DNA from: Eubacteriales bacterium
GTDB lineage: Bacteria; Bacillota; Clostridia; Oscillospirales; CAG-272
Length of the DNA: 64,000 nucleotides
Reading direction: 5' to 3'
NCBI GenBank assembly: GCA_045656765.1
Contig: JAZORU010000024.1
Coordinates: forward strand, 1,386-65,385
Within the stretch, counting starts at the first letter, position 1. The number at the start of each line of letters is the position of its first letter. The notes beneath the pieces are model-generated. The model saw only the letters and a list, made by a program, of their open reading frames with translations. It was not told where the DNA came from and ran no database searches. The translations under genes and the position numbers were made by a program. Shown here one piece after another: positions 1 through 64,000 of this stretch.

Positions 1-1413
1 ATCCTGGAATATTGCGCCGAACATAGAATAAAGACCGCCTGTGTCATACTCGCGTATGTCTGCCCCATCAAGAAGTATCTGCCCTTCTGTTGGGTCGTAG
101 AGGCGTGTCAGGAGCTTAAGCAGCGTAGTTTTTCCCGCACCGTTGAGTCCGACAAGCACGACAGTATCCCCCGGCTCTACCGTAAAGCTTATGTTTTTGA
201 GCACGTCGCGCTTCGTGCCGGGATATCTGAAGGAAACGTCGCGGAACTCTATCGTATGGCCTATATGTCTCTCTACCCTTCGGGCTTGGGCAAGTGTTGG
301 TACAAGCTTTTGCTTTTCATTCATAAACACTATCATATTGTCAATAAAAAGCGTTCCCTCGTATATGCTTGACGTAGTTGTGACGAGTGTAGCTACGCAA
401 GCGGCAATCGAGGTAAGCGCGCCCGTATAAAGAGAATAGTCGCCTATCTGCCCGCCGCCAACTGTAACCGTATACGCGATAAAGAAGAAAAGCGCGCAGT
501 TGGTAGCGGTAGTAACCAAGGATATGGCAATACTCCACACGCTTTCGGTGGAAATCAGTTTTTTAATTCCCGAAAAATATTTGTCAAAAACCTTGTTGTA
601 ATTAAAAATGAACGTGTCGGAAAGTCCGAACAGTCTGACCTCCTTTACGACGTCCTTGTTCACGAGAAGGTCGGAATAATACGCCATCTGCCGTCTTTCC
701 TTCGAGCGATGTCGCATATAGTTAAAGTTTTTCTTTCTGAAGGAAAATGTGATTATCGCGCTCGGCAAGGAAAGCAGAATTACGACGAGAGGCGCAAACC
801 ACGCAACCGCCGCAAGTATTACGATAAAGCTGACGGCAGATATAACGGTGCTGACGATAGTAAAGGTGGAGCGTATAACGCCTATCGGGCGGATACCTGC
901 CTCGCGGTTTGCATTTTCAAACTTCTCGTAAAAATCCGGCATATCGAAGGAAGCGACGTCTATTTCCTTTGCCTTGTTCATGATTTTAAGCTTTACGTGA
1001 TTTGTAACCACCTCACTCGATATACGTGTGACCATATTGCTTATATTGCCGAGAAGTCCTACCAAAAACATATACCCGAACTGCAATAGCATAGCGGGCA
1101 AAAGCAGTGTGCTCACTGTATCGAAGCTCGGTTGTGTCGGTGCAAGCACGCTCGCAACGGCGTTTAGCAGATTCGCTGATATGTAAGCCGAAATAACGGG
1201 GGATACGCCCTCGAATGCCGCCATAAATACCATAACGAACAAAAGTGATTTCTTTGCTTCCCACACGAGCCGCACTATATATGAAAGGCGCGAGAAAAAG
1301 CCTCCCATTACCTTTTTTATATACGACGGTACTTCCTTTATGCTTTTCGGTGGCGGCTCCTTATATTTATTTCTGTTATCCGGCGGAGGTCCCATAAATC
1401 TTGACGGTCCCAT
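1..1413 (-). CDS. ABC exporter, fused membrane + ATP-binding protein (MsbA/type-1 exporter-like); C-terminal part runs off the window
   Basis: Absent from the ORF track because no stop lies in the window. My minus-strand translation from ATG 1413 (AGAGGT 5 nt upstream) reads MGPSRFMGPPPDNRNKYKEPPPKSIKEV...; then a multi-helix membrane domain; near position 1, IEFRDVSFRYPGTKRDVLKNISFTVEPGDTVVLVGLNGAGKTTLLKLLTRLYDP (Walker A). Confidence 0.8.
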   Translation of the reverse strand, partial: MGPSRFMGPPPDNRNKYKEPPPKSIKEVPSYIKKVMGGFFSRLSYIVRLVWEAKKSLLFVMVFMAAFEGVSPVISAYISANLLNAVASVLAPTQPSFDTVSTLLLPAMLLQFGYMFLVGLLGNISNMVTRISSEVVTNHVKLKIMNKAKEIDVASFDMPDFYEKFENANREAGIRPIGVIRSTFTIVSTVISAVSFIVILAAVAWFAPLVVILLSLPSAIITFSFRKKNFNYMRHRSKERRQMAYYSDLLVNKDVVKEVRLFGLSDTFIFNYNKVFDKYFSGIKKLISTESVWSIAISLVTTATNCALFFFIAYTVTVGGGQIGDYSLYTGALTSIAACVATLVTTTSSIYEGTLFIDNMIVFMNEKQKLVPTLAQARRVERHIGHTIEFRDVSFRYPGTKRDVLKNISFTVEPGDTVVLVGLNGAGKTTLLKLLTRLYDPTEGQILLDGADIREYDTGGLYSMFGAIFQD

Positions 1414-1483
1414 AGCTTACCTCTTTCTTTTATCGCATAACGCAAGTATAATGCGTGTTTTCTTGCTTTGTATTGATATAAAT

Positions 1484-1512
1484 ATTGTAATCTGATGTGC
1501 AGTGTTTGTCAA
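1484..1512 (-). promoter_or_regulatory. Sigma-A type promoter for the ABC exporter (TTGACA-17-TACAAT on minus strand)
   Basis: Plus strand attgta at 1484-1489 and tgtcaa at 1507-1512, exactly 17 nt apart, ~70 nt upstream of ATG 1413. Confidence 0.5.
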
Positions 1513-1538
1513 GCAAAACCAATATACCTGCATTTAAA

Positions 1539-1578
1539 GAAGCTCCCGACAGGCGCTGATGCGCTTATCGGGAGCTTC
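1539..1578 (-). terminator. Stem-loop downstream of the lipoprotein gene
   Basis: gaagctcccga (1539-1549) pairs with tcgggagcttc (1568-1578). T-rich flanks on both strands. Sits 7 nt past the stop at 1585. Confidence 0.5.
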
Positions 1579-1584
1579 GTTTTT

Positions 1585-3216
1585 CTATTGGATATTTTGC
1601 CCGTGCTCATTACCCACGGTCACAAAATCCTTAAAGGTATAAAGAGACAGGTAAAAATGCTCGTCATCCTCAGGGAGATACGAGAACACCGCTATTTTGT
1701 TATCCGAGACGAAATACGTACCGTCCATATCTATGCGCTCACACTCGCCTTCGGTTTCGAGCACCTTGAACGTACGGCTCTCAAGGCAAAGGATCGCTAT
1801 GTTCTTCGTTACGTAGTCCTCGTCAACGTCTGAAAATACCAGATGCGTCATCGAGCCGTTAGCCGTTATAGTCATGCCGATATTAAAATCGTATCCCGAT
1901 ATCTCTATTTTTTCGCCCGTTATGAGATTAACTACCGCCGCCTGCTTTTCCTTTTGCGTGTATATGATGACCGCGTACGCGCAGTCTGCAATAAAGCGTG
2001 TCTCAAAAGGCTCGTCCGCATCGGGTGAAAGGGTTTCTTTTATCTCTCCCGACGCAATATCCAAGCAAAAACCGCGCGTCAGGTCGTTATCTTCCTCGTC
2101 GTATTCGCTTATCACGTAAAAGAGGTGTCCCCCGTCTATAAAGGAGTGCATGAAGCTATCCTCGGGAAGCTCGGTATGCGTTTTGTTCTCAATGTCCAAA
2201 AGGTATATTTTGCCGCTTGCTTCGTCTATTACAACCGCGTGCGTAAGCGCAGAATTGAACTGCACCCAGCTTATATTGACGGGCGAGACATCAGGCGTAT
2301 CCGACGGAACGTCCTCTATACCCTCGCCGCCCAACGTATCGCTGTTTTCAAGCTCCTCGTCCAAGGCAGGCGAAGGGACGCCTTCCCCGTCACCCTCGTT
2401 TTCGCCCTCACTTTCGGGAGGTGCAGGTTGCAGAACCAAGTTATCGGGGTAAGCTATCTCTATATCAAGCTCAGCCAAAATATCACTTACCGAAAGGTCG
2501 CTGAGACTAAACAACACAGGATATTCGCAGTAACGATCGCCCGAGGAATAAAGATGCAAAATTACGGCATCAGCTCTACCCTTTATCGCCGACGGGGCTG
2601 AATTAAACGTGCCCTCGGGAGCAGGCAGATCGCAAACTCCGTTAATAAGCGCGATCTTGTTACCTACCGCACAATAAAGAAAATCGACGTAATAGGAAAC
2701 GCCCTTGAATTCTACCGTTGTATTTATATGCACGCCCTCAAGACGTACGGGTGAGTCTGCCGTGAGGTCGTAGAACTCATATCCATCGTCTGTCTCAAGA
2801 ATTATGGGGCTCGGAAAGCCGGGGGTAAGTCTGCCGTTACCCTTTATATACTCAACGAGAATCTTGTCGGATATTACGGTACTGCCTACTACCTCAACCT
2901 TCTCGGTAATATCGGGAAAAGCCGAGTAGTCGGGCAAAATTTCCTTGTCGCCGTATTTTTCCGCCTCTATCACAGACTCCGTCTCGGGCGGTGCTTCCGT
3001 CTCGGGCGGAGCTTCGGTCTCGGGCGGCTGTGTTACGGGTGTCGTATCCTCCGTAGAGTCCGGCTCTGCCGTATCTGTTCCCGCACTCGTGTCCGAGCCG
3101 CTCGGTTTTTCTCTTCCGCCGCACGAGTTCAAATGCAACGCGCACGCAAGAAGCGCGAGCAGCATCAAAGCAAACACGGCTTTTTTCATATATCGTTTCA
3201 AAATCAGTTTTTTCAT
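1585..3216 (-). CDS. Secreted lipoprotein of unknown function with acidic low-complexity linkers
   Basis: 543-aa ORF. Signal peptide plus lipobox (LLALLACALHLNSCGG). PETEAPPETEAPPETES repeat, second acidic linker (ESEGENEGDGEG), otherwise beta-rich. No family recognised. Confidence 0.6.
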   Translation of the reverse strand: MKKLILKRYMKKAVFALMLLALLACALHLNSCGGREKPSGSDTSAGTDTAEPDSTEDTTPVTQPPETEAPPETEAPPETESVIEAEKYGDKEILPDYSAFPDITEKVEVVGSTVISDKILVEYIKGNGRLTPGFPSPIILETDDGYEFYDLTADSPVRLEGVHINTTVEFKGVSYYVDFLYCAVGNKIALINGVCDLPAPEGTFNSAPSAIKGRADAVILHLYSSGDRYCEYPVLFSLSDLSVSDILAELDIEIAYPDNLVLQPAPPESEGENEGDGEGVPSPALDEELENSDTLGGEGIEDVPSDTPDVSPVNISWVQFNSALTHAVVIDEASGKIYLLDIENKTHTELPEDSFMHSFIDGGHLFYVISEYDEEDNDLTRGFCLDIASGEIKETLSPDADEPFETRFIADCAYAVIIYTQKEKQAAVVNLITGEKIEISGYDFNIGMTITANGSMTHLVFSDVDEDYVTKNIAILCLESRTFKVLETEGECERIDMDGTYFVSDNKIAVFSYLPEDDEHFYLSLYTFKDFVTVGNEHGQNIQ

Positions 3217-3456
3217 TGTTTATCCTTATATATTACACTTTTGCGGTTATTGACGTCTTATACAAAAATTTTATCATACTGCAATATACCTGTCAATCGG
3301 TAAATTGCAAACAATTTTCGAGTATTTTATATAAAAATTATGAATAATACAGGTCAAAAAAACTTACTGAAGAAAAAATTAGTAATATACTGTTGCTTTT
3401 TCCATAAAAATGTGAGATAATACATAACAATAAATGAGTTTTCGAGGTAATATCAA

Positions 3457-4815
3457 GTGAGTGAAAAAAGAAGTTCCTTTACAGGCAAAATAGGTTTCGT
3501 TCTTGCGGCGGCAGGCTCTGCCGTAGGACTTGGCAATATATGGAGATTTCCCTACCTTGCGGCAAAGTACGGCGGAGGTATGTTTCTTCTGACCTACATA
3601 ATTCTTTCTCTCACCTTCGGCTTTTCTCTTATGGTTGCGGAAATAGCTATAGGCAGAAAAACGGGGCTTAGCGCGATCGGTGCATTCAAAGCACTTGACC
3701 GTCGTTTCTCCTTTGTCGGCTGGATGGCAGCTTTGGTTCCCGTAATCATACTGCCCTATTACTCGGTTATCGGCGGCTGGGTAATGAAATACCTTTTCGG
3801 CTTTGTTTCGGGCAGCGCCGCATCAATGGCAGAGGACGGATTCTTTTCCTCTTACATAGGACAGGCAATCGAGCCTGTCGGCTGGTTTTTCCTGTTCATA
3901 GCAATTACCGCCGTGGTCGTTCTTTTCGGAGTTGAGAAGGGTGTTGAAAAGGTCAGCAAGGTGATGATGCCGATACTTATTGCAATCACTATCTTCGTTG
4001 CTGGGTATACGATATTCTCTATGGACGGGGCGGTAGACGGTGTTCTCTACTACATTACTCCCGATTTTTCCAAATTCTCGGTAATGACGGTCGTAGCGGC
4101 TCTCGGTCAGCTTTTCTACTCTATGTCTCTTGCCATGGGTATTATGATAACCTACGGCTCGTATATGAAAAAAGACATCAGCATTGACAAATCGACCAAA
4201 AACATTGAGATCTTCGACACAGGCATTGCGTTTCTTGCAGGTCTTATGGTAATCCCTGCGGTATTTGCCTTCTCGGGCGGTAACGAGAGTGCGCTCGGAC
4301 AAGGGCCCGGACTCATGTTTATAACGCTTCCGAAGGTATTTAACGCTATGCCCGGCGGTACGTTTATAGGAGCTGCTTTCTTTATTATGGTTTTCTTTGC
4401 GGCTCTCACAAGCTCGATATCCCTCATGGAAACGGTAGTTTCTATAGTTTGCGACAAGCTTAAAATAGGCAGACGCATCTGCTGTATCATGGTTTTTGCG
4501 GTATCCTTTGCACTCGGTCTTCCCTCGTGTCTTGGATACAGCGTATGGAGCGGCGTGCTTATTTGCGGAATGCAGATACTCGACTTTTTCGACTTTGCTT
4601 CAAACAGCCTGCTTATGCCTGTCGTTGCACTTTTCACTTGCATATTCATCGGCTATTTCATCAAGCCCCAAGCTATTGTTGACGAGGTCGAGATATCCGG
4701 ACGATTCAAGATGAAAAAGATGTTTCGGGTAGTGATCCGCTATATAGCCCCCGTATGTCTGGTACTTATTCTGGTATCAAGCGTGCTTAACGCTTTAGGT
4801 ATTATCTCAATATAA
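3457..4815 (+). CDS. Sodium-dependent transporter, neurotransmitter:sodium symporter (NSS/SNF) family
   Basis: 452 aa. N-terminal signature GSAVGLGNIWRFPYLAAKYGGG, ~12 hydrophobic segments. GTG start with GAGGT 8 nt upstream. Confidence 0.85.
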   Translation: MSEKRSSFTGKIGFVLAAAGSAVGLGNIWRFPYLAAKYGGGMFLLTYIILSLTFGFSLMVAEIAIGRKTGLSAIGAFKALDRRFSFVGWMAALVPVIILPYYSVIGGWVMKYLFGFVSGSAASMAEDGFFSSYIGQAIEPVGWFFLFIAITAVVVLFGVEKGVEKVSKVMMPILIAITIFVAGYTIFSMDGAVDGVLYYITPDFSKFSVMTVVAALGQLFYSMSLAMGIMITYGSYMKKDISIDKSTKNIEIFDTGIAFLAGLMVIPAVFAFSGGNESALGQGPGLMFITLPKVFNAMPGGTFIGAAFFIMVFFAALTSSISLMETVVSIVCDKLKIGRRICCIMVFAVSFALGLPSCLGYSVWSGVLICGMQILDFFDFASNSLLMPVVALFTCIFIGYFIKPQAIVDEVEISGRFKMKKMFRVVIRYIAPVCLVLILVSSVLNALGIISI

Positions 4816-4839
4816 TTTGTTCTATTTAAGAGGCGCAGT

Positions 4840-5421
4840 ATGAATTTTTTGGAAGAGAGAATTTTAGCAGACGGCGTAGTAAAGCCGGGAAACGTACTTA
4901 AGGTAGACAGCTTTCTCAATCACCAGATGGACATAGCCTTGATGGATGAGATGGGAAAGGAATTTCATCGACGTTTCAAAGACAGAAAAATAACCAAGGT
5001 GCTGACTATCGAAGCATCAGGTATAGCTATCGCCTGCTCTGTCGCCCGTTGCTTTGGCGTTCCCGTGGTTTTTGCAAAAAAATCCAAAAGTATAAATATA
5101 GACGGCGATATGTACGTAGCTGAGGTTGAATCCTTTACGCACAAAAACAAAAACCAGATAATCGTATCAAAGCGCTTTATCACCCCCGATGACCGCGTGC
5201 TTATAATAGACGATTTTCTCGCTAACGGCTGTGCTCTTCAAGGGCTTATCTCGATTACCGAGAGCGCAGGTGCTACGGTAGAGGGACTCGGAATTGCAAT
5301 CGAAAAGGGCTTCCAGATAGGCGGCAGAGTTATCCGCAATCTCGGATACAAGCTCGAATCTCTTGCCATAGTAGAAGCTATGGATGCAGAGACGGGCACG
5401 GTCACCTTCAGAGAACAGTAA
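4840..5421 (+). CDS. xpt: Xanthine phosphoribosyltransferase
   Basis: 193 aa. Collinear with B. subtilis Xpt as I recall it ([12 protein letters not shown]..., [17 protein letters not shown] loop). 24 nt after the NSS gene. Confidence 0.9.
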
Positions 5422-5424
5422 AAA

Positions 5425-5462
5425 ATGCACAGAGGCAGCCAGCTTGCTTCTGTGCATTTTTA
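5425..5462 (+). terminator. Intrinsic terminator after xpt
   Basis: atgcacagaggc / gcttctgtgcat stem followed by TTTTT. Confidence 0.7.
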
Positions 5463-5529
5463 ATATATTAAATGTTAAATTTTTGTGAAAAATGATTGCG
5501 GTTTCGACAGTTGTTTTCGTTGATTTTTG

Positions 5530-5558
5530 TTGACATAAAAAATGTTTTGTGATAAAAT
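5530..5558 (+). promoter_or_regulatory. Sigma-A promoter for the nucleoside ABC operon (TTGACA-17-TGaTAAAAT)
   Basis: TTGACA 5530-5535, 17-nt spacer, extended -10 TGATAAAAT ending 5558. ~120 nt upstream of ATG 5681. Confidence 0.6.
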
Positions 5559-5680
5559 ATAGGAAAGCGGCGAGAAATGTCGAGTTGTGTTAGAGCACGC
5601 CTGTTTCTTGTCGCTGTTTGATTTATTTCGTTTATAAAAGCGTTGCTTTTGTAAATATATTTTTTTAGGAGGAACATATC

Positions 5681-7024
5681 ATGTTCAAAAAGATCCTTTC
5701 CATGTTTTTGGCAACCCTTATGGTAGCAGGACTTTGTTTTGCTATGTCATCCTGCAACAAGGGTGAAGAACCCGGTACTCAGAACCCTGCAGGCGTTCCC
5801 GACCAGGAAGACGGACTCACCGCTTCTCCGTTCCCCGAAGCAACCTTAACTGCAGACTTCACAGTTCCTGCAGAATTCAAGGTTGGATTCATTTTGCTTC
5901 ACGACGAAGCATCCACCTATGATAAGAACTTCATGAACGGCGTTGAGTCGATGAAGAAGGCTCTTAATCTCACAGACGACCAGGTTATATTCAAGAAGAA
6001 CATTCCCGAATCAAACGAGTGCTACGAAGCAGCAGCAGACTTGGTTGACCTCGGCTGCAAGGCAATATTCGCTAACAGCTTCGGTCACGAGACCTACATT
6101 CTGAAGGCAGCTAAGGAATTTACCGACGTTCAGTTCTGCCACGCAACAGGTACTATGGCTCATACAGAGAAGCTCGCTAACTTCCACAATGCATTCGCTT
6201 CTATTTACCAGGGCAGATACCTCGCAGGTGTTGCTGCAGGTCTTAAGCTCAACGAAATGATCGCAAACGGCAAGATCACAGCTGACAAGGCAAAGATGGG
6301 TTACATCGGTGCTTTCACATACGCTGAGGTTATCTCCGGCTACACGTCCTTCTATCTCGGTGCAAAGTCTGTTTGCCCCACAGTTACAATGGACGTAACC
6401 TTCACAGGCAGCTGGTATGACGAGACCGCAGAAAAGAACGCTGCAATCAAGCTTATCGGCGACGGATGCGTACTTATAAGCCAGCACGCTGACTCTATGG
6501 GTGCTCCTTCCGCTTGCGAAGAAAAGGGTGTTCCGAACGTATCCTACAACGGTGCAACCGTTGCTGCATGCCCCAACACCTTCATCGTTTCTTCGAGAAT
6601 CGACTGGGCTCCTTACTATATGCATATGATAAAGAACACTATCGCAGGAACCGACATCGGCTATGACTGGTGCGGCGATGCTGTAGCAGGCTCCGTTGTA
6701 CTTACCGGTATCAACGAGAAGGCAGCAGCTGCAGGCACACTCGACAAGCTTACTGAGGTTGCAGGCAAGCTCAAGAGCGGCGAGATCAAGGTGTTCGATA
6801 CCTCTACGTTCACAGTTACCGTTGACGGTACAAAGAACGGAAACGCAACAGTTGATGAAAACGGTAAGCTTACCGGCTACATGGCAGACGTTGACACAGA
6901 TGCAGCTTACACACCTGACACACAGGTAGTTGCAGACGGTTACTTCCACGAGTCCGAATACCGCTCAGCTCCTTACTTTGACATTCAGATAGACGGCATT
7001 ACCCTTCTCGATACAAAATTCTAA
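5681..7024 (+). CDS. BMP-family (PnrA/Med-like) ABC substrate-binding lipoprotein, probable nucleoside binding
   Basis: 447 aa. Lipobox LCFAMSSCNKG. BMP-like body. Followed by a double-ABC ATPase and two permeases, the typical nucleoside uptake operon layout. Confidence 0.75.
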   Translation: MFKKILSMFLATLMVAGLCFAMSSCNKGEEPGTQNPAGVPDQEDGLTASPFPEATLTADFTVPAEFKVGFILLHDEASTYDKNFMNGVESMKKALNLTDDQVIFKKNIPESNECYEAAADLVDLGCKAIFANSFGHETYILKAAKEFTDVQFCHATGTMAHTEKLANFHNAFASIYQGRYLAGVAAGLKLNEMIANGKITADKAKMGYIGAFTYAEVISGYTSFYLGAKSVCPTVTMDVTFTGSWYDETAEKNAAIKLIGDGCVLISQHADSMGAPSACEEKGVPNVSYNGATVAACPNTFIVSSRIDWAPYYMHMIKNTIAGTDIGYDWCGDAVAGSVVLTGINEKAAAAGTLDKLTEVAGKLKSGEIKVFDTSTFTVTVDGTKNGNATVDENGKLTGYMADVDTDAAYTPDTQVVADGYFHESEYRSAPYFDIQIDGITLLDTKF

Positions 7025-7037
7025 TTCCGATATGGTG

Positions 7038-7067
7038 GAGCGGAGCATAAAAAATTATGCTCCGCTC
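7038..7067 (+). promoter_or_regulatory. Perfect 12-bp stem-loop just after the binding-protein gene (partial terminator/attenuator)
   Basis: gagcggagcata (7038-7049) / tatgctccgctc (7056-7067), loop aaaaat, weak U tract. Confidence 0.5.
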
Positions 7068-7096
7068 TGTTCCGTATCAAAGGCATAAGAACACGT

Positions 7097-7146
7097 CAAA
7101 TACAAAAGAAGCTGCTTAAACGGTTAAGCCGTTTCTTTTGTATTTG
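7097..7146 (+). promoter_or_regulatory. Second long stem-loop in the bmp-ATPase intergenic region
   Basis: caaatacaaaagaa (7097-7110) pairs with ttcttttgtatttg (7133-7146). Inner aaacgg/ccgttt pairing. Confidence 0.4.
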
Positions 7147-7171
7147 AGTATTATTTTTCGGAGGTACAAGC

Positions 7172-8749
7172 GTGGAAAAGAAGATTGCATTAGAGCTGTG
7201 CGGCATCTCAAAAAGCTTCGGCAAAATACAGGCTAACAAAAACGTAGACCTGACCGTATACGAGGGCGAGATACTGTCCGTGCTCGGAGAGAACGGCTGT
7301 GGAAAGACCACACTCATGAATATGATAGCAGGAATATACTATCCCGACGAAGGAAGCATATCTGTTCGTGGCAAGGAAGTTGATATAAAAAGCCCGAAGG
7401 ATGCCTTTTCAAACGGTATAGGAATGGTGCATCAGCACTTCAAGCTGGTCGACGTTTTTTCTGCTGCCCAAAATATCGTTCTCGGAATAAATGACGGCAA
7501 AAGATACAATATAAAAGAGGTAAACTCGAAGGTTTCCGAGATAGCTGACAAATACGGCTTCCATATCGACCCCAAAAAGAAAATACACGAGATGTCCGTA
7601 TCGGAAAAGCAAACGGTTGAGATAATCAAGGTGCTTTACCGCGGTGCTGACATTCTCATTCTTGACGAGCCGTCAGCCGTACTGACACCCCAGGAAACAG
7701 AAAAGCTCTTTGACGTTATCCGCCGTATGCGCGATGACGGAAAGTCAATTATTATAATTACTCATAAGCTTCACGAGGTTATGAGTGTATCTGACAGAGT
7801 GTGCGTTCTTCGCCGAGGCGAGCACATTGCCACGGTGGAAACGAAAAGCACAAGTGAGCAGGCACTTACCGAAATGATGGTAGGAAAAAAGGTCGAGCTT
7901 AATATCGACCGTCCCGAACCGAAAAACGTATCCGACAGACTTGAGGTAAAGAATCTGAGCGTAACGAACGAGGAAGGTGTTTGCGTAGTAAACGACGTGT
8001 CCTTTACCGCACGCTCGGGAGAGATCCTCGGAATTGCGGGAATTGCAGGAAGCGGACAGAGAGAGCTTCTTGAGTCTATTGCAGGTCTTTGCAAATCAAA
8101 CGAGGGCTCTATAATCTACCATAACCCCAAGACCGACAAGGCTGAGGAAATACGAAACAAGGATCCGCTTGTGATAAGAGAGCTTGGCGTTCGTCTTTCC
8201 TTCGTTCCCGAGGACAGACTCGGCATGGGACTTGTAGGAAATATGGACATAACCGACAACATGATGCTTCGCAGCTACCGCCGCGGAAAATCAGTGTTCG
8301 TCGACAGAAAAAAACCGAAGGACTTGGCTGAAAAGATCATTCACGACCTTGAGGTAGTAACACCCGGAACCGACACACCCGTGCGTCGCCTTTCCGGCGG
8401 AAACGTACAAAAGGTGCTTGTCGGAAGAGAAATAGCGGCATCCCCCACGGTACTTATGGCGGCTTATCCCGTAAGAGGACTTGATATAAACTCGTCATAT
8501 ATGATATACAGCCTTCTCACAGAGCAAAAGCAGAAGGGCGCGGCTGTAATATTCGTCGGAGAGGATCTTGACGTTTTGGTTGAGCTTTGTGACAGAATAC
8601 TCGTCATTTGCGCCGGCAAGGTAACCGGCATCGTTGACGGACGCACCGCTACAAAGGAAGAAATAGGCGTGCTTATGACCAAATCGGATGCTATTATACA
8701 CAACACGGAGGAAGGAGAGAGCACCAATGAAAACGAAACAAACGCATGA
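7172..8749 (+). CDS. ABC transporter ATP-binding protein with two ABC cassettes (sugar/nucleoside importer type)
   Basis: 525 aa. Walker A GENGCGKTT and a second cassette GIAGSGQRE, LSGGNVQK signature. GTG start after GGAGG. Confidence 0.85.
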   Translation: MEKKIALELCGISKSFGKIQANKNVDLTVYEGEILSVLGENGCGKTTLMNMIAGIYYPDEGSISVRGKEVDIKSPKDAFSNGIGMVHQHFKLVDVFSAAQNIVLGINDGKRYNIKEVNSKVSEIADKYGFHIDPKKKIHEMSVSEKQTVEIIKVLYRGADILILDEPSAVLTPQETEKLFDVIRRMRDDGKSIIIITHKLHEVMSVSDRVCVLRRGEHIATVETKSTSEQALTEMMVGKKVELNIDRPEPKNVSDRLEVKNLSVTNEEGVCVVNDVSFTARSGEILGIAGIAGSGQRELLESIAGLCKSNEGSIIYHNPKTDKAEEIRNKDPLVIRELGVRLSFVPEDRLGMGLVGNMDITDNMMLRSYRRGKSVFVDRKKPKDLAEKIIHDLEVVTPGTDTPVRRLSGGNVQKVLVGREIAASPTVLMAAYPVRGLDINSSYMIYSLLTEQKQKGAAVIFVGEDLDVLVELCDRILVICAGKVTGIVDGRTATKEEIGVLMTKSDAIIHNTEEGESTNENETNA

Positions 8750-9824
8750 AAAACTGTTTCACGTAGTCAAAAGAGCGGAAATACCTCGCTCTAAGGCTAT
8801 TATTATCAGAATCGCGGCAGTCGCGGCGGCTCTTCTTCTTTGCACGTTGCTTGCCATGCTTCTGGTAAATAAGGCAACACCCGATAAATTCTTAAAAACC
8901 TTCTTTGACGGAATGTTTTCAACACCCCGCCGCAGATGGAAATTTGCAAAGGACGCGGCAGTGTTGCTTTGTATATCGCTTGCGGTAACTCCCGCCTTCA
9001 GAATGAAATTCTGGAACATCGGAGCGGAGGGTCAGGTGCTTGTAGGAGCACTTGCCTCTGTTGCTTGCGCCTTCTATCTCGGAGACCGGGTCTCTAATCC
9101 CCTCCTGCTTGTAATAATGTTCTTCGCATCAGTTCTTGCAGGCGCACTCTGGGCGTTTATACCCGCTATATTCAAAGCAAAATGGGGCACGAATGAAACT
9201 CTCTTCACGCTTATGATGAACTACGTAGCAACCCAGCTTGTCGCATATATGCTTCTCGTATGGGTGCCGAGCGGCTCAAGTGCACTCGGAGCACTTAAAT
9301 ACGGACATCTTCCCGTGCTGTTTGGATATGAGTATTTACTTCTTATCATTGCAGTTCTCGCGCTCACGGTGCTTTCCTATATCTATCTCAACCACACAAA
9401 GCACGGATACGAAATATCCGTCGTAGGCGAGAGTGAGAACACCGCACGCTATATAGGTATAAGCGTGGGCAAGGTAGTGCTTCGTACAATGCTCGTATCG
9501 GGTGCAATATGCGGTATCGCAGGCTTTTTGATAGTCGGTGCTCTTGACCACTCGGTTACAACAACGACGGTAGGCGGCCTTGGTTTTACCGCTATTATGG
9601 TATCCTGGCTTGCAAAATTCAACCCGATCATAATGATAGGAACGGCAGCTCTTATAACCGGTCTTTCACAAGGCGGAGCGCAGGTTTCCACCACGTTTAA
9701 TATAAGCAACGCGTTTCCGTCAATGGTCGTCGGAATAATTCTGTTCTTTATTATCGGATGTGAATTTTTCATAAATTACAAAATCAAATCTCGCCTATGG
9801 GGTAAAAAGGAGGAAAGGGCATGA
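8727..9824 (+). CDS. ABC transporter permease (nucleoside/sugar type)
   Basis: Polytopic membrane ORF. I place the start at ATG 8727 (MKTKQTHEK...; GGAAGGAGAGA RBS at 8709-8720) rather than the track start 8688. Confidence 0.75.
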   Translation: MKTKQTHEKLFHVVKRAEIPRSKAIIIRIAAVAAALLLCTLLAMLLVNKATPDKFLKTFFDGMFSTPRRRWKFAKDAAVLLCISLAVTPAFRMKFWNIGAEGQVLVGALASVACAFYLGDRVSNPLLLVIMFFASVLAGALWAFIPAIFKAKWGTNETLFTLMMNYVATQLVAYMLLVWVPSGSSALGALKYGHLPVLFGYEYLLLIIAVLALTVLSYIYLNHTKHGYEISVVGESENTARYIGISVGKVVLRTMLVSGAICGIAGFLIVGALDHSVTTTTVGGLGFTAIMVSWLAKFNPIIMIGTAALITGLSQGGAQVSTTFNISNAFPSMVVGIILFFIIGCEFFINYKIKSRLWGKKEERA

Positions 9825-10753
9825 ATATCTTCGGAGATTACATCTTCAGCGCCATTTCGCTTGGAATGACCTTCCTTTTCGGCTCTACTGGCGAGACAAT
9901 TACCGAAAAAGCAGGACACCTTAACCTCGGAATCCCCGGCATTATGTGCATGGGAGGCGCCGGCGGATGCTTGGCTCTCTCTGCTCTTTACAAAAGCGGA
10001 CTTCACCCTGCCCTCATTGTGAGTTTGGCTATACTTGCCGCTTTTCTCAGCGGTGTACTTATGGGAGCTTTATACAGCTTCCTGACGGTTACACTTCACG
10101 CGAACCAAAACGTAACGGGCCTTGCTATGACCACCTTCGGCGTAGGCACGATGAAGTTTATAATGGCGAAGCTCTCGGCTGCCCGTTACCTTTATGCTAT
10201 ACACTATTTCCGCTTCCCCTTTGCAGAGAGAACAGACTCGCTTAAATATTGCGGAATCATGGTATTCCTCGGAATCGCAATCGCGCTTGTCACGTCGTTT
10301 GTGCTAATGCGTACCCGCGTAGGTCTTCATCTTCGTGCGGTAGGCGAGAATCCCGCAACGGCAGACGCCGTAGGTATAAACGTAAGCTTATATAAATACG
10401 TTGCAACCTGTATCGGTAGCGGTGTTGCGGCTCTCGGCGGTATATTCTATATTATGGACTACTCTGGCTCTCAGGAAGGATATCTCAGCATAGAAGCTCT
10501 TGGCTGGCTTGCTATTGCCCTCGTTATATTCACGCTCTGGAAGCCACATATAAGCATTTTCGGCTCGGCAATATTCGGCGCGCTTTACGTTGCAGGATCA
10601 TTCGTTGACCTTGGAATGAAAGCAACCCCGTTTATGAAAATGCTTCCGTACGTCGTAACTATACTCGTTCTTATCGTTTCAAGCATCAGAAACAAACGCG
10701 AAAATCAGCCCCCCGCATCCCTCGGACTTTCCTACTTCCGAGAGGATAGATAA
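9821..10753 (+). CDS. ABC transporter permease (second subunit)
   Basis: 310 aa polytopic. 4-nt overlap with the preceding permease. Confidence 0.8.
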   Translation: MNIFGDYIFSAISLGMTFLFGSTGETITEKAGHLNLGIPGIMCMGGAGGCLALSALYKSGLHPALIVSLAILAAFLSGVLMGALYSFLTVTLHANQNVTGLAMTTFGVGTMKFIMAKLSAARYLYAIHYFRFPFAERTDSLKYCGIMVFLGIAIALVTSFVLMRTRVGLHLRAVGENPATADAVGINVSLYKYVATCIGSGVAALGGIFYIMDYSGSQEGYLSIEALGWLAIALVIFTLWKPHISIFGSAIFGALYVAGSFVDLGMKATPFMKMLPYVVTILVLIVSSIRNKRENQPPASLGLSYFREDR

Positions 10754-10779
10754 GGCGAGGCAAATAAGCAAAGAAAACA

Positions 10780-10807
10780 AAAAGCACCCCACAGGGTGCT
10801 TTTTTGT
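10780..10807. terminator. Bidirectional intrinsic terminator between convergent genes
   Basis: aaaagcaccc caca gggtgctttttt. Confidence 0.7.
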
Positions 10808-10820
10808 CTATATATTAGAA

Positions 10821-11363
10821 CTAACAACAGCGGTTAATATATCCTTCGGTTGCATTTTCTCTACTTATTATCTTCGCAGGATTTCCGACAACTATCGAGT
10901 GATCGGGAACGTCAAAGTTTACAAAAGAATTTGGGGCTATCATAACGTCGCTTCCTATATTGATATTTCCTACAATTACTGCGTTTGCGCCTATCCACAC
11001 GTTGTCAGCTATCGTGGGGCTACCCTTACGCTTGCCTCTGTTTTCCTGCCCTATCGTAACGCCCGTTGCGATATTGATATTTTTTCCGAGTTTCGCGTTA
11101 TGGTTAATAATAATTCGTCCCGTATGACCGATAAAAAGACCGGGACCTATACTTGTATCAGGCGGTATTTGTATGTGCGTTTTCCTTGACATACTTATGT
11201 ATCGCATATTGTAATACTTCTTGGACAGAAAATTTTTCGAACATTGGCATTTCCTGAACACACACAAGAACTTAACGTCAAGAGGTCTTAACAGCTTTTG
11301 CTTAAGCGTTTCTTTTTGGGAACCGTAATATCTATACAGATCCTGCGAAAACAGCTGATTCAT
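10821..11363 (-). CDS. Left-handed beta-helix (hexapeptide) O-acetyltransferase, serine acetyltransferase/WcaB-like
   Basis: 180 aa. Hexapeptide repeats (IGPGLFIGHTGRIIINHNAKLGKNINIATGVTIG...IGANAVIVGNINIGSDVMIAPNSFV...VVGNPAKII). RBS GGAGG. Confidence 0.8.
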   Translation of the reverse strand: MNQLFSQDLYRYYGSQKETLKQKLLRPLDVKFLCVFRKCQCSKNFLSKKYYNMRYISMSRKTHIQIPPDTSIGPGLFIGHTGRIIINHNAKLGKNINIATGVTIGQENRGKRKGSPTIADNVWIGANAVIVGNINIGSDVMIAPNSFVNFDVPDHSIVVGNPAKIISRENATEGYINRCC

Positions 11364-11374
11364 GCTATTCCTCC

Positions 11375-11595
11375 AAAATAAAAAGAGCGTTAACCGAAGT
11401 TAACGCCCTGAAAAACGCAAACTCCGATTGTCGCTCAACAAATCAAATCAAATCAAAACGGGAATAGCTTCTGCATCCTAATTTGTGAAATTTGCGTTTT
11501 ATCCAAATTCAAAAATCAGGATGCGAAAAAAGGGTATAATTATCCCATAAAAAGAAACTACACCGTTTTTTTGTTTATTCGATTTGTTGAGCAAA
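11375..11595 (-). ncRNA. Candidate structured cis-regulatory leader RNA, copy B (upstream of the acetyltransferase)
   Basis: Plus-strand coordinates: P1 11581-11592/11433-11444 (12 bp); P2 11558-11569/11455-11467; P3 11513-11524/11473-11484; pseudoknot 11492-11500/11412-11420; terminator 11385-11408 plus U tract. Homologous to 42955-43165. Confidence 0.6.
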
Positions 11596-11598
11596 GAC

Positions 11599-11627
11599 AT
11601 TATAACACAATTTTGAAGAAAAAACAA
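11599..11627 (-). promoter_or_regulatory. Promoter driving leader copy B (TTGTTT-17-TGtTATAAT on minus strand)
   Basis: Plus attata 11599-11604 and aaacaa 11622-11627. The -10 region tgtgttataat is nearly identical to that of copy A (agtgttataat). Confidence 0.55.
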
Positions 11628-11677
11628 CAAAAAATACAAAAAAAGTTGTGCGATTAATTAGATGCTTTTTTTCTCTA

Positions 11678-12221
11678 TGAACGCAAGCGTTCCGTCTCGC
11701 GCGTACCGGCGCGAGCCAAGACTCGACTTCGCCAAAACAAAAAGGACACCTGTTGGGTGGCAAAAGCTTTCTTTCGCAATTGCTTTTATAAATTGTCTAG
11801 GAACGCATGCGTTCCGTCGCACATCCGATTCATAGTCGCACTGCTCCCTCTCGGTCGCATTTCTCCTTGTTTTGTCACTCGCTTTTGCTCGCTTCATCCG
11901 CCCCCGGCGGCGCTCGCAACGCTCCCTCTCGCGCGTACCGGCGCGAGCCAAGGCTCGACTTCGCCAAATCAAAAAGGACACCTATTGGTGAAAACAATTT
12001 CATTTAAGCGTTTTTTTATAAATTGTCTAGGAACGCATAGCGTTCCGTCGCACATCCAAAACATAGTCGCACTGCTCCCTTTCGGTCGCATTTCTCCTTA
12101 TTTTGTCACTCGCTTTTGCTCGCTTCATCCGCCCCCGGCGGCGCTCGCAACGCTCCCTCTCGCGCGTGCCGGCGCGAGCCAAGGCTCGACTTCGCCAAAA
12201 CAAAAAGGACACCTATTGGTG
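11678..12221. repeat. Tandem GC-rich hairpin-dense repeat, period ~230 bp: two full units plus one internally deleted unit
   Basis: Units 12014-12221 and 11784-11990 differ by 7 substitutions and one 1-nt indel in my hand alignment. 11678-11757 is the same unit lacking ~115 internal nt. Each starts with the palindrome GGAACGCATGCGTTCC or a variant. Confidence 0.8.
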
Positions 12222-12229
12222 TCCTTTTT
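12202..12229 (-). terminator. Intrinsic terminator of tRNA-Ser
   Basis: aaaaaggacacc tatt ggtgtccttttt, 5 nt after the tRNA 3' end. The left half recurs in the tandem repeat units. Confidence 0.75.
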
Positions 12230-12233
12230 GTTT

Positions 12234-12325
12234 TGGCGGAGAAGGAGAGATTTGAACTCTCGCGCCGTTATACACGACCTACACCCTTAGCAGGGGCGCC
12301 TCTTCGGCCTCTTGAGTACTTCTCC
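12234..12325 (-). tRNA. tRNA-Ser (anticodon GCU), CCA encoded
   Basis: Reverse complement GGAGAAGTACTCAAGAGGCCGAAGAGGCGCCCCTGCTAAGGGTGTAGGTCGTGTATAACGGCGCGAGAGTTCAAATCTCTCCTTCTCCGCCA. Acceptor 7 bp, anticodon loop CTGCTAA, long variable arm, T-loop TTCAAAT. Confidence 0.9.
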
Positions 12326-12364
12326 GTACCTGTGCGAGCGGCCTTCTCGTAAACTCGCTTCTCT

Positions 12365-12393
12365 ATTATACAGTATGAAAGGATTTATGTCAA
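12365..12393 (-). promoter_or_regulatory. Consensus sigma-A promoter for tRNA-Ser (TTGACA-17-TATAAT)
   Basis: Plus attata 12365-12370 and tgtcaa 12388-12393, 17-nt spacer. ~35 nt upstream of the mature tRNA 5' end. Confidence 0.7.
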
Positions 12394-12489
12394 GTAGAAA
12401 AGCTAAAAATTTCAAAAAGTAACTTCAAGTATTTTCGAAAAATCATTATAAATGTATCCCTGTCAAAAAGACAGGGATACAAAAGTCTG

Positions 12490-13296
12490 TTATAAAAAAT
12501 TTCCCACTAAAGCGTCGTGTGAAAATCCTATGAATTCACGTACTGCGAAATGAACCACCAAGGGATTGTCAAACGGTGCGCTTATCGCGTACACCTCACC
12601 ATCAAAGCGTGCGCGAAGCAGGCATTTGGCTCTGAAGACGTGGAAATTATTAGTTACAACCGCAATCGACGAATATTTGCCGTCAATAATTGCGAGACTG
12701 TTTTTTATATTCTCGGCGGTATCCGTGCTTTTATCCTCTGATATAAGGCGAGCCTCATCAATTCCGAGAGCGGTAAGCTCACGGCGCATACACTCAGCCT
12801 CGCTGATATCCTCCCCTGCCCCCTGACCGCCCGAGAGAACGGCTACGGTATCGGGATGGTCTACGAGATAGTCGTATGCCGCGCGAATACGGTAGGCGAG
12901 TGCTTTAGACGGTCTCTCGCCGCGTACTGCAGCACCCAAGACGATAATACACTCGACGTCATCGGGTGGTGCGGTAAAGGAATTTACAACCAAGCACACC
13001 TCAAACACGATAAAATACAGCAGCAAAAGCGACACTAAAACTATTGCCGCAAGGCAGACGGGATTCTTATACGGTAGTTCCCCAAGCAAAAGAAAGCACG
13101 CGCCGATGCCCGAGAGCGCAACCGCCCCTGCAAGCCATATCCATACGATAGAGGTATGAGTTCCCGCGAAAATACATATTACAAGGTAATACAAAAGACA
13201 AAGGGCTCCAAGCACGAAAAACGGCAGGGCGCGCAACGGCCATATTTTCTTTCCTTCGATGCTTTTATCTGTATACGAAGCTTTACTTTTCTTCAT
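12490..13296 (-). CDS. DUF218 (YdcF/SanA/ElyC-like) membrane-anchored protein
   Basis: N-terminal TM helices, then IIVLGAAVRGERPSKALAYRIRAAYDYL...VLSGGQGAGEDISEAECM...TDTAENI. Start placed at ATG 13296 (GGAGAAG RBS) rather than 13347. Confidence 0.7.
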   Translation of the reverse strand: MKKSKASYTDKSIEGKKIWPLRALPFFVLGALCLLYYLVICIFAGTHTSIVWIWLAGAVALSGIGACFLLLGELPYKNPVCLAAIVLVSLLLLYFIVFEVCLVVNSFTAPPDDVECIIVLGAAVRGERPSKALAYRIRAAYDYLVDHPDTVAVLSGGQGAGEDISEAECMRRELTALGIDEARLISEDKSTDTAENIKNSLAIIDGKYSSIAVVTNNFHVFRAKCLLRARFDGEVYAISAPFDNPLVVHFAVREFIGFSHDALVGNFL

Positions 13297-13882
13297 TTTC
13301 TTCTCCGAATATTTCTTCGAGCGCTCTATACAGTCCCTCTCGGTCAATGGTGACGTTGAGAGCAGAGAGCATTGCGTTTACGCTTAGCTTATCCGGCAGG
13401 CAAAGGTGACGTGCAAGAGCATCCCGTCTGACTGCGCTGTCAGGTGCTCCCGTAAGTCCCGCCTCGTACATATCAAGCTTCGTTATTCGGTCACGCTCGG
13501 GGCTTGCTCCGTCGGCAAACGGGGCAAAAAGTGAGCGAAGAATATTAGCGTCGATTCCTTCAACTCCGAGATACCCCTCGGCTGACGCCTGCTTTTTCCG
13601 TTTTTCCTTACCCTCGATTTTAGGAGTATAAAGCTGATATATCCTATCATTTGGCACGGCGCCCGTTATATACGAGCGGATAAGCGTGCCTGCTCCGTCG
13701 CTGTCGCACAAAAGTATGACTCCGTGCTCGGATATACGGCGGAAAAAGTCGAGCTTCTCTTTTCTATTAAAAATCGCAAAGCCGTCCGTCGTAAATATAT
13801 CAGCATCAATGACCGAAGAAAGCTTGTTTTTATCGTACTTCCCTTCAACTATTACGGGAAGGGTTATCTTTATTTTATCCAT
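13283..13882 (-). CDS. Toprim-domain protein, RNase M5-like (DUF4093 type)
   Basis: 199 aa. VIVEGKYDKNKL...ILLCDSDGAGTLIR Toprim acidic motifs. C-terminal helical region collinear with RnmV as I recall it. Confidence 0.65.
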   Translation of the reverse strand: MDKIKITLPVIVEGKYDKNKLSSVIDADIFTTDGFAIFNRKEKLDFFRRISEHGVILLCDSDGAGTLIRSYITGAVPNDRIYQLYTPKIEGKEKRKKQASAEGYLGVEGIDANILRSLFAPFADGASPERDRITKLDMYEAGLTGAPDSAVRRDALARHLCLPDKLSVNAMLSALNVTIDREGLYRALEEIFGEENEEK

Positions 13883-13884
13883 TT

Positions 13885-14928
13885 TTACCTACATTCAGCC
13901 GCAACCGTGCAAAGCAATCTTTCAAGCGCAATAAAGTCGGAAAAACCGAGCTTCATTTCACTGTCCGCCTCAACGCACAGCTCCATTGCTCTCTCAAGCT
14001 TTTGCGTGGGTATATTCTTTGCCGTTCTTGCGTAAAGCTTTATCTGATACTCGTGCTTTTTGAGCTTTTTTGCAATTCCCGCTTCATCATATCCGCCTGC
14101 AAGCATCTCTTTTATCAAGATAAGCATACTGTACACCGAGCATACGGCTGAAAGCACGCCCTTCGGCTTCATATCCGAGTCGCCGCGCTTGTACTCGCCA
14201 AGCACTCTGAAAAGCTCCTTCGTATCCCCTGCGAGCACCGCATTTGCAAGCGCAAACGCGCCTATTTCCTCGACCTTTGAGGTGATATATACTATATCCC
14301 CACGAGAGATAGTATCCTCGCCCTTTGCGTGCTTATACGCGCACAGCTTCTCTATCTCACCCGAGAGCATCTGCATACTTCTTCCGCATCGCTCTATAAT
14401 AAAAGCGCAGTCAGCATCCGCAATTCTGAGTCCCTCGTGCTCGACGTGCCGTTTTATCCACACCGCCAGCTTTTGCGGGGTGCTTTTTTCAAACACTATC
14501 GTCTTTACGCCGTCGCCGAGAGCGGAGCTCACCTTTGCTTGAGTGCGTGAGTTACGGGAAGTATCGTACATATCTACGTCAGCGTAGATAATAAACACAC
14601 ACTCGTCGTTTGCCATAGCCTCCCGAACTATCTCTGAAAGTGCTTTAAGCTGGTTTTCCTTTGCCGAGTTGAAGTTAAAGCTCACAAGCTCGCACAGTCT
14701 CTTTTCCTGCATAAACGGGGCTGTTGCCACGTCGTTTATAAGGCTTCCGAAGCCTCCGTCGGTAAAATCCGCAACTGTATGGTTAAAGCTCTCGAAGCCT
14801 TCCTCGGAAAGCACACTCTCGCGCATACGCAAAAGGTAGTGTCTCTTCAGATATTCTTCCTCACCTGCCAGAAGATAAACTCCCGAAAGGCCTGTTTTTA
14901 TTTCATTTCTAAGCTCTGCTTCGGTCAT
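13885..14928 (-). CDS. holA: DNA polymerase III delta subunit
   Basis: LSGVYLLAGEEEYLKRHYL N-terminal motif, ~347 aa. Start at ATG 14928 directly after AAGGAGG (track start 14979 lacks an RBS). Confidence 0.8.
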   Translation of the reverse strand: MTEAELRNEIKTGLSGVYLLAGEEEYLKRHYLLRMRESVLSEEGFESFNHTVADFTDGGFGSLINDVATAPFMQEKRLCELVSFNFNSAKENQLKALSEIVREAMANDECVFIIYADVDMYDTSRNSRTQAKVSSALGDGVKTIVFEKSTPQKLAVWIKRHVEHEGLRIADADCAFIIERCGRSMQMLSGEIEKLCAYKHAKGEDTISRGDIVYITSKVEEIGAFALANAVLAGDTKELFRVLGEYKRGDSDMKPKGVLSAVCSVYSMLILIKEMLAGGYDEAGIAKKLKKHEYQIKLYARTAKNIPTQKLERAMELCVEADSEMKLGFSDFIALERLLCTVAAECR

Positions 14929-14954
14929 AATATCCTCCTTCGCTAAAAAATAGT

Positions 14955-15461
14955 TTAGTTCTTTGCGGGAACGGCGCAAAGGCGTATTTTTGCGCGCTCG
15001 CAGCGCATACCGTTTGTCTCTATAGAATAGTACACCTCAAGCTCACCGCCGTCCTCACCTATAGTGTTCTTAAGCTTTCTCGTGGCTATACACATCTCGA
15101 TAGGCATATAGGGTGTTTCGTACACACATATATGGCGCATATTGCTCTCAAACACCATTGCAACCTTAAAGTCTCCAGAGCGCATCAGAGTAACGAGCTC
15201 AGGCGCGTTTTTCCCAAAATGCACGCTCGTCACCGAAAAAGGCGCTTCTGTGAGCTCGCTCTCATCGTATGAAAGCGTCATGCTTCCGTCCTCTTCTATT
15301 TCAAGCACACCCTCGGTATAAAGGTCTGTTTCCTCACACTCGACCTCGTCCTCGTGCTCGTCATCAATAAGCGGTATTGGCGAATCTTGTTGTGCCTCCA
15401 CGTACTCCGATTGCTCTGTATGAAGGGTTATGTTCATTTTAATTTTTTTCGTTTTTGCCAT
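14955..15461 (-). CDS. DUF1934 (YwiB-like) beta-barrel protein
   Basis: 168 aa. Acidic N-terminus, alternating beta pattern. Resembles the YwiB/DUF1934 family. Recognition from memory only. Confidence 0.5.
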   Translation of the reverse strand: MAKTKKIKMNITLHTEQSEYVEAQQDSPIPLIDDEHEDEVECEETDLYTEGVLEIEEDGSMTLSYDESELTEAPFSVTSVHFGKNAPELVTLMRSGDFKVAMVFESNMRHICVYETPYMPIEMCIATRKLKNTIGEDGGELEVYYSIETNGMRCERAKIRLCAVPAKN

Positions 15462-15595
15462 TTTCTCACTCTTCTGTCTGTCTTATATATCTTGTAACTT
15501 ACCAAAATTTCAATATTTTTATACTTATTATGATATCATATTTTAACCCTTTATGTCAAGCAAAATCAAAATACAGGAAACACTAATAAAAAAGC

Positions 15596-15627
15596 AAGAA
15601 ACGGGGTTTTTGCCCCGTTTCTTTTAT
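15596..15627. terminator. Bidirectional intrinsic terminator at the left edge of the glycan island
   Basis: aagaaacgggg tttttg ccccgtttctt with A/T runs on both sides. Confidence 0.7.
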
Positions 15628-15655
15628 ACATATTCATTTACTGACAAGATAAAAA

Positions 15656-18157
15656 CTATATCAAGCAAACGCCTATTATATTTATACCCGAGTTTTTAAG
15701 AAGCGTAACCGTATTATCAAAGCTTGAATGTCGGCTGACGCCCTTTCTCTCTATCAAAATAACTCCGTCAGAGTTTCTTGCCTTCTCAAAATCATCATAA
15801 TTATTGAGTATATTTGATAAAACGGAAAGTGTTATTCCGTTTTCCTTGATTGTTTGACTTTCTTCGAGTTCCTTTACAAACGCTGCCTTTGCGCGCGAAA
15901 TACAACAAGAATTTATTGAACTTACAACAACAATATTCTTACTGTCTTCAATACCTTCGCACACCGCAACACTACCATACTTATTAACGTTTGAACGATG
16001 CAGCGCCCTATCGAAAATTACCTTTACACCATACTCCTCATAGTCTGATTTTCTTGCGACAGCCGGTGACAGCAGTACCGCCAACAGCACAAGAAGCATA
16101 GAAAGAACGAAGCCTGCAGCAGCAAATACGATCATTTTCTTCTTGGGCGATGTTCCCGTTTTTGTTATTATATTATTTGTAGTTTCGTTGAGCGGATAAT
16201 TAACCTCTCCAAGCAAAACGACTTCTTTGATGTTATCTATTTTGGTCGAAAGATCAGAAACAAGGTATTCCTCGACAAGCTCTGTGATTCGCGCTGAGAC
16301 CTTCTCATCCTTTGTTACAATAACAAAATTAACAATAGTGGTGTTATTAAGCACGTTAACCTTTATAACGTCATTCAGCATCGAATACATAAGACGTTGA
16401 GTGTTCGGCATTTCCAATGCCGAAGTTATCTGTTGAGGAGTAAAATCAGCGCTGAGATGCTCCATGACGTACTGCTTTGCAAAATCAGCCTTTAGTGATT
16501 CTGCGACGTTATATACAGTTTCGTTTACTGTCTTGTCGTTATTTGATTGCTCTGTTACAATATGATATGAACGGGTAGCAACAAAGGAAAAGTTTGTGCT
16601 ATTGCTCTCGTCAGGCTCGCTCACAGTGCTCGGCGCGCCAGTACCATATCCGACCGCTCCAAAAAGAATCGTGATTATCAACACAAATATTGCATACTTT
16701 CTAACACCGTAAAGTATTTCTTTAAATCCAAATTTCTTAAACATAATATCACCCTTATAATTTTTGTTGTTCATTATCTCATACGAGAAAATTTTTGCCG
16801 CAAAAAAGGATATAGCAACTACAAGCCAAAACTTTATATTTACAAAGAACGTAAGCCACCCTGTAGCCTCGCCTCTGGGTATAATAAATAGCATAGTTAA
16901 AGACGTTAAAACGCAAACTCTGCTAAACCCGTTCTTTTTAAAGAGAGGAAGTAAAACGCCGATAAGAAGTGCCAGCAAAAAGCTGAACACAGCCACGCCA
17001 ACGTAGCCAAAATCAGCGTATGCTTCGAGTATAAAGGACGAGCCGCAGCCCTGTCCAGACAGATAGTTAGGCTCAATAATATACGCAAGGCTGTGTGCAA
17101 AGGAGTTTCCGTAAATAGCTCGCTCAACAGTATTTCCGATTCCTAATGAAGCCGTTCCGAAAAGCATCTGCGAAAGCGTCCCGTGAAGGAAAAAATCGAC
17201 AAAGCCTCCAAAAGTATATAGCTTAGGCACTTCAACGGGCAAAAGTGGGAAAGCATCATACGCAAGACAAAGCACGTCAAAGCTTACTCCCTGCTTATAA
17301 AGAAAATCAAGAACGATTGAGAAAAAACCGCCCTCTACTACTTCGGTCCCGACTCTTATATAGTTATAAGCTCCAAGAAGAGCCAAGGCAAGAGGGATGC
17401 CGATTATAAGTGCCGCCTTCTCAAATTTTCCTATCCAATATTTTGTTGCCGCAAAATAGTCTCTTATAATAAAATACAAGAGCGCAAACAGCACTGCCAA
17501 CACAATGTCGGCTCTTGAGCCGAACAGAAACAGCGGAACCTTAGAAACTACGTAACTGCCAAGAACAAGATAGGACAGGCTTTTCTTTGGCATCGCAGCT
17601 AAGTAAACGCACAAGAAAAACGGTAGAAATTCTCCTATAATCGAGAAAAACCAAGGAAGCGAGGAAACGTAGCCCGTAAAAACAGAGGTATATCCGTTTT
17701 TTATTGCATAGAGCATTTTTTCCACGTTTAACAAAATGGAAAACAAAAAACAAATGTAAAACCCAACGAATCCAACGATACGGAGACATCTGTTTTTGGG
17801 AAAGGTGTCTTGCTCTGTTTTATAAAACCGAGGGGTATGCTCGTCTTTATAGTAGTTCTTCTTTTCAAGAATTCTTTCAATAGCAAGATTTCCGAGATGC
17901 AAAAATAAAAGAGATAAATAGATTATAAAAAGTGCGAAATAGGTGCCCTTTTCTGAGTAGTACCACCATACGTTCCCTTTTAGCATACTGATAGTAGGCC
18001 TCGAGAGCAGGAATACCCAAAATGTAATATACAAAAACAACTGAATGCATCGTCTTCGGAGATTTGATATACAATATATGATTATTCCAACGTACAAACT
18101 CAAAACGCCGATTAAAATCGTATTGAAGTTTTTTGCGTAATTTCCAAATACAAACAA
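15656..18157 (-). CDS. Fusion protein: polytopic O-antigen/EPS polymerase-like domain + Wzz/CpsC-type chain-length determinant + degenerate CpsD-like (P-loop-less) domain
   Basis: 833-aa uninterrupted ORF. First ~471 aa have >10 TM segments. At 16744 an internal AAGGGTGA-tatt-ATG begins MFKKFGFKEILYGVRKYAIFVLIITILFGAVGYG (Wzz-like N-terminus), then a second TM and a C-terminal IVVVSSINSCCISRAKAAF...DGVILIERKG...NIIGVCLI region. Confidence 0.65.
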   Translation of the reverse strand: MFVFGNYAKNFNTILIGVLSLYVGIIIYCISNLRRRCIQLFLYITFWVFLLSRPTISMLKGNVWWYYSEKGTYFALFIIYLSLLFLHLGNLAIERILEKKNYYKDEHTPRFYKTEQDTFPKNRCLRIVGFVGFYICFLFSILLNVEKMLYAIKNGYTSVFTGYVSSLPWFFSIIGEFLPFFLCVYLAAMPKKSLSYLVLGSYVVSKVPLFLFGSRADIVLAVLFALLYFIIRDYFAATKYWIGKFEKAALIIGIPLALALLGAYNYIRVGTEVVEGGFFSIVLDFLYKQGVSFDVLCLAYDAFPLLPVEVPKLYTFGGFVDFFLHGTLSQMLFGTASLGIGNTVERAIYGNSFAHSLAYIIEPNYLSGQGCGSSFILEAYADFGYVGVAVFSFLLALLIGVLLPLFKKNGFSRVCVLTSLTMLFIIPRGEATGWLTFFVNIKFWLVVAISFFAAKIFSYEIMNNKNYKGDIMFKKFGFKEILYGVRKYAIFVLIITILFGAVGYGTGAPSTVSEPDESNSTNFSFVATRSYHIVTEQSNNDKTVNETVYNVAESLKADFAKQYVMEHLSADFTPQQITSALEMPNTQRLMYSMLNDVIKVNVLNNTTIVNFVIVTKDEKVSARITELVEEYLVSDLSTKIDNIKEVVLLGEVNYPLNETTNNIITKTGTSPKKKMIVFAAAGFVLSMLLVLLAVLLSPAVARKSDYEEYGVKVIFDRALHRSNVNKYGSVAVCEGIEDSKNIVVVSSINSCCISRAKAAFVKELEESQTIKENGITLSVLSNILNNYDDFEKARNSDGVILIERKGVSRHSSFDNTVTLLKNSGINIIGVCLI

Positions 18158-18281
18158 GAAGGAAGAAACAAGACAAAGACACCAAACAAAATAATTTGCT
18201 ATGTTTTCTTTTGTGTGTGATTTTATTCTATTTATATTCTTTCCTCCTCTCTGCGTTTTTTTAGTGTGACCTCAAATTAAA

Positions 18282-18962
18282 TTACAGCTCTTTGCTGTAT
18301 TTGTCGAAATCATAAAGAGTTTCATATTTTTCTCTCATGGTCGAATCATCCCAATTCCACCACATAGAAGCCTCTTTTGTCTGAAACAGCTTGATATTCT
18401 CTTCGCTTGTACGATATTTTATAATTTTTGCAGGGTTTCCGCCTACTATTGCATAATCGGGTACGTCCTTTACAACGACAGAACCGGCGGCAATAATAGC
18501 ACCGTTACCTATCTTTACTCCCCTTTTAACAATAGCTCCGAACCCTATCCAAACGTCGTTGCCTATAAGAGTCTGCTTGTCTGTATCAATAAGCCCGTTC
18601 GCCTTCATCTGCGACTCGTCAATGGGGAGCTTTTCGAGATACTGACGATTAAAAAGTATAGGGTGAGTTGTCACGTAATAAGGATTATGGTTTCCGGCAC
18701 CTATGTGAACTCCCGGAGCAATAGAACAGTATTTACCGATGCTGACCAAGGGCTCAAGCGTAATCCAATACTTACTTGAATTAAGGTAGCTGTAGTCACC
18801 CACCGTCACTCCGTCTCCCAAAATACAGCATTTGTTTATAATGCAGTGTTTGCCGATAGACAAATCTTTTCCAAGATGCTTTGACGATAACGAACTGCCT
18901 CTTTTTTTCAAAGCAAGCTTTATTCTGATATAATAAAGGTACGCTTTAATTTTACTTAGCAT
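18282..18962 (-). CDS. Hexapeptide-repeat O-acetyltransferase (CatB/Vat-like xenobiotic acetyltransferase family)
   Basis: 226 aa. IGNDVWIGFGAIVKRGVKIGNGAIIAAGSVVVKDVPDYAIVGGNPAKIIKYR. Confidence 0.8.
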   Translation of the reverse strand: MLSKIKAYLYYIRIKLALKKRGSSLSSKHLGKDLSIGKHCIINKCCILGDGVTVGDYSYLNSSKYWITLEPLVSIGKYCSIAPGVHIGAGNHNPYYVTTHPILFNRQYLEKLPIDESQMKANGLIDTDKQTLIGNDVWIGFGAIVKRGVKIGNGAIIAAGSVVVKDVPDYAIVGGNPAKIIKYRTSEENIKLFQTKEASMWWNWDDSTMREKYETLYDFDKYSKEL

Positions 18963-20493
18963 TCTTTTTTAATCCTTTGAGAAAATTTATTATATATCTT
19001 ATACTTGTCAAAAGAGAGCTTCTGTCAAAAATAAAACCGACAAGTAACACTGCCAAAAAAGCAACTGCCACTACTAAAACGGAATACAGAGCCCACACAA
19101 GATAATTCGACGCTACTATATCGGTTTTAAAGAAACCATAACCGAAAACGGCAATCAAAAGCGTAAATATTGCAATTCTTTTTATAGTTCTTGCAGCCGA
19201 CTGACAAAGAACCTTATTGTTGCTATATATAACAACGTCAAACATTCTGTAAAGATACGCAAGGATAGTGCCAACAAGCACACCGGCTACGCCGAACCTC
19301 CAAACAAGGCAAAACTCACCGACAAGGCAGATTGCCATTTCTATCAATGCTCTGTTTTTAGTTTCGTCATAATGTCCCTTTGCGTTTATCATGGTAGCAC
19401 CGGGAGTACGCATGCAGTTGATTATACCCATAAGAGTGAAAAGAATGATCAGCTCACTTCTGATATACTCTGCGTCCGTAATACCGCTTGTGTAAAGGTA
19501 AAGGAAAGGCTTTATCATAACGAGAGTTGTGATAAATATGGTAAAGGTAAACATATAATAGAGCAATTCATATATGTTATAAATGCTCTTTACCTTTTCG
19601 TTATCCTCGCCTGCTATAAGATTTCCCATACCGGACAGCATAGCTGAGGAAACGGTTGAAAGCACCATACCTATTCCTGAAAATACAAGATTATATACAG
19701 AATAAACGCTTGCTTCAGCAAGTCCGCAGAAATTTGCAATAAAGAGGGTCTGGCTTCCAAAAATTATAAGGCTGGCAACCTGATGAATGGTTGCGGCTTT
19801 TCTTTTTGAGGTTGCACTGTAATCAGGCGCTTCACTTCTGTTCAGATATTTGTACTTGCGTTTTATATAAAAGGTAAGCACAAACGTTCTTAGCACATAG
19901 GTCATTACTGTTGCCGTTTGAACAAAAATGATATTAAAGCCAAGCTTTATTAAAATAATTGTGATTGACGTACTTATAACCGCACCAAATATCTGAGCAA
20001 GATTTACTACGTACAGTTTTTGGTCGGCAATAAGTAAGGAACGATACTTCCCAATTAAGAAGAACTCGGAAATACCGGATATAGATAGCACAAGTACGAT
20101 TGCAAAAACGAAGAAATAATCAAGCTCTTCCTTTAAAAAGAACGGGTAGATTATTGCAACGAGCATTGAACATAACGTAAAGAGCAGACCGGCTCGGTTA
20201 AACGTCTTGCCAACGGCGTTGTATATCGCACTTGTTTTTTTGTTATCGCCTTCGCCGAGAGGCTTGTAAAAAGATACGACGGTTGATTCGGAAATCCCTG
20301 CACCCACAAGCTGAATATAGCTTAGAATCTGTTTTATCGTGGAAATAAGTCCGTTGATAGCTGAACCGAAATACCCTATTATAAGCGGCGGTACTATAAT
20401 GTTTACAACCGTATTTATAATCTGATATGCGAAATTAAAAATTATATTTTTAATCGCATAGACGGTTCTGGATTTTTCTTGTTTATTCTGCAT
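18952..20493 (-). CDS. Wzx-type polysaccharide flippase (MOP superfamily)
   Basis: 513 aa, ~14 TM segments. Position in a glycan cluster. Overlaps both neighbours by 11 nt. Confidence 0.75.
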   Translation of the reverse strand: MQNKQEKSRTVYAIKNIIFNFAYQIINTVVNIIVPPLIIGYFGSAINGLISTIKQILSYIQLVGAGISESTVVSFYKPLGEGDNKKTSAIYNAVGKTFNRAGLLFTLCSMLVAIIYPFFLKEELDYFFVFAIVLVLSISGISEFFLIGKYRSLLIADQKLYVVNLAQIFGAVISTSITIILIKLGFNIIFVQTATVMTYVLRTFVLTFYIKRKYKYLNRSEAPDYSATSKRKAATIHQVASLIIFGSQTLFIANFCGLAEASVYSVYNLVFSGIGMVLSTVSSAMLSGMGNLIAGEDNEKVKSIYNIYELLYYMFTFTIFITTLVMIKPFLYLYTSGITDAEYIRSELIILFTLMGIINCMRTPGATMINAKGHYDETKNRALIEMAICLVGEFCLVWRFGVAGVLVGTILAYLYRMFDVVIYSNNKVLCQSAARTIKRIAIFTLLIAVFGYGFFKTDIVASNYLVWALYSVLVVAVAFLAVLLVGFIFDRSSLLTSIRYIINFLKGLKKNAK

Positions 20494-21388
20494 TATTGTT
20501 ACCGATTTTTCTTATTATTTGGGTTAGCTGTCTCAAAATATACGAAAAACGAAGGAGGAATACGCTTGTTTTCAGCTCTTTAGCTATTTCCTTGATGCTT
20601 CTGTCTGCTTTACATGACACATAATAATAAGAATAATATCCAAGCTTTTGCTTTATTGTGATGCTTTTGTTCTCAACGCACTCACGTATAAAAAGCGAAT
20701 ATCCTTTAGGATTTTTTCTTATAAGCTTGTCTCGATTGTCCGTAAGCCCGTTGTCCAAATAATCGCATATATAGGCGATATCATTAAACCATCGTATATA
20801 ATATCCTTTATACGAAAGCCTGTTCCACACAACCGCTTCCGTCATAAAGTTTTCTCCTTCAATTTCGGGAAATTTGTTTTCTTTTAAAACGTCAGTGTAA
20901 AAAACCTCAAATTTGTCACCGTTAATGTTGTATTTCGGACGCTCCGTAGTTTTTGCATCTACCCATTCGCCAGAAAACGAGGTGCCGACTGCTTCGGTTT
21001 CACTGAAGCTTTTTAAAAGAGCAACTCCTGCAAACTTTTTCTCTTCGCCGTCAATTTCAGAGAAACGTGCTTTAATAGTTTCTATCGCATTCGGAAGCAG
21101 ATAGTCATCCGAATCCACAATAGCAAATACTTCTCCTTCGGCTATATCAAGCCCGCGGTTTATAGCGCGATGCTTCCCGCCGTTTTCGACTTTTTTATAT
21201 ATAATACTGAAGCGGTCCTCTTTTATTGAAGCAATCATATCGTCCGTTCCGTCAGTTGAGCCGTCATCTATAATAACCCATTCAAAATCCTTGCTGGTTT
21301 GTTCAACAAGAGACTCATACAAACGATACAAAAGCTCTTTTCTGTTATAAGCAGGAGTAAAAACTGTACAAAAAACCTTGTTATTCAT
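20483..21388 (-). CDS. Family 2 glycosyltransferase
   Basis: VFTPAYNRKELLYRLYESLVEQT...WVIIDDGSTDGT...IVDSDDYL (DxD). Start at ATG 21388 (MNNKVF). Confidence 0.85.
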   Translation of the reverse strand: MNNKVFCTVFTPAYNRKELLYRLYESLVEQTSKDFEWVIIDDGSTDGTDDMIASIKEDRFSIIYKKVENGGKHRAINRGLDIAEGEVFAIVDSDDYLLPNAIETIKARFSEIDGEEKKFAGVALLKSFSETEAVGTSFSGEWVDAKTTERPKYNINGDKFEVFYTDVLKENKFPEIEGENFMTEAVVWNRLSYKGYYIRWFNDIAYICDYLDNGLTDNRDKLIRKNPKGYSLFIRECVENKSITIKQKLGYYSYYYVSCKADRSIKEIAKELKTSVFLLRFSYILRQLTQIIRKIGNNNAE

Positions 21389-21408
21389 TTTGTTCCCCGA
21401 TAACCCGA

Positions 21409-22491
21409 TTATTTTATGAGCTCGCAAATAAGCTGCTCCCATGACTTTAGCACGCTGGCTTTAGAGTAGTGAGAAATGTTGTTTCTTGCGTTTTTGGAAT
21501 ACTCGATCCTTTTTTCCTGAGAATCTATAAGAGACGAGATGCTCTCTGCCATTTTTACTATATCATAGCAAGGCACTATTGTGCCGTTTTTGCCGTTTTG
21601 TACTATCTCCGAAGGTCCGGTGGGACAATCGAAGCTGATAATAGGAAGATTTTCGTTTTGTGCCTCAAGCAGTACAAGCGGCAACCCCTCGTAATAAGAG
21701 GTCATAACCAAAAACGCATAATTTTGATAAAGCTGAGATATGTTGCTCACGTTTCCCTTTAAAGTGACAAAATCCGAAAGTCCAAGTTGTTCAATATCGT
21801 TTTGTAATTTTTCCTGATACGTCCCCTCGCCGTAAATATCCCAGTGCCAGTCACCATGCTTTTCCTTTACAATCGCCGCAACGCGAAGAAGCATATCATA
21901 CCCCTTGACAAATTCAAGCCTGCCTACACTTATGATAAGCTTTGAATCTTTGTTATATTCCGCCTTAGGTGCGTCAATAGGGTCTATCCAATTCGGTATT
22001 GCCCCGACTTTTTGAGGCTTTGTTTTAAACATAGATATAAAATTATCTCTGTCTCGCTCCGTGAGAGTAATAATTTTATCAGAAAATTTTGTTCCTAAGC
22101 GTTGTCTTAGCTGGTGCTTTTTTCCGTATGTTTTATTTTCAAGATTTGAATGCTCGCAGTATACGACCTTTGTTTTTGTTCCTGCAGCACCCGCTACCGC
22201 TACGGTTACAACTCCGGCTGTTATTGAAAAAAGAATGTCTATATCCTTTTCTTTCAAATACTTTTTCAGTCTGTTCTTGTATTTCCAAAATCTTTTGGTA
22301 ATACTTTTTGTTTCTTTGTCAAGAAAATGAGTAACATATCCGTCAGGCGCGGTATACTCTCTCGAAGAGAAAATGCTTATTAAATGAACATTGTGTTTTT
22401 TCGACATTTCATCCGCAATATTGAGTGCCACCTTTTCAGCACCGCCAGTCAGTGAAATATCATATACAAGAAAAGCAACGTTAAGCTTCAT
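21409..22491 (-). CDS. Family 4 (GT-B) glycosyltransferase
   Basis: 360 aa. C-terminal YEGLPLVLLEAQNENLPIISFDCPTGPSEIV motif (E-x7-E). Confidence 0.85.
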   Translation of the reverse strand: MKLNVAFLVYDISLTGGAEKVALNIADEMSKKHNVHLISIFSSREYTAPDGYVTHFLDKETKSITKRFWKYKNRLKKYLKEKDIDILFSITAGVVTVAVAGAAGTKTKVVYCEHSNLENKTYGKKHQLRQRLGTKFSDKIITLTERDRDNFISMFKTKPQKVGAIPNWIDPIDAPKAEYNKDSKLIISVGRLEFVKGYDMLLRVAAIVKEKHGDWHWDIYGEGTYQEKLQNDIEQLGLSDFVTLKGNVSNISQLYQNYAFLVMTSYYEGLPLVLLEAQNENLPIISFDCPTGPSEIVQNGKNGTIVPCYDIVKMAESISSLIDSQEKRIEYSKNARNNISHYSKASVLKSWEQLICELIK

Positions 22492-22496
22492 AAAAA

Positions 22497-23720
22497 TTAC
22501 GGTTGCATTTTGCTGATTGCAGCAAATATCCTTTCGTTATTTTTGTCATCGAAAATCGGATAAAACTTGCTGTGAGCATTTACAAACTCATCAGACACCT
22601 CAAAGTTATTGTTGTATGATTCACAAAGCAATCGAATAACATCGTCAAGTGTTTCGGCGACAGTTCCAAGCCCTGATTCTCTATAGCTGAAATAGCCCTC
22701 TTCGTATTGAGCCTCTCTAAAGCGCTTTTCATCAAACTGATAGTAAATAACCGGCTTTTTCATATATGCAAAGTCCAGAGCAACACTTGAATAATCTGTT
22801 ATCATAAGTGCAGACTTTGTAAGAAGCTCTCTTATTTGCGAATTTTTGTTCGAAACAATATGAATTTTATCTGATGAAGTGCTAAAATGCCCAATATATT
22901 TTTGCATATTTCTGTGAGGATAAAAATAAAGCTGCAAATCATTTTCTTCCAAGAACGCCTTAAGCTTTGGGCTGTTTATCAACTCTTGGTACTTTTGATA
23001 ATATTCGGTCTTAGTAAAGTCACCGGTATCCTCGTATTTATTTGAATACTCGGTCTTTGTAGCTATCCACTCTCTCCAGCTGGGCATCAGCAGAATCTGC
23101 TTTTTGTCAGCACTACAACTGTGATACTCATCAAATCTGCAAAATCCAAGATATTCTACGTTTTGCTCCGGATATCCGAAATGCTCTCTGATAAAATCAT
23201 ATTCCGGCTTTGCTCCGCAAACAAAGAGACGCATTTTTGTGTTTTCGTAAAAGAGCCATTTGCCCTTGTTTATAGTAATTCCGTGCTGAAGAAAAACCGT
23301 CTTGCTTTTTATTATTCCATAAACCTCAAGCACATAGCATATAGCCGCACTCGGTCTGCCGTTTTTCTGGCTTGTTATAACGTGCTTTGAACAGAAATAC
23401 AGTATCCAATGCTTAATGCTGCCGAATCTGACAGTACGTCCTGTCGCCTTAACCTTGCTATAATCGGATGATTTCTTGGAAATCGCATAATAACTCTTTA
23501 TTTCCGGGTGTTCTTTTGAAAGATATTCAAAAAAGCAAAATCCGTTATCGCGCGCCTCAGCTCTATCCTCTGATACAAGCCATATTTCCTCTTTGGTAAA
23601 CAAAAGAACAATCTTGTACACCAAAACGCAGGGCAGGGATATAATAAAAAGAAATATCTGTCCTATGTCATTTGCTTTGACATAATGAAGCTCATGCGCT
23701 ATTTTCTTCAGAAATGCCAT
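22497..23720 (-). CDS. CDP-glycerol/ribitol glycerophosphotransferase (TagB/TagF family)
   Basis: 407 aa. ALMITDYSSVALDFAYMKKPVIYYQFDEKRF characteristic of the TagF family. Confidence 0.8.
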   Translation of the reverse strand: MAFLKKIAHELHYVKANDIGQIFLFIISLPCVLVYKIVLLFTKEEIWLVSEDRAEARDNGFCFFEYLSKEHPEIKSYYAISKKSSDYSKVKATGRTVRFGSIKHWILYFCSKHVITSQKNGRPSAAICYVLEVYGIIKSKTVFLQHGITINKGKWLFYENTKMRLFVCGAKPEYDFIREHFGYPEQNVEYLGFCRFDEYHSCSADKKQILLMPSWREWIATKTEYSNKYEDTGDFTKTEYYQKYQELINSPKLKAFLEENDLQLYFYPHRNMQKYIGHFSTSSDKIHIVSNKNSQIRELLTKSALMITDYSSVALDFAYMKKPVIYYQFDEKRFREAQYEEGYFSYRESGLGTVAETLDDVIRLLCESYNNNFEVSDEFVNAHSKFYPIFDDKNNERIFAAISKMQP

Positions 23721-23975
23721 AAATCCCCATCTCCTTTGTAAAAACCATAAAAACTCTTAACAAATGCTTTTTTGAAGATTGCACAATAAAACTATTGTAA
23801 TGTATATTTTATATCATAATATCACATTTTTACTTATATTTCAATATAATTTGCTCAATTTGTTTTAATCCATGCAGTATCTTGTATATGCTGTATTTTC
23901 CCTTTTGCATCTGCGATATAAAAACAAACTGTCGGGTAATACTATTAAAAATAACAAAACACCCGTGAGGTACAA

Positions 23976-24416
23976 ATGAAAATTAAAAAACTGTTTTTGC
24001 CCGTGCTTTTGACACTCTGTTTTTTAATCGGCTCGCTTGATACGAGAGCTATCGGCGCGCCGGGAAGCGAGGAGTTTCGGGAAGAGCGCGCTATTATTGC
24101 CCGAACGCTTGAAAAAACTGCACCCGATGCGTCATACGTCGCGCGGCTTGCCATTGCCGCGGTAATTGTAAACAGAGTGAGCAGCCCGCGTTTTGCGTCC
24201 GACGTGCGCTCGGTGATATACGAGTATGATGCCTTCTCCTGCACAAGCCTGCCCGATTTTGAGACCTGCGAGGTATCCTATCTTTCGGATATTGCCGCAA
24301 GAGACGCTTTGCTCGGCTTTGACGTAAGCTGCGGTGCTCTTTATTTCAAGCGCGGAATGCCCGCCGAGAGCGACGGCGCGTGCTTTTACCACTCGGGGTG
24401 GTTGTTTTATAGGTAG
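23976..24416 (+). CDS. Secreted cell wall hydrolase, SleB-type (Hydrolase_2) domain
   Basis: 146 aa, signal peptide. ARLAIAAVIVNRVSSPRFASDVRSVIYEYDAFSC... motif. Confidence 0.75.
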   Translation: MKIKKLFLPVLLTLCFLIGSLDTRAIGAPGSEEFREERAIIARTLEKTAPDASYVARLAIAAVIVNRVSSPRFASDVRSVIYEYDAFSCTSLPDFETCEVSYLSDIAARDALLGFDVSCGALYFKRGMPAESDGACFYHSGWLFYR

Positions 24417-24488
24417 CAAAAGCTCACTATGTTAAATAAAAAGCCGATACGGACATTTACGCATCGGCTTTTATTTTTCTCAATCAAA

Positions 24489-25244
24489 TTAGCGTTTTTT
24501 TATTTTTTCAAACATCATTGGTATTCCCAGCTCCGAGAGGCGTTTGCATGCTTCTTTTATTCTCTCGGGAAGGTATTCATCTGCATTGTGGCAGTCGAAT
24601 CCGACGCTTATCTTAACCCCCGATTCGCGTATAAGCTCCTGCTGATGTTCGCTTTCAAAAAACCGTTTAACGTATTTGTGCTCTACGTAATTATGTATGC
24701 TATCGTAATTTACGTTCAGCTCCCAGAATATATCAAGCTCTGCCATACGTTTAAGATATTGAAGCGGCTCTTCCTTTATTTCCTCAATAAATGCAAAAAT
24801 GTCAGTATGAGCAACACCGAGAGGACATCCCACGCGCTTCGCAAATCCGAGAAGGTCTCCCGATATTACCGAGGTTGAAATCGGATAAATATGCTCTACC
24901 AAGGCGTAATCAAAATAGGAAACGCAAACCTCGTCGGGCAACAGTGTCCTCGGACGCGGACGCCCTGTTGCTATTTCTATTCCGCGAAGGATATTTATCC
25001 TGTCAGCATATTTTTCCTTCAAGCGCGTAATATGAGCGTAGTAGTCGGACAATCTGCTTTTATATTCCTCAACAGATATCTCCGAGTCGCCGTCAAAGAT
25101 CTCGCCTCTGACACCAACCCCGTAATTATGGTCGCTTATTCCAAGCATCTCTACTCCGCCGTCAATCGCCTTTTCGATCAATACCTCGGGCTCGTCTTTT
25201 CCGCAATATGAATAGTACGTATGAGAATGAAGGTCCTGTATCAT
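24489..25244 (-). CDS. PHP-domain metal-dependent phosphoesterase (histidinol-phosphatase family)
   Basis: MIQDLHSHTYYSYCGKDEPE...GISDHNYG N-terminal PHP motifs. Confidence 0.75.
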   Translation of the reverse strand: MIQDLHSHTYYSYCGKDEPEVLIEKAIDGGVEMLGISDHNYGVGVRGEIFDGDSEISVEEYKSRLSDYYAHITRLKEKYADRINILRGIEIATGRPRPRTLLPDEVCVSYFDYALVEHIYPISTSVISGDLLGFAKRVGCPLGVAHTDIFAFIEEIKEEPLQYLKRMAELDIFWELNVNYDSIHNYVEHKYVKRFFESEHQQELIRESGVKISVGFDCHNADEYLPERIKEACKRLSELGIPMMFEKIKKR

Positions 25245-25284
25245 AAAAACTCCTCAGTTTATTTGAATGCTTATAATCTGTTTT

Positions 25285-27186
25285 TTATATTCTCTTCTCT
25301 ACCGTTTCCACAAACGCAAACTCTACACGGCGGCGCACGGTATCCGCGCTGACTACCTTTATCCGCACTATATCACCGGGAGAAAATATCCTCTGCCTTG
25401 AAGCAAGGGTGTTTTTTTGCTCACTATAGGTGTAAAAGCCGTCAAGCGTTGCAACGGGAACGAGTCCCTCGCAGGTATTTTCAAGCGTCGCAAAAAAACC
25501 GAACGACTGAACGCTCGTAATTTTTGCTTCAAACTCCTCGCCTATATGCCCCTTCATATAAAGAGTTTTATAAAGGTCCTCAATCGCACGCTCAGCACCA
25601 AGTGCCCGAAGCTCGTTTTCACTTGAGCGTACTGCTGCCTCGCGGGCAAACGACGCGTATTTTTTCGCCTTGTCGGGATAGCTTCTGAGTGCCTCGGACA
25701 AAATTCTGTGAACCGCAAGGTCGGGATAACGGCGTATGGGCGAAGTAAAATGAGCGTAATAATCAAGAGCGAGTCCGAAATGGTGCGAGCGTATCTCAGA
25801 ATACTTCGCTTTCATAAAGGAGCGAAGCATACTACCCGAAACTATATCGGCAATTCCCTTCTCCTGAGCTTCATCAAGTATCCTTTGATAAGAGGCGGCG
25901 CTTACACCCGAAGCTGTCAGAGGGGTAGTGTCAAGCGCGTAATTTGAGCAGAAATTTACAAAATTCCGCACCTTTTCATCGTCGGGGGATTCGTGTATTC
26001 GGTATACACACGGTATCTTTAGCGTGCTCATATAAATCGCCACGCCCTCGTTTGCAAGAAGCATAAACTGTTCGATCAGCCTCTCACTCTCGCCTCTCGA
26101 GGCGCGCTTTATCTCAACGGGTGCTCCGTCAGAGTCGAGAATTATCTTGCTCTCAGCACTCTCAAGCTCAACGTAACCGCGCCCGTGCGCTATCCGCTCG
26201 CGCATTTTAAATACTCGGTACATCTCGCAAAGCGTGGGATATACACGTTTATATTTAGAGTAAAACTCGGATGCTTCACCCTTTGCGAGAACGTCGTTTG
26301 CCTCGCTGTAAACTCCGCGAAGGCATGAGCGTATTATGCTTTTTTGCACTCTCGTCTTCACAAGCCGTGCATGTCTGTCAAGCGTGATAAATGCCGAAAG
26401 TGCGTATTTGTCCTCTCCTGCATTAAGCGAGCAAGCGCCGTTTGAAAGCGACGTCGGAAGCATCGGCACTACCTTATCGGTAAAATACACGCTTGTGCCG
26501 CGCGCGATAGCTTCGCGGTCTATCTCGCTTCCCTCGCGCACGTAATGAGATACGTCGGCTATATGAACACCAAGCTCCCATCCGTCCTCGGTAGATTCAA
26601 GGGAAATTGCATCGTCAAGGTCCTTTGCATCCGCCCCGTCAAGAGTAAATATAAGCAAATTCCGCAAGTCCGCCCTGCCCTCAGCACAAAGCGGCTCTCG
26701 GCTAACTACCTCCGCCTCGTCTATAACCGACATAGGAAACTCACTCTGAATACCAAAGGAAGAAAGAATTGACTCGTAATTTGCCTCCTTTGAGTCTGCT
26801 GCACCGAAAATCTTGCTCACCCTCGCGAGTGCCGCCTCGTGTGCTCTATCGGGAAGTCTCGTGATCACTGCTTCGATAAGCTCGCCCTCGTACGCGCCGC
26901 TTCCGTTTGTCAGCACAACGTCAAAAGAGATGCGGCGGCTCTGCGGCAAAAGATAGTATCTCGCCGCACCTCTGCCTGCTTTCATTTTCAGGCATACTCC
27001 CGTCATGCGCATACCAAGCTCAGCCGTGACGAGAGCTTTGCCGTTTGTGCTGTGTGCTTCGTTCTTCTTTTTGGTGTGTGCGGAAATATTCTGTTTTTTT
27101 GCCTTTTGTCGAATACGACTTCTTTTATTAAACGTATCGCTCTGTCGTCTCGTTTTCTTCGTGTTTTTCTTATTGTTTCTTTTCAT
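25285..27186 (-). CDS. rnr: Ribonuclease R (RNB family 3'-5' exoribonuclease with C-terminal S1 domain)
   Basis: 633 aa. IFTLDGADAKDLDDAISL, HFGLALDYYAHFTSPIRRYPDLAVHR, C-terminal S1-like GEEFEAKITSVQSFGFFATL. Confidence 0.9.
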   Translation of the reverse strand: MKRNNKKNTKKTRRQSDTFNKRSRIRQKAKKQNISAHTKKKNEAHSTNGKALVTAELGMRMTGVCLKMKAGRGAARYYLLPQSRRISFDVVLTNGSGAYEGELIEAVITRLPDRAHEAALARVSKIFGAADSKEANYESILSSFGIQSEFPMSVIDEAEVVSREPLCAEGRADLRNLLIFTLDGADAKDLDDAISLESTEDGWELGVHIADVSHYVREGSEIDREAIARGTSVYFTDKVVPMLPTSLSNGACSLNAGEDKYALSAFITLDRHARLVKTRVQKSIIRSCLRGVYSEANDVLAKGEASEFYSKYKRVYPTLCEMYRVFKMRERIAHGRGYVELESAESKIILDSDGAPVEIKRASRGESERLIEQFMLLANEGVAIYMSTLKIPCVYRIHESPDDEKVRNFVNFCSNYALDTTPLTASGVSAASYQRILDEAQEKGIADIVSGSMLRSFMKAKYSEIRSHHFGLALDYYAHFTSPIRRYPDLAVHRILSEALRSYPDKAKKYASFAREAAVRSSENELRALGAERAIEDLYKTLYMKGHIGEEFEAKITSVQSFGFFATLENTCEGLVPVATLDGFYTYSEQKNTLASRQRIFSPGDIVRIKVVSADTVRRRVEFAFVETVEKRI

Positions 27187-27260
27187 AGTAACCTTATTTT
27201 TTGCATTTGACTATAAAATAATACACCCATACGAAGCCGCATGGGTGTAGTTATTTAAAG

Positions 27261-27692
27261 TTATCTTTCGTCAACTATCGTATCGCTTCCGGTATCAGAG
27301 CCCGTATCGCTTCCGGTATCAGCACCGGTATCTGCACTTGTATCTGCACTTGTATCTGCATTTGTGACAGCACTTGTAGTATCGCTCGTTCCCGTTCCTG
27401 CAGCCTCATCGTAATACTGAGAGTTACCGAGACTGGGAGCAGGTGTGTCTACGTTGTAGGAATCCGGCTGAATAACGTAGTATCCAACAAGAAGAAGCGC
27501 GAAAGCAATTACGATAACCGTAGTTACCTTGTTAAGAACTCCGTCAAGCTTCTTGCCCTTGGACTTGCCGAAAAACGTCTCAGCGCCGCCTGCGATAGAG
27601 CCCGAGAGTCCGTGTGACTTTCCGCTCTGTGCCAAAACCAAAAGTACGATTGCCAAAGCGGCAAGTACTACTATAATGCAAAATGCTATCAT
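27261..27692 (-). CDS. secG: Preprotein translocase subunit SecG with long repetitive C-terminal extension
   Basis: MIAFCIIVVLAALAIVLLVLAQSGKSHGLSGSIAGGAETFFGKSKG... core, then ~65 extra residues ending DTSADTSADTGADTGSDTGSDTGSDT. Confidence 0.8.
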   Translation of the reverse strand: MIAFCIIVVLAALAIVLLVLAQSGKSHGLSGSIAGGAETFFGKSKGKKLDGVLNKVTTVIVIAFALLLVGYYVIQPDSYNVDTPAPSLGNSQYYDEAAGTGTSDTTSAVTNADTSADTSADTGADTGSDTGSDTGSDTIVDER

Positions 27693-27869
27693 TTTATATA
27701 ATCCTCCGAAAATATGTACTAAGAATATGATAAGGCTAAACTCAGTATGGCATAGTTATGCCGAACACAAAACATTGTACCATATCTTTTTATAAATTGC
27801 AAGTATATTTAGCTCTTTTTTTTGCGTTTTTCGGATTTTTCTCTTAAAAACGCAGGATTTTATCATTTT

Positions 27870-28865
27870 TTAAGCGTGAAGCAAAACCCTCTTTAGAATC
27901 AAGCACATATCTGTTGCACTCTTAGCCTCGTTTATCTCGGCTCTTGCCGCCGCAGCACCGGGAAAATCCGCAAAATAAGCGCACACAGCCTTGCGCGCCT
28001 CGCCTACGGCGCGCCTCTCACCGAGAAGCTCACACAGTCCCAAAACTTGCTTTTCTGCCGTCTTGAATATTTCTTCACGCGAGGGCTTAGTATATTCTCT
28101 GTCTTCCATTGCCGCTGCAATCTCGGAAAATATCCACGGGTTTCCAACGGCACCGCGCCCGATCATCAAGGCATCGCATCCCGTATACTCAAGCATATAA
28201 AGGGCATCCTTCGCGCATCTGATATCCCCGTTTCCGATAACGGAGATAGACAGTGCCTCCTTTACCTCTTTTATTATATCAAGGTCCACCTCACCCGAAT
28301 ACATCTGCTCTCGGGAGCGTCCGTGAACGCACACCGCAACGGCACCCGCATCTTCAAGAGCGAGAGCGAAATCTACGGCGTTTCTGTCTGTTTTCGCAAA
28401 TCCCGAGCGTATCTTTACGGTTACAGGAAGAGTTGATGCTTCAACTGCCGCACAAGTCACCTCAGCCGCGCGTACCTTGTCACGCATAAGCGCACTTCCC
28501 TCGCCGTTTGATACTATCTTATGCACGGGACAGCCCATATTTATATCAATAGCACACGGAAGAACACTGCCGCTCTGCGCGAGATACTCCTCACTTGTGA
28601 GTATTTTTATTGCCTTGTAAATAAATTCGCCCTCCGAGCCAAAAAGCTGAAGCGCCATAGGGGTTTTCGACGTGTTTTTAGCAAGCACGAGCGTCTTTTT
28701 GTCGTTGTAGCAAACCGCCTTCGCGCTTATCATTTCGCTTACGGTATACTCTGCTCCGCTCTCGGCGCAAATATCGCGGAAAACGGCGTTTGTAAAGCCC
28801 GCAAGCGGCGCTAACATAAGCCCGTATTTAAGCTCGGTATTACCTATTCTCATAAAACCCCTCAC
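27870..28865 (-). CDS. dus: tRNA-dihydrouridine synthase
   Basis: LAPLAGFTNAVFRDICAESGAEYTVSEMISAKA, DINMGCP, HGRSREQMYSG motifs. Confidence 0.9.
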   Translation of the reverse strand: MRGFMRIGNTELKYGLMLAPLAGFTNAVFRDICAESGAEYTVSEMISAKAVCYNDKKTLVLAKNTSKTPMALQLFGSEGEFIYKAIKILTSEEYLAQSGSVLPCAIDINMGCPVHKIVSNGEGSALMRDKVRAAEVTCAAVEASTLPVTVKIRSGFAKTDRNAVDFALALEDAGAVAVCVHGRSREQMYSGEVDLDIIKEVKEALSISVIGNGDIRCAKDALYMLEYTGCDALMIGRGAVGNPWIFSEIAAAMEDREYTKPSREEIFKTAEKQVLGLCELLGERRAVGEARKAVCAYFADFPGAAAARAEINEAKSATDMCLILKRVLLHA

Positions 28866-28919
28866 TATAACAGATTAGAACACCGCAGGCTATATGCCTG
28901 CGGTGTTTTTAAGTGTTGT

Positions 28920-31900
28920 TTACTCTGCAGCCTCAACGTTAGCCTGAGCAGCAGCAGCCGCTCTCTTGACCTCAACTGCGCGGTATGAATCAAGTCCCGT
29001 TCCTGCGGGAATGAGCTTACCGATAATGACGTTCTCCTTGAGACCCTCAAGCCTATCGATCTTACCCTTGATAGCTGCCTCTGTAAGAACCTTCGTCGTT
29101 TCCTGGAAGGAAGCGGCAGAAAGGAAGGATTCCGTCTGAAGCGAAGCTTTGGTAATACCAAGAAGCACGTTTGAGTAGGTAGCTTCGGCAAGAGCAGTCT
29201 CGCCCGCTGCTACGCGAGCCTGGATCTGCTCGTTTGCGTTTTCAAACTCAACCATATCGACCAAAGTTCCGACAAGAAGATCAGTGTCTCCTGCATCCTC
29301 AACCTTGACCTTTCTCGACATCTGACGGGCAATAACCTCAACGTGCTTATCGTTGATGTTAACCTCCTGCGAACGATAAACCTTCTGTACCTCGCGGATG
29401 ATATAGTCGTAAACTGCCTCTATTCCGTTTACACGGAGAATGTCGGCAGGAGCCTTGTAACCTTCGGTCATAGCCTGACCCTGAAGAACGTAGTCGCCCT
29501 CGGCAACGGTAATTCTCATGCCGAAAGGAATTGCGTATGCAAGCTCCTCGTTGTCTTCTGTCTGAACGAGAATAGTCTTCGTGCGCTTATCCTCACGAAT
29601 ACGTACCGTACCTGCCTTCTCGGCGATAACTGCAGTCTTCTTCGGACGGCGCGCCTCGAAGAGCTCTTCGATACGGGGAAGGCCCTGTGTGATGTCGCTT
29701 CCCGCGATACCACCCGTGTGGAAGGTTCTCATCGTAAGCTGTGTACCGGGCTCACCGATAGACTGAGCCGCAATAATACCAACAGTTTCACCAACGTTAA
29801 CCTTGTTACCGGATGCCATGTCTGCGCCGTAGCAGTGAGCGCAAACGCCCTTCTTTGCATGGCAACGGAGAATCGAACGAACGTAAACCTGAGTAATACC
29901 CGCGTCAACTATCTCAGCAGCCTTCGAAGAAGAGATCATATCGCCGTCGCATACGATAACGTCGTTTGTTTCGGGATGAACTATATCGCCGATACAGTAT
30001 CTGCCGACAAGTCTGTCCTTAAGCGGCTCGATCACCGTATCTCCCTCTGTAATGTCGCTTACCCATATACCGTTTCTCGTTCCGCAATCGTCCTCGCGGA
30101 TGATAACGTCCTGCGATACGTCAACGAGTCTTCTCGTAAGGTATCCTGAGTCTGCGGTACGGAGAGCCGTATCAGACAGCGACTTACGCGATCCTCTTGC
30201 ACCGATAAAGTACTCGAGGATGTTAAGTCCCTCACGGAAGTTTGATTTGATCGGGATCTCCATCGTCTTACCGTTTGTCGCAAACATAAGTCCGCGCATA
30301 CCTGCAAGCTGACGGAGCTGGCTGTTAGAACCACGGGCTCCCGAGTCGATCATCATCTTTATGGGGTTGTATGCGTCAAAGCCTTCCTGAACCGAAGACA
30401 CTATCTTCTTCGTAGCATCTTCCCAGGTAGCTATGACGTTCTTGTATCTTTCATCGTCCGAAATATCTCCGTCGCGGTAGAATTCCGTGATCTCGGCGAT
30501 CTGCTCCTCAGCCTCTGCGATATAATCCCATTTCTTCTTCGGGATGTTCATATCGTAAACAGAAATTGAAAGGGAGGAACGTGTAGAATACTTGTAGCCT
30601 GTTGCCTTGATATTGTCAAGCGTCTCTGCGGCAACGGTAAGACCGTGCATCTTGATACAACGGTCGACTATCTCGCCGAGCTGCTTCTTCTTCGTAACAA
30701 ACATTACCTCGAGATCAAACATCTTCTCGGGGTCTGTTCTGTCAACGAAGCCGAGCGACTGCGGGATCTGCTGGTTGAATATGAGTCGTCCGAGCGTTGC
30801 GTCGATTATCTTCGACTTCATAACGCCGTCAACCTCGCGCTCTACTCTTACCTTGATCTTAGCATGAAGACCGAGCTCACCGTTGGAGTAAGCCATCATA
30901 GCCTCGTCAAAGTCACGGAAGACCTTGCCTTCACCGGGCTCGCCGGGCTTTTCCATAGTAAGATAGTAAGAACCGAGAACCATGTCCTGCGAAGGAACTG
31001 CAACCGCACGTCCGTCAGCGGGCTTGAGCAGGTTGTTAGCACTAAGCATAAGGAATCTTGCCTCTGCCTGTGCCTCTGCCGTAAGCGGAACGTGAACAGG
31101 CATCTGGTCTCCGTCGAAGTCTGCGTTAAACGCGGTACATACGAGCGGATGAAGTCTGATTGCACGTCCTTCAACGAGCACGGGCTCAAACGCCTGAATA
31201 GACAGACGGTGAAGCGTAGGTGCACGGTTAAGAAGCACGGGGTGCTCCTTGATTACGTTTTCAAGTGCGTCCCAAACCTCTGTATTTACCTTCTCGACCT
31301 TCTTCTTTGCTTCCTTGATGTTGGAAGCCTTGTTGGTCTCAACGAGTCTCTTCATTACGAAGGGCTTGAAGAGCTCAAGTGCCATTTCCTTAGGAAGTCC
31401 GCACTGGAATATCTTAAGATCAGGTCCTACGACGATAACCGAACGTCCCGAATAGTCAACACGCTTACCGAGAAGGTTCTGTCTGAAGCGTCCCTGCTTA
31501 CCGCGAAGCATCTCTGAAAGAGACTTAAGCGCTCTGTTGGAAGGTCCTGTTACGGGCTTTCCGCGTCTGCCGTTGTCGATAAGTGCGTCAACCGCTTCCT
31601 GAAGCATACGCTTCTCGTTTCTGATAATGATCTCGGGAGCGTGAAGCTCAAGAAGTCTCTTCAAACGGTTGTTTCTGTTGATAACTCTGCGGTACAGGTC
31701 GTTTAAGTCGGAAGATGCAAAGCGTCCGCCGTCAAGCTGTACCATAGGACGTATCTCAGGGGGAAGAACCGGAACGACGTCAAGGATCATCCACTCAGGC
31801 TTGTTGCCCGACTTTCTGAACGACTCAACAACGTCAAGTCTCTTAATAAGCTTGACCTTCTTCTGTCCGGTAGCCGTAGCAAGCTCTGCCTTGAGATCCT

Positions 31901-32477
31901 TTGAAAGCTGTTCGATATCAAGCTCGCTGAGAAGCTCTTTTATAGCTTCCGCACCCATACCTACTCTGAAGTCGTCCTCGTAGCGCTCATACATAGCGCG
32001 GTACTCGGAGTCCTTGAGAAGCTGCATTTTCTGCAAAGGCGTGGAGCCGGGATCGATTACGATATACTGAGCAAAGTATAAAACTCTCTCAAGAAGTCTG
32101 GGGGATATGTCAAGCAAAAGTCCCATTCTTGAAGGGATAGCTCTGAAGTACCAGATATGAGATACGGGTGCTGCGAGCTCAATGTGTCCCATTCTCTCGC
32201 GGCGGACCTTCTTCGTCGTTACCTCAACTCCGCACTTTTCACAGACCTTGCCCTTATGGCGTACACGCTTGTACTTACCGCACTGACATTCCCAGTCCTT
32301 CGTAGGCCCGAAGATCTTTTCACAGAAAAGACCTTCGCGCTCTGCCTTAAGTGTTCTGTAGTTTATTGTTTCAGGTTTCTTGACCTCTCCGTACGACCAG
32401 CTTCTGATCATTTCAGGAGATGCCAGACCTATTTGAATAGAATCAAATATATTTTTATCCATTTGGCTGTTGTTCAC
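28920..32477 (-). CDS. rpoC: DNA-directed RNA polymerase subunit beta'
   Basis: 1185 aa. NADFDGDQM catalytic motif, zinc-binding [20 protein letters not shown]. Confidence 0.98.
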
Positions 32478-32525
32478 CCTTCGGGTGATGCCCCTCTCTC
32501 TGTATTATTTTGCCGTGTCGTTTTA

Positions 32526-35500
32526 TTACATATCTTCGCCGTAGCCGTCGTCATAATCGTCGTAGTCGTCATAGCCGTCGTCATCGCCTGAATTATCATA
32601 GAGGAAATCCTGCGAGTCATCCTCGTCGGGATTCTTCTCTGTGAAGGAATCAAACATATCGTCGGTCTCGACTGCCTCGCCTATGTCCGCATCGGATACG
32701 TAGTTGGGAGCTTCTATCTCGTCCTCAACGGTGGAGAGGTCTACCTCTTGTCCGTCCGCGTCAAGCACTCTTACGTTGAGCGCAAGCGACTGAAGCTCCT
32801 TCACAAGTACCTTGAAGGACTCGGGAATACCCGGCGTAGGAATGTTCTGACCCTTGACTATTGCCTCGTAGGTCTTTACACGTCCGGTCACGTCGTCCGA
32901 CTTGACCGTAAGTATTTCCTGAAGGGTATACGCCGCACCGTACGCCTCAAGTGCCCAAACTTCCATTTCTCCGAAACGCTGGCCGCCGAACTGCGCTTTA
33001 CCGCCGAGAGGCTGCTGTGTTACGAGCGAGTAAGGACCTGTTGAACGCGCGTGGATCTTATCGTCAACAAGGTGGTGAAGCTTAAGATAATACATATATC
33101 CGACAGTTACGGGGTTATCGAAGGGCTCTCCCGTTCTGCCGTCGTAAAGAGTAGTCTTTCCGTCTACTATTCTGAGCTTGCCTTCTGCAAGAAGCGTGTC
33201 AAATCTCGGATCGTCATGCTCGATGGTGGTAAGGTGCATCTTACCGTCCTCGTCAAAGGACTGAATGCATACTTCCTTGCCGTCGTAGTTCTCGCCGGGA
33301 CGGATCTCACGGCAAAGACCTGCTTCCTTGAGCTGCTCAAGAATATCCATCTCGTTTGCACCGTCAAATACGGGAGTCATAACCTTCATGCCGAGCTCCT
33401 TTGCAGCTCTGCCGAGGTGAACCTCAAGAACCTGACCGATGTTCATACGTGAAGGAACGCCCAGAGGGTTAAGAACGATATCAAGAGGCTGACCGTTCGG
33501 CAAGAACGGCATATCCTCGGGAGGAAGAATACGCGAAACGACACCCTTGTTTCCGTGACGTCCTGCCATCTTGTCTCCGACGGATATCTTTCTCTTCTGT
33601 GCTATAAATATTCTTGCAACCTTGTTTACTCCGGGAGGAAGCTCGTCTCCGTTTTCGCGTGAGAACACCTTAACGTCAACGACTATACCCGACTCTCCGT
33701 GAGGAACCTTAAGAGAGGTATCTCTTACTTCTCTTGCCTTCTCACCGAAGATAGCACGAAGAAGTCTCTCTTCTGCCGTAAGCTCGGTCTCACCCTTAGG
33801 AGTTACCTTACCTACGAGAATATCGCCCGCACGAACCTCAGTACCTATCTTTACGATACCTTCAGCCGTAAGGTCCTTAAGCGCGTCGTCACCGACGTTG
33901 GGGATCTCGCGGGTGATCTCTTCCGGCCCGAGCTTCGTGTCTCTTGCTTCAAGTGTGTATTCTTCTATATGGATAGACGTGTAAACGTCATCGCGTACGA
34001 GGCGCTCGTTAAGAAGAACTGCGTCCTCGTAGTTGTAGCCTTCCCAAGTCATAAATCCGATAAGTGCGTTCTTACCGAGAGAGATCTCGCCGCCTGCGGT
34101 TGCAGGTCCGTCAGCGATTACCTGTCCCTTCTCGATCTCCTCGCCCTCACTGACTATAGGACGCTGGTTGATACAAGTACCCTGGTTTGAACGGCGGAAC
34201 TTAAGGAGTCTGTATACGTCGTTCGTTCCGTCATTGCGTGTTATAACTATTTCATCTGCGGAAACTCTCGTAGCTACGCCTGCTTCCTTAGCTATAACAA
34301 CGACGCCCGAGTCGTATGCCGCCTTGTATTCCATACCCGTTCCAACGAAGGGAGACTCGGTAACCATAAGCGGAACTGCCTGCTTCTGCATGTTTGAACC
34401 CATGAGTGCACGGGAGTTGTCGTCATTTTCAAGGAAGGGGATACAAGCGGTAGCAACCGATACAACCATCTTGGGCGATACGTCCATGAGGTCAACCTGC
34501 GTGCTGTCCACTTCTATTATCTCGGTCTTGTCGCGGACAAGGACTCTCTTGTTGATAAAGCGTCCATCCTCGTCAAGAGGCTCGTTACCCTGTGCAACTA
34601 TGAAGTCGTCCTCCATATCTGCAGTAAGGTAAACTACGTTCTTCGTAACTATTCCGTTTTCCTTGTCAACTACGCGGAAGGGTGCTTCGATAAAGCCGAA
34701 CTCACTTACTCTTGCGTAGGTGGAAAGGTAGGATATAAGACCGATGTTCGGTCCTTCAGGTGTCTCGATAGGACACATTCTGCCGTAATGCGTGTAGTGT
34801 ACGTCACGGACGTCAAAGCTTGCTCTGTCTCTGGAAAGACCGCCGGGGCCGAGAGCCGAGAGTCTTCTCTTATGCGTAAGCTCTGCCAAGGGGTTGTTCT
34901 GGTCCATGAACTGAGAAAGAGGCGATGAGCCGAAGAATTCTCTTATTGCCGTAACTACGGGACGGATGTTTACAAGAGACTGGGGCGAGAGATCGTCCGA
35001 GTCGGAAATGGTCATTCTTTCCTTAACTATCTTGTCCATTCTCGCAAGGCCTATGCGGAGCTGGTTCTGCAAAAGCTCGCCTACGCAGCGCATACGTCTG
35101 TTTCCGAGATGGTCGATATCGTCTGTCTGACCGATGCCGTGTGAAAGTGCAATAAGGTAGTTGACAGATGCGAAAATATCGTCCTTGGTTATATTCTTGG
35201 GGCAAAGGTCGTAGAATCTTGCGCGTGCAAGCTCTTTTACCTTCTCAACGTCACCCTCTGCCTCTTCAACGATAGCGTTAAGAGCAGCCAAAGAAACCTT
35301 GTGCTTTATACCGCAGTCGCAAAGGTCGTATCCGAGAACGGTCTCGGGGTATACGGTGTAGTTAGAGAAGATTCTGTATTCCTTGCCGTCGTCTCCGTAA
35401 ACGTATGCTTCGCAAGCACCGAGACGCTCGATCTCGCGTGACTGCTCACGACCGATAATAACGTCAGGCTCGCAAAGTATCTCGCCTGTAACCGCACTGA

Positions 35501-36407
35501 TAATCGGTCTTGATGCAACTCTGCCCTCTATACGCTTCGAGAGGCCGAGCTTCTTATTGTATTTATATCTTCCGACAGGATAGAGGTCGTATCTCTTAGG
35601 ATCGAAGAAGAGGTTGTTTATGAGCATCTGTGCGCTCTCAACAAGCGGAGGCTCGCCGGGACGAAGCTTCTTGTAAACCTCCTTAAGCGCTTCCTCGTAA
35701 AGATCGGTGCCCATTTCCATAGCTAACTTCTTTGCATCGTCCTTGTCGAAGGTAGCCGTGATAAGCGGGTCCTCTCCGAACATATCGGTAAGCTCCTTAT
35801 CGGTAGCTATACCCATAGCGCGAAGGAATACCGTTATCGGTATCTTTCTCGTTTTATCTATCTTTACGTAGAATACGTCGTTCTGGTCGGTCTCGTATTC
35901 AAGCCAAGCTCCTCTGTAAGGGATAACCGTAGCCGTGTAGAGATGCTTACCGGTCTTGTCGATAGACGAGCCGTAGTATACACCGGGAGAACGAACGAAC
36001 TGAGAAACGATAACTCTCTCAGCACCGTTGATAACGAAGGTTCCAGAATCTGTCATAAGCGGGAAATCGCCCATGTGAATCTCGGATTCCTTAACTTCAC
36101 CCGTCGTTTTGTTGGTAAGGCGTACGTTTACCTTGAGAGGTGCTGCGTAATTCACGTCTCTGTCTTTACATTCCTCAACGGGATACTGAGCCTTTTCTTC
36201 AAGCGTATAGCCCACAAACTCAATTATGAGATTGCCCGAATAGTCTGTTATCGGAGATACGTCATGGAGAACGTCCATGATTCCTTCCTCTACAAACCAC
36301 TTGTAGGAATTTTTCTGCACCTCGATAAGATTCGGCATTTCAAGAGGCTCATCAATTTTTGAGAAGCTCATTCTCGTATTTTTGCCGAGCTGATGGGGTT
36401 TGAGCAT
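32526..36407 (-). CDS. rpoB: DNA-directed RNA polymerase subunit beta
   Basis: Universal RpoB motifs ([32 protein letters not shown]). Start placed at ATG 36407 (GGAGTG RBS). Unusual acidic/Tyr tail [19 protein letters not shown]. Confidence 0.97.
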
Positions 36408-36700
36408 AAAATTTATCACTCCATTCCGATATTTTCGTGTGTGCCGCACACAAATGACCGTATAATCTGCATATAATTAAGGAAGAATATCATCCGCCGT
36501 GCATACTCGGATAAGCGTTTTTCCATGTCCCAAAGGCACCGTTTTTTGCATAAAAGTGTAATTACTTTTTACTTTTTGGGGGAATTTACAAGGACTCGCG
36601 TCAGTCAATGTGAAAATCCTACAAAAAGCAGCTTTTTTACTGTGCAAAATGACGGTTTTTCGCTATTAGGGCATTATATGGGATTATAATGCAATTTAGT

Positions 36701-36729
36701 ATTATACAATCAAAAAGCAAGAATGTCAA
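36701..36729 (-). promoter_or_regulatory. Consensus sigma-A promoter upstream of rpoB (TTGACA-17-TATAAT), implying a ~290-nt 5' UTR
   Basis: Plus attata 36701-36706 and tgtcaa 36724-36729, 17-nt spacer. Confidence 0.55.
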
Positions 36730-36920
36730 GCGTTTTACGCTAAATTTCCGATATTTTTTTGCTTTTTTTATTATCAATTCAAAAAACACAACTTTATTTT
36801 CGTTTTTGTAAATTTGGCTTACCAAACTATATTAAATTTCCGTTAATAAAACAAAAAAACAGAGCGATTGTGCCCTGCTTTTCGTTTTCTTTGGTTATTT
36901 TGTTGAAATTAATGTATTTT

Positions 36921-37727
36921 TTAGTAAACCCTATCCGTGCAGAACTCAACTCGCACGCGCGACGATGTGTCGATATGCGTATTTAGGATAAGTTCCCTTC
37001 CCTCTTTGCCCTCTCTGACGAAAGCAACGCACTCTTTTTTGTGTCCGTCAAAATACACGGTCACACCGTACTCGCCTTCGGGTGCACATAGGTATTTTTC
37101 ATTTATTTTAAAGGCAGTGCCGCCATCGCCCGATATATCAAAGCCACCGCCCGCGCCGTCAAAGCACAAAGCAAAACTCCGTCCGAGCAAAGAAGAAGCG
37201 TACATACACCGACCTTCTGCCACGGCATCACGCACGAGCGTTGAGCTGACAGGCACACCGTCCGCCGTAACGTCGTCAACTATACTAAGTCCCAGCCCAA
37301 ATTCACGGCAAAGCTCTCCGAGCACATCCACGTTACCTTTAGCGAAAGCGCCGAAGGTGTAGCTTCTCCCACACACGAGGTGCACCGCACCCGCACAGTC
37401 TACAAGTAGCTTTTCCACAAAATCACGCGCCGATATACCTGCTATCTCAGCCGTGAAATCGGGCTCTGTCAGAACATCAGCGCCGAGCGCTTGTATAAGT
37501 CTTGCCTTTTCGGTACTGTCGCATATAAGCGGCACCTTCTCTTTTGAAAAAGAGTTTTTCGGCGGCTCTCTGAAGCTCCATACCACAGAGGCAAGCTCCC
37601 TCTCACGTGCTATACGCACAGCCTCACCTATAACACGCGCGTGAGCTATATGCACTCCGTCAAAGCACCCGAGCGCAACGACTGCTTTTTTATTCAGTTT
37701 TTGGGCAGAGTCACGGATAATTTTCAT
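36921..37727 (-). CDS. FAD synthetase (FMN adenylyltransferase) domain protein with divergent riboflavin-kinase-like C-terminus
   Basis: ALGCFDGVHIAHARVIGEAVRIA N-terminal nucleotidyltransferase motif. 268 aa (shorter than typical RibF). I cannot find the PTAN-type kinase motif in the C-terminus. Confidence 0.65.
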   Translation of the reverse strand: MKIIRDSAQKLNKKAVVALGCFDGVHIAHARVIGEAVRIARERELASVVWSFREPPKNSFSKEKVPLICDSTEKARLIQALGADVLTEPDFTAEIAGISARDFVEKLLVDCAGAVHLVCGRSYTFGAFAKGNVDVLGELCREFGLGLSIVDDVTADGVPVSSTLVRDAVAEGRCMYASSLLGRSFALCFDGAGGGFDISGDGGTAFKINEKYLCAPEGEYGVTVYFDGHKKECVAFVREGKEGRELILNTHIDTSSRVRVEFCTDRVY

Positions 37728-37760
37728 ATAGACACTTCCTTTTTTCTGTTAACAGCAATT

Positions 37761-38594
37761 CTATCTTCTCAGTCCAATCATCTTGCAAATACCGAGTGCG
37801 GCTATGTCTGCCGCAACGATAGTAGCACCCGATGGTGTGCCGAAAATAATTGATACGGTCATACCGACAAGAGCGCAGCTGACGCCTATCACAGCCGAGC
37901 ATACCATTACCGAGCGAAAGCTCTTGAAAATATACATAGCTGAAATCGCGGGAAAGATTATAAGCGCGGAAACGAGAAGCGACCCGACAAGCCGCATAGA
38001 CACCGATATGACGACCGCCGTTACAACGGCTATCATCAAATTATACGCCCTCGCACGACCTCCCGAAGCCTGCATAAAGGACGAATCGAAGGTGAGCGCA
38101 AAAATCTTGTTATAAAACAAGAGGAACACGAGAAGAACGAGCACCGTCATAATTATGCTAACGATAAGATCACTCGTTTTCAGAGTAAGAATAGAAGAGG
38201 AGCCGAAAAGCGACGAGCAAACGTCACCTGCAATATTCGACGACGAGGGAAAAAGATTCAAAAGAATATATCCCACGGCAAGCGAGCCGACACTGAGCAT
38301 GGCAAGAGCGGCGTCACCGTTTATCTTCTTGTTCTCACCGATACCGAGAAGAATTACGGCGCATATTACCGTAACGGGCATAATAATCAGAAGGTCATCT
38401 GCCAGATTCAGCACGGTAGCAAGTGCCATTGCGCCAAACGCGACGTGGCTCAAGCCGTCTCCGAGGTAAGAATAGCGTTTTAGCACGAGCGTCACACCGA
38501 GAAGAGACGCGCAAAGCGCAACGAGCGCGCCTACGATAAGCGCGTATCTTACGTAGGGGTATGAAAAGTAGGAAATAAATTCGTTTATACTCAC
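37761..38594 (-). CDS. znuB: Metal (probably zinc) ABC transporter permease, ABC-3 family
   Basis: 277 aa polytopic. Operon with ZnuC/ZnuA-like genes and a Fur-family regulator. Confidence 0.75.
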   Translation of the reverse strand: MSINEFISYFSYPYVRYALIVGALVALCASLLGVTLVLKRYSYLGDGLSHVAFGAMALATVLNLADDLLIIMPVTVICAVILLGIGENKKINGDAALAMLSVGSLAVGYILLNLFPSSSNIAGDVCSSLFGSSSILTLKTSDLIVSIIMTVLVLLVFLLFYNKIFALTFDSSFMQASGGRARAYNLMIAVVTAVVISVSMRLVGSLLVSALIIFPAISAMYIFKSFRSVMVCSAVIGVSCALVGMTVSIIFGTPSGATIVAADIAALGICKMIGLRR

Positions 38595-39391
38595 CTGTTT
38601 TCTCCCTTCGCTTCGTTATCTATCGCACAGTCCCCGTTTTTATGAAAATGCGAGTCTCCGCATCCACAGCCGCTCGTGTCCGCATCCCCGCCGTGCGCGT
38701 AAATAAAGGAAGAGCCGACCTCGCTGTGCCTGTATTCCTCAACCGTACCGAAAAAGTATCCGCCCGAGCCGAGATGAAGAACGTGAGTCGCGTAGGCAAG
38801 CACGGTGCAAATATCGTGCGAGACCATGATTACCGCCATACCGTCGTTTTCGTTTAGGCTCTTGACGGCGTTATACATTTCGTGCGTTGCGCGCACGTCA
38901 AGTCCCTGCACGGGCTCGTCGAGCAGCAGCAACTTTTTTGCGGCGCAAAGTGCTCTTGCGAGCAGTACCCTTTGCGTTTGTCCGCCCGAAAGCTCACGGA
39001 AGCACCTATGTGAAAGCTCCTCGATGCCTACCTTTTTCATATTTGCTTTAGCAAGTGCCTTGTGGCGAGAGCGGTAAAAAGGAAAAGCTCCCCTGTCCGC
39101 AATACAGCCGGATAGCACCACCTCATAGACAGAGGCGGGAAAGTCCTTTTGCGTATACGAGCTTTGCGGCAGATATCCTATATCACGGGGGCTCATACCC
39201 TCGCAAAGCTCAATTTTGCCGCCAAGCGTGGGAATAAGACCGAGCAGGGTTTTTACAAGCGTGCTTTTCCCCGCTCCGTTTTCTCCCGTTACCGCTATAT
39301 ACTCGCCCTCATTTACAGTAAAGCTGATGTTGTGAGCAATACATTTTTTATCATAACCGAGGCATACGCCCTCGCATTTTAAAAGTAACAT
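38591..39391 (-). CDS. znuC: Metal (probably zinc) ABC transporter ATP-binding protein with Cys/His-rich tail
   Basis: GENGAGKSTL Walker A, LSGGQTQRVLLARAL. C-terminal HGGDADTSGCGCGDSHFHKNGDC. Confidence 0.8.
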   Translation of the reverse strand: MLLLKCEGVCLGYDKKCIAHNISFTVNEGEYIAVTGENGAGKSTLVKTLLGLIPTLGGKIELCEGMSPRDIGYLPQSSYTQKDFPASVYEVVLSGCIADRGAFPFYRSRHKALAKANMKKVGIEELSHRCFRELSGGQTQRVLLARALCAAKKLLLLDEPVQGLDVRATHEMYNAVKSLNENDGMAVIMVSHDICTVLAYATHVLHLGSGGYFFGTVEEYRHSEVGSSFIYAHGGDADTSGCGCGDSHFHKNGDCAIDNEAKGENR

Positions 39392-39403
39392 TTTACTACG
39401 TCC

Positions 39404-40393
39404 TCATTTTGAAATTGCGGTTTTTATCACCGCAAGATTTTCACGCATAACCGAAAGATAGCTTACCCCCGCGTCAAGCTCACTCTTACCGAGTGACTGA
39501 AGCGAGTTTAGCGTAAGTATCTCTGTTCCCTTCGTCCTTGCGTTGTTTTTCACAGCTTCGGCAATACTGCCGTCCGAATCCTCGCATTTTATAATATATG
39601 AAAGCGAGTGCTCGTCTACCACACCGACAAGTCTCGCCATTACCTCGAAGCTTGCCTCGCTCTCGGCAGAGCAGCCCGAGAATGCCGCGTGTGCTTCAAT
39701 ACCGAGAGAATCAAAGAGATACTCAAACGGATGCCTGTCGGCGATAAGGACATGGCGCACCTCTGCCGTGTCCGCGGCTGCTTTGTATTCTGCTTCAAGA
39801 GCCGATAGCTCAAAGAGATACTCTGCGGCGTTGTTTTCGTACGCTTCCTTTTTGTCGGGATACCTTTCTCCAAGCGTGCGCGCTATCTCGGACACCGCCG
39901 TGCGCGTATGCTCAATCGAAAACCATATATGCTCGTCAAAATGATGCTCACCCTCGTGCGTATGCCCCTCGTGCGAGTGTCCATCACCCCCATCGTTGCA
40001 AAGCTCGTCTTCCATAGCTGAAAACAGGTCGAGACGAGTCAAGCTTTCATTTTGCGCGGCGTAAAGTACGTCCTCTACCCACGTGTCGCTCTCACCGCCT
40101 ATATGAATAAACACGTCACATCTCGAAAGAAGCGATATGTCAGCCACGGTCGGCTGATATGAATGAATGTCAGCCCCGTTTGCACCGAGAAGCTCAACAG
40201 AAAAGCTCTCGCAGTCATCGCCGAGCACGGCACGTGTCCAGTCGGCAAGCACGAAGGTCGTGCAGACTATCTTCGGTCGCTCGTCATGCTCTTTTCCTTC
40301 GCATGAGAAAAGAAAGCTTGAAAGACACACGCAAAGAATGCAAAGGAAGAGCGACGTGAGCCGTTTTAATAGTTTTTTCGTTTTGTTTTCCAT
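39404..40393 (-). CDS. znuA: Metal (probably zinc) ABC substrate-binding lipoprotein
   Basis: Lipobox LFSCEG. His-rich loop DGGDGHSHEGHTHEGEHHFDEH typical of ZnuA/AdcA-type proteins. Confidence 0.8.
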   Translation of the reverse strand: MENKTKKLLKRLTSLFLCILCVCLSSFLFSCEGKEHDERPKIVCTTFVLADWTRAVLGDDCESFSVELLGANGADIHSYQPTVADISLLSRCDVFIHIGGESDTWVEDVLYAAQNESLTRLDLFSAMEDELCNDGGDGHSHEGHTHEGEHHFDEHIWFSIEHTRTAVSEIARTLGERYPDKKEAYENNAAEYLFELSALEAEYKAAADTAEVRHVLIADRHPFEYLFDSLGIEAHAAFSGCSAESEASFEVMARLVGVVDEHSLSYIIKCEDSDGSIAEAVKNNARTKGTEILTLNSLQSLGKSELDAGVSYLSVMRENLAVIKTAISK

Positions 40394-40394
40394 A

Positions 40395-40826
40395 TTATTT
40401 CTCCGAACACTTGCCGCATTTGCCGAGCAGTATCGACTGCTCGCAGGAAATTGAAAAGCCGTGAGATTTTTTCGTATGCTCCTCTATCTCCGCCATAAAA
40501 CCGCAGTCAAGGTGCACGACCTCGCCGCACTCGGTACACCTGAGATGCAAGTGCCCTCTGCAGCTGCCGCCGTCCCCCGAATATTTGTAGGCTGTCTGCC
40601 CGCGCTCACCGTCGGTAAAGCGCAAAAGCTCCCCGTCAGCCGTCATCGCATCAAGATTACGGTAAACGGTCGTGAGGTTGATCGAAACTCCCCTCTCGGA
40701 AAGTATCTTATATATATCAGCCGCCGACAAAAGCTCCTGCTCACGTGCGCGAAACAGCTCTGCTATCTCTGCCTTCAGCTTCGTTTTGTATCCGTTTTTC
40801 ACTTGCGTCTCACCTCTTTGTATCAT
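40395..40826 (-). CDS. zur: Fur-family metalloregulator, probably Zur
   Basis: Winged-helix N-terminus. CTECGEVVHLDC and GKCGKC metal sites. First gene of the znu operon. Start placed at ATG 40826. Confidence 0.7.
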   Translation of the reverse strand: MIQRGETQVKNGYKTKLKAEIAELFRAREQELLSAADIYKILSERGVSINLTTVYRNLDAMTADGELLRFTDGERGQTAYKYSGDGGSCRGHLHLRCTECGEVVHLDCGFMAEIEEHTKKSHGFSISCEQSILLGKCGKCSEK

Positions 40827-40856
40827 CTTACCACACCGAAAGTACCCTGTCAATAC

Positions 40857-40879
40857 AATTTGCAAATAATTTGCAAATT
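40857..40879. promoter_or_regulatory. Tandem palindromic operator candidate (2 x ATTTGCAAAT)
   Basis: ATTTGCAAAT at 40858-40867 and 40869-40878, each a perfect 10-bp palindrome, 1 nt apart. ~30 nt upstream of the zur start in the divergent intergenic region. Confidence 0.45.
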
Positions 40880-40977
40880 CGAAAGTCTAAAATCAACCGT
40901 CGAAGCAAACCTTTGCTTTTATCACTTGGGGTAGTTTTTTCATATAATAAATAATAAAAAAACGGGCGAGGTAGGTT

Positions 40978-42009
40978 ATGGAAATAATAATGAATTCGGG
41001 AAAATCATCAACAGACGGCAAAGAAAGCCGACCCGGCGAACCGTGCACAAGCAAAGAGCTTCGTACCGAAAAAGAGAGTTCTTTTGCAGATATACTTGCC
41101 GACGGCTTTTCCGCTTGGCTTGACGCTCCCGTAGACTACGCGCGGCTATGCGGAATATGCGAGGCTATAGCCGACAGATATCCGCACGTCAGGCTCTCTT
41201 ATATAGGCAATTCCTTACTTTCGCGCAAGATTCCGATGCTCTCTGTCGGCGACGGTGAGAAAAGCGTGTTTTACATAGGCACGCACCACGCAAGCGAGTG
41301 GATATGCGCCCCGGTGCTCTTAAAATTCATCTACGAGGCGGCAGACTACGAACAAAAGGGCGGATACGTATACGGAAGCTCCCTCGGTTTTTTATGCCGT
41401 CAGCGCACCCTGCACGTTCTGCCGATGCTAAACGTCGACGGGGCTGAGCTTCAGATACACAATCAAGATGCACAAAATCCTCTGTGGGATAGACTCGTGC
41501 GCGCAAACGGCGGCGAGAATTTTTCTCATTGGCAGGCAAACGGCAAGGGGGTTGACCTAAATCACAACTACAATTACGGCTTTGCGCGGTATAAAATGCT
41601 TGAGCAAAGCATGGGAATAGTCGGCTGCTCACCCACACGCTTCAGCGGCGAGTATGCCGAGTCCGAGCCCGAGGTCGCCGCCGTGTGCAATTTTCTGCGG
41701 TATACCGCACCCGCGCTCGTGCTGTCCTTGCACACGCAAGGCGAGGTAATATACGCTCCAAACGCAGAGAAGATAAAACACGGCACGGAAATTGCAGACA
41801 GACTGTCGGCTATGACGGGATACAGGCGGGAAACCCCCTGTGCCGAAGCTTGCTACGGGGGACTGTGCGACTGGTATACCGACGAAATGCACCTTCCCGC
41901 CTACACGCTTGAATGCGGTATCGGGGAAAATCCCCTGCCGCTCTCGCAGGCACAAGGCATCTACGGCAGGATTCGTCAGGCTTTGTTCGTTTCCCCTATG
42001 CTTGTGTAA
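40978..42009 (+). CDS. M14-family zinc carboxypeptidase (gamma-D-glutamyl-diamino acid peptidase-like)
   Basis: 343 aa. YIGTHHASEW (zinc H-x-x-E), LHVLPMLNVDGAEL, DLNHNYN, SLHTQGEVIY. Confidence 0.8.
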   Translation: MEIIMNSGKSSTDGKESRPGEPCTSKELRTEKESSFADILADGFSAWLDAPVDYARLCGICEAIADRYPHVRLSYIGNSLLSRKIPMLSVGDGEKSVFYIGTHHASEWICAPVLLKFIYEAADYEQKGGYVYGSSLGFLCRQRTLHVLPMLNVDGAELQIHNQDAQNPLWDRLVRANGGENFSHWQANGKGVDLNHNYNYGFARYKMLEQSMGIVGCSPTRFSGEYAESEPEVAAVCNFLRYTAPALVLSLHTQGEVIYAPNAEKIKHGTEIADRLSAMTGYRRETPCAEACYGGLCDWYTDEMHLPAYTLECGIGENPLPLSQAQGIYGRIRQALFVSPMLV

Positions 42010-42035
42010 AAGAAGAAAAATTACATCTTAAAGAT

Positions 42036-42074
42036 AAACGGGGCCGTTTCGTAATGAAACAGCCCCGTTTTTTA
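42036..42074 (+). terminator. Intrinsic terminator after the M14 peptidase gene
   Basis: aaacggggc...gccccgttt stem with inner gtttc/gaaac pairing, then TTTTT. Confidence 0.7.
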
Positions 42075-42097
42075 CTTAATTATTTTTCATTTTCCTA

Positions 42098-42126
42098 TTG
42101 ACAACGGAAAAATATTGTTGTATAAT
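42098..42126 (+). promoter_or_regulatory. Consensus sigma-A promoter for tRNA-Gly (TTGACA-17-TATAAT)
   Basis: TTGACA 42098-42103, TATAAT 42121-42126. tRNA starts at 42146. Confidence 0.7.
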
Positions 42127-42145
42127 AATCAAGCGTCAAAAAACT

Positions 42146-42219
42146 GCGGATGTAGTTCAATGGTAGAATCCCAGCCTTCCAAGCTGGTCGTGCGGGTTCG
42201 ATTCCCGTCATCCGCTCCA
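42146..42219 (+). tRNA. tRNA-Gly (anticodon UCC), CCA encoded
   Basis: GCGGATGTAGTTCAATGGTAGAATCCCAGCCTTCCAAGCTGGTCGTGCGGGTTCGATTCCCGTCATCCGCTCCA. Acceptor GCGGATG/CATCCGC, anticodon loop CTTCCAA. Confidence 0.9.
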
Positions 42220-42227
42220 AAAACAAA

Positions 42228-42273
42228 GCCAAGTCGTAAGACTTGGCTTTGTTTTTGGAAATGAAGCACGCCC
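42228..42273 (+). repeat. Left copy of a perfect 46-bp direct repeat (contains the tRNA-Gly terminator hairpin)
   Basis: gccaagtcgtaagacttggctttgtttttggaaatgaagcacgccc, identical to 42829-42874. Confidence 0.9.
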
Positions 42274-42445
42274 TACGGCGTATGAAGCACCCTTCGGGCA
42301 TGAAGCAGGGCTTGCGCCCTATGAAGCGTGCCTTCGGCACACGAAAAAGCGTGCTTCGCTTCATGCGAGCGTATGCGAGTGCTTCGTGGCAACGCAGTTG
42401 CCGCTTCATGTTTGCGCATGCAAACGCTTCATTCAAAAAACAAAT
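42262..42445 (+). repeat. Array of ATGAAGCR words each attached to a short GC hairpin: 4 forward units, 3 inverted units
   Basis: Forward: ATGAAGCA-cgccctacggcg, ATGAAGCA-cccttcgggc, ATGAAGCA-gggcttgcgccc, ATGAAGCG-tgccttcggcac. Inverted: gcgtgctt-CGCTTCAT, ggcaacgcagttgc-CGCTTCAT, tttgcgcatgcaaa-CGCTTCAT. Confidence 0.8.
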
Positions 42446-42476
42446 TTTGAAAGACATACTAAAGGACGGTTTTATT

Positions 42477-42827
42477 ATGGTTAATGACAAGCTTTCTGAA
42501 CAATCTTTAGAGTTTGCTGTTCATATTATAAATCTCGTAAAACAGTTAAAAGAACAACGCGAAAGCATAATTTCTAACCAAATAGGCAGAAGCGGTACGA
42601 GTGTCGGTGCAAACATTCGCGAAGCAAAGTATGCTCACGGCACAGCTGATTTCGTTTCAAAATTGCAAATTTCACTTAAAGAAGCAAACGAAACAGGTTA
42701 TTGGCTCGAGCTACTCTATAAAACAAATTATATAAACGAGGAACAGTATAATTTTTTCGAATCAAAGTGCAAATCCTTAAGAGCTATGCTTGTATCTTCA
42801 ATCAATACAGCAAAGAAAAACACATAG
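42477..42827 (+). CDS. Four-helix-bundle protein (23S rRNA intervening-sequence protein / Avd family)
   Basis: MVNDKLSEQSLEFAVHIINLVKQLKEQRESIISNQIGRSGTSVGANIREAKYAHGTADFVSKLQISLKEANETGYWLELL matches the family signature (R-SxxSIxANIAEG, L-xA-GS--E---WL) as I recall it. ~116 aa is the usual size. Track start 42243 rejected. Confidence 0.8.
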   Translation: MVNDKLSEQSLEFAVHIINLVKQLKEQRESIISNQIGRSGTSVGANIREAKYAHGTADFVSKLQISLKEANETGYWLELLYKTNYINEEQYNFFESKCKSLRAMLVSSINTAKKNT

Positions 42828-42828
42828 T

Positions 42829-42874
42829 GCCAAGTCGTAAGACTTGGCTTTGTTTTTGGAAATGAAGCACGCCC
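42829..42874 (+). repeat. Right copy of the perfect 46-bp direct repeat
   Basis: Identical to 42228-42273, offset 601 bp. Begins 2 nt after the four-helix-bundle stop codon. Confidence 0.9.
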
Positions 42875-42919
42875 CAAGCAAAAATTCAGGAAAAATTTGG
42901 TTAATTTCTTCTAAACCTA

Positions 42920-42948
42920 TTGATTTTTTAAAATACAAGTGTTATAAT
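42920..42948 (+). promoter_or_regulatory. Promoter driving leader copy A (TTGATT-17-TGtTATAAT)
   Basis: TTGATT 42920-42925, 17-nt spacer, extended -10 TGTTATAAT ending 42948. Confidence 0.6.
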
Positions 42949-42954
42949 AACCTT

Positions 42955-43165
42955 GCCAAACAATCTGAATATTTATTTCTATAGGTATATTCTTTTTTTA
43001 AGGGGATACTATACCCTTTTGCGCGCAATCTTACATACTGATTTTGGAAAAAATGCAGCTCCCGTAAGATTGTGTAGTATACCTATACTTCTAACAGATT
43101 GTTTGGCGACAATTGGAGTCTGCGTTTTTCAGTGCGTTGACTTCGGTTGGCGCACTTTTTATTTT
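42955..43165 (+). ncRNA. Candidate structured cis-regulatory leader RNA, copy A (upstream of the AbrB-like gene)
   Basis: P1 42955-42967/43095-43107 (13 bp); P2 42980-42989/43078-43087 (10 bp); P2a 43000-43004/43014-43018; P3 43026-43034/43064-43072 (9 bp); pseudoknot 43048-43058/43120-43129; terminator 43131-43156 + TTTTTATTTT. Confidence 0.6.
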
Positions 43166-43187
43166 ATGGATTTATATGGAGGTAGTT

Positions 43188-43370
43188 ATGGAAAGTAACG
43201 TAGGAATAATAAGAGAGGTAGACAAGCTCGGAAGAATAGTTATACCAAAAGAATTCAGAACGCTTTTCAAATTAGACAGCATTGTAGAGGTTATAGGCAC
43301 AGAATCCGGCATATTTATAAGAAATCCCGAATATAAGCTTGTCAAAATAGACAAGGACGAAAAAAACTGA
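43188..43370 (+). CDS. Minimal AbrB/SpoVT-type swapped-hairpin DNA-binding protein (60 aa)
   Basis: MESNVGIIREVDKLGRIVIPKEFRTLFKL...VEVIGTESGIFIRN parallels the AbrB N-domain (GIVRKVDELGRVVIPIELRRTLGI). GGAGG RBS 5 nt before ATG 43188. Track start 43113 lies inside the leader terminator. Confidence 0.75.
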   Translation: MESNVGIIREVDKLGRIVIPKEFRTLFKLDSIVEVIGTESGIFIRNPEYKLVKIDKDEKN

Positions 43371-43371
43371 A

Positions 43372-43417
43372 AAACAGGCAAACGGTACAAAAAAGTTCCG
43401 TTTGCCTGTTTGTTTTT
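43372..43417. terminator. Bidirectional intrinsic terminator
   Basis: aacaggcaaacgg (43373-43385) / ccgtttgcctgtt (43398-43410), A-run before and T-run after. Confidence 0.75.
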
Positions 43418-43427
43418 ATCCAAAAGC

Positions 43428-44618
43428 TTATTTACCCATTGTCACAGTCACGATATATCCGCCCATATTATCGCCCGATATATCGTAGGTAAGACCGTCG
43501 GGCACCTTTACGTCGGTTGCCGCACCGCTGCTTGCCGGATAGTAGTACATTTCGTACTTCGTTCCGTCAGAGGCTTCAACCTTCAAATGCTCGCCGTCGT
43601 AGGTGTAGTTTTTGATATTTTCGTGGAATTCCTCAAAGCACCAGTTGTTGTCGTGCATAGCTACAGCCGCCGCAACACCGACGTATCTGAAGTGGTCGCA
43701 GTGAAGCGTTTTGCCCTCAAGCATATCGACTCCGGTTTTATCCTTTTTGTCGGTCGGATAGCGGTCTATTATACCGTATTTATAGCAGTTATCGTATATC
43801 CACGAGTATTCTTCTCTTGCCTGCGAGATATACTTAACACCGTCGTCGGACACCTTAAGGTCGAAGGTTCTGCCAGCCTCGTGCTCACTCTCTCCGCTCT
43901 TGAACTCGTATCTTATAACCTCAGAGCCGTGCTTATTCACGTATGCATCATACCATTTCTGCTGGTCCTCTGCGGAAATATATCCGTAATCGTCGCTGAG
44001 ACGGTAGCCCGAGAGTCCCGTCTCGGAATTAAATGCCGAGAACATGGCGTTGAGCGCCTTAACGGTATCACTGCGAAGCTTTACCGCGACGTTGGAATGT
44101 ACGACTATATAGGTTCCGTTGTTGTAGGTAGCGGCATCAACAAGCTGGCTTTTCAGCATCGTGTCGCCCTTCTGGTCGTACTTATAGCTTGAATTTATCA
44201 AAATAAGCAAACCGTACTTATAATCGTTTGCTCCCATAGAAACGGTAGTAAACTGCATTCCCTGCACTCCCTCACCGCCGCCAATATCACCCGAGCCCGA
44301 AATATCTCCGCTGCCTTCGCCGCCGATACCCTCTTGTGTATCGGGGGTGTCGGGGGTAGGCTCTTCCGTGCCAAATACTCCGCGAACGATAGCAAAAGCA
44401 CAAACGAGCCAAAGAGCAGCCAAAAGCACTATTACCGAAACCATAAGCACGGTCTTTTTAGTTTTGTTTTGCTTTTCTTTCTCTCGTCTTATAGCGTTTG
44501 ACCGGTTGACGCTCTTGCGTTCTCTTTCATAAGTATAACCGCCGTCGTCGGCCGTATCCTTTGAGAATATCTCGTCAAAAGCCTTATCCCAATCGTTTTT
44601 ATTATTGTTGTTATCCAT
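43428..44618 (-). CDS. VanY/M15B-family D-alanyl-D-alanine carboxypeptidase-like protein, membrane anchored
   Basis: SGESEHEAGRTFDL (H-x6-D zinc motif) and CDHFRYVG (terminal His). N-terminal TM. Start ATG 44618 after GGAGG. Confidence 0.75.
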   Translation of the reverse strand: MDNNNNKNDWDKAFDEIFSKDTADDGGYTYERERKSVNRSNAIRREKEKQNKTKKTVLMVSVIVLLAALWLVCAFAIVRGVFGTEEPTPDTPDTQEGIGGEGSGDISGSGDIGGGEGVQGMQFTTVSMGANDYKYGLLILINSSYKYDQKGDTMLKSQLVDAATYNNGTYIVVHSNVAVKLRSDTVKALNAMFSAFNSETGLSGYRLSDDYGYISAEDQQKWYDAYVNKHGSEVIRYEFKSGESEHEAGRTFDLKVSDDGVKYISQAREEYSWIYDNCYKYGIIDRYPTDKKDKTGVDMLEGKTLHCDHFRYVGVAAAVAMHDNNWCFEEFHENIKNYTYDGEHLKVEASDGTKYEMYYYPASSGAATDVKVPDGLTYDISGDNMGGYIVTVTMGK

Positions 44619-44658
44619 ACTAAAACCTCCGTGCACCAGAGCTTATCTGCCGCTTAGG

Positions 44659-45582
44659 TTATTTCTTCGTTTTTATATTTACGCTTCCGCTTGTAACGTG
44701 GATATCAATAGTCTTTGTGCCTGTTGCGTTATCCGAGCCCTCGCCGTCGGCACTCTCGGGGGGGTACTGCGTTCCCTTGCCGTCGCCGTTTATACTTACA
44801 CCCTTTGATGCGTATGCGGTAATGACGTATTCGCTCTCGGGTGCGCCAAGCTCTACCTTGACCTCTCCGCTTTCCTGTATATTTAGCTTAGTCAAGGTAT
44901 CCGCCTCGGTATTTTTGAGAGCAATGCTTCCGTTTTTAATATCTGTATGGAAGCGCGCCGCCTTGTTCGACTCAGCCGTGAGCTTACAATTCTCACCCGT
45001 TATATTGAATGCCGTCGCCTCCGAGCCGGAGATAGCAACCTCGCCCGAGTTTACCTCTGCCATAACGTCAAATGCTGCCTTGTAGCCGTCTATTGTTACC
45101 GTGCCCTTCTGAAGCACTATATCAAGAGCGTTTACCGACGTCTCTGCCGTAGTGTAGATATAAACCTCTTTCTCTCTTGAGAGAATATCCCTGTCGTGCC
45201 AATAGTGGCGTATGCCGCTGAAGGAAAGATTAAAATTGCCCGAGGTTATCATATCAATGGCGCTTTGGTTATCGGTGATTATGTAAGAAACTCCCGAAGC
45301 CGAGCCCGTAAAACTGCCCTCGGTAAAGTTTTTGAGAACTACCTTCTCCTCCTCGCCTACGCAGAGAAAAACCTTAGCTTCGGTGATGTTTACCTCAATT
45401 CTGTCATAATCGTTTGAATTGAAGTGTATCGTGTTTACACGGTTTCCGTCATCGTCAACGGTATCGTTGTAAAGTGAGATGCCCTCGCTCTCCGCCATTC
45501 CTTTTGCCATCTCACAGCTGACGTAGCCCGTGATGATCAATATAACGGAAAGCACTAAAAATATTATTGATGCCGGCTTCAT
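44659..45582 (-). CDS. DUF4097-type beta-strand repeat (putative adhesin-fold) membrane-anchored protein
   Basis: N-terminal TM, repetitive beta-strand segments. ATGA overlap with the upstream DUF1700-like gene, the usual partner of this family. Confidence 0.55.
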   Translation of the reverse strand: MKPASIIFLVLSVILIITGYVSCEMAKGMAESEGISLYNDTVDDDGNRVNTIHFNSNDYDRIEVNITEAKVFLCVGEEEKVVLKNFTEGSFTGSASGVSYIITDNQSAIDMITSGNFNLSFSGIRHYWHDRDILSREKEVYIYTTAETSVNALDIVLQKGTVTIDGYKAAFDVMAEVNSGEVAISGSEATAFNITGENCKLTAESNKAARFHTDIKNGSIALKNTEADTLTKLNIQESGEVKVELGAPESEYVITAYASKGVSINGDGKGTQYPPESADGEGSDNATGTKTIDIHVTSGSVNIKTKK

Positions 45583-46457
45583 ATAAGAGCACACACTCCT
45601 TTCAGATATTCTGCAAGAGTTCCAATCTTTTTGAGTACGAATTTAAAGAACACTCTGAGTTTACGCATTATCCAGGGGACAAAGCGTATTGCCGCATTGT
45701 ATATAAGCACTCCGACAAGCATCGTGATACCTGCCACCGTAATGCCCATTCCAAGCTCGTAGAGACCTACCGCCGTATTCGACAGAATGGTGAGCAGTCC
45801 GTATCCTATGCCGATGATAGCGATACCGCTTCCCGCCGCTACCGCTATCGCAAGCAGAGCCACGAGAATTATGATAAGCGCGATAAGGCCGAAGAACACT
45901 GCCGCAAAAACCGACAGAAGCAGAGTTCCGACAAAGAAAAGAATCGGAATACAGCAGAAGAATATTACCCAGAAATTACGCTCGCTCTCATATTTTTGGC
46001 AGAGCGACAACTCCTGTCCCGGCTTTTTGCGGGGCTTTTGTGCTTCATTTTTAAGCTGCTTGAGCTTTTCCTCGTCACGACGGCGGATCTCCGCCACGTT
46101 TGAGTGGTCGGTATTATGTATAGGCTCGGGCTTGTTGTTTGCGGGCGACTTATCGTAGTCACTTCTTATCTTAAACTGTCCGTCAGCCCCTTCCTTCTTC
46201 TTTTCGGGAGCTGCGGGACGTGCCGCCGGCGCTTGTGCACCCTTAGACTTATTCTGAAGCGACGCGTCGCGTGCAAAAAGCCTGTCAGCTATCGCCGAGA
46301 CATTAGGTGTTCCTCCTATAAGGGCGTTACGCTCCTCCGCACTGAGACCGTCAATAAAAGAAGATATCTTCTCTATACGCACTCCGATCTCATCGTCGGT
46401 GAGCTTTCTCTGCCGCAAAATGAGAGCAAGCTCTCTCAAAAATGCGTTTTTTTCCAT
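45579..46457 (-). CDS. DUF1700 (HAAS-type) membrane protein
   Basis: MEKNAFLRELALILRQRKLTDDEIGVRIEKISSFIDG N-terminal helical module, Ala/Pro/Lys linker, C-terminal TM bundle. Start ATG 46457 after GGAGG. Confidence 0.55.
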   Translation of the reverse strand: MEKNAFLRELALILRQRKLTDDEIGVRIEKISSFIDGLSAEERNALIGGTPNVSAIADRLFARDASLQNKSKGAQAPAARPAAPEKKKEGADGQFKIRSDYDKSPANNKPEPIHNTDHSNVAEIRRRDEEKLKQLKNEAQKPRKKPGQELSLCQKYESERNFWVIFFCCIPILFFVGTLLLSVFAAVFFGLIALIIILVALLAIAVAAGSGIAIIGIGYGLLTILSNTAVGLYELGMGITVAGITMLVGVLIYNAAIRFVPWIMRKLRVFFKFVLKKIGTLAEYLKGVCALI

Positions 46458-46576
46458 GTTTGCCTCCAAACAATATAAAAATCTTTGACAAATTTTATAG
46501 GCTGTGTTAGAATAGCTTTTGTAAGCATAAATATGCTATTTACTATATCATAACAAATTTCGGAGAAAATATCAAT

Positions 46577-47230
46577 ATGAGAATGAGAAAAAAAAAGAAC
46601 GGAGAGCAAAGAATATTGAATTGTTCGCAATTTCTTGCTCCCGAAAAGGAAGAAATTTTCAAAAATCCGTCCTCTCCATTTAAAAACGAGCTTCCCGTAT
46701 GCCTTGAAATAGGCTGCGGAAAGGGCGGTTTTATATGTGAGCTTGCGCGTCTTCACCCCGAATATAACTTTTACGCTATGGAAAAGGTGCGCGACTGTAT
46801 GGTGCTTGCCTTAGAAAAGGCGGCGGCAAAGGAAGACGGGATAATCGACAACCTTCGTTTCATTATAGGGGATGCGGACACCCTGCGCGAATACTTTCCC
46901 GAAGGCTCGCTTGATAAGATATACTTAAACTTCAGCGACCCTTGGCCGAAGAAGGGACACGCAAAACGCCGACTGACTCATATATCGAAGCTCTCTATTT
47001 ACAAGGACCTTTTGCGCGACGGCGGTGAGCTCAGACTCAAAACCGACAACGACGGGCTTTTTGAGTTTTCGCTTGAGCAGTTCGCCGAGGCAGGCTTTGA
47101 AATTCTCTGGCAGACCACAGACCTTCACGCAAGCGAATACAACGAAGGAAACGTAATGACCGAGTACGAGCGCGCCTTCTCCGAGAAGGGCAAGAACATA
47201 AACGCCGCAGTAGCGGTAAAAAAAGCGTAA
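46577..47230 (+). CDS. trmB: tRNA (guanine46-N7)-methyltransferase
   Basis: LEIGCGKGGFICELA SAM motif, YLNFSDPWPKKGHAKRRL. Confidence 0.9.
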   Translation: MRMRKKKNGEQRILNCSQFLAPEKEEIFKNPSSPFKNELPVCLEIGCGKGGFICELARLHPEYNFYAMEKVRDCMVLALEKAAAKEDGIIDNLRFIIGDADTLREYFPEGSLDKIYLNFSDPWPKKGHAKRRLTHISKLSIYKDLLRDGGELRLKTDNDGLFEFSLEQFAEAGFEILWQTTDLHASEYNEGNVMTEYERAFSEKGKNINAAVAVKKA

Positions 47231-47234
47231 CCGT

Positions 47235-47888
47235 ATGGCTGAAAAAATAGAAGTTTTATACATAGGCGACGGATTTGCCGTAGTAAACAAGCCTGTGGGG
47301 GCGGACAGCGAGGACAAGGGCGAGGGGAGCGTTCCGTATCTTGTAAAAGAGACTCTCGGCATCTCATACGCCGCCCCATGCCACAGACTTGACAAAGCGG
47401 TCGGCGGTGCTATGCTCGTCTCGACCGACGAGCGCAAAACCGCGTTTTTATGCGACTGTGTCAAGGAACACAAAATAGAAAAGGAATATATCTGCGTGTG
47501 TGAGGGCGTATTCCCCGATGACGAGCAAAAGGGCGTTATGCGGGATATTTTGTTCTTCGACAGAAGCCGAAGAAAAAGCTTTGCCGTAAAAAAAGCGCGC
47601 AAGGGCACGAAGGAAGCGTCACTTGAGTACGAGGTGCTGGAAGCTGCTGAAGCGCCCGACGGAAAGCCGCTCTCTCTTGTACGGGTGAAGCTTCACACCG
47701 GCAGAACGCACCAGATAAGAGTGCAGTTTGCCTCTCGCCGCCACTCGCTTTGCGGAGACGGCAAATACGGCTCCCATGACAACGGATGCACCGTTGCCCT
47801 GCACTGTCTCTCCGTTACGGTAGACGGCGTGCGCGTGAGCTGTCCTCCCGAGAGAAAATATCCGTTTGATCTATTCAGAATTGAATAA
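47235..47888 (+). CDS. RluA-family pseudouridine synthase
   Basis: VNKPVGADSE, HRLDKAVGGAMLV (catalytic Asp), HTGRTHQIRVQF. Confidence 0.85.
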   Translation: MAEKIEVLYIGDGFAVVNKPVGADSEDKGEGSVPYLVKETLGISYAAPCHRLDKAVGGAMLVSTDERKTAFLCDCVKEHKIEKEYICVCEGVFPDDEQKGVMRDILFFDRSRRKSFAVKKARKGTKEASLEYEVLEAAEAPDGKPLSLVRVKLHTGRTHQIRVQFASRRHSLCGDGKYGSHDNGCTVALHCLSVTVDGVRVSCPPERKYPFDLFRIE

Positions 47889-47891
47889 AAC

Positions 47892-47921
47892 AATCCCACT
47901 CGGCGAGTGGGATTTTATTTT
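47892..47921 (+). terminator. Intrinsic terminator
   Basis: aatcccactc ggc gagtgggatt + TTTATTTT. Confidence 0.75.
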
Positions 47922-47996
47922 ATTCTCATATTCTTTAATACCTGCATATACTTATATTAGGAAAAAACAGCCGCACTCGGCGGCAGGGAGGCTATT

Positions 47997-48155
47997 ATGA
48001 ATAAATCACGCTCAATTTGCCGCACGGTAGGTATTTCGCTCCTTTCCTTTGGGGGCGGGGTGCTTGCGTCCTTCTTTTTACCGCAATCTGTGCTTATCGT
48101 TATTGAATCACTCGTTATAATTGGTGTGGGGCTGCTCTATTTTTCCTGTAAATAG
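47997..48155 (+). CDS. Small (52 aa) two-TM membrane peptide, below the ORF-track length cut-off
   Basis: My translation: MNKSRSICRTVGISLLSFGGGVLASFFLPQSVLIVIESLVIIGVGLLYFSCK. GGGAGG RBS 7 nt upstream. Confidence 0.4.
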   Translation: MNKSRSICRTVGISLLSFGGGVLASFFLPQSVLIVIESLVIIGVGLLYFSCK

Positions 48156-48175
48156 CCGAATTTTCGAGGTTTTAT

Positions 48176-48268
48176 ATGAAAATAGTTGTTTTGAACTCTC
48201 CGAGATTTGTCTCTGCTATTCTGCGGAAATTTTTTAAAATAGACAAACCGCAAAAAAAGGCGGACTGA
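48176..48268 (+). CDS. spoVM: Stage V sporulation protein M-like peptide (30 aa), below the ORF-track cut-off
   Basis: My translation MKIVVLNSPRFVSAILRKFFKIDKPQKKAD parallels B. subtilis SpoVM MKFYTIKLPKFLGGIVRAMLGSFRKD (P-[KR]-F-[LV]-x-x-I-[VL]-R). Own terminator follows. Confidence 0.6.
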   Translation: MKIVVLNSPRFVSAILRKFFKIDKPQKKAD

Positions 48269-48269
48269 C

Positions 48270-48303
48270 AGGTGTCGGGATATCTTCCCGACACCTTTGT
48301 TTG
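48270..48303 (+). terminator. Intrinsic terminator after the spoVM-like ORF
   Basis: aggtgtcggga tatct tcccgacacct + TTGTTTG. Confidence 0.7.
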
Positions 48304-48345
48304 TCTGAAATTGCATAAAAACATCGAAGCTTGTTATAAATATTA

Positions 48346-48374
48346 TTGACAATCCCCCCACTAAATGCTATAAT
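48346..48374 (+). promoter_or_regulatory. Consensus sigma-A promoter (TTGACA-17-TGcTATAAT)
   Basis: TTGACA 48346-48351, TATAAT 48369-48374 with TG at -15/-14. Confidence 0.7.
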
Positions 48375-48404
48375 TAGATATAATAATTTTTTGGAGGTAT
48401 CACC

Positions 48405-48668
48405 ATGGATATGTTGAAAAAGATTTTCCCTCTTTCCTGGAAGTACACAAAGGACGTAGCAAGCCTCGTTATCGGTATTATAATTCAGGTTGTAGTAGGC
48501 GTTTTAGCAGGCGTTGTTATCGGAATTGCCGGTCTTTTGACAGGCATACCGGTGCTTGGATTCATTCTTGCATTGGTTCTCAGAATCGTAGGCTCTTTGA
48601 TCGACATCTACGTTATTGCGGGAATAGTTATCCAGGTTCTTGTTTTTGCAAAGGTTATCAAGGACTAA
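48405..48668 (+). CDS. Small hydrophobic membrane protein (87 aa), unknown function
   Basis: GGAGG RBS, two or three Gly/Ile/Val-rich TM segments. Flanked by a consensus promoter and a terminator. Confidence 0.6.
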   Translation: MDMLKKIFPLSWKYTKDVASLVIGIIIQVVVGVLAGVVIGIAGLLTGIPVLGFILALVLRIVGSLIDIYVIAGIVIQVLVFAKVIKD

Positions 48669-48694
48669 TCCAACCACATCTTTTTACAGTATGT

Positions 48695-48724
48695 AAAAAA
48701 GCACGCTCAAGCGTGCTTTTTTTG
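48695..48724. terminator. Bidirectional intrinsic terminator
   Basis: aaaaagcacgc tcaa gcgtgcttttt. Confidence 0.8.
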
Positions 48725-48730
48725 TTGCTT

Positions 48731-49207
48731 TTATTCTTTCACTACGCAAAAAACGTAGCTCTCGTCATTTTTTGATTTGACCGTTTCGTGTACACGCACG
48801 GGCAAGGGCGTGTCGTACCCTTGAGTTACCTTATAGCACGCTTCAAAATAGGTCCACTTGTAAAAAAACGGGTGCTCTTTTTCTTCGATTCCGCCGGGCA
48901 TCCGAAGGCGGCTCATAAAACGTTCTTCAATTTTGCTCTCGTCTTTTCGCTCTGTGACAAGCTCGATATCCACCCCGACGGGCGTATCCGACAAAGCCGC
49001 CGCGCACATAGTGTGAGAGTGTGAAAGAGACACAAAAAGATTCTCTACACGCTCACCGTTACGTGACAGATACGGCGACCCGTTTTCGTCGCGGCAAAGC
49101 AAAGCACCCCGAAGCTCCGGCAGGTGCTTTTCTATAAGAGAGAAAAGCAGCTCCCTCGCGCTCTCGTGCTCGTCGCCTTCAATTTCGGCATAAGCGTAAA
49201 AAAGCAT
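48731..49207 (-). CDS. 4'-phosphopantetheinyl transferase (Sfp-type, short)
   Basis: VSLSHSHTMCAAALSDTPVGVDIE and FYKWTYFEACYK motifs. Confidence 0.7.
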   Translation of the reverse strand: MLFYAYAEIEGDEHESARELLFSLIEKHLPELRGALLCRDENGSPYLSRNGERVENLFVSLSHSHTMCAAALSDTPVGVDIELVTERKDESKIEERFMSRLRMPGGIEEKEHPFFYKWTYFEACYKVTQGYDTPLPVRVHETVKSKNDESYVFCVVKE

Positions 49208-49209
49208 AT

Positions 49210-50031
49210 CTACCTCTGTTTTTCGTATACACGTATCTCAAAGTCAACCAAGGTGCGAAGCCTCTCTGTTTCAAAAAGCTTCGCCTCTGCCTCGGGCGAG
49301 GTTTTATGAGAATACGGTGTCATCATATAAAGCGCCTTTATGTACTCCGCACCCTCAAGGGTAATTTCGTAGGAAAGCTCCTGACGGTCAACCTCTGCCA
49401 TACAGTCGGGCAGGTCTCGGCGGTCGGTGTTTTCCCTGACGTTTTCGTAAAGTGCTGCCTTCAGCCCTTCAAGGTGCCGCTTGCCCGCGCAACCGACAAC
49501 GAGCCTTCCACCCGGCTTTAGCACTCGCATAAATTCCTCTGTCGCGCACGGGGCGAATATGCTGAGTATGCAGTCCGCACTCTCAACCTTTATCGGCATT
49601 TCGTATACCGAGCCGACGGCAAACCTCGTCTTGAAGTCAAGTCCGCACGCCTTCGCTCTTCTCGCGGCGTAGTCTACCGATGCTTTCGAAAGATCAAAGC
49701 CGACGGTCAAAGAAAAATTCTCGGCGGCGGCACAGGTATAGTATCCCTCTCCGCAGCCCGCGTCAATGAGAAGTTCTCCCTTTCCTGCGGCGCGGCACAA
49801 GGCATCGCGGAAAGGCTCGTATGCTCCGCACGACAGAAAGCTCGTGCGGGCGCGTGCCATTTCCTTTGAGTCTCCGCTTTCCTTCTGCGAGCTTGTGTTC
49901 ACTAAATTTACGTATCCGCGCTTCGATATATCGTAGGTGTGTCTCTGCCCGCACACGAAAGATCCGCCTGCCTTGGCGAGCGGCATCTTGCATTTCGGGC
50001 AGACTAAAATATCCTCTACCGTCATTTTCAT
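49210..50031 (-). CDS. rRNA (guanine-N1)-methyltransferase, RlmA-like
   Basis: N-terminal zinc ribbon CPKCKMPLAKAGGSFVCGQRHTYDISKRGYVNL, SAM motif LIDAGCGEGYY. Confidence 0.75.
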   Translation of the reverse strand: MKMTVEDILVCPKCKMPLAKAGGSFVCGQRHTYDISKRGYVNLVNTSSQKESGDSKEMARARTSFLSCGAYEPFRDALCRAAGKGELLIDAGCGEGYYTCAAAENFSLTVGFDLSKASVDYAARRAKACGLDFKTRFAVGSVYEMPIKVESADCILSIFAPCATEEFMRVLKPGGRLVVGCAGKRHLEGLKAALYENVRENTDRRDLPDCMAEVDRQELSYEITLEGAEYIKALYMMTPYSHKTSPEAEAKLFETERLRTLVDFEIRVYEKQR

Positions 50032-50038
50032 TCTACCT

Positions 50039-51049
50039 TTATTCTACCTTTATAAGCCTTGCAAGAAGCGCGTATCTTCCGGTTACCGTTCTCGTGTTGC
50101 AGGTGGAAAGAGTAACTATTCTGTCTTCAGCGCTGAACTCTATATTCTTTTTGAATATAGATAAGCGTTGCATTTCATTGAGAAAATCGACGTACTTCTC
50201 ATCGGACGAAAATCCCGTTTTGTTGTAATTTACTGCGGTCGTGGTATTAAGCACGCAGAACGGCTCAAAAATATACATTCCGTCAAAGGTGTATATCTCT
50301 ATTACCTTTGAGTTAAAGTAATCTTCCTGTAAAAATTTCTTGACCGCGGCAAACATAGAGCCGTTCGCCATATTGTGACCGTAAAGCACGGTGTTGTAGT
50401 TTTCCTCAATAGAATCCGTATTTCTGTAATCGGCAAATATCGTACCCGAGCGCAGATACTCCCCGTTATATGCGCGAGTAAGATAATAGTCATTGTCCTC
50501 ACCCAGCACTATCGGGTAGTTTACCTGCGTGCCTTCGATTCTTATCCAACCGATAACGTCGTCGTTTATGCGCTTTATCTCCTCAAGCTTCGACTTAACT
50601 CTCGCGTGCTGTACGTTTATCTCCTTAACGGGAGCTATCTCGCCCATGCTGACACCCGATCCAAGTATAGTGTGGTAATCGTTTACCGACGGGATCGGAG
50701 AAAAAGACGGCGCGGGGCTTACGGCTGACGGTTCGTTTGACACCTCCTTGAACACATCGGAGGAAAGCGCCGAGTAAAGATCCTCACCGCGCTTATAATC
50801 AAACCAACGGTAAAAAAGCATTACCGCACTTACCGCAAAGGTCACCATACAAATAAGCAGCAGAATATTACGCAGGCTGAAGATCTGCTTAGCTGTAATT
50901 TTCTTTTTTGCTTTTGCCGGCGACGTGTCCTCGCAATCTCCCGAGAATTCCATATCAATTTCATCGTCCTCGGGAAGATTAAATATCAGGTTATTCAGTT
51001 CGTTTTCAGAGTACACCTCGGCTTTTTTGCCGCTCTTTCTTTTTTTCAT
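50039..51049 (-). CDS. srtB: Class B sortase
   Basis: DVIGWIRIEGTQVNYPIVLGEDNDYYL, TVLYGHNM (catalytic His), VTLSTCN (Cys), GRYALLARL (Arg). N-terminal TM. Confidence 0.8.
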   Translation of the reverse strand: MKKRKSGKKAEVYSENELNNLIFNLPEDDEIDMEFSGDCEDTSPAKAKKKITAKQIFSLRNILLLICMVTFAVSAVMLFYRWFDYKRGEDLYSALSSDVFKEVSNEPSAVSPAPSFSPIPSVNDYHTILGSGVSMGEIAPVKEINVQHARVKSKLEEIKRINDDVIGWIRIEGTQVNYPIVLGEDNDYYLTRAYNGEYLRSGTIFADYRNTDSIEENYNTVLYGHNMANGSMFAAVKKFLQEDYFNSKVIEIYTFDGMYIFEPFCVLNTTTAVNYNKTGFSSDEKYVDFLNEMQRLSIFKKNIEFSAEDRIVTLSTCNTRTVTGRYALLARLIKVE

Positions 51050-51217
51050 ACGAACGCCCTACTGTCAAAAATTAATACATATACATTATATAATGTAAAG
51101 CAAAAAAACACAATAGGAAATATAATACTTTCAAAATTGTTTACAAAAGCATCCGAAGCGTTCTACTGTAATTATGAAAGAAAAAGAGGATGTAGCATTT
51201 ACATCCCCTTATGATTT

Positions 51218-51973
51218 TTAATTCTCGTAGCTTGTGTCCTGCAAAAGCGAAGCCTTAGCCGCAGATGAAAGATAGTCCTCGGGGTTTACGTATTTGCCGC
51301 TTAGCTGAGCTTCAAAATGAAGGTGCGGCTCCTGTGCTATTTCGACCATAGAGCTCTCGCCTATATAACCGACGGTGTCACCGCACTTTACTTTTCCGCC
51401 CACCTTGATCCCTTCAGCCAAGCTGTCCGCAAGGTTTCGGTAGATACTTACAAGTCCCCCGTCGTGCTCTATCTTCAAGCACTGGCCCGTCATTGCATCA
51501 TACCATATATCCGTTACCGTGCCGTCGGCGGAAGCAAGCACGGGTGAGCCGAGCTTCGCGTTTATGTCGATTCCCATGTGCGTGCGGTAGTCTTCCATCG
51601 TCGTTGAATATACGAGAACCTTGTCCGAGTATTCCTTCGATAAAACACCCGAAGCCACAGGCGTTGCAAACGTGGGAATCACGGGCGCCTCAGGCTCGGG
51701 ATTGACCACCTCGTCGGCATCGGGGTCAGCCACAACGGGAAGCGTGACAGAGGGGGTACTTGGCTTTGTGCCGGTGCTGTCTGTGTAGGCAGATGTGTCC
51801 TGAGTATCAGTCGTCACACTGCCATCGGTATCAACGCTTGGCTTTGCGCGGGAAAGAACCGAGGAAAGAACGACTACTACTGCCATAATTACGAGCATTG
51901 CGGCAACCGTGATATAAAGAATCTTGTTTGCCTGAATTTCCTGCTCGCTTTTTTGTTTGTTTTGGTTATTCAT
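51218..51973 (-). CDS. M23-family metallopeptidase, membrane anchored
   Basis: HMGIDINAKLGSPVLASADGTV...EPHLHFE. Start placed at ATG 51973 (MNNQNKQK, then TM). The upstream part of the track ORF has no coding character. Confidence 0.75.
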   Translation of the reverse strand: MNNQNKQKSEQEIQANKILYITVAAMLVIMAVVVVLSSVLSRAKPSVDTDGSVTTDTQDTSAYTDSTGTKPSTPSVTLPVVADPDADEVVNPEPEAPVIPTFATPVASGVLSKEYSDKVLVYSTTMEDYRTHMGIDINAKLGSPVLASADGTVTDIWYDAMTGQCLKIEHDGGLVSIYRNLADSLAEGIKVGGKVKCGDTVGYIGESSMVEIAQEPHLHFEAQLSGKYVNPEDYLSSAAKASLLQDTSYEN

Positions 51974-52094
51974 AAAGTGTGCATTTTCCTTTCGCTTAAA
52001 TATCTGTTTGTATTTTCTGCGTTTTTTTCTCGCTCTATACAATATTTGATAAATTATTAAAAAAGAAAAAGCAAAAGCGGCACCGCCAATTCGA

Positions 52095-52123
52095 TTGACA
52101 AAATCCGCGCCGTGTGATAAAAT
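52095..52123 (+). promoter_or_regulatory. Sigma-A promoter for radC (TTGACA-17-TGaTAAAAT)
   Basis: TTGACA 52095-52100, TAAAAT 52118-52123. Confidence 0.55.
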
Positions 52124-52149
52124 TAAAAAGCAAAAAGGATGTGACTGAT

Positions 52150-52815
52150 ATGAAAGAAAAGGAAATGCAATCAATCGACGACAGCACGGCTCTCGCACGC
52201 ATTTTAAGGCATATAATGCCTGACGACCGTGCAAAAGACTCAGCCGACACGCTTATCCGCCGCTTTTATGATATAGCGGGGGTGTTTGATGCTGACGAAG
52301 ACGAGCTTGCTTTGGTATGCGGCAAGGAAATCACCGATTTTCTCAAATCAGTCCTCTCACTATTTAAGAGATACGTAGACCGAAAAACCAACGTCGCAGG
52401 CGAGCGATACGACAATATTGAGAAGCTCGGCAGGTATTTGGTCGGCAGATACGCGGCAGTCGAGAGTGAGCGCGTCCTTCTTTTGCTCTTAGACAACTCA
52501 TACAAACTGATATGCGAAGAGACGGTATGCGAAGGCTCGGTCAACAGTGCAAGAATATCCCCCAAAGCCCTATGCAGCCTTGCAAAAGAACGCGGTGCAT
52601 CGGCTGCGGTGCTCTCGCATAACCACCCGTGCGGAATTGCACTTCCGTCGCAGGACGATATAGACACGACGGCTTCGGTCTCTGCAATATTTGAAGCGGA
52701 GGGCATCCCGTTGCTTGAGCATATTCTCGTTGCGGGGGATGAGTATACACCTATTATGTACACGAAATTAGGAAACAAACGGACAATGCCGAGATCGGCA
52801 TACGGCGAGGTTTAA
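52150..52815 (+). CDS. radC: RadC-family JAB/MPN domain protein
   Basis: AAVLSHNHPCGIALPSQDDIDTT (JAMM motif). Start at ATG 52150, because the track GTG 52114 lies inside the predicted promoter. Confidence 0.8.
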   Translation: MKEKEMQSIDDSTALARILRHIMPDDRAKDSADTLIRRFYDIAGVFDADEDELALVCGKEITDFLKSVLSLFKRYVDRKTNVAGERYDNIEKLGRYLVGRYAAVESERVLLLLLDNSYKLICEETVCEGSVNSARISPKALCSLAKERGASAAVLSHNHPCGIALPSQDDIDTTASVSAIFEAEGIPLLEHILVAGDEYTPIMYTKLGNKRTMPRSAYGEV

Positions 52816-52818
52816 GCT

Positions 52819-53637
52819 ATGAAGGATATCAAAAACATACAAGCAAGAGAGGGCGCACACGCAATATTTTTGGATATAGACGGAACGCTTGTGGCGCACA
52901 AAACGCTTCCTCGCGAAAACGTAGAAGCAATAGCGACAGCTCAGGCAGCAGGTCACAAGGTATTTCTTAACACGGGACGCTCATACGCTTTTATACCATG
53001 GGAAGTGTTGAGTGAAATACGCTTTGACGGAGTATGCGCGGGATGCGGCTCCCAGGTTGTAATAGGCGAGCATACGCTTCACTCGGTTGTCTTGGAAAAT
53101 GAATTCGTTGCATCCATAGCCGATGAATACAAAAAAAGCGGAAAATTTCTTTTTATTGAAGGTGAGCAGGCTTGCTTTTTCGTAAACGGGCAAGCGTTTG
53201 GCGGAACCAACCGTTTTTTGCCGGCTGACAGATACCCTTGTTATGAAATAAACAGCGGCTCGCATTTTCTAAATGAGTTCGGAAATCATAGAATAAGTAA
53301 GCTGACATATCTTGGAGATAGCTTTGACGCAAAAGACAAGGCTCTTTGGGAGCAACAGCTTCGTGTAATAGAGTATCCGACGCACGTAGAATCGGTAATA
53401 TACGGTTGTGACAAAGCTCTCGGTATAAAAATAGCACTTGAAGCACTCGGCATACCGCACGAGAACAGTATCGCAATGGGCGACAGTACAAATGATATCG
53501 AAATGCTCGAATATGCAGGCATCTCTGTCGCAATGGGTAACGCTCCCAACGAAGTGAAGAAAGCCTGTACTTACGTAAGTGCCGATGCTTCCGAGGGCGG
53601 CGTCGCACAGGCTCTTTATAAGATACTCGGACTGTAA
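52819..53637 (+). CDS. Cof-type HAD-IIB phosphatase
   Basis: IFLDIDGTLV motif I, GDSTNDIEMLEYAGISVAMGNA motif III/IV. Confidence 0.85.
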   Translation: MKDIKNIQAREGAHAIFLDIDGTLVAHKTLPRENVEAIATAQAAGHKVFLNTGRSYAFIPWEVLSEIRFDGVCAGCGSQVVIGEHTLHSVVLENEFVASIADEYKKSGKFLFIEGEQACFFVNGQAFGGTNRFLPADRYPCYEINSGSHFLNEFGNHRISKLTYLGDSFDAKDKALWEQQLRVIEYPTHVESVIYGCDKALGIKIALEALGIPHENSIAMGDSTNDIEMLEYAGISVAMGNAPNEVKKACTYVSADASEGGVAQALYKILGL

Positions 53638-53653
53638 AACAACAAATATCCAC

Positions 53654-53704
53654 CCGCAAAAAGTGAACAGGTTCGTTTTTAACGAACCTGTTCACTTTTT
53701 GCGG
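53654..53704. terminator. Bidirectional terminator formed by a 24-bp perfect stem
   Basis: ccgcaaaaagtgaacaggttcgtt (53654-53677) ttt aacgaacctgttcactttttgcgg (53681-53704). Confidence 0.7.
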
Positions 53705-53798
53705 GGCATTTATTTAACCACAGTTTATAACTACTACTGTGACGGAGTACACAAAAACACCGGGGTGGAAAGTGACCCAAAGAAGTACAAGGGCGCTT

Positions 53799-54581
53799 TT
53801 ACGTTTTATATTCAAACAAGCGGTAGAGCTTTTTCGAGAGGCTACCCGCGTAAAGCTTGGCGAAAATAAACCTTTCCGTGCCTTTTAGCTCGTCGATAAA
53901 TTTTTTCGGGATCATCGTATGTTCTTTCACAAAAGTAAATGCTCCGTTTTGGTAAACTTGCGGATCATCGATACCGAAAACCTCTGTAACGCCCACGTCG
54001 TTTATCGGGTTTCTGCGCTTCGACATTTTTGCGGCAAGGGCAGTATAGCAATCCACCAAAAGAGAGAGCCTTTCAAAACGGGCGGACAGACTGTTCATCA
54101 GGTTTTGCATATCCTCAACAGTCAAATACATACTCACGCCTTCCATAACAACGATGGCGGATTTGTTTTCCTTAATCGATGAGAGCCACCTGCAATCTCT
54201 TGCATCGCCTGCAATCATTTGATAATCGGGGGATTCAGCAAAATACCGTTTTCTTTCCTCAATAACCTCGGGAAAGTCCACGTCATACCACCTGTGCCCC
54301 TCGTTTCCTACTCGCAGGACACGGCTATCCATTCCGCAGCCGATATGAATGATAACCGCATCTTGCAGCTCCGTCATTTGCCGCTTTAGCCACCGGTCAA
54401 ATACGGCAGAGCGAACACCCATATAATATGCGAGCCATTTCGACTTTGCCTTTCCTTTAAGTGCAAAGCCTTCCGCATCCCATATTTCCTCTGCTTTTTT
54501 ATCATCAAGAAACAACCCTTTTTTGCTCACGTAGGATTTTCCGTACAATGGTATGTATAGTGTTTTATTCACGCTGTTCAT
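53799..54581 (-). CDS. Class I SAM-dependent O-methyltransferase (LCM/TcmP-like)
   Basis: MNSVNKTLYIPLYGKSYVSKKG...VIIHIGCGMDSR...VVMEGVSMYL. Start ATG 54581 after GAGGAGG. Confidence 0.7.
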   Translation of the reverse strand: MNSVNKTLYIPLYGKSYVSKKGLFLDDKKAEEIWDAEGFALKGKAKSKWLAYYMGVRSAVFDRWLKRQMTELQDAVIIHIGCGMDSRVLRVGNEGHRWYDVDFPEVIEERKRYFAESPDYQMIAGDARDCRWLSSIKENKSAIVVMEGVSMYLTVEDMQNLMNSLSARFERLSLLVDCYTALAAKMSKRRNPINDVGVTEVFGIDDPQVYQNGAFTFVKEHTMIPKKFIDELKGTERFIFAKLYAGSLSKKLYRLFEYKT

Positions 54582-54615
54582 ATACGCTTCCTCCTCATCA
54601 TCGGTTCTTTCACCC

Positions 54616-55845
54616 TTACGGACGGCGGATGAAAAGATTGAGCACGAGTGCGGTGAAGGTAAGCGACAAAAGCATAACGAAAGCACCCGTATATCCGCCT
54701 GTTGCTTCAAGCACCTTGTTTGCCGCCGTTGCAACGAAAGAGCCGACCATTACGGTAAAGGTCATAAGCGCAATATTGTTTGAAAAATGCTTCATACCAA
54801 AAAATGACGAGGTAAACGCTGATGTGATAGTCGGGCAAGCACCGTAGGACATTCCCGTAAGACACACACCGACAATACACAGCACCAAAGAGCCGACTGT
54901 GACGGACACGAGCGTAACAGCTGCGGCGCAAATAGTAAGAATATTAGCGCAAAGCATAGTCTTGCGGCAGCCTATAACGTCGAAGACAGCACCCGTGAGG
55001 ATTCTGCCGATACCGTTGCACACGGAAAGCACGCCGACAAGCGAAACTGCCAAGGCTTCGGGGGCGTTGACCGAAAGGGCCAAGTCCTTCGCGAAGCTGA
55101 TGACAGAGCTTCCGACTGCCGCGAGGAAGGATATGCAAATAAACGCAAGCCAAAATGACGGACGGCTGAGCATCTGCACTGCAGTATAGTCCTGCTTCTT
55201 TGATTCTTCTTGGCCCTTTTCATCGGGCACAGAGCACTCGGATCTCGACGGCAAGGCTTCGGGCACGGGCTTTTTAAGTATCAAGCCTGCCACCGACAAA
55301 ACCGTGAAAATAGCAATACCAAGCACAGTGTATGTGGCTCTCCAGCCGATAGTGCTCTTGAACATAGCGTCGGCGAGATTTCCCAAAAGTAGCGCAGAAG
55401 CACCGAATCCCATCATAAGACAACCCGAGCAAAGTCCCTTTTTATCAGGGAACCACGCGCTTACGGTCGCTATAACGACGTTGTAGGCAATTCCAATACC
55501 GCTTCCCGCAAGGACACCGTAGGTAAGGTAGAGCACCGTTACGTCTACGTTATTTAAAATTGACGAAAGGATAAATCCTGCCGCAGACAAAGCGCCTGCC
55601 GTGATAAGAGCTATTCGATGTCCGAGGCGCTTTGAGAGCTGTGCGCCGAGAAGCCCGCCCACGCAAAAAAAGGTCATCGCGAGCGTAAAATTGAGCGCAA
55701 GCGCAGTCTGGCTCCAACCGAGCTCGGATGCAAAAGGCGACTTTAAGATCGACCACGCATACAAAACCCCTGCAAAAAGCATGGCAATAACGCCGACCGC
55801 CATATAAAGCCAGCGAGCTGATGATTTTTTATCGTTCTTTTCCAT
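54616..55845 (-). CDS. MFS transporter (oxalate/formate antiporter-like subfamily)
   Basis: 409 aa, 12 TM pattern with a central hydrophilic loop. Confidence 0.75.
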   Translation of the reverse strand: MEKNDKKSSARWLYMAVGVIAMLFAGVLYAWSILKSPFASELGWSQTALALNFTLAMTFFCVGGLLGAQLSKRLGHRIALITAGALSAAGFILSSILNNVDVTVLYLTYGVLAGSGIGIAYNVVIATVSAWFPDKKGLCSGCLMMGFGASALLLGNLADAMFKSTIGWRATYTVLGIAIFTVLSVAGLILKKPVPEALPSRSECSVPDEKGQEESKKQDYTAVQMLSRPSFWLAFICISFLAAVGSSVISFAKDLALSVNAPEALAVSLVGVLSVCNGIGRILTGAVFDVIGCRKTMLCANILTICAAAVTLVSVTVGSLVLCIVGVCLTGMSYGACPTITSAFTSSFFGMKHFSNNIALMTFTVMVGSFVATAANKVLEATGGYTGAFVMLLSLTFTALVLNLFIRRP

Positions 55846-55892
55846 AATAAGTCTCCGAATCGAATATATGTGTATACCGTATTATATTCTTA

Positions 55893-56480
55893 TCAACCGC
55901 CGACGAAGCTGCAACGTACCGCTATATATTCCATAGAGTAGGTGTCGCGGCAAAAGAGGGTAAGGTCGTGCTCTTCACTGCGAAGCCACTCGCTCTCAGC
56001 ATTTTTTGACCTGTCAACGCGCGCGACGGTATAGTTAAACTCCACCCCCGTCATATCGGTCACGGTAAGCACAGCTCCGTTATCTATTTTGTCACAGAAG
56101 GAAAACTGATACGCATTATCTGCGCCGCCTATAACAAGCGTACCGTTATAAGCGCTTCCCCAAAAGCGAGCGGGACAATTATGGAGCTTGCCGCTGTTCC
56201 ACTCGTCTGCCACGGGCAGAGTTATATCAAGTGACGGAATACGAAGCAACGCCGCATAATCTGTGCCGTTAATTTCAATTATCGGCATATTCTCAAGTGT
56301 ATAGGTGTCGGGAATACCCGCGCTTTTCTCGGGCAAAAGCGCATCCATCCGGGCGACGACCTCTTCGCATTTTTTTGCACCCGTATGCACGCGTATCTGC
56401 GTTACAACCACTAATACAAGGCTTGAGAGAAGCAGAGCCGCGCCTAAGATGAGGACTATCGGGAATTTACGCTTTTTCAT
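55893..56480 (-). CDS. Sortase-fold protein lacking the canonical catalytic His
   Basis: N-terminal TM. LRIPSLDITLPVADEW, then GTLVIGGADNAYQFSF where sortases have xAGHxxxxF. DLTLFCRD (Cys retained) and IAVRC (Arg retained). ATGA overlap with the basal pilin gene. Confidence 0.55.
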   Translation of the reverse strand: MKKRKFPIVLILGAALLLSSLVLVVVTQIRVHTGAKKCEEVVARMDALLPEKSAGIPDTYTLENMPIIEINGTDYAALLRIPSLDITLPVADEWNSGKLHNCPARFWGSAYNGTLVIGGADNAYQFSFCDKIDNGAVLTVTDMTGVEFNYTVARVDRSKNAESEWLRSEEHDLTLFCRDTYSMEYIAVRCSFVGG

Positions 56481-57400
56481 TCTTCCCTCTTCCCCTTGCT
56501 AAAGCTGAGTATTATCATCGCAGTACCCGAGAGGCACATCAAAATTATCCAAAGCATCGGATTTGCTGTGTCGCCCGTTTCGGGACTGTCGGGGGTGTCG
56601 GTGCTTGAGTTATGCGTGTTTATAATAGAAAAGCTCGCGCCGTTTTCTATCACGGTTACGTTATAAGAATCGGGAACGTCCCTCTCTGCAACAGCCCACC
56701 TGCCGCCGTCATCCTCCGAGACGTGCCAAGCGTAGCTCCAATTATTTGCCTCACTCAAGGTCTGCGTTTCATATATCTCCCCATCTCTGAAAATATCTAC
56801 CGTGATATTCTCGGGGCGCTCCGACTGATTTCCCGCATCCTGCCAGAGCTTCGTTACTCTGTACTCGGTTTTGGGTACGTAATTTATACATTTCGGCTTT
56901 GCGGTGACGTCGTAATTATACGAGCCGTTTCCGGCAGGTGTGGGAAGGTATACCATAAATTTATTGAATACGTATCTGCCAGAGTCATTTTCAGCCGTAA
57001 CCTCTGCGACGAGATACAGTCCCGTCTCAAGCCCCTCGAACAAAATCTGCCCCGCTTCATCGGTAACACCCTCTCGGTCGGGGGACAGCTTGTCTCTTAT
57101 GATGTAGGAATCAAGCGTATCGGCGACGTTCTGCCACTGCTCCTGTGACTTGATTCCGTAAATGTTAACGGGATAAGACTCAAACGCTCCCGTCAGCTTG
57201 TACGTATCGTATTGATACACCTCGGCAACGCGGAAAATGCTGATATTCAATTCAGAGAATGCCTGCCCTTCTTTTTCGTAGCTTAAGGATAGGCTTGCCT
57301 GTGCGGTTTCGTCTATGCTCTCCGCCATTGCAGATAACGGGCATAGCACGCTCACGCAAAGGACAGCAAGACAAAACAGCGCTGTTAGTTTTTTTCTCAT
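56477..57400 (-). CDS. Minor/basal pilin with Cna-B type domains and SPETG sorting signal
   Basis: Signal peptide. GQILFEGLETGLYLVAEV and YRVTKLWQDAGNQSERPENITVDIF...NNWSYAW Cna-B-like repeats. C-terminal DSPETG + TM + KGKREE. Confidence 0.75.
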   Translation of the reverse strand: MRKKLTALFCLAVLCVSVLCPLSAMAESIDETAQASLSLSYEKEGQAFSELNISIFRVAEVYQYDTYKLTGAFESYPVNIYGIKSQEQWQNVADTLDSYIIRDKLSPDREGVTDEAGQILFEGLETGLYLVAEVTAENDSGRYVFNKFMVYLPTPAGNGSYNYDVTAKPKCINYVPKTEYRVTKLWQDAGNQSERPENITVDIFRDGEIYETQTLSEANNWSYAWHVSEDDGGRWAVAERDVPDSYNVTVIENGASFSIINTHNSSTDTPDSPETGDTANPMLWIILMCLSGTAMIILSFSKGKREE

Positions 57401-58230
57401 ATATTTTCTTCTCCCAGGGATTCTTTCTTCACAGGGGCAAATACGACGTACATAAGCAATACGAAGATAATAGGAAGTGCAACTATAGGCATAACTATAA
57501 GCGGCTCTACTCTGTACGCTTCGTTTGCAACGTAGAGATTTCGTGCTTGTGACGCGTCTATTTGATGACCGCGCACCAAAAGACGCTGTGTGTTAATACC
57601 GTAGGGGGTGCAGGTCAGAAGGGTGCAGTAGTCCTTCCCTTCAACTATTTGAATCAATCCCGTATCGTCGGGGTCGACTATGCGTATCTGATCCACCTCG
57701 TAGGTAAGCGTGCGGTCAAGTATCTTAATATAAAAAACGTCGCCTATCTCCATTCTGTCAAGGTGCGTAAAAAGCACCGCTGTCGGCAGTCCTCGGTGGG
57801 CTGAAAGCACGGCGTGGGTATCCTCTCCGCCGACGGGAAAGCTCGTGCCCTGCAGGTGTCCTGTCGCAACGCTCAGCACTCCGTCAGAGGTGCCGTGATA
57901 TAACGGAAGCTCTTGATTTATCTTCGGTACGGTTATATATCCCATCATCCCCGTACCGCTTATATTAAGAATTTGGTTATAGTCGGGCAAGCGGTTATGC
58001 TCGACCATAGGGTCCTCAAGCTCGAAGAGCTTTTCGTTATAATCGTGTGCCTGCTCAAAAAGCGCGCCGTAGTCCTCGGGCTTATACTGCGATAGCATAG
58101 ACTCGTAGTCTACTATCGCCTCACTTTGCGTCTTTGAGTTCCAATAGCTGCTGATAGACGGGTATAACAGCACGGACAGACCTATAAAAAACGCTATTAA
58201 AAGTATGATTGTCGTTTTTCTGCTTTTCAT
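57397..58230 (-). CDS. Class C (pilus-polymerising) sortase
   Basis: VLSAHRGLPTAVLF (His), YCTLLTCTPYGINTQRLLVRG (Cys, Arg). C-terminal TM typical of class C. Confidence 0.85.
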   Translation of the reverse strand: MKSRKTTIILLIAFFIGLSVLLYPSISSYWNSKTQSEAIVDYESMLSQYKPEDYGALFEQAHDYNEKLFELEDPMVEHNRLPDYNQILNISGTGMMGYITVPKINQELPLYHGTSDGVLSVATGHLQGTSFPVGGEDTHAVLSAHRGLPTAVLFTHLDRMEIGDVFYIKILDRTLTYEVDQIRIVDPDDTGLIQIVEGKDYCTLLTCTPYGINTQRLLVRGHQIDASQARNLYVANEAYRVEPLIVMPIVALPIIFVLLMYVVFAPVKKESLGEENI

Positions 58231-58255
58231 AGGCCTCTCCCTGATGTTATTTTTA

Positions 58256-58299
58256 AGATATCCCCCGACAGAAGCCGAGCTTCTGTCGGGGATATCTTC
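58256..58299 (-). promoter_or_regulatory. Intercistronic 20-bp stem-loop between the major pilin and sortase genes
   Basis: aagatatcccccgacagaagc (58256-58276) cga gcttctgtcggggatatctt (58280-58299), one bulged C. No U tract on the coding (minus) sense. Confidence 0.5.
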
Positions 58300-58324
58300 A
58301 ATCGTCTTTACTCAAAGAGAAGAA

Positions 58325-59782
58325 TTAGTCCTCGATCTTGGACATTCTCTTCTTGGTTACGAGAATAACGCCGGTGAACAGTACAACGATGCTACCGAAG
58401 GTAACGAAGAGTACAGTACCCATACCGCCCGTCTCGGGAAGCATAGAACCGGTCTTGTTTACAACGTGAACACCCGAGCCTGTGGAGTAAATCTCGCCGT
58501 TGAATACAGCATCAAGGTTTCCGTCGGAAACGATGAACTTCTGACGTGCGGAAAGCTTGTTGTAACCGTCGGGAGCCTCTGTCTCCTCAAGGTAATAAGT
58601 ACCGTTGTCAAATCCTACAACGCGCATAATACCGTCTGTAACTATTATCTCAACGCCTGCCTCGTCAGCTCTTGCACGGCGGTAGCCTGTGCCGTCGTCG
58701 GTAGGAACAACCTTTATTTCGTTTCCGTCTGTAGCTGCATCATAGATCTTGAACTTCGCACCGTCGATAAGCTTGTTTGAGGAGTCGGTCTTTACGATAT
58801 CAACACCGTAGGTGTAGGTGGTTACTGCATCCTCGTTTGATACGCCGCCCTCACCGAAGGTAAGCCATGCGGTGTTGTCGTTGCCTTCTCCGTTTATAAC
58901 TGCGTTACGGTTAAGCATAGCCTCGTATGTAACGATGATCTTGTCGTTTGTTTCGAGCTTGTCGCAAATTTCCTTTGTAAAGTGAACCTCGAAGGTGCAT
59001 CCGTCAGAGGCGTCGTCGCCCGTCTTTACCTCATAGTACTGCGCGTCCATGTCGTGCGTCTCAACACCGGGAACAATGTGCTTTATACCTGTAATGCTCT
59101 TGAAGGTAAGACCTGCTTCCATAACGTCGTGAAGAACGTAGTTCTCAGCACCTGCGTGTACGTTTATTGTTACGTGATACTCAACAGTCTGACCGATGTC
59201 TGCCGTGTTGCTTGCACCCCACTGGGAAGTGGAATCTTCCTTAACCTGCTTATCAATGGTAGGAATACCGTTCTTTGCATTGATAGAAGCATCGGGGTTT
59301 GTGGTGGTAAGTCCGCAAAGAGCACCCATGGTGGAATCTACGAGATAGTAACCGAGCTCAAGGTCTGCAAACTTGCCGCTTGTCTCGGTAATAACGAACT
59401 CTCCTTCGTTCTCGGATGACTTAACGGGGTCAATGCCGTTTGCCTTTGCATAAGAGAGCGCTCCCTTAGCGAATGTTGCCTTGGTGTCATCGTCCTCTGC
59501 AGCCTTCCACGTTACGTAGCCGTCTGCATCGGTAGCGAAGTATGCCTTAGCTTCATCTGTTGCAAAGAATTCTGCCCAAGCAGCGTTTGCCTTGTAGGAG
59601 TATGCGCCTGCAGCTACGTCGTAGCTTTCGAGATCGAGCAGCTTGTAGATCTCGTAGGTGGTGGAATCGCCAACACCGTTGATGGTGATAGAGCCAAGCT
59701 CTTGGGGTTCGTCTGCAAAAGAGATTACAGACATTGATGCTACCAGCATCAGGGAAAGAATTAAAGAGATAACCTTTTTCAT
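58325..59782 (-). CDS. Major pilin (isopeptide-forming SpaA-type fimbrial subunit), LPETG
   Basis: Signal peptide. E-box YYLEETEAPDGYNKL. C-terminal LPETGG + TM + KKRMSK. Confidence 0.8.
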   Translation of the reverse strand: MKKVISLILSLMLVASMSVISFADEPQELGSITINGVGDSTTYEIYKLLDLESYDVAAGAYSYKANAAWAEFFATDEAKAYFATDADGYVTWKAAEDDDTKATFAKGALSYAKANGIDPVKSSENEGEFVITETSGKFADLELGYYLVDSTMGALCGLTTTNPDASINAKNGIPTIDKQVKEDSTSQWGASNTADIGQTVEYHVTINVHAGAENYVLHDVMEAGLTFKSITGIKHIVPGVETHDMDAQYYEVKTGDDASDGCTFEVHFTKEICDKLETNDKIIVTYEAMLNRNAVINGEGNDNTAWLTFGEGGVSNEDAVTTYTYGVDIVKTDSSNKLIDGAKFKIYDAATDGNEIKVVPTDDGTGYRRARADEAGVEIIVTDGIMRVVGFDNGTYYLEETEAPDGYNKLSARQKFIVSDGNLDAVFNGEIYSTGSGVHVVNKTGSMLPETGGMGTVLFVTFGSIVVLFTGVILVTKKRMSKIED

Positions 59783-59872
59783 TTTCTTTTTTTCCTTTCT
59801 GAAAAAATTTTTTATTTTTTTATTTATTTTTTGAAATCGAACTCACGGCGCATATTGCCGCGAACGGAAGGC

Positions 59873-62800
59873 TTATTTAATCCTCCTTTCCCGCTTGCGC
59901 CTAAATCCGATTCCCAATACCAGCGCAGCAAGCATGATTGCCGCTCCGCACAGTATATACGTCAGTCGGGCAGACGAGCCTGTCGAAGGAAGCTCAGGTC
60001 CTCCCGGGTGGTAGGTGTTTGTAATTACCGTTGAATAGGTCGGAGGAGAATCGCCTGATGCTATGATCTCTCCGTAGCTCGTATTCCATTTTGTCTTTGA
60101 CCATACCTCGTCAACCGTGTATTTTATTACCTTTCCGCTTTCATCCTTATAAGGAAGACCGAGGAAAACACCTTGCCAATTATTTTTAAGAGTCAGGGTA
60201 ATGCTTCGTCCCGTGTTGACACCGTTCGCAAACAGTCGCACGGTTACGGAAAATTCCTGATACAGCTTTGAATCGTAGCCCTCGGGAATATCCCATTTTT
60301 TGTTCACGGAGAGCGACGTCTCGTTGTTTTCGGGAAGAGGTGTGTTCGTTATCTGGTAAGCCCAGTCCTTTACCTCTTGTATATCCGTTTGCGTTATCTT
60401 CTTCATCGGTGTGATGATCAGACCGCCCGAGCTTCCCGTCGTCGTACTTATCTGACCGCTTGAGTTGATGTTTGCGGTAGACATATAGTACTTCGTGCCG
60501 CTGTTTGAGTTATTTCTTCTCGCGAACAGCCTAAAGCCCGTACCCGCATCCTCTGCTGTAAAGTATTGCACTACGTTCGTGCCGCTCGTTGCGGTCGTCG
60601 CGTAGAAGTAACGGCGGCTGGAGTTCGAGTTATACATGAAGCTGAGATTTTGTCCCGCCCCGTTTTTGAACCTCAGCTTACCGTTGCTTACGGTTACAGT
60701 CCAGTTAGCCAGAGGGGAATCCTTTGCCGTTTCCTCGTCCACCCATTTCAGCTTCGCGTCGGATGCCGAGGTGGTGGAAAGATATCCGCGGCTGGTCTTA
60801 AAAATATAGCTTTCGCCGTTTATGAAGCTTGCAGCCTCCGCCCACTCCGTTCTGGATATTTCGATCTGAGTTATCTTTCGTACCGTGGAATAGTAGCCCG
60901 ATTCGTACGACTCCTCAACTCCGTATTGAATCTCTCTTAAATTATCGTAATCGTATTTCGGGAGATTCGTCCAGGTGTATGACCACCCGTTTTCGTCGCT
61001 GAGCGTGATCTCGCGTATTCTTCGCACCGTACCGTCGGGTTCGGTTACCGTCAAATATGCCTGTATATAGTCGTTTGTGTGGTCTTTTGTGTCTTCCCAC
61101 TTTTTGATGACCTGAACCGTCGTCGTTTCCACTACCGATTCGGGCGCATTCGTTACGACGATATAGACTATCTGAGTTTCCTCGTCGATCTTCACCCCGT
61201 GTACAGTAAAGCCGTTTGACGGCTCGTTTCCGTCGGAGTCCGAGACAACGTCTACGTGATACGTAGCGTGTCCTCCCTTTTCTATAGTCAAGCGGATCAC
61301 GCCGTTTGCTATACCGTAGCCTTCTGCAGCAGGGGGACCTGTTTCCTTGATATAGTATGTGTTTCCTGAGCCAAGGCCCCAGATCCTTACAATACCGTTC
61401 TTTACGGTAAACGTGCTTCGGTATTGATCAAGCACGCCGTCTTCGTGATCCAGATTGTAGGAAGCTTCATCTTCCCAAAGCTGTGCCGGCTGTGTACATT
61501 CAAAATCCTCGTATACGGTAAATTGTGCGCCGTCAAGCAGCTCTTGTGTCAAGACGTCTTCCTTTTGAAGCTGTAATCCAAAGCGCGGTGCCAAATTGAA
61601 ATAGATAGAGCAGTTTGACAAAGAAGAGCCGCGCTCCAAGTATAAAACGCTCAGTACGTGGTCGCCTGCATCAATTCCCAGGTCCATAAGACTTTTTTGG
61701 GTTTTACCCTGCACCGTTATCTGTCCGGTAGAGAAATCAATGACACCGTCCTCGGCTCCGTGAATACCGCCGATATCCAGCACGAGCTGTCCGTCGATAA
61801 GAACCCACAAGTCGTCGTCACCGCTGAACTGGAACTGCATATCATGTCCGAACAGATCCTTGTTTCCGCCGCTGCCCGGTACGTTCGGAAGATAGAATTT
61901 AATATCTGTCCGCATACCGTAAGCGTAATCCGTCTGCACGTTATTGGTGGAATTATAGTTGCCGGAGTCGTACTTTGAGTCGTAACGATAGTGAGGAACA
62001 CCGGAATATTCTCCGTCAACGCCGTTGTAATTATATGTTCCTACCGTTTTGCCGTTGGTATTTGCGTAAGGTGAATTCAACGGCAAAAAGTCAGAGTAGG
62101 TAGATCCCATAGCATCAGCGGTAGCTGACAGGTATTCGTATACGTAAAACCGTCCGTTGCTCTGATTATAAGACGCTGCATTGCGCTTTGAATCGTAATA
62201 GTAATATCCGTAATGCTCGTCCGAGGGATCTTCCACGATCTGAAACAGATGGTCACCTGTTCCCAAGTAATTTTTGCCTAATACGCCTGAGCCTGTAGCC
62301 GGATCGAATACGTTATCCGTAGAAAACAGCAATTCTCCCAGATGATCCGAATAAATACCCGAGGTAACGATTCCCGAACCCGGGTAAACGTTGTGGGAGC
62401 TACGGTTGTTCGGCATACACAACAGGCCGCCGCTATCATTGTCGATAAATATAAAATCAAACGTTTCCTTATTTCCAAAAGCAACGTTACCCGACGTAAC
62501 CATCGACCAGGTCTCCGAGTGGCTTCTGTTGCTTACCGTTACCTGCACCTTTGACGACTGAACGTTAAAGAGGTAGTTGTAGTCAAACATATGAGTCGTG
62601 ATAAAGGAGTTTGTGCTGACCGTATCCGCGACCTTTGCGTTAAACTCGCCAAGGTCGTACGTTGTAGCGACCCAGTCGGCGTAAAGAACCGCGTTTCCCG
62701 TAACCTCCATCTCCGCACCCGGAAGATAGTATCGGCTGTTTGTAACGTCGTACCAGCCGCGAAGCTTGTAGCTGTATTTGCTCGGGGAGGTCCATGCCGA

Positions 62801-63733
62801 AGGAAGAAGGATAGTGCTTCCGCCCTGTGCCGTATAGGCAGTATTCGGTGAGCCCGTCAAGTGCCCGAGTCCTCCGTCCGTGCCGTCAAGCCAAACGGTA
62901 TAATCTACCGCGAGCACCGTCGGCTCGTCAAGCACCGTGATTCCCTTCTGCTCGGGAACAAGGCCGAAGCCCATTACCACGTCGTCGCTTATTTTGTATC
63001 TCGTCTCGACAACGGCATTTTCAACGTCGCCCTCGATGACCGTAATAAATACGCCGTCAGTCTCGGTTATAACGGCTACCGCATTAGCGCCGCCGACCGT
63101 ACCCTCGCCTTTACGCAGGAAAACGAGATTTCCTGCCTCGGGAGTCCGCTCGTCCCACGCCTTGTAGATGCCCGCCTTCTCCCACTCAACACGCAAAGCC
63201 TCCGGGCCTGCGTTCATCGGCACGTCAGGCTGCCCCGCATAATCAATGCAGAACAGACAAAACATTGCCGACCAGTCGCCGTAGGGGTTTCCGTACCATT
63301 GACCGTAGCGTGTAATGCCTCGCCGCACGCCGCTTGCATCGACTTGGAAGTTTCGCGTGCTTTCGGTATATCCGAGCTGAGAGCGTGCAACCAGCACCAC
63401 GTTTTCCTTCGTGGTAGGGCCGCGCACCATGTCGGAGAGTGTCTCTTCCCAATCGTCGCTCGTCTCAAGGTCAGCCGTAATATCGCTGTAGCAGTCCTCT
63501 GTATGTATATGCTCTTCTTTTTGACAGCCGACACATTCTTCGGTGTGGATATGCTCCTCTTTACCGCAGAACGCCTCGCCCGCAACACCTATACCCGTGA
63601 GCTTCAGACTCCAGAAGACTATCAGAATAACGAGCAGTGAAAGCGTAGGGATGATCTGTCGGAAATTTCGCTTGTCTCGGTTTTGTATATTCAGTTGTTC
63701 ATAGAGCTTTTCTCTGTTCTCCGACAAGATCAC
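59873..63733 (-). CDS. Pilus tip adhesin: CHAP/NlpC-P60-like module + fibro-slime/PA14-like module + Cna-B repeats, LPSTG
   Basis: 1286 aa. N-terminal signal anchor. Duplicated GKEEHIHTEEC/QKEEHIHTEDC. YGQWYGNPYGDWSAMFCLFC (CHAP-like Cys). MQFQFSGDDDLWVLIDGQLVLDIGGIHG (fibro-slime signature). KKWEDTKDH... and NKKWDIPEGY... Cna-B repeats. LPSTG + TM + RRKRERR. Confidence 0.75.
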   Translation of the reverse strand: MILSENREKLYEQLNIQNRDKRNFRQIIPTLSLLVILIVFWSLKLTGIGVAGEAFCGKEEHIHTEECVGCQKEEHIHTEDCYSDITADLETSDDWEETLSDMVRGPTTKENVVLVARSQLGYTESTRNFQVDASGVRRGITRYGQWYGNPYGDWSAMFCLFCIDYAGQPDVPMNAGPEALRVEWEKAGIYKAWDERTPEAGNLVFLRKGEGTVGGANAVAVITETDGVFITVIEGDVENAVVETRYKISDDVVMGFGLVPEQKGITVLDEPTVLAVDYTVWLDGTDGGLGHLTGSPNTAYTAQGGSTILLPSAWTSPSKYSYKLRGWYDVTNSRYYLPGAEMEVTGNAVLYADWVATTYDLGEFNAKVADTVSTNSFITTHMFDYNYLFNVQSSKVQVTVSNRSHSETWSMVTSGNVAFGNKETFDFIFIDNDSGGLLCMPNNRSSHNVYPGSGIVTSGIYSDHLGELLFSTDNVFDPATGSGVLGKNYLGTGDHLFQIVEDPSDEHYGYYYYDSKRNAASYNQSNGRFYVYEYLSATADAMGSTYSDFLPLNSPYANTNGKTVGTYNYNGVDGEYSGVPHYRYDSKYDSGNYNSTNNVQTDYAYGMRTDIKFYLPNVPGSGGNKDLFGHDMQFQFSGDDDLWVLIDGQLVLDIGGIHGAEDGVIDFSTGQITVQGKTQKSLMDLGIDAGDHVLSVLYLERGSSLSNCSIYFNLAPRFGLQLQKEDVLTQELLDGAQFTVYEDFECTQPAQLWEDEASYNLDHEDGVLDQYRSTFTVKNGIVRIWGLGSGNTYYIKETGPPAAEGYGIANGVIRLTIEKGGHATYHVDVVSDSDGNEPSNGFTVHGVKIDEETQIVYIVVTNAPESVVETTTVQVIKKWEDTKDHTNDYIQAYLTVTEPDGTVRRIREITLSDENGWSYTWTNLPKYDYDNLREIQYGVEESYESGYYSTVRKITQIEISRTEWAEAASFINGESYIFKTSRGYLSTTSASDAKLKWVDEETAKDSPLANWTVTVSNGKLRFKNGAGQNLSFMYNSNSSRRYFYATTATSGTNVVQYFTAEDAGTGFRLFARRNNSNSGTKYYMSTANINSSGQISTTTGSSGGLIITPMKKITQTDIQEVKDWAYQITNTPLPENNETSLSVNKKWDIPEGYDSKLYQEFSVTVRLFANGVNTGRSITLTLKNNWQGVFLGLPYKDESGKVIKYTVDEVWSKTKWNTSYGEIIASGDSPPTYSTVITNTYHPGGPELPSTGSSARLTYILCGAAIMLAALVLGIGFRRKRERRIK

Positions 63734-63781
63734 ACCCCCTTTCCTATCGAAATGTATCTTATATCGGGTATTTTAGTTTGT

Positions 63782-64000
63782 TCAGTCTACAAATTTAAAC
63801 TCGGACAGCGGCCAGAACTTGCAAAAGATCTTGCCGATTATCTGATCCTCCGGAACACAGCCTATCACACTGCTTCGGCTGTCTATCGAGGTCTCTCTTT
63901 TGTCTCCCATTACAAAATAGCTGTTCTCGGGCACCTGATAGGGAAACTCAACGTCGCACTCACCGAGTGCCTTTGCGCTTACGTAAGGCTCGTCAAGCGC
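63782..64000 (-). CDS. Signal peptidase I (C-terminal part; N-terminus outside the window)
   Basis: My minus-strand translation: ...ALDEPYVSAKALGECDVEFPYQVPENSYFVMGDKRETSIDSRSSVIGCVPEDQIIGKIFCKFWPLSEFKFVD* (GDxRxxSxDSR box). Not in the track because the start is outside the window. Confidence 0.75.
   Translation of the reverse strand, partial: ALDEPYVSAKALGECDVEFPYQVPENSYFVMGDKRETSIDSRSSVIGCVPEDQIIGKIFCKFWPLSEFKFVD

Follow-up and report, generated by a model that had tools for sequence, protein, structure and literature searches.

What lies between the promoter and the coding sequence of a predicted acetyltransferase gene on the minus strand of this contig, and why does the same arrangement recur in front of a second, quite different gene of the window, i.e., of the whole 64-kb stretch of DNA analyzed here? 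We consider it likely that the first of these regions, copy B (11375-11593, minus strand), encodes a ~210-nt 5′ leader RNA that operates in cis as a switch, and that it represents a large, apparently undescribed family in the class Clostridia. The gene downstream of copy B encodes a 180-aa hexapeptide-repeat (Hexapep, left-handed beta-helix) acetyltransferase with its ATG at 11363 (ribosome-binding site 11370-11374; site and gene together 10821-11374, minus strand), and the second region, copy A (42954-43165, plus strand), precedes a gene for a 60-aa MraZ/MazE-like protein of the AbrB fold (ribosome-binding site and gene 43178-43370, plus strand). These assignments agree with a sequence-only reading of the same DNA, which had named an acetyltransferase and a 60-aa AbrB-domain protein as the regulated genes. 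Both genes are monocistronic, the neighbor of the copy B gene being convergent.

The two copies have in common a promoter, a rod built from P1, P2, P2a, and P3, a tail and a terminator; all features of copy B given below are on the minus strand and all those of copy A on the plus strand. By inspection of the sequence, the copy B promoter, located at 11599-11627, consists, as had been proposed, of a -35 box TTGTTT, a 17-nt spacer and an extended -10 box TG-T-TATAAT; the consensus scanner did not call it, and its -35 box matches at 3/6 positions only. The copy A promoter (42920-42948; TTGATT-17-TATAAT, with TG upstream) was called by the scanner with 10/12 matches. The copy B sensor rod (11432-11593), delineated by the minimum free energy fold, a check of each helix and covariation over 91 members, comprises P1 (11577-11593 / 11432-11448), P2 (11553-11569 / 11455-11472), the P2a hairpin (11532-11546), P3 (11513-11524 / 11473-11484), and a tip hairpin (11487-11510). 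It is followed by a tail of 25 nt (GACAAUCGGAGUUUGCGUUUUUCAG, 11408-11432) and by an intrinsic terminator with its U-tract (11375-11408; stem-loop 11385-11408, U-tract 11375-11384), which a terminator scanner called at 11384-11409 and which the sequence-only reading had also listed. The helices drawn in that reading are likewise sound: P1 at 11581-11592 / 11433-11444 has 12 perfect pairs (-16.4 kcal/mol), P2 at 11558-11569 / 11455-11467 is paired with one mismatch and one bulge (-8.6 kcal/mol), and P3 has 12 pairs including one G-U (-15.0 kcal/mol). The corresponding rod of copy A (42954-43108) contains P1 (42954-42967 / 43095-43108), P2 (42980-42989 / 43078-43087), P2a (43002-43016), P3 (43025-43034 / 43064-43073), and the tip (43038-43062), and tail, terminator and U-tract together span 43108-43165 (tail 43108-43132, terminator 43132-43155, U-tract 43156-43165).

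A pairwise alignment of the two copies shows conservation of the -10 box, the ends of P1, P2a, the tip loop, the tail, and the terminator, whereas P2 and P3 have unrelated stem sequences. Conservation of loops and tail had been claimed, and the tail motif GACAATYGGAGTYTGCGTTTTTCAG occurs exactly twice in the window, with 0 occurrences expected by chance. When a covariance model is derived from copy B only, copy A aligns to it over the full length (55.9 bits, E ~1e-11), and the proposal that all helices are positionally equivalent stands for P1, P2a, P3, and the tip, while P2 is partly out of register. Neither nhmmer, nor the copy B covariance model, nor a count of the tail motif revealed a third copy in the 64-kb window. 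A weak match of the model at 1500-1603 of the window was rejected as an ordinary terminator hairpin.

Further members were sought with two DNA patterns, after the orthologues that the AbrB-like gene has in other genomes had proved to be without the leader and to adjoin a divergent HTH gene; the leader is thus not tied to that gene family. The tail pattern ACAATNGGAGTNTGCGTTTTTCAG had matches in 27 species-representative genomes, all of them Clostridia assembled from metagenomes and labeled as Oscillospiraceae, Acutalibacteraceae, Ruminococcus, Ca. Scatosoma, Ca. Ornithomonoglobus, and others, and the second pattern, composed of the 3′ arm of P1 and the start of the tail, gave at least 120 matches in metagenome contigs, many labeled human gut. 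Together the scans yielded more than 140 members beyond the window, from Clostridia MAGs and gut metagenomes, which speaks for the earlier view that the two copies are not the product of a recent local duplication. At least 130 of the elements are distinct, P1 is recognizable in 114 of those listed, and every listed match presents promoter, P1, rod, tail, terminator, ribosome-binding site, and ORF in this order. As both scans fixed ACAATNGGAG, the conservation of this tail segment and of P1 is overstated. In viral contigs, three scans returned chance matches within unrelated sequence only. Among the matches listed, copy A is most similar to the leaders of two loci, L029 and L033, from a Ruminococcus-labeled and an Acutalibacteraceae MAG. 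At one locus (L124) three complete units follow one another in tandem, and each has a promoter of its own; another (L108) has a single rod with tails on both sides, perhaps the result of chimeric assembly or of recombination.

Rfam models at the gathering score found only a tRNA in the whole window; for 17 member loci, too, Rfam yielded only a tRNA. At E ≤ 10, Rfam 15 gave chance-level matches for the copy B region, the best of them RNA-OUT with 22 bits where the gathering score is 41, and no match for the copy A region. A description of the motif was found neither in Rfam 15 nor in the literature searched, and catalogs that hold thousands of unnamed candidates could contain it.

The fold itself is conserved. 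Compared with shuffled sequence, copies B and A fold with z = -8.05 and -6.43, respectively, and over 40 members the mean z is -8.2, with all values at or below -5.4. The copy B covariance model, with its 172 nt and 56 pairs, has 91 full-length matches in 88 sources among the members listed, and in their alignment 91.0% of the cells are paired, as compared to 66.0 ± 0.5% with shuffled partners and at most 51% with slid partners. Changes on both sides are seen in 50 of the 56 pairs, and double-change cells number 1177 against 339 ± 18 after shuffling; none of 500 shuffles reached the observed covariation values. In P3, for instance, 94% of the cells are paired, and each position shows four to six pair types. 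This alignment was fitted to the structure and its figures are inflated, although the margin is large, and independent folding of each sequence led to the same architecture. The idea that selection acts on the RNA fold and not on the stem sequence, put forward from two copies, is thus well supported across the 91 homologues. MAFFT combined with RNAalifold recovered P1 and the terminator only, since the variable stems of the rod misalign, a difficulty that the copy B covariance model overcame. The distance from the 5′ end to the tail motif ACAAU (159.5 ± 4.5 nt) is less variable than any of its components.

Inverted repeats of this kind could also belong to an element acting at the level of DNA, either an invertible segment bounded by P1 or a miniature mobile element. 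The P1 arms are indeed conserved inverted repeats that flank ~135 bp between promoter and gene, the rod of L108 has tails on both sides, and surface proteins, which are prominent among the regulated genes (see below), are typical targets of phase variation. However, among 114 distinct members the interior is oriented alike in 113, no two loci are related by inversion, and no target-site duplications were seen. Covariation extends over three nested helices and a pseudoknot, the elements keep a constant position with respect to the -10 box and the ORF, and G-U pairs outnumber A-C mismatches by 450 to 136 (3.3 to 1), an excess that indicates selection on the sense-strand RNA rather than on a DNA palindrome. 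We regard a DNA-level element as hardly credible, and return to the leader RNA.

Within this RNA the tail has a long-range partner. The tail segment GGAGUUUGCGUUUUU is complementary to AAAAACGCAAAUUCC in the tip of P3, i.e., to the tip loop together with the 3′ strand of the tip stem, over up to 15 bp. In copy B the tip strand AAAACGCAAAUUUC (11487-11500), recognized from its duplex energy with the tail and from covariation in the family, pairs with GGAGUUUGCGUUUU in the tail (11412-11425), and the duplex is estimated at -17.9 kcal/mol; the strands of copy A lie at 43048-43062 and 43115-43129. The pseudoknot blocks align in MAFFT without structural guidance, and in that alignment 97.9% of the cells are paired for a 9-bp core and 93.6% for the 15-bp version. 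Compensatory changes occur at five pairs, at one of which A-U is replaced by G-C ten times. Variant pairs of strands illustrate this directly (GUGUUUUU with AAAAACAC; UGUAUUUUU with AAAAAUACA; UGCAUUUU with AAAAUGCA; UACGUUUUU with AAAAGCGUA), and a shorter subtype pairs UAUGCAUUUUU with AAAAAUGCAUA. A tail binds the sensor of its own element at -18.3 kcal/mol compared to -15.7 kcal/mol with the sensors of other members, with 0 of 2000 permutations as good, and this preference indicates that the pairing takes place in cis. The tip hairpin alone is worth about -3 kcal/mol against about -18 for the pseudoknot duplex, the latter being a bimolecular estimate that carries no loop or topology penalties. 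The sequence-only reading contained neither this pseudoknot nor the antiterminator described next; loops and tail are conserved largely because they pair with each other.

The second partner of the tail is the terminator. The tail sequence AAUYGGAGUY pairs with RACUUCGGUU, which forms the loop and the top three pairs of the terminator hairpin. In copy B the 5′ strand of this antiterminator is AAUCGGAGUU (11420-11429) and its 3′ strand, the top of the terminator, is AACUUCGGUU (11392-11401), as identified from energies and covariation; in copy A the strands are at 43111-43120 and 43139-43148. Across the family 95.1% of the antiterminator cells are paired, for 89 of 113 members listed the terminator loop is the center of the pairing, and one pair (229-251) changes from UA to CG eleven times. 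Pairs from the same element are better than cross pairs, the observed value being reached by 0 of 2000 permutations. Even the two window copies differ from each other in a compensatory manner (GAGUC with GAC in copy A, GAGUU with AAC in copy B). Compensation is also evident in copies that were found by homology only and not selected by the search patterns: a second copy at L033 (GGAAUCG with CGAUUUC; GCAUUUUU with AAAAAUGC) and units 2 and 3 of L124, which diverge in their P1 arms and in the 5′ segment of the tail that precedes GGAG, unit 3 having in addition a variant pseudoknot strand, UCUGCAUUUUU. An upper stem of four pairs (UGCG with NGCG) can form in the antiterminator, and covariation in the family gave no support for it.

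As GGAGU is common to the pseudoknot and the antiterminator, the two are mutually exclusive. The pseudoknot leaves the terminator untouched, and these two are compatible. For the isolated tail and terminator, the antiterminator is calculated at -19.1 and the terminator at -14.8 kcal/mol in copy A, and at -15.6 and -16.3 kcal/mol in copy B, so that the two states of the isolated expression platform are predicted to be nearly equal in energy. When the pseudoknot strand is blocked, the computed fold contains the terminator alone. Copy B and its relatives thus combine two features characteristic of riboswitches: a structured, covarying 5′ UTR domain between the -10 box and the ORF, and an expression platform in which terminator and antiterminator are mutually exclusive.

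One could imagine instead that the leader is a constitutive structured 5′ UTR that serves stability, processing or protection of the 5′ end, with the alternative pairings as folding intermediates. Its 5′ end is buried in P1, its long perfect helices could be RNase III sites or stability determinants, and no ligand pocket is evident. Yet essentially all members have a strong intrinsic terminator between promoter and gene, and the two exclusive, compensated partners of GGAGU are the hallmark of a switch. A purely constitutive role appears quite unlikely to us; the reading as a switch also accords with the genomic position of the elements.

With regard to this position, 111 members had enough upstream sequence to look for a promoter; a -10 box, usually with TG upstream, was found in 81, and in 67 of these it lies at the same fixed distance from P1, which places the transcript start at P1. 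A co-oriented ORF with a Shine-Dalgarno sequence begins within 124 nt of the U-tract in 115 of the 130 elements listed (median 26 nt), a gap that leaves no room for a second promoter; the remaining 15 are mostly contig ends or misses of the heuristic. This regular context is the opposite of the random orientation and context by which the sequence-only reading had proposed to recognize a MITE, and a MITE or other mobile repeat was also rejected in that the unit sits between promoter and co-oriented ORF and has only 2 copies in 64 kb. The possibility that the units are stand-alone ~210-nt small-RNA genes acting in trans, with only incidental read-through into the ORF, or else RNAs of dual function, deserves attention here. 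Terminated riboswitch transcripts have been reported as dual-function RNAs. Each unit comes with a promoter of its own and a strong terminator, L124 repeats the complete unit in tandem, and the combination of pseudoknot and terminator is by our estimate the most stable state, which could make the terminated RNA the predominant product. What makes this scenario unlikely is the closely spaced ORF with no promoter in between, the match of each tip to its own tail, which points to pairing in cis, and the conserved, covarying antiterminator, which would be purposeless in a pure small-RNA gene.

The genes behind the leaders are very diverse. The 105 distinct downstream proteins share no common pathway, and Pfam assigns BspA-type leucine-rich repeats to 8 of them, SHOCT to 7, zinc ribbons to at least 6, and dockerin to 4, alongside many singletons. 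By crude heuristics, a lipoprotein box is found in 22% of the downstream proteins compared to 4% of background ORFs, and a signal-like N-terminus in 50% compared to 19%. Judged by these predictions, the downstream genes appear to be enriched for lipoproteins and surface proteins. The acetyltransferase and AbrB-fold genes of the window fit the heterogeneity of the family. No metabolic clue emerged from the context of the 105 ORFs.

We propose the following scenario for the cis-acting leader. A sigma-A-type promoter would start the transcript at the first base of P1. The rod of the RNA consists, from base to tip, of P1, P2, a three-way junction with the P2a hairpin and U-runs, P3, and the tip hairpin, and is followed by the 25-nt tail, the intrinsic terminator, the ribosome-binding site, and the gene. 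As long as the tip hairpin is closed, the tail would be free to form the antiterminator, allowing read-through; once the tail invades the tip, no antiterminator could form, the terminator would fold and the gene would be off. Its competition with the antiterminator for GGAGU makes the pseudoknot a probable anti-antiterminator, and the folded RNA would accordingly give termination; this direction of the switch, OFF rather than ON, is what we infer from the competing pairings as modeled. For the tip to meet the tail at the base of P1, the rod would have to bend at the three-way junction such that P3 comes to lie along P2 and P1. We think such a fold-back probable; it would account for the conservation of helix lengths in spite of drifting helix sequences.

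Presumably the balance is shifted by an effector, be it a protein or a small molecule, that acts on the junction or the tip. Conserved unpaired nucleotides beyond the pseudoknot and antiterminator are few (the AAUA bulge, UAUAC in P2a, and the U-runs), as compared to typical metabolite aptamers, which have more pocket-like conserved unpaired nucleotides; a ligand or protein might make contact at the tip, at the AAUA bulge, or at the junction with its P2a hairpin and U-runs, all of them conserved. A new riboswitch class, in which the rod is an aptamer for a small signal, possibly a second messenger, and the tip-tail pseudoknot switches a surface and lipoprotein regulon off (or on), is a possibility that we offer tentatively and with some doubt; its regulon in gut Clostridia might, with the same reserve, comprise lipoproteins, BspA-type LRR proteins, dockerin proteins, and small membrane proteins. 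To link the family to any particular ligand would be pure speculation. The CsrA consensus is ACA..GGA, which the tail sequence ACAAUYGGAG loosely resembles; both window copies have a second GGA in the tip (UUUGGA), a position at which most members listed read GGU.

Should this scenario be true, a large share of the uncultured gut Clostridia (Oscillospiraceae, Acutalibacteraceae, Ruminococcus-like bacteria, and relatives, in human, ruminant, bird, and termite guts) would control many unlinked envelope and surface genes by a single RNA switch, and the regulated surface proteins would be those that mediate contact with host, fiber, and phage. The family provides an orphan regulatory RNA with a testable mechanism, a way toward a signal or RNA-binding regulator in bacteria that are difficult to work with, and an example of an unusually long pseudoknot from apical loop to tail that apparently serves as an anti-antiterminator. 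Adding it to RNA libraries would also stop the annotation of spurious ORFs in such intergenic regions.

Several known systems resemble the family in part. The attenuators of the trp/his type (1:2 / 2:3 / 3:4) likewise pass through a series of alternative, overlapping hairpins, the last of which is a terminator; here, however, there is no leader peptide, and a leader-peptide attenuator was rejected on the grounds that start codon, frame, and length are not conserved, the tip start codon being TAG in 7 members and ORF lengths erratic. In the cwpV switch of Clostridioides difficile, an element bounded by inverted repeats between promoter and ORF decides on a terminator in front of a cell-surface gene, whereas the members listed here display no inversion polymorphism and covary at the RNA level with a G-U asymmetry. 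The c-di-GMP riboswitches of C. difficile control a dispersed regulon of adhesins and surface proteins through terminators. The family shares with the c-di-GMP-I and -II riboswitches of Clostridia such a dispersed, unlinked regulon rich in adhesins or surface proteins and the terminator-based control; the Rfam models of c-di-GMP-I (GEMM-I) and c-di-GMP-II found nothing in the window or in the 17 member loci. T-box leaders also have a long rod-like sensor in which helix lengths are kept rather than sequences, a sequence-conserved antiterminator that overlaps the terminator, and many copies per genome in Bacillota. Unlike these, the present family has neither a specifier loop nor the T-box sequence; the T-box model had no match in the copy A and B regions at E ≤ 10, and the 105 downstream ORFs, which encode surface proteins, lipoproteins, and proteins of unknown function, include no amino-acid genes and no aminoacyl-tRNA context. 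Transcriptional OFF riboswitches that work through an anti-antiterminator, SAM-I (S-box) for instance, are alike in their 5′ leader position, in having three mutually exclusive pairings, and in that the folded sensor sequesters the antiterminator strand so that an intrinsic terminator forms. The difference lies in how this is achieved: there the closing helix of the aptamer sequesters the strand, whereas here a hairpin ~65 nt upstream of the tail does so with its apical loop and 3′ strand, in a pseudoknot of 15 bp, and the expression platform is conserved in sequence and has no Rfam match. We conclude that the leaders described here constitute a new orphan riboswitch-like attenuator family, distinctive in its architecture and of a known kind in its regulation.

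The tail of the leader RNA shares a short sequence with helix P1, both in the window (11420-11448 on the minus strand, copy B, and 43095-43120 on the plus strand, copy A) and in the second unit of a tandem array at another locus (L124). The ACAAU in the 5' portion of the tail recurs within the 5' arm of P1. The tail could therefore pair with the inner portion of the 3' arm of P1 to give a small hairpin (UUGU-UUGGCG-ACAA). In L124 unit 2 both sides of this putative hairpin are altered together (ACUAA ... UUAGU).

The L124 array itself (14040-14693, minus strand) consists of three complete promoter-leader-terminator units before one ORF. Units 2 and 3 differ in their P1 sequences (GCGACUUAG.. 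and GCGGCACAAG..) as well as in the 5' tail segments upstream of GGAG; their promoters are identical, which suggests that a duplication took place recently. A different arrangement is evident in an element on metagenome contig JAEIGA010956224.1 (L108, 242-510), where a tail, terminator and gene stand on either side of a single rod. Those on the left lie on the opposite strand, and there is no space for the usual promoter. The element may be an assembly chimera, or the conserved P1 arms, each the reverse complement of the other, may have recombined.

Variation is also seen within the rod. One member (L044, 2868-3117, minus strand) carries the P2a hairpin and the U-run following it three times in succession, and this part of the leader thus behaves as a repeatable module, whose role may lie in pausing or in binding. 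P2a is missing from a shorter subtype of approximately 157-177 nt (L057, L061, L063, L068, L073, L076, L082, L126 and L170), in which the A-run strand is paired inside its hairpin to an internal sequence resembling the tail (GCAUUUUUAU with AUAAAAAUGC), an arrangement that makes it explicit that decoy and tail compete. The sensor is absent altogether from a plus-strand variant upstream of a gene for a 1853-aa surface protein (L047, about 500-620); a short hairpin takes the place of the rod, and the tail, antiterminator and terminator are all intact. Following the proposed switch logic, in which a free tail forms the antiterminator, this variant would show constitutive read-through.

Directly upstream of copy A lie a tRNA (69.5 bits, 42146-42216) and a 23S_rRNA_IVP-family gene (42243-42827), separated from the copy A promoter by a bidirectional terminator hairpin (42829-42848). 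A promoter-like match within the copy A terminator (43137-43165; -35-like TTGACT, 17 nt, TATTTT; 9/12 matches) is probably due to chance; the conserved GUUGACUUCGG would confer the same feature on many members. Mechanical ORF calling in the copy A leader (42953-43198, plus strand) gives an ORF of 81 aa that spans it; the upstream ORFs of L001-L006 belong to the same observation. Leaders of this type could be annotated as hypothetical proteins in metagenome-assembled genomes.

Homologues of the 60-aa AbrB-fold protein encoded downstream of copy A occur without the leader at three loci in other genomes (L001, 886-1435; L002, 2653-3180; L003, 2655-3192). At each, the gene is divergent from an adjoining conserved 79-aa gene, whose product looks HTH-like by inspection, and repeated TGACATTCA-like boxes lie in the intergenic region that the two genes share. 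The pair looks like a two-gene regulator or an antitoxin-type module.

Follow-up and report, generated by a model that had tools for sequence, protein, structure and literature searches.

A candidate transcription attenuator family with a long loop-tail pseudoknot in 5′ leaders of gut Clostridia

The window analysed, a stretch of 64,000 nucleotides of the contig JAZORU010000024.1 from a Eubacteriales bacterium, contains two paralogous leaders of about 215 nt, copy A on the plus strand and copy B on the minus strand, which are 77% identical. Each is probably an mRNA 5′ leader functioning as a three-state transcription attenuator, where a long pseudoknot would act as an anti-anti-terminator. Judging by covariation among homologs, the pseudoknot, the anti-terminator and the terminator helices are real and maintained by selection, and they share segments pairwise. 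The logic of the OFF and ON states, with termination and read-through as outcomes, would follow from these overlaps and from nearest-neighbour energies. The leader is a new RNA family without an entry in Rfam, of a known regulatory kind. The model is complete at the level of base pairs, with compensatory support for each of the three helices, and its logic is directly testable.

Architecture of the Leaders

Both copies include a promoter and a terminator, followed by a ribosome-binding site (RBS) and a start codon 20–30 nt past the terminator. The promoter of copy A (42920–42948, plus strand) consists of the −35 element TTGATT, a 17-nt spacer and the extended −10 element TGTTATAAT (10/12 match with TG), and this block is conserved in copy B and in the homologs. 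The promoter of copy B (11599–11627, minus strand), missed by the consensus scan and read from the sequence, combines the same extended −10 element TGTTATAAT with a weak −35 element TTGTTT; the block GTGTTATAAT is conserved between the two copies.

The predicted fold is stable in both leaders (z = −7.9 for copy A and −9.9 for copy B) and comprises the P1 helix of 15–16 bp, a conserved AAUA bulge, the P2 helix and then a junction with a small P2a hairpin and a long P3 hairpin. In the minimum free energy (MFE) fold of copy A, the P1 5′ strand UUGCCAAACAAUCUG (42953–42967) pairs with the 3′ strand CAGAUUGUUUGGCGA (43095–43109), which includes TTGTTT, and the P2 5′ strand UAUAGGUAUA (42980–42989) pairs with 43078–43087. 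The P2a hairpin with the conserved UAUACCCUUUU occupies 43000–43019, where T60, T62 and T68 show conservation of 90% or more, and the two strands of P3 are located at 43023–43034 and 43064–43075. In the fold of copy B, P1 is made up of the strands UUGCUCAACAAAUC (11581–11594), compensated relative to copy A, and GAUUUGUUGAGCGA (11431–11444), and the P2 helix has another sequence. P1 covaries among 49 homologs (one of its pairs, for example, is CG in 41, UA in six and GC in two) and is also conserved in sequence. P3 is a helix of 11–20 bp with unrelated sequence in nearly all homologs, and short variants of the family have no P2a (L026, L088, L096, L060 and L044). Conserved unpaired nucleotides are found in the AAUA bulge, in the junction UAUACCCUUUU and in the loop L1 GAAUUUGGU.

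The leaders end with intrinsic terminators, located at 43131–43165 in copy A (stem 43131–43156) and at 11376–11409 in copy B (stem 11409–11384), with 11-bp stems, UUCG loops and U-tracts in both copies. The stem covaries in the alignment of 105 homologs, its 10 pairs being formed in 98.9% of cases, with nine of them changed on both sides. A weak promoter-like match lies inside the terminator of copy A (43137–43165), so read-through is not the sole conceivable route to expression there.

The gene downstream of copy A (43188–43370, plus strand) is preceded by the RBS GGAGG at 43178–43182 and encodes a 60-aa AbrB/SpoVT-like protein (Pfam MraZ, 2.1e-05; MazE_antitoxin, 5e-04). The open reading frame (ORF) downstream of copy B (10821–11363, minus strand) encodes a 180-aa hexapeptide-repeat acetyltransferase-like protein.

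Two other assignments of the element were considered and rejected. A leader peptide is contradicted by the lack within the leader of any conserved RBS with a start codon; the ORF of 81 aa at 42953–43198 has a TTG start and no RBS. P1 reads GCCAAAC...GTTTGGC, like an integron attC site, but such a site is contradicted by selection on base pairs of the RNA, G-U included, and by the presence of a promoter and a terminator.

Homologs and Their Distribution

The search of 185,579 species genomes, with a pattern consisting of parts of the tail, yielded about 50 homologs, all of them from Oscillospiraceae, Acutalibacteraceae, Ruminococcus and other Eubacteriales/Clostridia metagenome-assembled genomes originating from human, ruminant and bird guts. 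The search of metagenomes, where the pattern constrained the two P1 strands only, matched at least 120 loci and added at least 72 further unique elements among the matches listed. In all, at least about 125 homologs were collected, and 105 non-redundant ones were aligned structurally by means of a covariance model with the loop-tail helix nested. The family is widely distributed among the abundant Clostridia of the gut. Its members occur in several copies per genome region, and loci with two copies include L095, L066, L047 and L191. A filter-free search of the window with the covariance model found no copy beyond A and B.

The comparison of the whole window with the 4227 covariance models of Rfam 15 at gathering thresholds detected tRNA only. 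With the cut-off relaxed to E ≤ 10, copy A had no matches, and copy B had only noise far under the gathering scores, the best match being RNA-OUT with 22 bits against the required 41. None of the homologs matches any Rfam 15 family. The scan of viral contigs with the tail motif gave 15 matches, all of them due to chance. No description of the leader motif was found in the searchable literature, including the first 200 of the 408 supplementary files of the human-microbiome structured-RNA survey.

The Loop-Tail Pseudoknot

The original prediction stated that the P3 loop pairs with the segment just upstream of the terminator, by 10 pairs with one G-U in copy A and by nine pairs in copy B, and both pairings were found. 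In copy A, the P3 loop AAAAAAUGCAG (43048–43058) faces the tail CUGCGUUUUU (43120–43129), and the loop segment AAAAAUGCAG (43049–43058) forms 10 bp with this tail, including U43054-G43124. In copy B, the loop AAAACGCAA (11500–11492) and the tail UUGCGUUUU (11420–11412) form nine Watson-Crick pairs. The predicted differences between the copies, C-G to U-A in the outermost pair and G-U to G-C in an inner one, are both correct, but only the former is a true compensatory change with both sides replaced (G43058-C43120 in copy A vs A11492-U11420 in copy B), whereas U43054-G43124 corresponds to C11496-G11416 and has changed on one side.

Meanwhile, the helix extends beyond the predicted pairs. In copy A, CUCC (43059–43062) pairs with GGAG (43115–43118), U43119 being bulged, which brings the helix to 14 bp between AAAAAUGCAGCUCC (43049–43062) in the P3 loop and GGAGUCUGCGUUUUU (43115–43129) in the tail. 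The full helix of copy B, between AAAACGCAAAUUUC (11500–11487) and GGAGUUUGCGUUUU (11425–11412), is also of 14 bp. The family consensus of the pairing joins AAAA-N-YGC-...-UUCC in the 3′ half of the P3 loop with GGAG-...-GCR-UUUUU in the tail following P1.

The tail was compared with the whole upstream leader by the best RNAduplex energy, using 1000 dinucleotide shuffles per leader. The native duplex energy was −17.9 kcal/mol in copy A (shuffles −9.9 ± 2.0; none of 1000 as good) and −16.7 kcal/mol in copy B (shuffles −9.6 ± 1.9; three of 1000 as good). Among the genome homologs, the P3 loop is the best upstream partner of the tail in 50 out of 53, with 13–16 bp, so the complementarity proposed for the two copies holds in the family.

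Covariation of the loop-tail helix across homologs, named in the original prediction as a check, is evident in the alignment of 105 sequences: the 15 pairs are formed in 97.5% of cases and nine pairs have changed on both sides, with the qualification that pair counts refer to sequences, not to independent events, and that the alignment had been fitted to the pseudoknot. When the pseudoknot and the terminator were evaluated as one structure, none of 500 shuffles reached the observed values, and shifting the columns of the 3′ partner by 1–3 positions reduced pairing to 32–50%. The claim that the pairing is kept by compensatory change can be extended far beyond the two copies, since the loop strand exists in 63 versions and the tail strand in 37, which occur in 82 combinations. 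The duplex of a leader's own strands is also more stable than that of strands from different leaders (−17.0 vs −14.6 kcal/mol; z = −12; none of 2000 permutations).

The metagenome set, where the search constrained neither strand, provides clear examples of matched changes. The tail UUUGUG is accompanied by the loop CACAAA, UUUACG by CGUAAA, UUAGCG by GUGCUA, GCAACG by CGU(A)UGC, GGGG by CCCC and AAAG by UUUU. Matched deletions of 1 nt also occur, as in the tail UUGCG, shorter by one U, and the loop CGCAAUUCC, shorter by one A. Uncompensated members of the family are represented by C-A in L016 and L051 and by A-G in L075; L082 is degenerate, as is L085, which has no P3. G-U pairs are frequent (UG in 76 sequences at one pair), which indicates that selection acts on the RNA of this strand.

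These data make it hardly credible that the complementarity was left over from duplication, arose by chance, or acts at the level of DNA or in trans between transcripts. The window copies are indeed paralogs and the sequence is A/U-rich. However, shuffled leaders almost never match the native energies, the 82 combinations remain paired, a leader's own partner beats the partners of other leaders, and the many G-U pairs would correspond to A-C mismatches in the opposite strand.

One end of the helix behaves differently from the rest: the A4/U4-5 end never turns into G-C, being AU in 98–103 of the 105 sequences at four pairs, and the rest covaries. Such constancy could reflect a role of the U-run in pausing or termination. 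It can also be read as a sign that the loop-tail stem with UUUUU works on its own as a terminator formed at long range or as a pause signal, the downstream hairpin serving as a fail-safe second terminator, and UUUUU, at 43125–43129 in copy A, does follow immediately after the stem GGAGUUUGCG / CGCAAAUUCC. This reading appears improbable: the five U residues are followed by CAG and make a short tract, and a canonical terminator is located 3 nt downstream in every member.

The order of strands, S1-L1-S2-L2-S1′-L3-S2′, is that of an H-type pseudoknot, with P3 as S1 and the loop-tail helix as S2. In copy A, L1 occupies 43035–43048 and, according to the comparison of homologs, corresponds to the family consensus GAAUUUGGU. 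The dimensions are narrowly distributed among 124 homologs: L1 is of 9–11 nt in 91, L2 of 0–2 nt in 108, and S2 of 13–15 bp in 120. Narrow loop lengths of this kind would fit coaxial stacking of P3 and S2. A possible fourth competing helix, P3b, between GAAUUU of L1 and AAAUUC of the loop, has weak support; it is paired in 79.6% of cases compared with 76.6% in shuffles, the test with cognate strands gives z = −7.6, and as a hairpin it contributes only about −0.5 kcal/mol.

The Anti-Terminator and the Overlap of the Three Helices

The original prediction named the pseudoknot as a candidate for coupling the fold to termination, its author having been unable to work out the anti-terminator by eye. 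This helix has now been identified, and it has covariation of its own. In the MFE fold of copy A, CAAUUGGAGUC (43110–43120) pairs with GACUUCGGUUG (43139–43149) in place of the terminator. The latter segment is the terminator apex, consisting of the end of the 5′ arm, the UUCG loop and the start of the 3′ arm. In copy B, CAAUCGGAGUU (11420–11430) forms 10 pairs with 11401–11392. The consensus of the family is CAAUYGGAGUY, directly after P1, paired with RRC-UUCG-GUUG of the terminator apex.

The 11 pairs of the anti-terminator are formed in 95.8% of cases among the 105 sequences, and eight of them (33 cells) have changed on both sides; this helix played no part in fitting the alignment. None of 500 shuffles reached the observed values, shifting the columns of the 3′ partner by 1–3 positions left 13–60% of pairing, and the comparison of cognate and non-cognate strands gave z = −11. 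The covarying positions of the terminator loop have no partner in the terminator, so this covariation is specific to the anti-terminator. Examples are the tail CAGU with the apex GGCUG, CUAU with GGUAG, GGAA with AUUUC, GGGA with UCUU, GGGG with CCCUGG or CCUCGG, and AAAG with CUUUAG.

The segment GGAGUY (43115–43120) is common to the pseudoknot and the anti-terminator, and the hairpin apex (43139–43149) is common to the anti-terminator and the terminator. In L171, three segments have changed together: GGAG to AAAG, the loop UUCC to UUUU, and the apex CUUCGG to CUUUAG. L218 shows a similar three-way change, with GGGG in the tail, CCCC in the loop and CCCUGG in the apex. Joint changes of the partners of GGAG in these two members are the strongest sign that the same nucleotides serve both helices. 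The idea that GGAG mimics a Shine-Dalgarno sequence or binds a protein was rejected, because it becomes AAAG, GGAA, GGGA, GGGG or GAAG with both partners compensating.

The proposed coupling of the pseudoknot to termination is supported by this overlap, but not by the 10 pairs listed originally, which overlap no alternative helix; the coupling would go through the extension of 4–6 bp, GGAGUY, that had not been listed. The distal 9–10 bp of the pseudoknot lie outside the overlap, so a partial pseudoknot could coexist with the anti-terminator. Besides, the 5′ strand of the anti-terminator continues the 3′ strand of P1, and the helix could stack on P1 near the 5′ end of the transcript.

As expected for an attenuator, the leader contains a conserved alternative helix that excludes the terminator and is comparable to it in energy. 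On the isolated expression platform, the mean energy of the anti-terminator is −16.5 kcal/mol vs −15.3 kcal/mol for the terminator, and in 74 of the 105 homologs the anti-terminator equals or exceeds the terminator in stability. These values predict read-through when the tail is free and termination when the tail is held in the pseudoknot. According to rough energies of the complete structures, the pseudoknot with the terminator lies about 17 kcal/mol below the anti-terminator state. The assumption that the ON and OFF states are near in energy was therefore rejected: at equilibrium the leader would always be OFF, and the ON state must be kinetic or dependent on an effector.

An energy gap of this size also means that the short transcript should dominate, and this raises the question of whether the terminated RNA of about 205 nt is the main product, a stable small RNA whose pseudoknot serves folding or stability, with downstream expression being incidental. 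The strong promoter and strong terminator of the leader, the lack of relationship between the downstream genes and the sequence conservation of P1, as if recognised by a factor, would agree with such a role. It seems quite unlikely all the same, since compensatory evolution of the anti-terminator makes sense only if read-through is selected. Moreover, the RBS is located 10–30 nt past the terminator, leaving no space for a separate promoter in most members, and the sequences of the loop and tail differ between copies in one genome, which excludes a common target in trans. An attenuator controlling the downstream gene is preferred here.

Proposed Mechanism

According to the attenuator model, transcription would start from a strong sigma-A-type promoter, and the transcript would fold into a long rod consisting of P1, the AAUA bulge and P2. 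At the end of the rod, the junction would carry P2a and P3, and the loop of P3 would pair with the tail, forming an H-type pseudoknot of 13–15 bp. By holding GGAGUY, the pseudoknot would prevent the formation of the anti-terminator, so that the terminator would fold and transcription would stop about 25 nt before the RBS. If the pseudoknot were prevented, the anti-terminator would form and RNA polymerase would read into the gene. As the state with the pseudoknot and terminator is favoured at equilibrium, regulation would be kinetic or would involve a putative effector blocking the pseudoknot. This role may belong to a protein, to altered pausing of the polymerase or to a small molecule that the P1-P2-P2a-P3 fold would bind. 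The upstream fold can be regarded as a putative sensor, and the direction of regulation given here is the one that we infer from the model.

The NusG pause motif TTNTTT has been described at positions −11 to −6 (PMC11602163). The invariant TTGTTT in the 3′ strand of P1 matches this motif and may mark a pause where P1 has just been completed and the tail has yet to be transcribed; we treat this match as a lead only.

Another reading is a classical small-molecule riboswitch. The P1-P2-P2a-P3 fold would be its aptamer, and the ligand would stabilise the pseudoknot and turn the genes OFF, as in preQ1-I or SAM-II-type riboswitches. Conserved unpaired nucleotides in the AAUA bulge, the junction UAUACCCUUUU and L1 GAAUUUGGU, multiple copies per genome region and the riboswitch-like logic of the expression platform speak for this option. 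Ligand-dependent pseudoknots of the preQ1, SAM-II, fluoride and ZTP classes are, however, short and marginally stable, and the pseudoknot described here comprises 13–15 bp with about −17 kcal/mol. P2a is wholly missing from the short variants, and no metabolic coherence is seen among 107 downstream proteins. On balance, a riboswitch of this type is unlikely. A pseudoknot of 14–15 bp is stable enough to form with no ligand, and blocking by an effector, or control of the outcome by pausing, is more probable.

Comparison with Known Systems

Among pseudoknot switches, preQ1-I of the Bacillus subtilis queC type is the closest by analogy to the leader described here, as its H-type pseudoknot also takes the 3′ strand from an anti-terminator, allowing the terminator to form (OFF). 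However, preQ1-I is about 34 nt long and its second stem of 4 bp requires a ligand, while the present leader is about 215 nt long and its second stem of 13–15 bp is stable alone. The two have no similarity in sequence or structure, as follows from the absence of an Rfam match.

The S-box/SAM-I and PyrR-controlled pyr leaders of Bacillus resemble the present leader in having the anti-anti-terminator, anti-terminator and terminator in series within the 5′ leaders of Firmicutes. In those leaders, SAM or PyrR stabilises a local helix (P1 or the PyrR binding loop) that serves as the anti-anti-terminator, in contrast to the long-range pseudoknot found here. Their anti-terminator pairs with the 5′ arm of the terminator only, whereas here it spans the apical loop and the tops of both arms. 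Since no model matched, the leader is placed outside the S-box, pyr and preQ1-I families.

In the ZTP (pfl) and fluoride (crcB) riboswitches, the 3′ strand of a long-range pseudoknot likewise lies inside an intrinsic terminator or immediately upstream of one and couples the fold to termination. Their pseudoknots of 5–6 bp compete with the terminator, so that the ligand switches expression ON, and the present pseudoknot of 13–15 bp competes with the anti-terminator instead. T-box leaders are similar in being long and multi-copy in Firmicutes, with competition between the anti-terminator and terminator and with conserved switching segments. Unlike them, the present leader has no specifier loop or T-box bulge and no Rfam T-box match at E ≤ 10, its anti-terminator is a continuous 11-bp helix, and the downstream genes are not related to aminoacyl-tRNA. 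The use of a very long pseudoknot as a putative anti-anti-terminator, together with an anti-terminator engulfing the terminator apex, is an unusual design that is useful for ideas about co-transcriptional folding.

Downstream Genes

The leaders are found in front of genes for little-studied surface and membrane proteins. It is possible, as a tentative interpretation, that the leaders represent an orphan RNA class whose large regulon, in dominant gut Oscillospirales, comprises surface proteins, lipoproteins and small membrane proteins. The class would respond to a global signal, which may be a second messenger, pausing of the polymerase or a dedicated RNA-binding protein; the effector would block the long anti-anti-terminator pseudoknot, and the stem with U5 may then also act as a long-range terminator. 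If the effector were found, the signal coordinating envelope-related genes would become known for organisms in which genetic work is difficult.

No single pathway or transport function and no pointer to a metabolite were found among the 107 downstream proteins. The downstream genes are heterogeneous and encode lipoproteins, small membrane proteins, zinc-ribbon proteins, SHOCT proteins, surface proteins with leucine-rich repeats (LRR) and an AbrB-like protein. Most of the 107 proteins have no Pfam family, and the commonest families are SHOCT (six proteins), BspA-type LRR (five) and zinc ribbon (five); one member of the set matches Pfam Hexapep. Lipobox-like N-termini are present in about 30 of the 107.

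Variation and Possible Mobility of the Leader RNA

The leader of an uncultured Ruminococcus sp. MAG (L030:5714-5939) is nearly identical to the copy A leader region of the plus strand (window 42951-43174), with the same P1, P2 and tail 3′ of P1. The gene following the L030 leader encodes a lipoprotein-like product, whereas copy A precedes a gene for an AbrB-like protein. The occurrence of a nearly identical leader before different genes suggests that the promoter-leader-terminator unit is passed between genes as a cassette.

The family also includes members deviating from the common fold, which can be regarded as natural ‘mutants’ and are potentially informative. The short forms (homologous leaders L026, L088, L096, L060 and L044) are devoid of the P2a hairpin and retain P1, P3, the pseudoknot, the anti-terminator and the terminator. 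In another homolog, L085:3062-3227, P3 is wholly absent and the tail, which is retained together with the terminator, consequently has no pseudoknot partner. The loop of L082:1215-1443 is degenerate.

A different arrangement was found in L191:223-527, where a single P1-P3 rod lies between inverted copies of the tail-plus-terminator module, one on each side. After each module, a ribosome-binding site and an ORF follow on the strand of that module. The P3 loop, when read on the minus strand, resembles a tail in sequence and cannot form the pseudoknot. The contig is 1.35 kb long, and L191 is either bidirectional in its arrangement or a chimera produced by the assembly.

The 3′ strand of P1 in copy A contains TTGTTT (43099-43104), which fits TTNTTT, the NusG-dependent pause motif (PMC11602163). 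Most homologs have the same hexamer at this place in P1, on the 3′ strand, and the homolog L036 carries TTCTTT, which differs at the N position only and is not compensated in P1. A pause motif could be the reason for the conservation of P1 in sequence, beyond pairing.

Genomic Surroundings of the Two Copies

Within the copy A terminator, a weak (9/12) sigma-70-like match was noted at 43137-43165 (TTGACT, 17-nt spacer, TATTTT), which could provide some expression of the AbrB-like gene independently of the terminator. A short distance upstream of the promoter of copy A and directly after a tRNA gene (42146-42216), a perfect direct repeat of 46 nt (42228-42273 and 42829-42874) bounds a segment of 600 bp containing an ORF (42243-42827), the end of which is presumably similar in sequence to four-helix-bundle proteins. 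Both repeat copies contain a hairpin resembling a terminator, GCCAAGTCGTAAGACTTGGC, with a T-run after it. The segment has the appearance of an insertion by which the terminator of the tRNA was duplicated.

Immediately upstream of the promoter of copy B, the minus-strand paralog, a unit of ~231 bp containing G+C-rich palindromes is repeated three times in tandem (11688-12221) with 93-96% identity, accompanied by a 24-nt inverted repeat at 12190-12241.
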